Source: a virus
Taxonomy: Duplodnaviria > Heunggongvirae > Uroviricota > Caudoviricetes
Length of the DNA: 7,949 nucleotides
Virus record (IMG/VR): IMGVR_UViG_2695420523_000004
Direction: 5' to 3' (one strand)
Positions within the stretch are counted from its first letter, which is position 1; each line of letters begins with the position of its first letter. A program made the translations under genes and the position numbers. The notes below the pieces were generated by a model, which did not search any database, had not been told where the DNA came from, and saw nothing but the letters and a program-made list of their open reading frames with translations. Below, piece after piece: positions 1 to 7,949 of the stretch.

Positions 1-397
1 ATGGATTCCTGTCCCCCTTTGAGGTGGTTTCCACCAGTGCCTGCACGCCGAAAGTAAAACGCAGACGGTCGATGTTTGCCGACGTGATGGTCCGGGTGAT
101 CGGCGTGTCATATTTCACTTCTGTACCGAGCACCGTCTCGGAGCCGGAGGATTCAAATCCCTCCGGCGGTGTCTGCTCCTGCTCACCGGCCAGGAACACC
201 ACCGTGACGCCGGATATATTGGTATTCCCCTCACTGTCCAGCACCGGCGTACTGTTCAGCAGCACGCTTTTTAATCCATCCACCGGACCTTCAACCGGCC
301 CTTCGCTGATGGCATCGATCACACTCAGCAGCTGCGTGGACTTCAGGTTGTCCTTCGCTTCGCGCGGGGTATGCCCCTTACTGCTGCCTTTACCCAT
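1..397 (-). CDS. J: Tail tip host-specificity protein J, N-terminal 132 codons only; the gene continues beyond the window start
   Basis: Minus-strand translation from ATG at 397-395 reads MGKGSSKGHTPREAKDNLKSTQLLSVIDAISEGP..., matching the lambda gpJ N-terminus from memory. GGAG Shine-Dalgarno 8 nt upstream. Not in the ORF track because no stop lies within the window. Confidence 0.9.
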   Translation of the reverse strand, partial: MGKGSSKGHTPREAKDNLKSTQLLSVIDAISEGPVEGPVDGLKSVLLNSTPVLDSEGNTNISGVTVVFLAGEQEQTPPEGFESSGSETVLGTEVKYDTPITRTITSANIDRLRFTFGVQALVETTSKGDRNP

Positions 398-419
398 TCG
401 TCACGCTCCATAAACGACA

Positions 420-439
420 AAACCGCCCGCAGGCGGTTT
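420..439 (-). terminator. Intercistronic stem-loop (8 bp stem AAACCGCC/GGCGGTTT, 4 nt loop) followed on the minus strand by a U-rich tract, between I and J
   Basis: Perfect inverted repeat at 420-427 and 432-439. On the coding strand it is followed by TTTTGTCGTTTAT and then the J ribosome-binding site. Function as terminator, attenuator or RNA-stability element is inferred, not shown. Confidence 0.3.
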
Positions 440-457
440 CACATAAAATGTTTTGCA

Positions 458-1105
458 TCAGCGACCAATCACCACAACCTGACCACCATCCCCTTCGTCT
501 GCCGTGCTGATCTCCTGAGAAACCACACGTGATCCCACGCGCATTTCCCCGTACAGAACAGGCAGAACATTGCCCTGGGCAACCATGTTATCCAGTGACG
601 AGAAATACGTGTTCTGTTTGCCGTTATCTGTACTGGCTGCCGTGGGCGTCCTGGCTTTCGGTGCCAGCATCTGCGCCACACCACCCAGGATCATACTGGC
701 CCCTGCTGCATACATACCCGATACAGCCGCGGCCCCCAGCCAGCCAACAGGGTTCCACCATGCCACCGCAATCAGCGCCGCACCCAGCACCGCCTGAAAC
801 ACACCGCCACTTTTGGCACCCGCCAGACGCGGAACGACGTGGATCACGGCACCATTTGCCAGCGGTTCATTAAGACGGGCAGATAATTCATTTTCGCCTG
901 CATCACGCCCGGAAATGCGCACCTGATACCAGCCCTCATTCAGTTTCTGGCGAAACGACGGAAGCTGTGTGGCCAGCGCCCGGATGGCTTCAGCCCCCGT
1001 TTTCACACGAAGGTCGATGCGGCGGCCAAATCGTTGTAAATCCCCGTAAAGGCAGATGCGTGCCATGCCCGGTGACGCCAGAGGGAGTGTGTGCGTCGCT
1101 GCCAT
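458..1105 (-). CDS. I: Tail tip assembly protein I
   Basis: 215 aa ORF. Overlaps the 3' end of K by about 100 nt as in lambda. Product resembles lambda gpI from memory, with a hydrophobic Gly/Ala-rich central segment. Position between K and J is as in lambda. Confidence 0.88.
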   Translation of the reverse strand: MAATHTLPLASPGMARICLYGDLQRFGRRIDLRVKTGAEAIRALATQLPSFRQKLNEGWYQVRISGRDAGENELSARLNEPLANGAVIHVVPRLAGAKSGGVFQAVLGAALIAVAWWNPVGWLGAAAVSGMYAAGASMILGGVAQMLAPKARTPTAASTDNGKQNTYFSSLDNMVAQGNVLPVLYGEMRVGSRVVSQEISTADEGDGGQVVVIGR

Positions 1106-1745
1106 TTGTCGGTATACCTCTCTCGTTTACTCAGTTGTTCAGGAATATGGTGCAGCAGCTCGCCGTCGCCGCAGTAAATAGCGGCATGATTCGGCACCGA
1201 TGAACCAAAACAGCACAGCAGCACATCGCCCGGCTGCGCCGCTGACAACGGCACCTGATATAGCCCCGTTGCCTCCAGATTATCCAGATAGAGATTCTGA
1301 CCGTGACGCCACCAGTCATCCTCACGATGAAAATCCGGCATCTCAATCCCCGCCAGATGGTAAGCATCCCGGAACAGCGTGTAACAGTCCGTCACCCCGT
1401 GCTCAAAGCGCCGCCCGGTGAGATGCGGCACACAGCGGAATTTATGAATCTCACCCCGGCAGACCAGCCACCACGGCAAATCACTATGCACCTGCAGCCG
1501 CCGGTCGGCCTCACTCAGCCAGGGCAGACCACCGGGGTGGCTGTGGACCAGCGCCACAATCTCACCCTGCATCTCTGCCCGCAGCCAGTCCTCCGGCGAC
1601 ATCCGGAAATACTCCTCCGGCTCACCGGAGATATTCACGCAGGGAAAATATCTTCCCCTTCCGGCGTTCTCACCACGAAGCCGCACGACTCCGCTGGCGC
1701 ACATCGCCGGGCGTGCGCCAGAATCGCTGATTCTGTCTCTGTCAT
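1003..1745 (-). CDS. K: Tail tip assembly protein K (JAMM/MPN plus NlpC/P60), apparently interrupted by a 1-nt frameshift near 1650-1655; an in-frame 199 aa product from ATG 1602 is also possible
   Basis: Frame B (1003-1602 and upstream) contains the HSHPGGLPWLSEAD motif (HxHx7SxxD) and a C-terminal NlpC/P60-like region. The expected N-terminus, MTETESAILAHARRCAPAESCGFVVRTPEGE with a candidate JAMM Glu, is encoded in a different frame: ATG at 1745, 6 nt after the L stop, running into a stop at 1635-1637. ATG 1602 has a GGAGGAG Shine-Dalgarno. Confidence 0.8.
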
Positions 1746-1750
1746 GGGAT

Positions 1751-2449
1751 TTACTGCGAAAGTTTGTTAATGGAAAGGTAGCCGCCAAAATTGCCGACGT
1801 TATTGCGGAACTTGCAACCACTCAGGCATTTGCTGCACTTATCCTTCGTGATATCGGACGTTGGCTGGTCATATTCATCCGCGACAGCCGGGCCATCATA
1901 ACCGCACTCATCGCCACGGTAGATCCAGGTGCAGGTGTTGGCCAGCATGATGCGCCCCGGAAAAACGGCACCATCCGTTTCCGTCGGTGTGGACAACACA
2001 AAGGAGGCACTGACCGCGCTCAGTTCGCTGCACTGCTCGATGCGCCAGCGGCTGATCACCTCCTGCTCCGGATCGGCGTCACTGTTTCCGTTGACGAAGT
2101 TCACCGCATCCAGAAAACGGGCGTAAACCTTACGCCTGACCACCGTTCCGCCGACCAGACTCTGCAGGTCTTCCGCCATCCCGGTGACCATGCCGTGCAG
2201 GTTAGAGACTTTCAGCGTTGGTCTTGCACTGGCTCCTTTGCCGTTCATCTCAAAGCCGCTTCCCTGAATAGGGTACGCCTGATACTGTCGCCCCTGCCAA
2301 GTGACCGACTCACCTTTTTCGTTCTGCTCATTACAGAAAAAATAACGTTCTCCGCCGACCTCTGTCAGATCGACTTCCCAGAGCACGATCAGCGCGGATT
2401 GCTCCGTTTTAGTGCACTCATTGAGTGTTTCCTGCTGTATATCCTGCAT
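1751..2449 (-). CDS. L: Tail tip assembly protein L
   Basis: 232 aa, the same length as lambda gpL and near-identical from memory (MQDIQQETLNECT...FGGYLSINKLSQ). C-terminal cysteine cluster. Start overlaps the M stop (TGATG). Confidence 0.92.
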   Translation of the reverse strand: MQDIQQETLNECTKTEQSALIVLWEVDLTEVGGERYFFCNEQNEKGESVTWQGRQYQAYPIQGSGFEMNGKGASARPTLKVSNLHGMVTGMAEDLQSLVGGTVVRRKVYARFLDAVNFVNGNSDADPEQEVISRWRIEQCSELSAVSASFVLSTPTETDGAVFPGRIMLANTCTWIYRGDECGYDGPAVADEYDQPTSDITKDKCSKCLSGCKFRNNVGNFGGYLSINKLSQ

Positions 2450-2790
2450 CAGTGAGTGACCTCTTCAAAGGTACAGTTAAAATCGGTATACATGGCATTA
2501 TCCGAAATGCTCCACTCCCTGCAGACAACCCGGACAGTCCTGTTGTGTTTTGGCGGACGCCACAAAAAAGCACGAATCCCGGCATGACGGGATAAAAAAC
2601 TGTCCAGCGCGGCACGGGAATATTCATCTGTGACACGAAATACCGGTTTAAACGTTTTCAGATCCGCATTCAGACCACCAGCCCGTCGCTGTTCATATCC
2701 GTCACCAAACTTTACCGTAATAACTGATGGCTTTCGTGTCGTCTCCATCCCCTCACGGGGGATCCAGTTAAAAACTTCAGGCTCAGGCAC
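2449..2790 (-). CDS. M: Minor tail protein M
   Basis: Contains VKFGDGYEQR...FLWRPP, matching the lambda gpM pattern RFGDGYSQR...FLWTPP from memory. Preferred start is GTG at 2790-2788 with a GGAGGA Shine-Dalgarno 7 nt upstream, overlapping the H stop by 8 nt. Alternative ATG starts at 2805 or 2835 lack an SD. Confidence 0.82.
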   Translation of the reverse strand: MPEPEVFNWIPREGMETTRKPSVITVKFGDGYEQRRAGGLNADLKTFKPVFRVTDEYSRAALDSFLSRHAGIRAFLWRPPKHNRTVRVVCREWSISDNAMYTDFNCTFEEVTH

Positions 2791-5700
2791 TGTACAATCC
2801 TCCATCCCGACGCGATGACTGCATAATTGACACAACCCTGCTGTCGATCAGATCCACCAGTCCCCTGGCTGAGCGCGCATCTATCTCGCCATTGCTCCCT
2901 TGATTCTGAATGCTGATGTGATACACGGGAGAATAAACAACCCCCCCGCCACTATTCACATTGCCAATGGCTCTGACCCCAAGAGAGCCGTCCGCTGCCC
3001 GTGTCAGTGGCATGATAGCTTCAGGCCCGGCCTCGCCCATCAGCCCGGCACCTTTCGCAAAAGCAAAATACGTCGGTGTATCCACAATAGTGTTACTGTA
3101 AGCACTCAGATTTGCCGATGTGTAAACACCACCTTTTGCGTTTGCCACCGCCCCCGAAATCCATCCGCCGACCGTACCAAGCCACCCTCCGGCACCGGAG
3201 AGTGACTTCAGTCCGTTAACAATGGCCGCATTCATCAGAATTTTTGAAACTTCCCGGAGAACTGAACTCCCCCAGTTTCTCCAGTCCACAACATTTCCGG
3301 CCAGTGCATCGGAAATATTTGATACCAGTCCGTCCATAGTGGAAACGACAGCATCTGCCGCCTGCGAAGCATAATCGGTGGCACTGTCTGCCCAGTTGGT
3401 CAGCCCCTCCTGGAGTCCTGCATTCCAGTTATTACGTAAAGCATCGGCCTTTGCATAATAATCCTGCTGATCGCTGAGACGCTCTTCCAGATATTTTTTA
3501 TTCAGTTCTTTCTCCTGTTTCCACAGGGCTTCTTCAATTTCTCCGGCCTGATACTGTCTCAGAAGCTCGTTATTTTTCTGCTCAAACTCATGCCGGATAC
3601 TCCACATTTCCTGGAGTCGTTCACGCATCCGTGAGCCTTCACCATATCCCAGTAACTGCGCGTCGTCAGATGCCCGGGCACTGGCATTACTGTCCGCCAG
3701 GCTGCTTTCATACGCAGCAAGCTGCTCACGAATCTTTTTCTGGTCGATGAGTGCTGCATTCTGCAAAAGCGTTTTTTTCTGCGCTTCTGACAGGGTTGAT
3801 AATTCGCCCTGACTGACCTGATATTTCATCTTAGCCAGTTCAGTATTCTGCCCTGCCAGTGCTATTTGTTCTTTTTGCTGTTTAATCAGCCGTTTATAAA
3901 TATCTTCTGTTTTTTCCGCTTCGGTCTTTTTATGCGCTTTGGGTTTATTTGCCTGGTTATTTCGCCAGGCATCCAGTGAGTTATTGATATAATTCTGTCT
4001 GGCTGTCTGATACGCCTCTCCCACAAAGCCGAGATCATCCGCAGCATAACCCAGGCGGGCACGCTCACGGGCTTCCCCCTTCAGGCGGGACAGAGCCAGT
4101 TCGCGCTCGCTGTTATTCAGTGCAGTCTGCGGTTTATCATCCAGGGTTGCCTGTGGTAGCCGTAACGGTACATTCACCAGCCCCTGTCGCTGCTGAAGTA
4201 ATTCATTACCGAGCCCGAGAAGGCGATTAAACTCGGTATGCTGCCCATTCATGATCAACAGGGACTGATACGCTTTGTTTTGTTCCGCGGCCTGTTGACG
4301 GATCAACGCCACCCGTCGCTCCTCCAGCCCGGCAAGCACATCCTGAATGGATTGCGCTTTGCCCTGCATTTGTGTGAGACGGGACTGTTCAACTGCCAGT
4401 TGATTTGTTGCTTCTGCAAGCCCTTCTGTGACAGTTTTTACCGACGTCATGTGGTTAATCATAAAACCGTTATCGGTTGTCCAGCCCGGGTTTGCCAGCA
4501 CATACTGATAGCCAGCAATTTTTTCCTGTAAGGATTTAATCTTACTTTTCTGCTCGTCAATTAACCTGTTTTGCTCATCAAGTGCCTGCCGCGTCTTTTC
4601 CTCATTATCTGACGCTTCAGGAAGCGACATTGCCGACGTTTTCTGGCGAATTTCGTCGATTGTTGCGGCATACTGGCGTGCAGATTCTCTGGCCTGCTCC
4701 TGATTCTGATACATCGTGTACCAGGCCGTCGCCCCCAGCATGACGAGTCCCGGCACACCACCAACCAACCCCAGCGCACCACTTAACAGACGACTCCCCA
4801 CTGACGTGACAGTATTCAGCGTTGTCTGTGCCGCTGTTCTGGCCGCAATATTACGGGTAAGTGACGCCTGAGCAGCTGTCAGCTTCGCTTCTGCTGCGGC
4901 CTGCCTTTCGGTACCGCGAGCAGCAACAACCGCCTGTTGCGCACGATAAACCGCCGCACGCGCCCTGGCGGTTGCTATCTGTGTCCCCCGAAGTTGCGCT
5001 TCAGCAAGAGCCACTTCGTTTCTGGCTGCAGTAATTAATCCGGCAGTTGCAGATCCAGCAGACGACGCCATATTGCCAAAATATCGGGCTACCCCGACGG
5101 CAACCAGAGCACCGGCAGCGGTTGCCACGGTATCAATATTGCCTGCAAGACCATTCAGCACCCCGGAGAGCGTCTTCGTCACTCCGCTTGCCTCGTTCGC
5201 ACCACCAACCCAGGCCATAAAGGCGTTTTCAACTTTGGTTGCAGAGGATGAAACCGTATCAGGCATTGCTGCATATTCATCACGCAACGCCCCAAGCTGA
5301 CTAATCAGTGCAGGAACAACCTTATCGGCGGTTAGTTTTCCGTTATCCGCCATGGCCTTCAGATCCTTACGGGCAACGCCCATTCCCGCAGCCAGCGCAC
5401 GAATAACACGATCACCGCTCTCATTCACCGAGTTAAACTCTTCACCGCGCAGCACTCCCTGCGCCAGTGCCTGACTGAACTGCGTGATCACCGAACTGGC
5501 TTCTGCTGTACTGGCACCGGATAATTTCAGGCCCGTGGAGATCGCCTCGGTGACTTTCAGTACCTCCTCAGAACTGTAACCATACTCCCGCATGGAAGCT
5601 GCAGAACGGGCAAAAAGGCTGGCGTTATCAGAAAACGCCGTCCCCGTTCTCTGGCTGATCGCCATTAATTCACGTTGTGATACCTGAAAATCATCACTGG

Positions 5701-6016
5701 ACTGTGAGGCCTGCTTCAGACGGGCATTTACTGAATTCCACTCATCGGCGAGAGAAATAAGATGACCGGTAGCAAAAGCCCCGGCAAATGCCCCCGCCAT
5801 ATTCAGTGCCGAAGATTTAGCTGTATTTATCTGATCCGTCACTTCTGCCAGTGCACGCCGCATTTCACGGGATGCAGCAGCGGACTGCCGGCCTCCGTTC
5901 TGCATGGTACGGTAGTAATCCTGCCCCATACGCGAAGCCCGGGAGATCTCTGACTGGAATGACCGGGAATTTGCCGAGATTTTAATAATCAGTTCACGTA
6001 ATGTCGCCACACTCAT
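2783..6016 (-). CDS. H: Tail tape measure protein (gpH-like), 1077 aa
   Basis: Single long ORF between the G-T chaperone and M. Ala/Gln-rich, coiled-coil-like central region and a Gly-rich C-terminal part typical of tape measure proteins. Position is conserved in siphovirus tail operons. Confidence 0.92.
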   Translation of the reverse strand: MSVATLRELIIKISANSRSFQSEISRASRMGQDYYRTMQNGGRQSAAASREMRRALAEVTDQINTAKSSALNMAGAFAGAFATGHLISLADEWNSVNARLKQASQSSDDFQVSQRELMAISQRTGTAFSDNASLFARSAASMREYGYSSEEVLKVTEAISTGLKLSGASTAEASSVITQFSQALAQGVLRGEEFNSVNESGDRVIRALAAGMGVARKDLKAMADNGKLTADKVVPALISQLGALRDEYAAMPDTVSSSATKVENAFMAWVGGANEASGVTKTLSGVLNGLAGNIDTVATAAGALVAVGVARYFGNMASSAGSATAGLITAARNEVALAEAQLRGTQIATARARAAVYRAQQAVVAARGTERQAAAEAKLTAAQASLTRNIAARTAAQTTLNTVTSVGSRLLSGALGLVGGVPGLVMLGATAWYTMYQNQEQARESARQYAATIDEIRQKTSAMSLPEASDNEEKTRQALDEQNRLIDEQKSKIKSLQEKIAGYQYVLANPGWTTDNGFMINHMTSVKTVTEGLAEATNQLAVEQSRLTQMQGKAQSIQDVLAGLEERRVALIRQQAAEQNKAYQSLLIMNGQHTEFNRLLGLGNELLQQRQGLVNVPLRLPQATLDDKPQTALNNSERELALSRLKGEARERARLGYAADDLGFVGEAYQTARQNYINNSLDAWRNNQANKPKAHKKTEAEKTEDIYKRLIKQQKEQIALAGQNTELAKMKYQVSQGELSTLSEAQKKTLLQNAALIDQKKIREQLAAYESSLADSNASARASDDAQLLGYGEGSRMRERLQEMWSIRHEFEQKNNELLRQYQAGEIEEALWKQEKELNKKYLEERLSDQQDYYAKADALRNNWNAGLQEGLTNWADSATDYASQAADAVVSTMDGLVSNISDALAGNVVDWRNWGSSVLREVSKILMNAAIVNGLKSLSGAGGWLGTVGGWISGAVANAKGGVYTSANLSAYSNTIVDTPTYFAFAKGAGLMGEAGPEAIMPLTRAADGSLGVRAIGNVNSGGGVVYSPVYHISIQNQGSNGEIDARSARGLVDLIDSRVVSIMQSSRRDGGLYSA

Positions 6017-6026
6017 TCTCCGGACG

Positions 6027-6048
6027 AAAAAAAACCGCCGAAGCGGTT
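6027..6048 (-). terminator. Intercistronic hairpin (AACCGC-TTCG-GCGGTT) followed on the minus strand by a T6 tract, 10 nt upstream of the H start codon
   Basis: Inverted repeat at 6033-6038 and 6043-6048 with a UUCG tetraloop on the coding strand. A-run at 6027-6034 on plus gives the U-tract on minus. Lies in the 40 nt gap between the T stop (6057) and H ATG (6016). Confidence 0.35.
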
Positions 6049-6056
6049 ATGTTGAC

Positions 6057-6744
6057 TCACTGAGACACTATTAAAAGCGCGTTTTCCAGTCCGGCAAATG
6101 GATCTGAAGCGCCTTCTGTCTGCTCCTTCTCCCACTGAAGAAGCGCATCATTCAGTGACACTTTGACCCCCTGCGCACCGTAAACAGCTGAAACAATCTG
6201 GGCAGCCCGGAAATCAGCCCGTTCGTCCCCCAGCGGGCTGAACCTGTCAAATTCTGCCCACATCATGATTTCTGATGCGGACATTTCCCGGCGTAACTCT
6301 GACAATGTGCGCCCCATCCTGAGCGCCAGCATCATCAGAAAACGCATCCCCGGAAGCGCTACTTTTTTTTAACCTCGCCGGCATCACTGATCAGTTCCAG
6401 AGACTGCCGAAGAAGCCGCGCATGCACCGGGCCATACACGGCAATCACCTGTTCACGATCATCCTCTGAAAATACGGGTTGCAGTCCGGTATCACACAGA
6501 ACATCAATGAACAGTTCAACATCTGCCTCCAGATTTCGGCGGGCGCGCTCCGCAACGGATAACGGTGTCTCATCATCTTTTGCTTTAACGATCTCCTGCC
6601 AGCGCAACCAGGCTTCTGCAGAAGGTTCCCGTAACACAACCGTTGCTCCCTCCCATTCAGGCACATCAACGGTTTTATGGCGAAACCCCGACATCGTTGC
6701 CAGTGCCAGATTACGGATATTTTTAGTCATCACATCCATCCTCA

Positions 6745-6745
<1 letters not shown>
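6057..6745 (-). CDS. T: Tail assembly chaperone G-T fusion, made by -1 programmed ribosomal frameshift
   Basis: The T reading frame (6057-6347) is in the -1 frame relative to G. Slipping at A_AAA_AAG (6368-6362) gives ...GEVKK-K-V-A-L-P-G-MRFLMM... with no intervening stop. This is the conserved G/GT arrangement of long-tailed phages. Confidence 0.85.
6359..6745 (-). CDS. G: Tail assembly chaperone G
   Basis: 128 aa ORF immediately downstream of V (TAATG overlap), ending ...GEVKKK-stop. The true start may be ATG at 6730, which has a better-spaced GAGG. Position and the frameshift partner identify it. Confidence 0.85.
6362..6368 (-). other. Slippery heptamer A_AAA_AAG for the -1 programmed frameshift, directly followed by the G stop codon TAG
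   Basis: Plus-strand T8 run at 6363-6370 reads as A8 followed by G on the coding strand. The frame arithmetic was checked codon by codon. Confidence 0.8.

Positions 6746-7949
<1,204 letters not shown>

What the first reader, a model, noticed from the sequence alone, without database searches (positions are those of the whole stretch)
1600..1753. Gene K appears frameshifted: the JAMM N-terminus and the rest of K are in different frames
The frame starting at ATG 1745 encodes MTETESAILAHARRCAPAESCGFVVRTPEGE, then hits a stop at 1635-1637. The downstream frame carries RYFPCVNISGEPEEYFRMSPEDW...HSHPGGLPWLSEAD and the NlpC/P60-like domain. Restoring one base between GAA and GATAT (minus strand, about 1653-1654 on plus) would join them into one ORF of about 247 aa with an E...HxHx7SxxD JAMM signature. 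As it stands, K is either a pseudogene, a sequencing error, or expressed only as a 199 aa product from ATG 1602 lacking the upstream Glu segment.
Basis: partly seen in the sequence, partly recalled or inferred. Interest (0 to 1): 0.6.

Follow-up and report, generated by a model that had tools for sequence, protein, structure and literature searches.

The report
Frameshifted tail gene K in dead prophage
The phage tail-assembly gene K in this E. coli prophage has really lost one base, which splits its N-terminal metalloprotease domain across two reading frames; it is an ordinary inherited pseudogene in a prophage that an insertion sequence has also broken.

Summary
On the minus strand, ATG 1745 opens a 36-codon ORF that ends at TGA 1637-1635. 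The rest of K runs in another frame to 1003. The cause is one missing A in a run at 1653-1654: GGGGAAGAT here, GGGGAAAGAT in every relative. Adding the base back gives a 247-aa protein with a complete Prok-JAB domain (E19, H68-x-H-x7-S-xx-D) followed by NlpC/P60. The 199-aa product from ATG 1602 lacks the catalytic Glu and scores below the Pfam threshold for JAB.

The window is the whole contig CYDH01000099.1 of GCA_001284045.1. Five separate assemblies share the same deletion, and all five also share one IS100 insertion in the tail-completion gene. Sister prophages with the same tape-measure protein but no IS have an intact K. This is therefore a real mutation inherited in one clonal lineage with a defective prophage. 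It is neither an assembly error nor programmed recoding. It was absent from 9,402 K copies in complete E. coli genomes.

Side result: the 199-aa K of the lambda reference reflects a different missing base, a G after 14266, which four other lambda sequences carry.

Ordinary finding, low interest.

The parts
1635..1745 (-). N-terminal fragment of K: 36 codons plus TGA. It encodes JAB profile positions 3-33, including the catalytic Glu (E19).
   Evidence: Translation. Pfam Prok-JAB match of the 36-aa peptide, 21.5 bits. E19 aligns with the conserved Glu of PDB 2kks.
1653..1654 (-). Lesion: an A2 run where all relatives have A3 (GGGGAAGAT against GGGGAAAGAT). This is a 1-nt deletion in codon 32.
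   Evidence: Alignments. Shared by 5 assemblies.
1003..1652 (-). Remainder of K, residues 32-247 of the intact protein, in the other frame. It holds the JAMM HxHx7SxxD motif and the NlpC/P60 domain.
   Evidence: Translation. Pfam. Motif position.
1600..1618 (-). Internal start ATG 1602-1600 (MSPEDW, 199 aa), with the Shine-Dalgarno-like GGAGGAG at 1618-1612, 9 nt upstream.
   Evidence: Sequence. Gene callers choose this start even where K is intact. Both the SD-like motif and the ATG lie inside a predicted stable hairpin.
1641..1647 (-). Formal X XXY YYZ heptamer T TTC CCT in the frame of the 36-codon ORF. A -1 slip here would give a 247-aa K that differs only by RY to DI. This is speculative.
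   Evidence: Read from the sequence. Downstream fold. Not tested.
1751..2449 (-). Gene L (232 aa), intact. Its stop lies 5 nt upstream of the K ATG.
458..1105 (-). Gene I (215 aa), intact. It overlaps the end of K by 103 nt, as in lambda.
7509..7651 (-). C-terminal remnant of the tail-completion gene (gp17 family), cut by the IS.
   Evidence: Similarity to relatives ends at 7650. The junction is shared by 5 assemblies.
7652..7949 (+). Left end of an IS100 (IS21-family) element with the start of istA. It runs to the end of the contig.

Best explanation
Gene K of a lambda-type tail module (M-L-K-I-J) has a genuine one-base deletion, A3 to A2, in codon 32. Normal translation from the true start at ATG 1745, 5 nt after the L stop, ends after 36 codons. 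The full-length 247-aa JAB/MPN+ and NlpC/P60 tail-tip assembly protein therefore cannot be made. The break falls inside the JAB domain, between the catalytic Glu (E19) and the zinc-binding H68-x-H-x7-S-xx-D motif. Any product restarted at ATG 1602 would keep the NlpC/P60 domain but would lack a working JAMM site.

The mutation is inherited in a clonal E. coli lineage. In that lineage the same prophage also has an IS100 element inserted in its tail-completion gene. K is therefore a young pseudogene in a prophage that is already defective for tail assembly.

Shown: the deletion, the domain split, its presence in five assemblies and its co-occurrence with the IS. Inferred: loss of K function and relaxed selection on the prophage.
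For: - Deletion located by alignment.
- The repaired protein has a full Prok-JAB domain (53.3 bits) plus NLPC_P60. The 199-aa product keeps only JAB profile positions 63-113 at 23.7 bits, below the 25-bit cutoff.
- JAMM motif and Glu positions.
- In JAMM enzymes the Glu acts as the acid-base catalyst, and mutating it abolishes Csn5 activity (PMC300881).
- The window equals contig CYDH01000099.1 of GCA_001284045.1.
- The same deletion and the same IS100/gp17 junction occur in GCA_966507045.1, GCA_001277535.1, GCA_027984145.1 and GCA_001286305.1. These contigs are identical over about 7.1 kb apart from two changes private to the window.
- Four contigs with the identical tape-measure protein but no IS carry an intact K.
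- The nearest complete-genome prophage differs by only 6 substitutions plus this deletion, and its K is an intact 247-aa C40 family peptidase.
- All other tail genes in the window are intact, which fits recent decay.
Against: - No read-level data were available.
- Three of the five assemblies come from one accession series (CY...) and could be close isolates, so the number of truly independent observations may be nearer three.
- Contigs break inside the IS, so it is not shown that the rest of the prophage is missing or otherwise inactive.
- A Shine-Dalgarno-like GGAGGAG lies 9 nt before ATG 1602, and a formal slippery heptamer sits before the stop. Some K-derived product cannot be excluded.
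- The function of the JAB domain in tail assembly has not been established experimentally.
Confidence: 0.85

Rival explanations
1. Sequencing or assembly error: the genome really has AAA, and the contig under-called a short homopolymer.
For: - The exact deletion-bearing sequence was not found in 9,402 K copies of 5,426 complete E. coli genomes, in IMG/VR, in GTDB representative genomes or in metagenome contigs.
- The same contig has two other private oddities near its end. One is an AAAA to AAA contraction in istA, found in none of 5,376 IS100 copies. The other is two T to G changes that make a G8 run.
Against: - Five separately deposited assemblies, from at least three accession series, carry the identical deletion.
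- An assembly from the same series, GCA_001285045.1, has AAA, so no pipeline artefact explains it.
- The A8 run at the G/T site, much more error-prone, is unchanged.
- The two private oddities are absent from, or not covered by, the sister contigs and lie within 470 nt of the contig end.
Confidence: 0.03
2. K is still functional as a truncated 199-aa protein. Translation would start at ATG 1602 on the GGAGGAG Shine-Dalgarno sequence, possibly by reinitiation after the TGA 32 nt upstream. The JAB N-terminus would then be dispensable.
For: - SD-like GGAGGAG lies 9 nt before the ATG.
- Gene callers prefer this start even in intact genes, in 207 blocks of the collection.
- The lambda reference has been annotated and used as a 199-aa K for decades (PMC7291167).
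- The NlpC/P60 domain is complete.
Against: - The product lacks the catalytic Glu and half of the JAB fold.
- The SD-like motif and the ATG are buried in a predicted stable hairpin, -42 kcal/mol, z -4.4.
- Four other lambda sequences carry a 247-aa K, so lambda is not clear evidence that 199 aa suffices.
- The 247-aa form is retained across thousands of prophage copies.
- The prophage has an IS in another tail gene, so nothing selects for K function.
Confidence: 0.08
3. Recoding: a -1 ribosomal slip at T TTC CCT (1647-1641), helped by the downstream hairpin, restores a 247-aa K with RY changed to DI.
For: - The heptamer has the formal X XXY YYZ pattern in the correct frame, two codons before the stop.
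- Stable structure lies downstream, z -4.4.
- A true programmed -1 site, A AAA AAG, exists in the same operon at G/T.
Against: - The two-frame layout is not conserved. It is confined to one clonal lineage, and every relative is single-frame.
- The heptamer is in frame only as a by-product of the deletion.
- The hairpin starts 10 nt after the heptamer, and the outermost stem includes the heptamer itself.
- YYZ = CCU is not, to my knowledge, a recognised efficient slippery codon in E. coli.
Confidence: 0.03

Closest known systems
Lambdoid tail tip assembly protein K, 247-aa form (for example WP_032180051.1 'C40 family peptidase', and K of phages 434, 21 and HK630)
   Same: It occupies the same position between L and I, starts 5 nt after the L stop and overlaps I by 103 nt. 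It is 95-99.9% identical at the nucleotide level. After repair it has the same Prok-JAB plus NlpC/P60 architecture.
   Different: One A is missing in codon 32, so the ORF is split into 36 codons plus a second frame. The intact forms are a single 744-nt ORF.
K of the lambda reference sequence (J02459 / NC_001416, 199 aa, 14276-14875)
   Same: It is also in two frames, with an orphan N-terminal ORF (76 codons) and a 199-aa annotation from the same MSPEDW ATG. It is also caused by one missing base in the JAB N-terminal region.
   Different: The missing base is a different one, a G after 14266, about 40 nt downstream of the window's lesion. Four other lambda sequences and DE3 carry that G, so the reference state may be an error in the 1982 sequence or peculiar to that strain. 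The window's deletion is confirmed by five assemblies.
Programmed -1 frameshift of the tail chaperone genes G/GT
   Same: Both show two overlapping frames in the same tail operon. The window holds a real example at A AAA AAG, within the A8 run at 6370-6363.
   Different: G/GT is conserved across relatives and uses a canonical slippery site. The K split is lineage-specific and arose by mutation.
Stf frameshift of laboratory lambda (lambda PaPa compared with Ur-lambda)
   Same: Both are single-base frameshifts that inactivate a tail gene in a particular lineage (PMC10721106 and PMC12617516).
   Different: The gene differs. stf is dispensable for plaque formation, whereas K is reported as required for tail assembly (PMC12617516). 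Here the host prophage is already disrupted by an IS.

Membership tests
Lambda gpK-type tail tip assembly protein (JAB/MPN+ plus NlpC/P60) | Encoded between L and I in an M-L-K-I-J tail-tip cluster | tested here: met
   ORF map. Annotated relatives.
Lambda gpK-type tail tip assembly protein (JAB/MPN+ plus NlpC/P60) | Single ORF of about 247 aa starting 4-5 nt after the L stop | tested here: not met
   The ORF from ATG 1745 stops after 36 codons. Relatives have a 744-nt ORF.
Lambda gpK-type tail tip assembly protein (JAB/MPN+ plus NlpC/P60) | Complete N-terminal JAB domain with E...HxHx7SxxD on one polypeptide | tested here: not met
   E19 is on the 36-aa fragment and HSHPGGLPWLSEAD is in the other frame. 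The 199-aa product scores 23.7 bits, below the 25-bit cutoff. The feature is met only after adding one base, at 53.3 bits.
Lambda gpK-type tail tip assembly protein (JAB/MPN+ plus NlpC/P60) | C-terminal NlpC/P60 domain | tested here: met
   PF00877, 49-50 bits, full profile 1-105.
Programmed -1 ribosomal frameshift | Two-frame arrangement conserved among homologues | tested here: not met
   Relatives are single-frame. The split is confined to one clonal lineage.
Programmed -1 ribosomal frameshift | Slippery heptamer in the zero frame with a downstream stimulatory structure | tested here: inconclusive
   T TTC CCT fits the formal pattern. The downstream fold has z -4.4, but the spacer is 10 nt and the outer stem includes the heptamer. 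No efficiency data.
Assembly or sequencing artefact | Not reproduced in independent assemblies of the same element | tested here: not met
   An identical deletion is present in 5 assemblies.
Degraded (defective) prophage | An independent disruptive lesion in another essential morphogenesis gene | tested here: met
   IS100 is inserted in the gp17-family tail-completion gene at 7651/7652, and all K-deleted contigs share it.
Degraded (defective) prophage | Failure to produce particles on induction | not testable with these tools
   Needs an experiment.

The most novel reading that the evidence does not exclude
The lesion might not abolish K function. A K-derived product could still be made, either the 199-aa protein from the internal SD and ATG 1602 or a 247-aa protein through a -1 slip at T TTC CCT. 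If the lambda reference state is real in some lambda stocks, the two cases together would mean that the catalytic Glu-bearing N-terminus of the JAB domain is dispensable for tail assembly, and that K has a natural internal start.
Probability: 0.07. Interest if true: 0.35.

Novelty: already known. Interest (0 to 1): 0.12.

Why it matters
For this window it matters little. It is one more decaying prophage gene, useful mainly as a lineage marker and as a warning that a K call of 199 aa 'NlpC/P60 only' is a truncation.

Two practical points follow.
- Gene callers often start K at the internal ATG even when the DNA is intact (207 blocks of the collection). Many database K proteins therefore lack the JAB N-terminus for annotation reasons alone.
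- The canonical 199-aa lambda K (UniProt and GenBank), still used in structural and bioinformatic work such as PMC7291167, probably lacks 48 N-terminal residues including the catalytic Glu. Four other lambda genome sequences have an extra G after 14266. Anyone studying what gpK does should use the 247-aa form.

Tried and rejected
- Exact-pattern scans for the deletion-bearing sequence found nothing in IMG/VR, GTDB representatives or metagenome contigs. A 78-mer BLAST against complete E. coli genomes also gave no exact match. A positive control with the intact sequence found 102 IMG/VR contigs.
- Those null results, together with the private istA contraction and G8 run, made me favour a sequencing error at first. 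I rejected that once the exact-protein look-up of the tape-measure protein found the source contig and four sister assemblies with the same deletion.
- The look-up of the 36-aa peptide found nothing. The look-up of the 56-aa gp17 remnant found only two contigs.
- The look-up of the 199-aa product returned contigs with intact DNA, which showed a start-calling artefact rather than further frameshifts.
- Literature searches for a published note on a lambda K frameshift or a base at 14266 found nothing relevant. The Casjens and Hendrix review is not held.
- I tried to decide whether the lambda reference state is real by checking OR974322. It carries Sam7 but not cI857 or ind1 and may be reference-guided, so the result is inconclusive.
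- I recall, without being able to verify it here, that a vendor's notes on lambda DNA list '+G at 14266'.

Full report
**What is in the window.** The window carries a lambda-type tail module on the minus strand:
- start of J, 1-397
- I, 458-1105
- K, 1003-1745
- L, 1751-2449
- M, about 2449-2805
- tape-measure gene H, 2783-6010 (1,075 aa)
- T, 6057-6347
- G, 6359-6730
- major tail gene V, 6745-7449
- a remnant of a gp17-family tail-completion gene, 7509-7651

From 7652 to the end the sequence is the left end of an IS100 (IS21-family) element with the start of istA.

**Checking the observation.** ATG 1745 lies 5 nt after the L stop and opens MTETESAILAHARRCAPAESCGFVVRTPEGEDIFPA, which ends at TGA 1637-1635. 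The rest of K is in another frame that runs to 1003. The first ATG of that frame after the junction is 1602, giving MSPEDW... and 199 aa.

Alignment with lambda, 434, 21, cdtI, Tritos and vB_EcoS-689R5 shows that the window has GGGGAAGAT where all of them have GGGGAAAGAT. One A is missing from the run at 1654-1653. The nearest complete-genome relative is a prophage of E. coli WP4-S17-ESBL-08, 99.9% identical over window 1-7650. It differs by only six substitutions and this one deletion. Its K is an intact 744-nt gene, WP_032180051.1, annotated as a C40 family peptidase.

**What the lesion does to the protein.** With the A restored, the product is 247 aa.
- It matches Prok-JAB (PF14464) over residues 4-105 across essentially the whole profile (53.3 bits; cutoff 25).
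- It matches NLPC_P60 over residues 111-224.
- The JAMM motif HSHPGGLPWLSEAD starts at H68, and the conserved Glu is E19. E19 aligns with the Glu of the JAB-domain structure 2kks.

In JAMM enzymes the His and Asp residues bind zinc. The Glu holds the water ligand and acts as the acid-base catalyst, and mutating it abolishes Csn5 activity (PMC300881).

The deletion separates E19, on the 36-aa fragment, from the zinc site. The 199-aa product retains only JAB profile positions 63-113 and falls below the Pfam threshold at 23.7 bits. Its NlpC/P60 domain is complete.

**Real mutation or error?** The first searches suggested an error.
- The deletion-bearing sequence was absent from 9,402 K copies in 5,426 complete E. 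coli genomes.
- It was also absent from IMG/VR, GTDB representatives and metagenome contigs. The intact version occurs in 102 IMG/VR contigs.
- The same contig carries a private AAAA to AAA contraction in istA, found in none of 5,376 IS100 copies.
- It also carries two private T to G changes that create a G8 run at 7485-7492.

An exact-sequence look-up of the window's tape-measure protein settled the question. The window is the reverse complement of the entire contig CYDH01000099.1 of GCA_001284045.1. Four other assemblies carry the identical K deletion: GCA_966507045.1, GCA_001277535.1, GCA_027984145.1 and GCA_001286305.1.

All five contigs also share the same junction between IS100 and the tail-completion gene. 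They are identical to one another over about 7.1 kb, apart from the window's private G8 changes. Four contigs encode the identical tape-measure protein but have no IS. These have an intact K and differ from the deleted group by three substitutions.

The deletion is therefore a real, inherited mutation in one clonal lineage. The G8 run and the istA contraction lie within 470 nt of the contig end. The G8 run is absent from the sister contigs, and the istA site lies beyond their ends. Both are best read as contig-end errors or private changes.

**Most likely explanation (confidence 0.85).** K is a young pseudogene in a prophage already disabled by IS100 insertion into its tail-completion gene. 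The other tail genes in the window are still intact, with one non-synonymous change in H, one synonymous change each in L and V, and none in I. That fits recent decay under relaxed selection.

Loss of function is inferred, not shown. GpK is reported as required for lambda tail assembly, is not found in virions, and its role is unknown (PMC12617516; PMC10721106).

**Rival explanations.**
- *A functional 199-aa K.* GGAGGAG sits 9 nt before ATG 1602. Gene callers choose that start even where the DNA is intact, in 207 blocks of the collection. However, the product lacks the catalytic Glu. The SD-like motif and the ATG lie in a predicted stable hairpin (-42.2 kcal/mol, z -4.4). The 247-aa form is what thousands of prophages retain.
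- *Recoding.* By accident of the deletion, T TTC CCT (1647-1641) is a formal X XXY YYZ heptamer in the frame of the short ORF. A -1 slip there would give a 247-aa K differing only by RY to DI. The two-frame layout is not conserved, though, and the heptamer is not a recognised efficient one.
- *A natural split.* PHROGs holds families for naturally or artefactually split K halves. These include phrog_2635 for the JAB half, phrog_2552 for the NlpC/P60 half, and phrog_7305, a 76-residue family that the repaired K matches over residues 1-76, the length of the orphan ORF in the lambda reference. The window's break lies inside the JAB domain, not between domains.

**Comparison with lambda.** It does carry the A. 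However, the reference (J02459 / NC_001416) lacks a different base, a G after 14266. That is why it shows a 148-nt gap after L and a 199-aa K from 14276.

Over 13524-15004 this G is the only difference between the reference and four other lambda records: LC730321 (48,503 bp), PV340536, KT232076 and OM418626. With the G, K is 247 aa from ATG 14133. The BLAST span for DE3 also includes the extra base.

Only OR474059 (unverified) and OR974322 share the reference state. OR974322 carries Sam7 but may be reference-guided. The 199-aa lambda K is therefore probably an error in the 1982 sequence or a peculiarity of that strain. I found no paper that says so.

**Verdict.** The feature is an ordinary frameshift pseudogene of a known gene family in a defective prophage. 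Novelty: already known. Interest: low.

Noticed in passing
L001 (NC_001416) 14266/14267; L120-L125: The lambda reference lacks a G that four other lambda sequences and DE3 carry. With the G, lambda K is 247 aa from ATG 14133, with a complete JAB domain, instead of the canonical 199 aa from 14276. OR974322 and OR474059 share the reference state.
   Followed up: yes
window 7652-7949 (+) and 7509-7651 (-): An IS100 (IS21-family) element is inserted in the gp17-family tail-completion gene, leaving its C-terminal 47 codons. The contig ends inside the IS. All five K-deleted assemblies share the junction, and it is absent from complete E. coli genomes.
   Followed up: yes
window 7871-7873 (+): istA of the IS100 copy has AAA where 5,376 IS100 copies have AAAA, which frameshifts the transposase after about 44 codons. 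The site lies 77 nt from the contig end and the sister contigs do not reach it. It is probably a contig-end error or a private mutation.
   Followed up: partly
window 7485-7492 (+): A G8 run stands where all relatives, including the four sister contigs, have GGGTGGGT. The two T to G changes are private to this contig and lie in the intergenic region upstream of the major tail gene. An assembly or base-call error is likely.
   Followed up: partly
L012-L017 (K at 8001-8600 of each locus): Gene callers annotate K as 199 aa, NlpC/P60 only, in 207 blocks of the collection even though the DNA encodes an intact 247-aa K. They appear to prefer the internal ATG with GGAGGAG over the SD-less start that is coupled to the L stop.
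   Followed up: yes
window 1592-1630 (-), within the folded stretch 1560-1647: A predicted stable RNA hairpin is built from CTCCGG/CCGGAG inverted repeats and buries the internal SD-like motif and ATG 1602. The 88-nt fold has -42.2 kcal/mol and z -4.4. Phage 21 has changes that would break two of its pairs. Its significance is unknown.
   Followed up: partly
window 6359-6370 (-): This is the canonical programmed -1 frameshift site of the tail chaperones G and GT. A AAA AAG lies within an A8 run just before the G stop (TAG 6361-6359), and the -1 frame joins T (ATG 6347). It is unchanged relative to relatives.
   Followed up: partly
window 458-1105 (-): The start of gene I is called inconsistently: 215 aa overlapping K by 103 nt, or 182 aa starting at the K stop. 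The lambda annotation uses the overlapping form.
   Followed up: no
L008 (NZ_CP024257) 3001-10650: A near-identical prophage in E. coli F5505-C1 has J and the tape-measure gene flagged as frameshifted, and its capsid region is replaced by IS66. This is another independently decaying copy, or an assembly rich in indel errors.
   Followed up: no

What the first reader, a model, noticed from the sequence alone, without database searches (positions are those of the whole stretch)
6016..6057. Terminator-like hairpin with UUCG loop and U-tract between the chaperone genes and the tape measure gene
The 40 nt T-H spacer holds a GC stem with a UUCG tetraloop followed by six U residues on the coding strand. 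The H start codon has its GGAGA only 1 nt upstream, which is poor spacing. The tape measure protein is needed in a few copies per virion against hundreds of V, so a partial terminator or translational attenuator here would fit the required stoichiometry. It could also be an RNA-processing or stability element.
Basis: partly seen in the sequence, partly recalled or inferred. Interest (0 to 1): 0.5.

Follow-up and report, generated by a model that had tools for sequence, protein, structure and literature searches.

The report
Conserved terminator before tape measure gene
The hairpin is a real, conserved transcription-terminator motif at the spot in this prophage's tail genes where related phages carry extra host-benefit genes ("morons"); the spot is empty here, and the element is a known, ordinary kind.

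Summary
The hairpin is real. On the coding (-) strand it reads AACCGC-UUCG-GCGGUU (6048-6033) followed by six more U (8 U in all, 6034-6027). It lies between the stop of tail chaperone gene T (TGA 6059-6057) and the tape measure gene. A strict scan finds only two such sites in the window, both intergenic on the coding strand; shuffles give 0.016.

The "poor Shine-Dalgarno spacing" comes from the choice of start codon. Homologues begin M-A-T-L-R at the position of GTG 6010, and GGAGA lies 6 nt upstream of that GTG.

A GC hairpin plus T-run lies 14-24 nt before the tape measure start in 97 of 98 related loci from Escherichia, Klebsiella, Serratia, Pseudomonas and others. There are about 20 stem variants, some with compensatory changes, and the loops vary freely.

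This is the junction where HK97 carries its gene 15 moron, and the HK97 record annotates a "putative terminator" there. About a third of relatives hold a low-GC cargo gene just upstream of the hairpin. This window has the empty version.

Close relatives are Q-antiterminated lambdoid phages, so I infer an insulator that stops non-antiterminated transcription and is read through in lytic growth. A stoichiometric partial terminator is not excluded, but lambda manages without one. It is a known kind of element and of low interest.

The parts
6033..6048 (-). Terminator stem-loop AACCGC-UUCG-GCGGUU (6 bp, cUUCGg tetraloop)
   Evidence: Sequence read. Folds at -8.5 kcal/mol, z -3.27. Listed by the scanner and by the strict scan. 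The same or an equivalent hairpin is present in 97 of 98 related loci.
6027..6034 (-). Run of 8 U; the first two pair in the stem and six trail it
   Evidence: The run is 7, 8 or 9 T long among close relatives, inferred from spacers of 45, 46 and 47 nt. A T-run is kept in nearly all distant relatives.
6017..6021 (-). Shine-Dalgarno GGAGA of the tape measure gene
   Evidence: It lies 6 nt upstream of GTG 6010. The leader CG(Y)C(Y)GGAGA is shared with phage 2851, Leclercia and Pseudomonas loci.
6008..6010 (-). Probable true start codon (GTG) of the tape measure gene; ATG 6016-6014 is an in-frame upstream alternative
   Evidence: PGAP places the start here in a 100%-identical genome. Homologues have ATG at this position and begin M-A-T-L-R.
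2783..6010 (-). Tail tape measure protein gene (1075 aa)
   Evidence: Pfam PF06120 (HK97 tail length tape measure) 7e-93, PF20155 and PF09718. ORF.
6057..6370 (-). T reading frame of the G-T chaperone fusion. The slippery run A AAA AAG is at about 6370-6362 and the stop TGA at 6059-6057
   Evidence: Pfam PF06223 Phage_tail_T 2e-19. Slippery run read. Stop read.
6359..6730 (-). Tail assembly chaperone gene (G-like)
   Evidence: Pfam PF06222 3e-58. PGAP start taken.
6018..6043 (-). Alternative hairpin CUUCGGCGG / UCG-UCCGGAG that would hide the SD. It excludes the terminator hairpin and is specific to this window type
   Evidence: -10.4 kcal/mol against -8.5 for the terminator hairpin. GGAG has an unpaired probability of 0.04 or less. 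It does not form in 19 representative relatives, including L014, which has the same hairpin and leader.
7467..7487 (-). Second terminator-like element, CCCGCC-GCU-GGCGGG plus U6, between the tail completion gene (stop 7511-7509) and the major tail gene (ATG 7449)
   Evidence: -11.3 kcal/mol. It sits at the same position as the 'putative terminator' 6692-6719 annotated in HK97 and HK75.

Best explanation
The element is a Rho-independent (intrinsic) transcription terminator on the late-gene strand. It sits immediately 5' of the ribosome-binding site of the tape measure gene.

It is the fixed right-hand border of a cargo slot between the chaperone gene T and the tape measure gene. Related phages carry moron cassettes in that slot (promoter plus a small low-GC gene). 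HK97 gene 15 is the founding example. In this window the slot is empty and only the terminator remains.

Proposed mechanism (inferred, not shown). RNA polymerase that has not been modified by the phage Q antiterminator stops at this site. Such polymerase would come from a moron promoter, from spurious or read-in transcription in the lysogen, or from early infection. The tape measure and distal tail genes therefore stay silent. After induction, Q-loaded polymerase coming from the late promoter reads through, and the tape measure gene is translated from its own GGAGA-N6-GUG site just downstream.

Shown here: the motif, its strand and position, its conservation, the slot, and a Q gene upstream in a close relative. 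Inferred: that it terminates, and when.
For: Motif and chance.
- GC stem, UUCG loop and U8, with z -3.27.
- Only two strict sites in the window, both intergenic on the coding strand, against 0.016 expected.

Conservation.
- 97 of 98 loci have a hairpin plus T-tail ending 14-24 nt before the tape measure start, with about 20 distinct stems and free loops.
- 31-32 of 34 unique junctions score as terminators, against 18 of 1308 random windows from the same loci.
- The hairpin is present in Klebsiella, Phytobacter, Leclercia, Enterobacter, Brenneria, Serratia and Pseudomonas.
- In-register stems are 97% paired, with compensatory changes in 3 of 6 pairs; slid controls reach 51% at most.
- The U-tract is conserved. 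Termination needs it; protection from exonucleases does not.

The slot.
- 27 of 84 loci have a 288-526 nt insert, at 30-40% GC against 51-55% in the flanks. The inserts encode at least six families of small membrane, lipoprotein or secreted proteins, and all lie upstream of the hairpin.
- Identity between the window and L014 breaks inside the last ~12 codons of T and resumes exactly at the base of the hairpin.

Prior annotation. The HK97, HK75, HK446 and HK106 records annotate a terminator here, after the gp15 moron. The moron definition includes its own promoter and terminator for expression from the repressed prophage (PMC3594210).

Antitermination. The relative vB_EcoS-813R8 has a Q gene (PF03589) followed by lysis, head and tail genes on one strand. 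Q forms a nozzle that precludes terminator hairpins (PMC9388147).
Against: - There are no transcript data for this or any homologous site. The Term-seq supplement of the EHEC paper and Cumby 2012 are not held.
- The window has no moron promoter and no significant promoter-like site upstream (4 found, 5.4 expected). What the terminator would stop here is therefore unspecified.
- The stem is short (6 bp, -8.5 kcal/mol), at the weak end of the family range of -6 to -19.
- Five of six independent empty-slot lineages keep a hairpin. This suggests a role that does not depend on a moron and could equally be a lytic-phase one.
Confidence: 0.55

Rival explanations
1. Partial terminator acting during lytic growth. 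A fraction of late transcripts ends after T. The genes needed in few copies per virion (H, M, L, K, I, J) would then receive less mRNA than the head genes, V and G.
For: The site separates high-copy from low-copy genes. The relative phage also has strong coding-strand terminators after the major capsid gene and before the major tail gene. This could give a stepwise fall in transcript level. The stem is weak (-8.5 kcal/mol), as expected for leaky termination. Empty-slot lineages keep the hairpin. The phage L genome paper lists partial termination as one possible role (PMC8022706).
Against: The late operon of the close relative is Q-dependent, and Q-loaded polymerase prevents terminator hairpins from forming (PMC9388147). 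Lambda and HK022 have the same stoichiometry problem without any T/H terminator. The terminator before the major tail gene V would lower V, which this logic does not call for.
Confidence: 0.2
2. RNA stability element. Q-modified polymerase passes the site, and the hairpin then forms in the long late mRNA. It blocks 3'-to-5' exonucleases after endonuclease cuts. The V-G-T segment, which is bracketed by the hairpins at 7487 and 6048, would then outlast the tape measure segment.
For: Two hairpins bracket V-G-T. A third follows the major capsid gene in the relative. The cUUCGg tetraloop is unusually stable (established knowledge). This role is compatible with Q antitermination.
Against: A conserved U-tract is not needed for exonuclease protection, yet it is kept almost everywhere. 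The UUCG loop itself is not conserved. There are no decay data.
Confidence: 0.15
3. Translational attenuator. In read-through mRNA the terminator hairpin refolds into CUUCGGCGG/UCG-UCCGGAG. This hides the Shine-Dalgarno sequence and lowers tape measure translation.
For: In this sequence the alternative hairpin is more stable (-10.4 against -8.5 kcal/mol) and leaves GGAG 4% or less unpaired.
Against: It is not conserved. It forms in none of the 19 representative relatives, including L014, which has the identical hairpin and leader, and the GGUGA-type leaders cannot form it at all. Fold z-scores in context are about -0.8. The poor-spacing argument fails once GTG 6010 is taken as the start.
Confidence: 0.05
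4. Functionless relic. A moron was deleted and its terminator was left behind. It persists only because the deletion is recent.
For: The window hairpin is identical to the one that follows the zinc-ribbon moron in L014 and is close to those in L077 and L089. The 56 empty-slot loci in the sample are all near-identical, so they are young. The Pantoea empty slot has a degraded U-tract, and one Pseudomonas empty slot has no hairpin.
Against: Empty slots in distant lineages keep intact terminators with different stems: Stx-phage 2851 at about 70% nucleotide identity, Pseudomonas lundensis and Serratia. In P. lundensis the hairpin starts directly after the T stop, with no moron remnant. The T-run and leader are homologous from E. 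coli to Pseudomonas.
Confidence: 0.1

Closest known systems
Putative terminator downstream of the gene 15 moron of phage HK97 (NC_002167 8398-8422; also annotated in HK75, HK446 and HK106)
   Same: It lies at the same junction, between the T chaperone frame and the HK97-type tape measure gene. It has the same architecture: GC hairpin, T7-8, about 12 nt, then the start of M-A-T-L-R. The tape measure N-termini are 83-91% identical.
   Different: HK97 has the YebO-like gene 15 and its promoter upstream. The window has nothing between the T stop and the hairpin except 8 nt. The stem differs (ACCCGCU/AGCGGGU against AACCGC/GCGGUU), as do the loop (AUCA against UUCG) and the leader (GGUGA-type against GGAGA-type).
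Moron elements of lambdoid phages (Juhala et al. 2000, as summarised in PMC3594210)
   Same: Relatives carry promoter-gene-terminator cassettes of deviant GC content at exactly this site.
   Different: The window has no cargo gene and no promoter, so it is not itself a moron. The terminator and leader go with the tape measure gene as much as with the cargo: the same leader follows different cargo genes, and empty slots keep the hairpin.
Intra-operon terminators in Q-dependent late operons (for example after the procapsid module of phage L and P22, PMC8022706)
   Same: These are intrinsic-terminator motifs inside a single antiterminated late operon, at module boundaries. Their role is undetermined. 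The relative phage has them after the capsid gene, before V and after T.
   Different: They belong to a different phage group and a different junction. No sequence homology is claimed.
T7 T-phi terminator after the major capsid gene 10 and the graded terminators of phiX174 (from my own knowledge, not checked here)
   Same: They are precedents for leaky terminators that lower mRNA for genes downstream of an abundant structural gene.
   Different: Those systems have no processive antiterminator on the polymerase. Here, relatives use Q.

Membership tests
Rho-independent (intrinsic) terminator | GC-rich stem-loop on the transcribed strand | tested here: met
   AACCGC-UUCG-GCGGUU at -8.5 kcal/mol, z -3.27, on the coding strand only. 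The + strand has no T-tail.
Rho-independent (intrinsic) terminator | Uninterrupted U-tract immediately 3' of the stem | tested here: met
   8 U at 6034-6027. The tract is conserved in relatives.
Rho-independent (intrinsic) terminator | Non-coding location downstream of a stop codon | tested here: met
   It starts 8 nt after the T stop TGA 6059-6057 and ends 16 nt before GTG 6010.
Rho-independent (intrinsic) terminator | Structure, not sequence, maintained in relatives | tested here: met
   About 20 stem variants in 97 of 98 loci. 97% of cells are paired, with compensatory changes in 3 of 6 pairs. That set was chosen as hairpins, so the count is descriptive.
Rho-independent (intrinsic) terminator | RNA 3' ends are produced at the U-tract | not testable with these tools
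   No transcript data are held.
Moron element | Extra gene absent from related genomes, with deviant GC content | tested here: not met
   The window has a 46-nt spacer with no ORF. Relatives have 288-982 nt inserts at 30-40% GC.
Moron element | Own promoter | tested here: not met
   There is no promoter-like site in 6049-6056, and no excess of such sites in the window.
Moron element | Own terminator downstream | tested here: met
   The hairpin is identical to the one that follows the zinc-ribbon moron of L014.
Transcription attenuator or riboswitch-like switch with alternative structures | A competing alternative structure conserved among relatives | tested here: not met
   The alternative hairpin exists only in the window-type sequence. 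Rfam gives no match in the window at E up to 1, apart from one chance snoRNA hit elsewhere.
Q-antiterminated lambdoid late operon (context) | Q gene and late genes co-oriented upstream of the site | tested here: met
   This was tested in a relative that is 99% identical at this locus, not in the window. In vB_EcoS-813R8, Q (PF03589, 1e-54) is followed by lysis, terminase, head and tail genes on one strand. The window itself holds only tail genes.

The most novel reading that the evidence does not exclude
The terminator may not be a passive moron leftover. It may be a selected, tape-measure-linked element, kept from Escherichia to Pseudomonas, with a role of its own in the lytic cycle. That role could be leaky termination or a decay barrier that sets the V/G/T to tape measure mRNA ratio despite Q. 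It could also be the recombination landing pad that makes this junction a hotspot for swapping cargo cassettes.
Probability: 0.15. Interest if true: 0.5.

Novelty: new member of a known kind. Interest (0 to 1): 0.22.

Why it matters
The finding mainly helps annotation.
- It fixes the start codon of the tape measure gene.
- It marks the T/H junction of this prophage as an empty moron slot.
- It shows that the slot's terminator is kept across genera whether or not cargo is present.

The general question of what terminators inside antiterminated late operons are for is still open (PMC8022706). This well-conserved site, with occupied and empty natural variants, would be a convenient test case. It is not a new mechanism.

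Tried and rejected
- Rfam scan of the whole window at E up to 1: nothing at the site.
- Folding in 61-nt and 151-nt contexts: no better than shuffles, and the minimum-energy fold replaces the terminator hairpin with an SD-hiding one. I followed this up as a possible attenuator and rejected it, because relatives do not share it.
- Terminator on the + strand: rejected. The + strand has an A-run before the stem and no T-run after it.
- The promoter-like site at 6007-5979 inside the tape measure gene: not above chance.
- MAFFT alignment of 23 junctions (A2) put stems with unequal loops out of register, so its pair counts are uninformative. I redid the count with in-register hairpins, which are selected and so only descriptive.
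- Literature. Cumby 2012 on gp15 is not held. The EHEC Term-seq paper has no supplements held. One literature search and one paper look-up failed on term syntax. The tail-assembly-interference and Tab papers concern other loci. Searches for transcript mapping of HK97-type late operons found nothing relevant.

Full report
**1. The observation**

All genes in the window are on the - strand. The order is major tail gene, G-like chaperone, T frame, tape measure gene, then M/L/K/I-like genes.

After the T stop (TGA 6059-6057) the - strand reads GUCAACAU AACCGC UUCG GCGGUU UUUUUU CGUCC GGAGA AUG AGU GUG.
- The stem occupies 6048-6043 and 6038-6033.
- The loop is a cUUCGg tetraloop.
- The U run is 8 long (6034-6027).

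The isolated hairpin folds at -8.5 kcal/mol, z -3.27. A strict definition (perfect stem of at least 6 bp with at least 4 GC pairs, then T6) finds only two sites in the window. One is this site. The other is at 7487-7467, between the tail completion gene and the major tail gene. Both are intergenic and on the coding strand. Dinucleotide shuffles give 0.016 sites per window. The hairpin is therefore real and not a chance match.

- PGAP starts the identical gene at GTG 6010.
- Every homologue begins M-A-T-L-R, with ATG at the position of that GTG.
- GGAGA then lies 6 nt upstream of the start.

**2. What it is**

The flanking genes are a Phage_TAC_1 chaperone, a Phage_tail_T frame reached through an A AAA AAG slippery run, and an HK97-type tape measure protein.

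BLAST shows that HK75, HK446 and HK106 have a gene "similar to HK97 gp15" and an annotated terminator exactly between T and the tape measure gene. The HK97 record annotates "Gp15, moron product" and a "putative terminator" at 8398-8422, just before H. It also annotates terminators before and after the major tail gene. Gene 15 is the first moron ever described. [quoted passage not shown]

**3. Comparative evidence**

I collected 80 viral-contig loci, 18 loci from other species and several annotated phages.
- 97 of 98 loci with a recognisable tape measure start have a hairpin plus T-tail ending 14-24 nt upstream of it. There are about 20 stem variants. The loops include UUCG, UGAG, AGAA, AUCA, UGUGU, GUUAAU and ACU.
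- 31-32 of 34 unique junctions score as terminators, against 18 of 1308 random windows from the same loci.
- The feature extends to Klebsiella, Phytobacter, Leclercia, Enterobacter, Brenneria, Serratia and several Pseudomonas species.
- In 17 in-register hairpins, 97% of cells pair and 3 of 6 pairs show compensatory changes. Slid controls reach 51% at most. This set was chosen as hairpins, so the count is descriptive only.
- The T-run and the leader (two types...CGYCYGGAGA... and ...AUKGGUGAAA...) are homologous across genera.
- The UUCG loop itself is not conserved.

**4. The slot**
- 56 loci have a T-to-tape-measure spacer of 45-47 nt, as in the window. The length differs only by the T-run.
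- 27 loci have inserts of 288-526 nt.
- The inserts are 30-40% GC against 51-55% in the flanks. They encode at least six families: YebO-like gp15, a zinc-ribbon membrane protein, several lipoproteins and a Cys-rich secreted protein.
- The cargo always lies upstream of the hairpin.
- The window and L014 are nearly identical up to about 12 codons before the end of T. They then diverge, and L014 carries a 447-nt zinc-ribbon cassette. Identity resumes exactly at the first base of the hairpin.
- Empty slots with a hairpin occur in five of six independent lineages: the window type, Stx-phage 2851, Pseudomonas lundensis, Serratia, and Pantoea with a degraded U-tract. One Pseudomonas locus has none.

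**5. Context for mechanism**

The relative vB_EcoS-813R8 is 99% identical at this locus. It is a lambdoid prophage with cI, cII, O and a Q antiterminator (PF03589). Lysis, terminase, HK97-type head and tail genes follow Q on one strand. Its late strand carries strong terminator motifs after Q, after the major capsid gene, before the major tail gene and after T.

Q-loaded polymerase forms a nozzle that precludes terminator hairpins (PMC9388147). I therefore expect read-through during lytic growth and termination only of polymerase that lacks Q. That is the classical reading of moron terminators.

Lambda has T and H overlapping by 8 nt and a U-V gap of 7 nt. HK022 has a 19-nt spacer with no hairpin. 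Both lack any such terminator, so tail protein stoichiometry does not require one.

The role of such intra-operon terminators has not been settled. The phage L genome paper states their roles "are not known" and offers either partial termination or stopping spurious non-antiterminated transcription (PMC8022706).

**6. The attenuator idea**

In this sequence an alternative hairpin, CUUCGGCGG/UCG-UCCGGAG (6043-6018), is more stable than the terminator hairpin (-10.4 against -8.5 kcal/mol) and buries GGAG. It does not form in the 19 representative relatives. These include L014, where an upstream A-run lengthens the terminator stem. There is no comparative support for it.

**7. Verdict**

This is an orthologue of an already annotated kind of element: the terminator that closes the T/H moron slot of HK97-type tail modules. 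Here the slot is empty.
- I have high confidence, about 0.9, in its identity as an intrinsic-terminator motif.
- Its working role is inferred and uncertain. An insulator against non-antiterminated transcription that Q reads through gets confidence 0.55. The rivals are leaky termination at 0.2, a decay barrier at 0.15, a relic at 0.1 and a translational switch at 0.05.
- No transcript data could be obtained.
- Novelty: new member of a known kind. Interest is low.

Noticed in passing
window 7467-7487 (- strand): There is a second, stronger terminator-like hairpin, CCCGCC-GCU-GGCGGG plus U6 (-11.3 kcal/mol). It lies between the tail completion gene (stop 7511-7509) and the major tail gene, and is followed by AGGAGA and ATG 7449. 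It sits at the same position as an annotated HK97/HK75 terminator. Together with the 6048 hairpin it brackets V-G-T. The ORF list starts V at ATG 7500, which would run through the hairpin; PGAP uses 7449.
   Followed up: partly
window 6008-6016 (- strand): Two in-frame start candidates exist for the tape measure gene: ATG 6016 abutting GGAGA, and GTG 6010 six nt after it. Homology and PGAP favour GTG. Some close relatives have ATG at that position (GGAGAAUGAGAAUGGCG).
   Followed up: yes
window about 6362-6370 (- strand): The run A8-G (A AAA AAG) at the end of the G-like gene is the expected -1 slippery site for the G-T chaperone fusion.
   Followed up: no
loci L005-L084, 45-47 nt spacers: The T-run of the terminator is 7, 8 or 9 long among otherwise near-identical prophages (18, 34 and 4 loci). 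This looks like homopolymer slippage in a non-coding tract.
   Followed up: no
L001, L002, L014, L069, L073, L074, L087-L102 (the T/tape measure junction): The slot holds at least six unrelated families of small envelope proteins across Enterobacterales and Pseudomonas: YebO-like gp15, a zinc-ribbon membrane protein, several lipoproteins and a Cys-rich secreted protein. Only gp15 has a known role (superinfection exclusion). The others may be exclusion or defence genes linked to the tape measure allele.
   Followed up: partly
L105 8543-8562 (- strand in locus): The 99%-identical relative phage has a strong terminator motif (AGACCGCG-CCGA-CGCGGUUU plus U) directly after the major capsid gene, inside the Q-dependent late operon.
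   Followed up: no
L004 (E. coli 203740, 100% identical over window 5700-6400): In this genome the prophage is damaged. An IS66 element interrupts the HK97-gp10-family head-tail gene, and an IS21-like element lies upstream of the head-tail connector gene. At least this copy is probably defective.
   Followed up: no
L094 (Leclercia) and L103 (Pseudomonas ulcerans): These are the only two junctions without a recognisable hairpin. L094 has a 534-nt insert with no clear coding-strand ORF. L103 has a 19-nt spacer.
   Followed up: no

What the first reader, a model, noticed from the sequence alone, without database searches (positions are those of the whole stretch)
6057..6745. G/G-T tail chaperone pair with an A_AAA_AAG -1 frameshift site abutting the G stop codon
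The T ORF is exactly in the -1 frame of G, and the heptamer A_AAA_AAG sits at the last two codons of G, immediately before TAG. This reproduces the conserved programmed frameshift that sets the G to G-T ratio in long-tailed phages, with a different slippery sequence from lambda's G_GGA_AAG. The stop codon directly after the heptamer may act as the pausing element. The T ATG at 6347 is unlikely to be used independently.
Basis: partly seen in the sequence, partly recalled or inferred. Interest (0 to 1): 0.5.

Follow-up and report, generated by a model that had tools for sequence, protein, structure and literature searches.

The report
Phage tail chaperone G/G-T frameshift site
This is the usual programmed -1 ribosomal frameshift that lets a tailed phage (here a common HK97-like E. 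coli prophage) make a tail-assembly chaperone and a longer fusion version from one gene pair; a 66%-identical relative with the same signal has already been shown to frameshift, so it is real but ordinary.

Summary
On the minus strand, G (6730..6359; Pfam Phage_TAC_1, 2.7e-58) ends GTT AAA AAA AAG TAG. The T reading frame (to 6057; Pfam Phage_tail_T, 2e-19) is the -1 frame of G. That frame is closed by a TAA at 6371-6369, so the only place a -1 shift can join G to T is the heptamer A_AAA_AAG (6368-6362). The fusion reads ...GEVKKK|VALPGMRF (224 aa).

The HK97 homologue gp13/gp14 is annotated "translated due to a -1 frameshift". Phage BP-4795 has a G-T that is 66% identical and the same AGA AAA AAG TAG. 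Exactly that cassette gave 7% frameshifting in E. coli (Antonov 2013). Sharma 2014 lists an E. coli prophage tail-chaperone cluster, A_AAA_AAG_25, as a true case.

Across 23 diverged relatives, an in-frame A_AAG is present in 22, and the stop codon abuts it in 15. The T-frame ATG is often absent. I found no conserved downstream RNA structure or Shine-Dalgarno element. The idea that the stop codon acts as a pause is plausible and has comparative support, but it is untested.

One correction: G most likely starts at 6730, not 6745. RefSeq annotates G and T as two separate genes. Interest is low.

The parts
6359..6730 (-). Gene G: tail assembly chaperone, 123 aa plus the TAG stop. An alternative upstream ATG at 6745 would give 128 aa.
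   Evidence: Pfam PF06222 Phage_TAC_1, 2.7e-58. PDB 2OB9, the HK97 tail assembly chaperone, 4.6e-49. RefSeq annotates a 372-nt CDS, WP_000164661.
6362..6368 (-). Slippery heptamer A_AAA_AAG in the G frame (P-site AAA, A-site AAG). It is part of an A8 run at 6370-6363.
   Evidence: The same heptamer sits at the same position in 10 other diverged lineages. It is present in 79 of 80 near-identical IMG/VR loci.
6359..6361 (-). TAG stop of G, directly 3' of the heptamer. It is a candidate 'shifty stop' pause.
   Evidence: A stop abuts the AAG in 15 of 23 family lineages. Its role is inferred and untested.
6369..6371 (-). TAA in the -1 (T) frame. It closes that frame upstream, so the productive shift window is exactly the heptamer.
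   Evidence: the last -1 frame stop is at 6371-6369 and the overlap is 10 nt.
6057..6362 (-). T segment read in the -1 frame after the slip: GTA at 6362-6360 (Val) through the TGA at 6059-6057, 101 aa. It includes the ATG at 6347 that the ORF finder uses.
   Evidence: Pfam PF06223 Phage_tail_T, 2e-19. Translation. The Met at 6347 is not conserved in relatives.
6057..6730 (-). G-T fusion coding region, complement(join(6362..6730, 6057..6362)), with base 6362 read twice. The product is 224 aa.
   Evidence: PHROG 14766 matches residues 1-220 of a 224-position profile, 1.8e-91. It is 149/224 identical to the phage BP-4795 fusion.
6745..7500 (-). Upstream neighbour: major tail protein with a C-terminal Ig-like domain. 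RefSeq gives a 705-nt CDS, which would place its start near 7449 (my inference).
   Evidence: Pfam Ig_2 and Phage_TTP_11 hits. Annotations.
2783..6016 (-). Downstream neighbour: tail tape measure protein, 1077 aa.
   Evidence: Pfam Phage_HK97_TLTM 7.3e-93, TMP_3, Tape_meas_lam_C.

Best explanation
The locus encodes the tail assembly chaperone pair of an HK97-like siphovirus prophage of E. coli.

Most ribosomes translate G (123 aa) and terminate at the TAG at 6361-6359. A minority, probably a few percent by analogy with the homologue, slip back one nucleotide on A_AAA_AAG. The tRNA-Lys molecules re-pair from AAA-AAG to AAA-AAA. Those ribosomes then read GTA GCG CTT... and make the 224-aa G-T fusion.

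By analogy with lambda, many copies of G and the G part of G-T coat the tape measure protein, the T domain recruits the major tail protein, and neither product ends up in the virion. This functional step is inferred, not shown here.

The signal appears to be minimal: the slippery heptamer plus the abutting stop codon, with no conserved RNA structure or Shine-Dalgarno stimulator.

- **Shown here:** sequence anatomy, family membership and conservation of the site.
- **Shown by others on a 66%-identical homologue:** -1 frameshifting at about 7% in E. coli.
- **Inferred:** the ratio in this phage and the role of the stop codon.
For: 1. **Anatomy.** The heptamer fills the only productive shift window.
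2. **Families and gene order.** G is PF06222 and T is PF06223, with the order major tail, G, T, tape measure.
3. **Annotated homologues.** HK97 gp13/gp14 is annotated 'translated due to a -1 frameshift'. mEp234 and Burkholderia phage KS9 are annotated likewise.
4. **Fusion family.** PHROG 14766 matches the whole predicted fusion.
5. **Experiment on a homologue.** Antonov et al. [quoted passage not shown] That cassette is found exactly in phage BP-4795, whose fusion is 149/224 identical to this one.
6. **Prior listing.** Sharma et al. 2014 (PMC4066793), Table S4, lists cluster A_AAA_AAG_25 (53 genes, ECs1801 tail assembly chaperone) as [true].
7. **Comparative data over 23 lineages at 28-70% identity.**
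   - The shift-site codon is AAG preceded by A in 22. Lys codons in this window's genes are AAG only 28% of the time.
   - The T frame is always the -1 frame and stays open for about 100 codons.
   - The Met at the T ORF start is not conserved.
8. **No start signal for T.** No well-spaced Shine-Dalgarno sequence precedes ATG 6347.
Against: - There is no direct protein or ribosome-profiling evidence for this particular prophage.
- RefSeq and most phage records annotate G and T as two independent CDS.
- The A8 run could also allow some transcriptional slippage, which would give the same protein.
- A conserved in-frame ATG (the M of FLM, about 12 nt downstream of 6347) is present in all relatives. 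Low-level internal initiation therefore cannot be formally excluded from sequence alone.
Confidence: 0.9

Rival explanations
1. The fusion is made mainly by transcriptional slippage. RNA polymerase adds one extra A while copying the A8 run (6370-6363), which produces an mRNA subpopulation with G and T in one frame. The resulting protein is identical to the -1 frameshift product.
For: An A8 homopolymer is present. Antonov 2013 notes that poly-A tracts can slip during transcription and that efficiency rises with run length, from 7 to 11 As, in another gene family.
Against: - Family members have A runs of only 3 to 7 at the same site (GCA AAG, GGA AAG, GAA AAG, AGA AAA AAG), yet keep the same -1 arrangement.
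- The A6 BP-4795 cassette still gave 7%.
- The paper cites slippage-prone runs as more than 7 As, so A8 is marginal. It could contribute a minor share here.
Confidence: 0.06
2. G and T are two independent genes, as annotated in RefSeq. T would be translated from its own ATG at 6347, or from the conserved ATG about 12 nt downstream, possibly by termination-reinitiation after the G stop. The heptamer would be incidental.
For: RefSeq and several phage records annotate two separate CDS. An ATG lies 12 nt after the G stop, a geometry that could allow coupling.
Against: - The ATG at 6347 has no spaced Shine-Dalgarno sequence.
- That ATG is replaced by ACN, GTN, ATT or AAT codons in many relatives.
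- The shift-site AAG preceded by A is conserved across 22 of 23 lineages.
- A reporter showed real frameshifting in the homologue.
- HK97 curators annotate a fusion, and fusion-length proteins form their own PHROG.
- In lambda, the frameshift is required to make the T-containing protein (Levin et al. 1993, title cited).
Confidence: 0.03
3. The site is a decayed or non-functional remnant. The prophage is cryptic, and the arrangement is inherited but no longer used.
For: Some relatives have disrupted G genes (L019, L031, L033). In E. coli 203740 an IS66 element lies just upstream of the tail genes. One IMG/VR copy has A7 instead of A8.
Against: In this window every tail ORF from the major tail protein to I is intact with strong Pfam matches. 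Near-identical sequence occurs in induced or isolated phages (vB_EcoS-640R1, phi467, Evi) and in 901 of 5426 complete E. coli genomes.
Confidence: 0.01

Closest known systems
Phage HK97 gp13/gp14 tail assembly chaperone pair (NC_002167; gp13 structure PDB 2OB9)
   Same: Same Pfam families for both parts, same gene order and the same -1 relationship. Protein identity is about 60-64%. The fusion is annotated as a -1 frameshift product.
   Different: The HK97 site reads cgG GAA AAG in the zero frame, an imperfect heptamer that relies on A_AAG. It lies 5 codons before the G stop rather than abutting it. HK97 also carries the moron gene 15 between T and H, which is absent here.
Stx-phage and O157-prophage tail chaperone pair (phage BP-4795 ORF65/66; GeneTack Phage_TAC cluster; Sharma 2014 cluster A_AAA_AAG_25, ECs1801)
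   Same: Same families, the same A_AAA_AAG heptamer and a TAG stop directly after it. Fusion identity is 149/224. The BP-4795 cassette was measured at 7% -1 frameshifting in E. coli.
   Different: BP-4795 has an A6 run (AGA AAA AAG) where this window has A8 (GTT AAA AAA AAG). The junction residues differ (KKVARPEIRF versus KKVALPGMRF). BP-4795 has no ATG at the T ORF start position.
Phage lambda G/G-T
   Same: Same logic and gene position. The T domain belongs to the same Pfam family, PF06223. The product ratio is set by a -1 frameshift near the 3' end of G.
   Different: Lambda G belongs to a different Pfam family (PF06894, Phage_TAC_2), and BLASTP finds no similarity. The lambda heptamer is G_GGA_AAG, 5 codons before the stop. 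The lambda G:G-T ratio is reported as about 30:1.
E. coli dnaX and IS3/IS150-family A_AAA_AAG frameshift sites
   Same: Identical slippery heptamer decoded by tRNA-Lys.
   Different: Those sites use a Shine-Dalgarno-like element and/or a stem-loop or pseudoknot as stimulators. No conserved equivalent is seen here. In dnaX the shifted frame terminates early; here it extends the protein.

Membership tests
Tailed-phage tail assembly chaperone G/G-T programmed -1 frameshift (Xu, Hendrix & Duda 2004 class) | Two ORFs lie between the major tail protein gene and the tape measure gene. | tested here: met
   The order is major tail (6745-7500), G, T, tape measure (2783-6016), all on the minus strand.
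Tailed-phage tail assembly chaperone G/G-T programmed -1 frameshift (Xu, Hendrix & Duda 2004 class) | The second ORF is in the -1 frame of the first and overlaps its 3' end. | tested here: met
   The T frame is the -1 frame. The overlap window is 10 nt, bounded by TAA 6371-6369 and TAG 6361-6359.
Tailed-phage tail assembly chaperone G/G-T programmed -1 frameshift (Xu, Hendrix & Duda 2004 class) | A slippery sequence lies in the correct register inside the overlap. | tested here: met
   A_AAA_AAG at 6368-6362 is in the X_XXY_YYZ register.
Tailed-phage tail assembly chaperone G/G-T programmed -1 frameshift (Xu, Hendrix & Duda 2004 class) | The arrangement is conserved in relatives despite sequence divergence. 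| tested here: met
   Across 23 lineages at 28-70% identity, all have a -1 frame T of about 100 codons and 22 have an in-frame A_AAG.
Tailed-phage tail assembly chaperone G/G-T programmed -1 frameshift (Xu, Hendrix & Duda 2004 class) | The fusion protein is actually produced at a low fixed ratio and is required for tail assembly. | not testable with these tools
   The only evidence is by proxy: 7% in a reporter for the BP-4795 homologue cassette. Nothing is available for this prophage itself.
Pfam PF06222 Phage_TAC_1 (HK97 gp13-like chaperone) | Score above the Pfam gathering threshold over the full domain. | tested here: met
   195.7 bits against a cutoff of 25, covering profile positions 1-124 of 124. 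PDB 2OB9 matches at E 4.6e-49.
Pfam PF06223 Phage_tail_T (lambda T-like domain) | Score above the Pfam gathering threshold. | tested here: met
   70.2 bits against a cutoff of 25.9, covering profile positions 1-69 of 73. Lambda T hits the same model at 54.1 bits. Pairwise BLASTP against lambda T is not significant.
Pfam PF06894 Phage_TAC_2 (lambda gpG family) | Sequence match to the lambda G family. | tested here: not met
   The window's G hits only PF06222. Lambda G hits only PF06894. BLASTP between the two gives E 4.9. The window's G is analogous to lambda G in position and role but is not a member of its sequence family.
dnaX/IS3-type stimulated -1 PRF signal | A Shine-Dalgarno-like element about 6-17 nt upstream and/or a stable stem-loop or pseudoknot about 5-9 nt downstream of the heptamer. 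| tested here: not met
   - The GAGG at 6376-6373 is only 4 nt from the heptamer and is not conserved in relatives.
- The alifold consensus over 15 relatives is -5.5 kcal/mol with no local hairpin.
- Folds of the window alone give z -2.46 (82 nt) and z -1.05 (121 nt).
- Sharma 2014 reports no Shine-Dalgarno element for cluster A_AAA_AAG_25 and a hairpin no more stable than average.

The most novel reading that the evidence does not exclude
The stop codon that abuts the A_AAG is a selected stimulator, a -1 'shifty stop'. While the A site waits for a release factor, the P-site tRNA-Lys slips back by one nucleotide, as in 'hungry-codon' one-tRNA frameshifting, which needs no RNA structure. In this HK97-like chaperone family that would replace RNA structure. 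It would also tie the G:G-T ratio to release-factor activity (RF1 for TAG here).

Comparative hints:
- A stop abuts the AAG in 15 of 23 lineages.
- It abuts in all three lineages, six sequences in total, whose site is only the tetramer A_AAG (GCA AAG TAA).
- Members with the stop further away mostly have a full or near-full heptamer.
Probability: 0.3. Interest if true: 0.35.

Novelty: already known. Interest (0 to 1): 0.1.

Why it matters
The practical value is for annotation. In 901 of 5426 complete E. coli genomes this pair is annotated as two separate genes, 'phage tail assembly chaperone' and 'phage tail assembly protein T' or 'DUF4035'. It should be annotated as G plus a ribosomal-slippage G-T fusion.

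Scientifically it adds nothing to the established G/G-T paradigm. The one modest open point is whether the stop codon that so often abuts the A_AAG in this family acts as the stimulator. That would be a clean natural example of a -1 'shifty stop' without RNA structure.

Tried and rejected
- **Downstream stimulatory RNA structure.** The 82 nt after the heptamer fold with z -2.46 (5 of 200 shuffles do as well), and a 121-nt window gives z -1.05. The stable hairpin GCGCUC-AGGAUG-GGGCGC starts about 37 nt downstream, too far to act, and it lies in the conserved LALRxGR codons. RNAalifold on 15 relatives gave only -5.5 kcal/mol and no local helix. Rejected.
- **Upstream Shine-Dalgarno stimulator.** GAGG lies 4 nt upstream, which is too close, and it is not conserved. 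Rejected.
- **Direct similarity to lambda G and T.** BLASTP was not significant. The T relationship rests on the shared Pfam model. G is in a different family from lambda G.
- **NCBIfam.** No model hits the fusion.
- **IMG/VR relatives.** All 80 loci were about 96-100% identical in DNA (G protein 99-100%), so they say nothing about conservation under divergence. The genome-contig scan supplied the diverged set.
- **Heptamer counts.** The raw AAAAAAG count is not above chance. Only its placement and conservation are.
- **Literature.** The text of Xu et al. 2004 was not located in the library searches and is known here only through citing papers.
- **Not run, because the answer was already clear.** The large protein searches, structure prediction and fold search.

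Full report
**Observation.**
All relevant genes are on the minus strand. Reading that strand, the G ORF ends ...GGC GAG GTT AAA AAA AAG TAG. The codon positions are GTT 6373-6371, AAA 6370-6368, AAA 6367-6365, AAG 6364-6362 and TAG 6361-6359. The heptamer A_AAA_AAG (6368-6362) is in the X_XXY_YYZ register of the G frame and directly abuts the stop. The 96-aa T ORF (ATG 6347 to TGA 6059-6057) lies exactly in the -1 frame.

One further detail sharpens the case. The -1 frame carries a TAA at 6371-6369. It is therefore open for only two codons before the G stop, and the heptamer occupies the single position where a productive -1 shift is possible.

On its own the heptamer is not statistically unusual. 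AAAAAAG occurs twice in the window against 1.35 expected. In-frame canonical heptamers occur at 9/2378 = 0.0038 in the window's genes, which is the random rate. What exceeds chance is the placement and, above all, its conservation in relatives.

One correction is needed. G most likely starts at ATG 6730 (123 aa), not 6745.
- RefSeq and phage records annotate a 372-nt CDS.
- The Pfam match starts at residue 6 of the longer ORF.
- A GAGGA lies about 7 nt upstream of 6730.
- Homologues align from that Met.

**What it is.**
The window is the tail module of an HK97-like siphovirus prophage of E. coli.
- The genes, in order, are a major tail protein with an Ig-like C-terminus, G, T, a 1077-aa tape measure protein (Phage_HK97_TLTM, 7.3e-93), then M-, L-, K- and I-like proteins.
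- G is Pfam PF06222 Phage_TAC_1 (2.7e-58). It matches the solved HK97 tail assembly chaperone 2OB9 at 4.6e-49.
- T is PF06223 Phage_tail_T (2e-19), the model that lambda T also hits.
- Lambda G belongs to a different Pfam family (PF06894) and shows no BLASTP similarity to this G. The pair is therefore 'G-like' by position and role, and HK97 gp13-like by descent.
- The whole predicted 224-aa fusion matches PHROG 14766, a family of fusion-length tail proteins, over residues 1-220 at 1.8e-91.
- Near-identical DNA occurs in 901 of 5426 complete E. coli genomes, always chromosomal. It also occurs in isolated or induced phages such as vB_EcoS-640R1, phi467 and Evi.
- RefSeq annotates two separate CDS there: 'phage tail assembly chaperone' and 'phage tail assembly protein T' or 'DUF4035'.

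**Comparative evidence.**
The HK97 record annotates gp13 plus a joined CDS 'translated due to a -1 frameshift'. mEp234 and Burkholderia phage KS9 are annotated likewise.

I collected 28 diverged loci from bacterial genomes at 28-70% identity, plus several phages. I then analysed the G stop, the -1 frame and the slip motifs.

Three loci have disrupted G genes. The remainder collapse to 23 lineages, and all of them have a -1 frame T of about 100 codons. Their shift sites are as follows.

| Shift site (zero frame) | Lineages | Codons between the site and the G stop |
|---|---|---|
| A_AAA_AAG | This window; Serratia; Brenneria; Pectobacterium; two Symbiopectobacterium (S. purcellii and a MAG); Xenorhabdus khoisanae; an Enterobacter MAG; an Enterobacterales MAG; Kosakonia sacchari; the Stx-phage group | 0 |
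| A_AAA_AAG | Xenorhabdus yunnanensis; Burkholderia singularis | 8 and 10 |
| A_AAA_AAA | Burkholderia phage KS9 | 11 |
| G_GGA_AAG | mEp506 | 1 |
| G_GAA_AAG (imperfect) | HK97 group; Kosakonia quasisacchari | 5 |
| G_GAA_AAG (imperfect) | ENT39118; Leclercia/Pseudescherichia group | 1 |
| A_GAA_AAG | Phytobacter | 0 |
| N_GCA_AAG (tetramer A_AAG only) | Klebsiella, Pantoea and Erwinia groups | 0 |

- The shift-site codon is AAG preceded by A in 22 of the 23 lineages. Lys codons in this window's own genes are AAG only 28% of the time.
- The stop codon abuts the AAG in 15 of 23.
- The residue at the position of the T ATG is Met in some relatives and Thr, Val, Ile or Asn in others (PGTFF, PGVKF, PEIRF, PLNFF). 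T therefore cannot rely on that start codon.
- In the window the ATG is preceded by CCGGGG with no spacing, which is not a usable Shine-Dalgarno sequence.

**Experimental evidence from the literature.**
Antonov et al. 2013 (PMC3711429) found a 'phage tail assembly chaperone' cluster of 41 frameshifted genes similar to HK97. They measured 6% and 7% frameshifting in an E. coli GST-MBP reporter.

[quoted passage not shown]. That string occurs exactly in phage BP-4795. The BP-4795 G-T fusion is 149/224 identical to the one predicted here, and it has the same A_AAA_AAG-TAG architecture.

Sharma et al. 2014 (PMC4066793), Table S4, lists the E. coli prophage cluster A_AAA_AAG_25 (53 genes, ECs1801 'tail assembly chaperone') as a true frameshift case. 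It reports no Shine-Dalgarno element and a predicted hairpin no more stable than the local average.

The Atkins et al. 2016 review summarises the lambda model:
- G and G-T are made at about 30:1.
- G binds the tape measure protein.
- T binds the major tail protein.
- Neither protein is in the virion.

**Mechanism.**
The best-supported reading is a -1 programmed ribosomal frameshift on A_AAA_AAG that yields G plus a few percent G-T.

I found no conserved stimulator. The local fold downstream is only mildly better than shuffles: z -2.46 for 82 nt and z -1.05 for 121 nt. Its stable hairpin begins about 37 nt away, inside the conserved LALRxGR codons. RNAalifold on 15 relatives gives -5.5 kcal/mol with no local helix. 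The GAGG 4 nt upstream is too close and is not conserved.

Published kinetics describe a second, structure-independent route in which a single P-site tRNA slips while the A site is unoccupied (PMC6771820; PMC9307594). A stop codon waiting for a release factor would mimic that state. The family pattern fits: the stop abuts in 15 of 23 lineages, including every tetramer-only member. But lineages are few, relatedness is not corrected for, and no experiment separates the stop from the heptamer. I put this at about 0.3.

**Rivals.**
- **Transcriptional slippage on the A8 run.** It would give the same protein and may contribute slightly here. It cannot be the family mechanism, because A runs of 3-7 occupy the same site in relatives and the A6 cassette still gave 7%.
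- **Independent translation of T.** This is contradicted by the missing Shine-Dalgarno sequence, the non-conserved ATG, the conserved slip motif and the reporter data. A second ATG (the M of FLM) is conserved, so trace internal initiation cannot be excluded from sequence alone.
- **A decayed remnant.** This is unlikely, because all tail ORFs here are intact and the module occurs in phage isolates.

**Comparison and novelty.**
The element is a member of the tailed-phage G/G-T frameshift class. All sequence-testable defining features are met, and production of the fusion is not testable here. More specifically, it belongs to the HK97 gp13/gp14 family.

It differs from HK97 in heptamer and in distance to the stop, and from lambda in the G family and heptamer. 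It matches the Stx-phage BP-4795 version in both heptamer and abutting TAG. That version has been tested experimentally, and an E. coli prophage tail-chaperone cluster with the same heptamer has been catalogued as a true case. I therefore rate the finding as already known.

The finding is ordinary, and its main practical use is correcting annotations that list G and T as separate genes.

Noticed in passing
window 6033-6048 (minus strand), with the T run extending to about 6027: A terminator-like hairpin, AACCGC-TTCG-GCGGTT followed by T8, lies between the T stop (6057) and the tape measure start (6016). HK97 and mEp234 records annotate putative rho-independent terminators at the equivalent place just before gene H, there after the moron gene 15, which is absent here. 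One such match is also what shuffled sequence gives (mean 1.0).
   Followed up: partly
L112 (IMG/VR UViG_2531839448_000005): One of 80 near-identical IMG/VR copies has A7 instead of A8 at the slippery run (GTTAAAAAAAGTAG). That puts downstream reading into the +1 frame rather than the T frame. It is either a homopolymer sequencing error or an inactivating indel.
   Followed up: no
window 6730-6745: Three in-frame ATGs occur at the start of G (6745, 6739, 6730). The first overlaps the major tail gene's TAA as TAATG. Annotation, the Pfam alignment, Shine-Dalgarno spacing and homologues all favour 6730.
   Followed up: yes
L002 (ON470580.1, phage vB_EcoM-606R7), locus 1541-2214: This record annotates three 'tail assembly chaperone' CDS (372, 138 and 207 nt) instead of two. 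That suggests an indel or sequencing error that splits the T region in that partial genome.
   Followed up: no
L019, L031, L033 (Leclercia, Candidatus Symbiopectobacterium, Xenorhabdus bakwenae): The G homologues are truncated or frame-disrupted (G of 114, 45 and 70 codons, with no A_AAG near the stop). These are probably decaying prophages.
   Followed up: no
L001 1-1766 (E. coli 203740, NZ_CP025913): An IS66 element (tnpA, tnpB, tnpC) lies immediately upstream of the tail completion gene of this prophage, next to a partial hypothetical CDS. That copy is likely defective.
   Followed up: no
window 2342, 2569, 2599 (minus strand; genes L and M): In-frame T_TTT_TTC (gene L) and T_TTT_TTG and T_TTT_TTA (gene M) heptamers are present. 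The overall in-frame heptamer rate in the window equals random expectation (0.0038), so these are probably incidental.
   Followed up: partly
window 7485-7492: A G8 run on the plus strand (C8 on the coding strand) lies in the 5' extension of the long major-tail ORF. It would be upstream of the start implied by RefSeq's 705-nt CDS, near 7449. It was only noted as a homopolymer.
   Followed up: no
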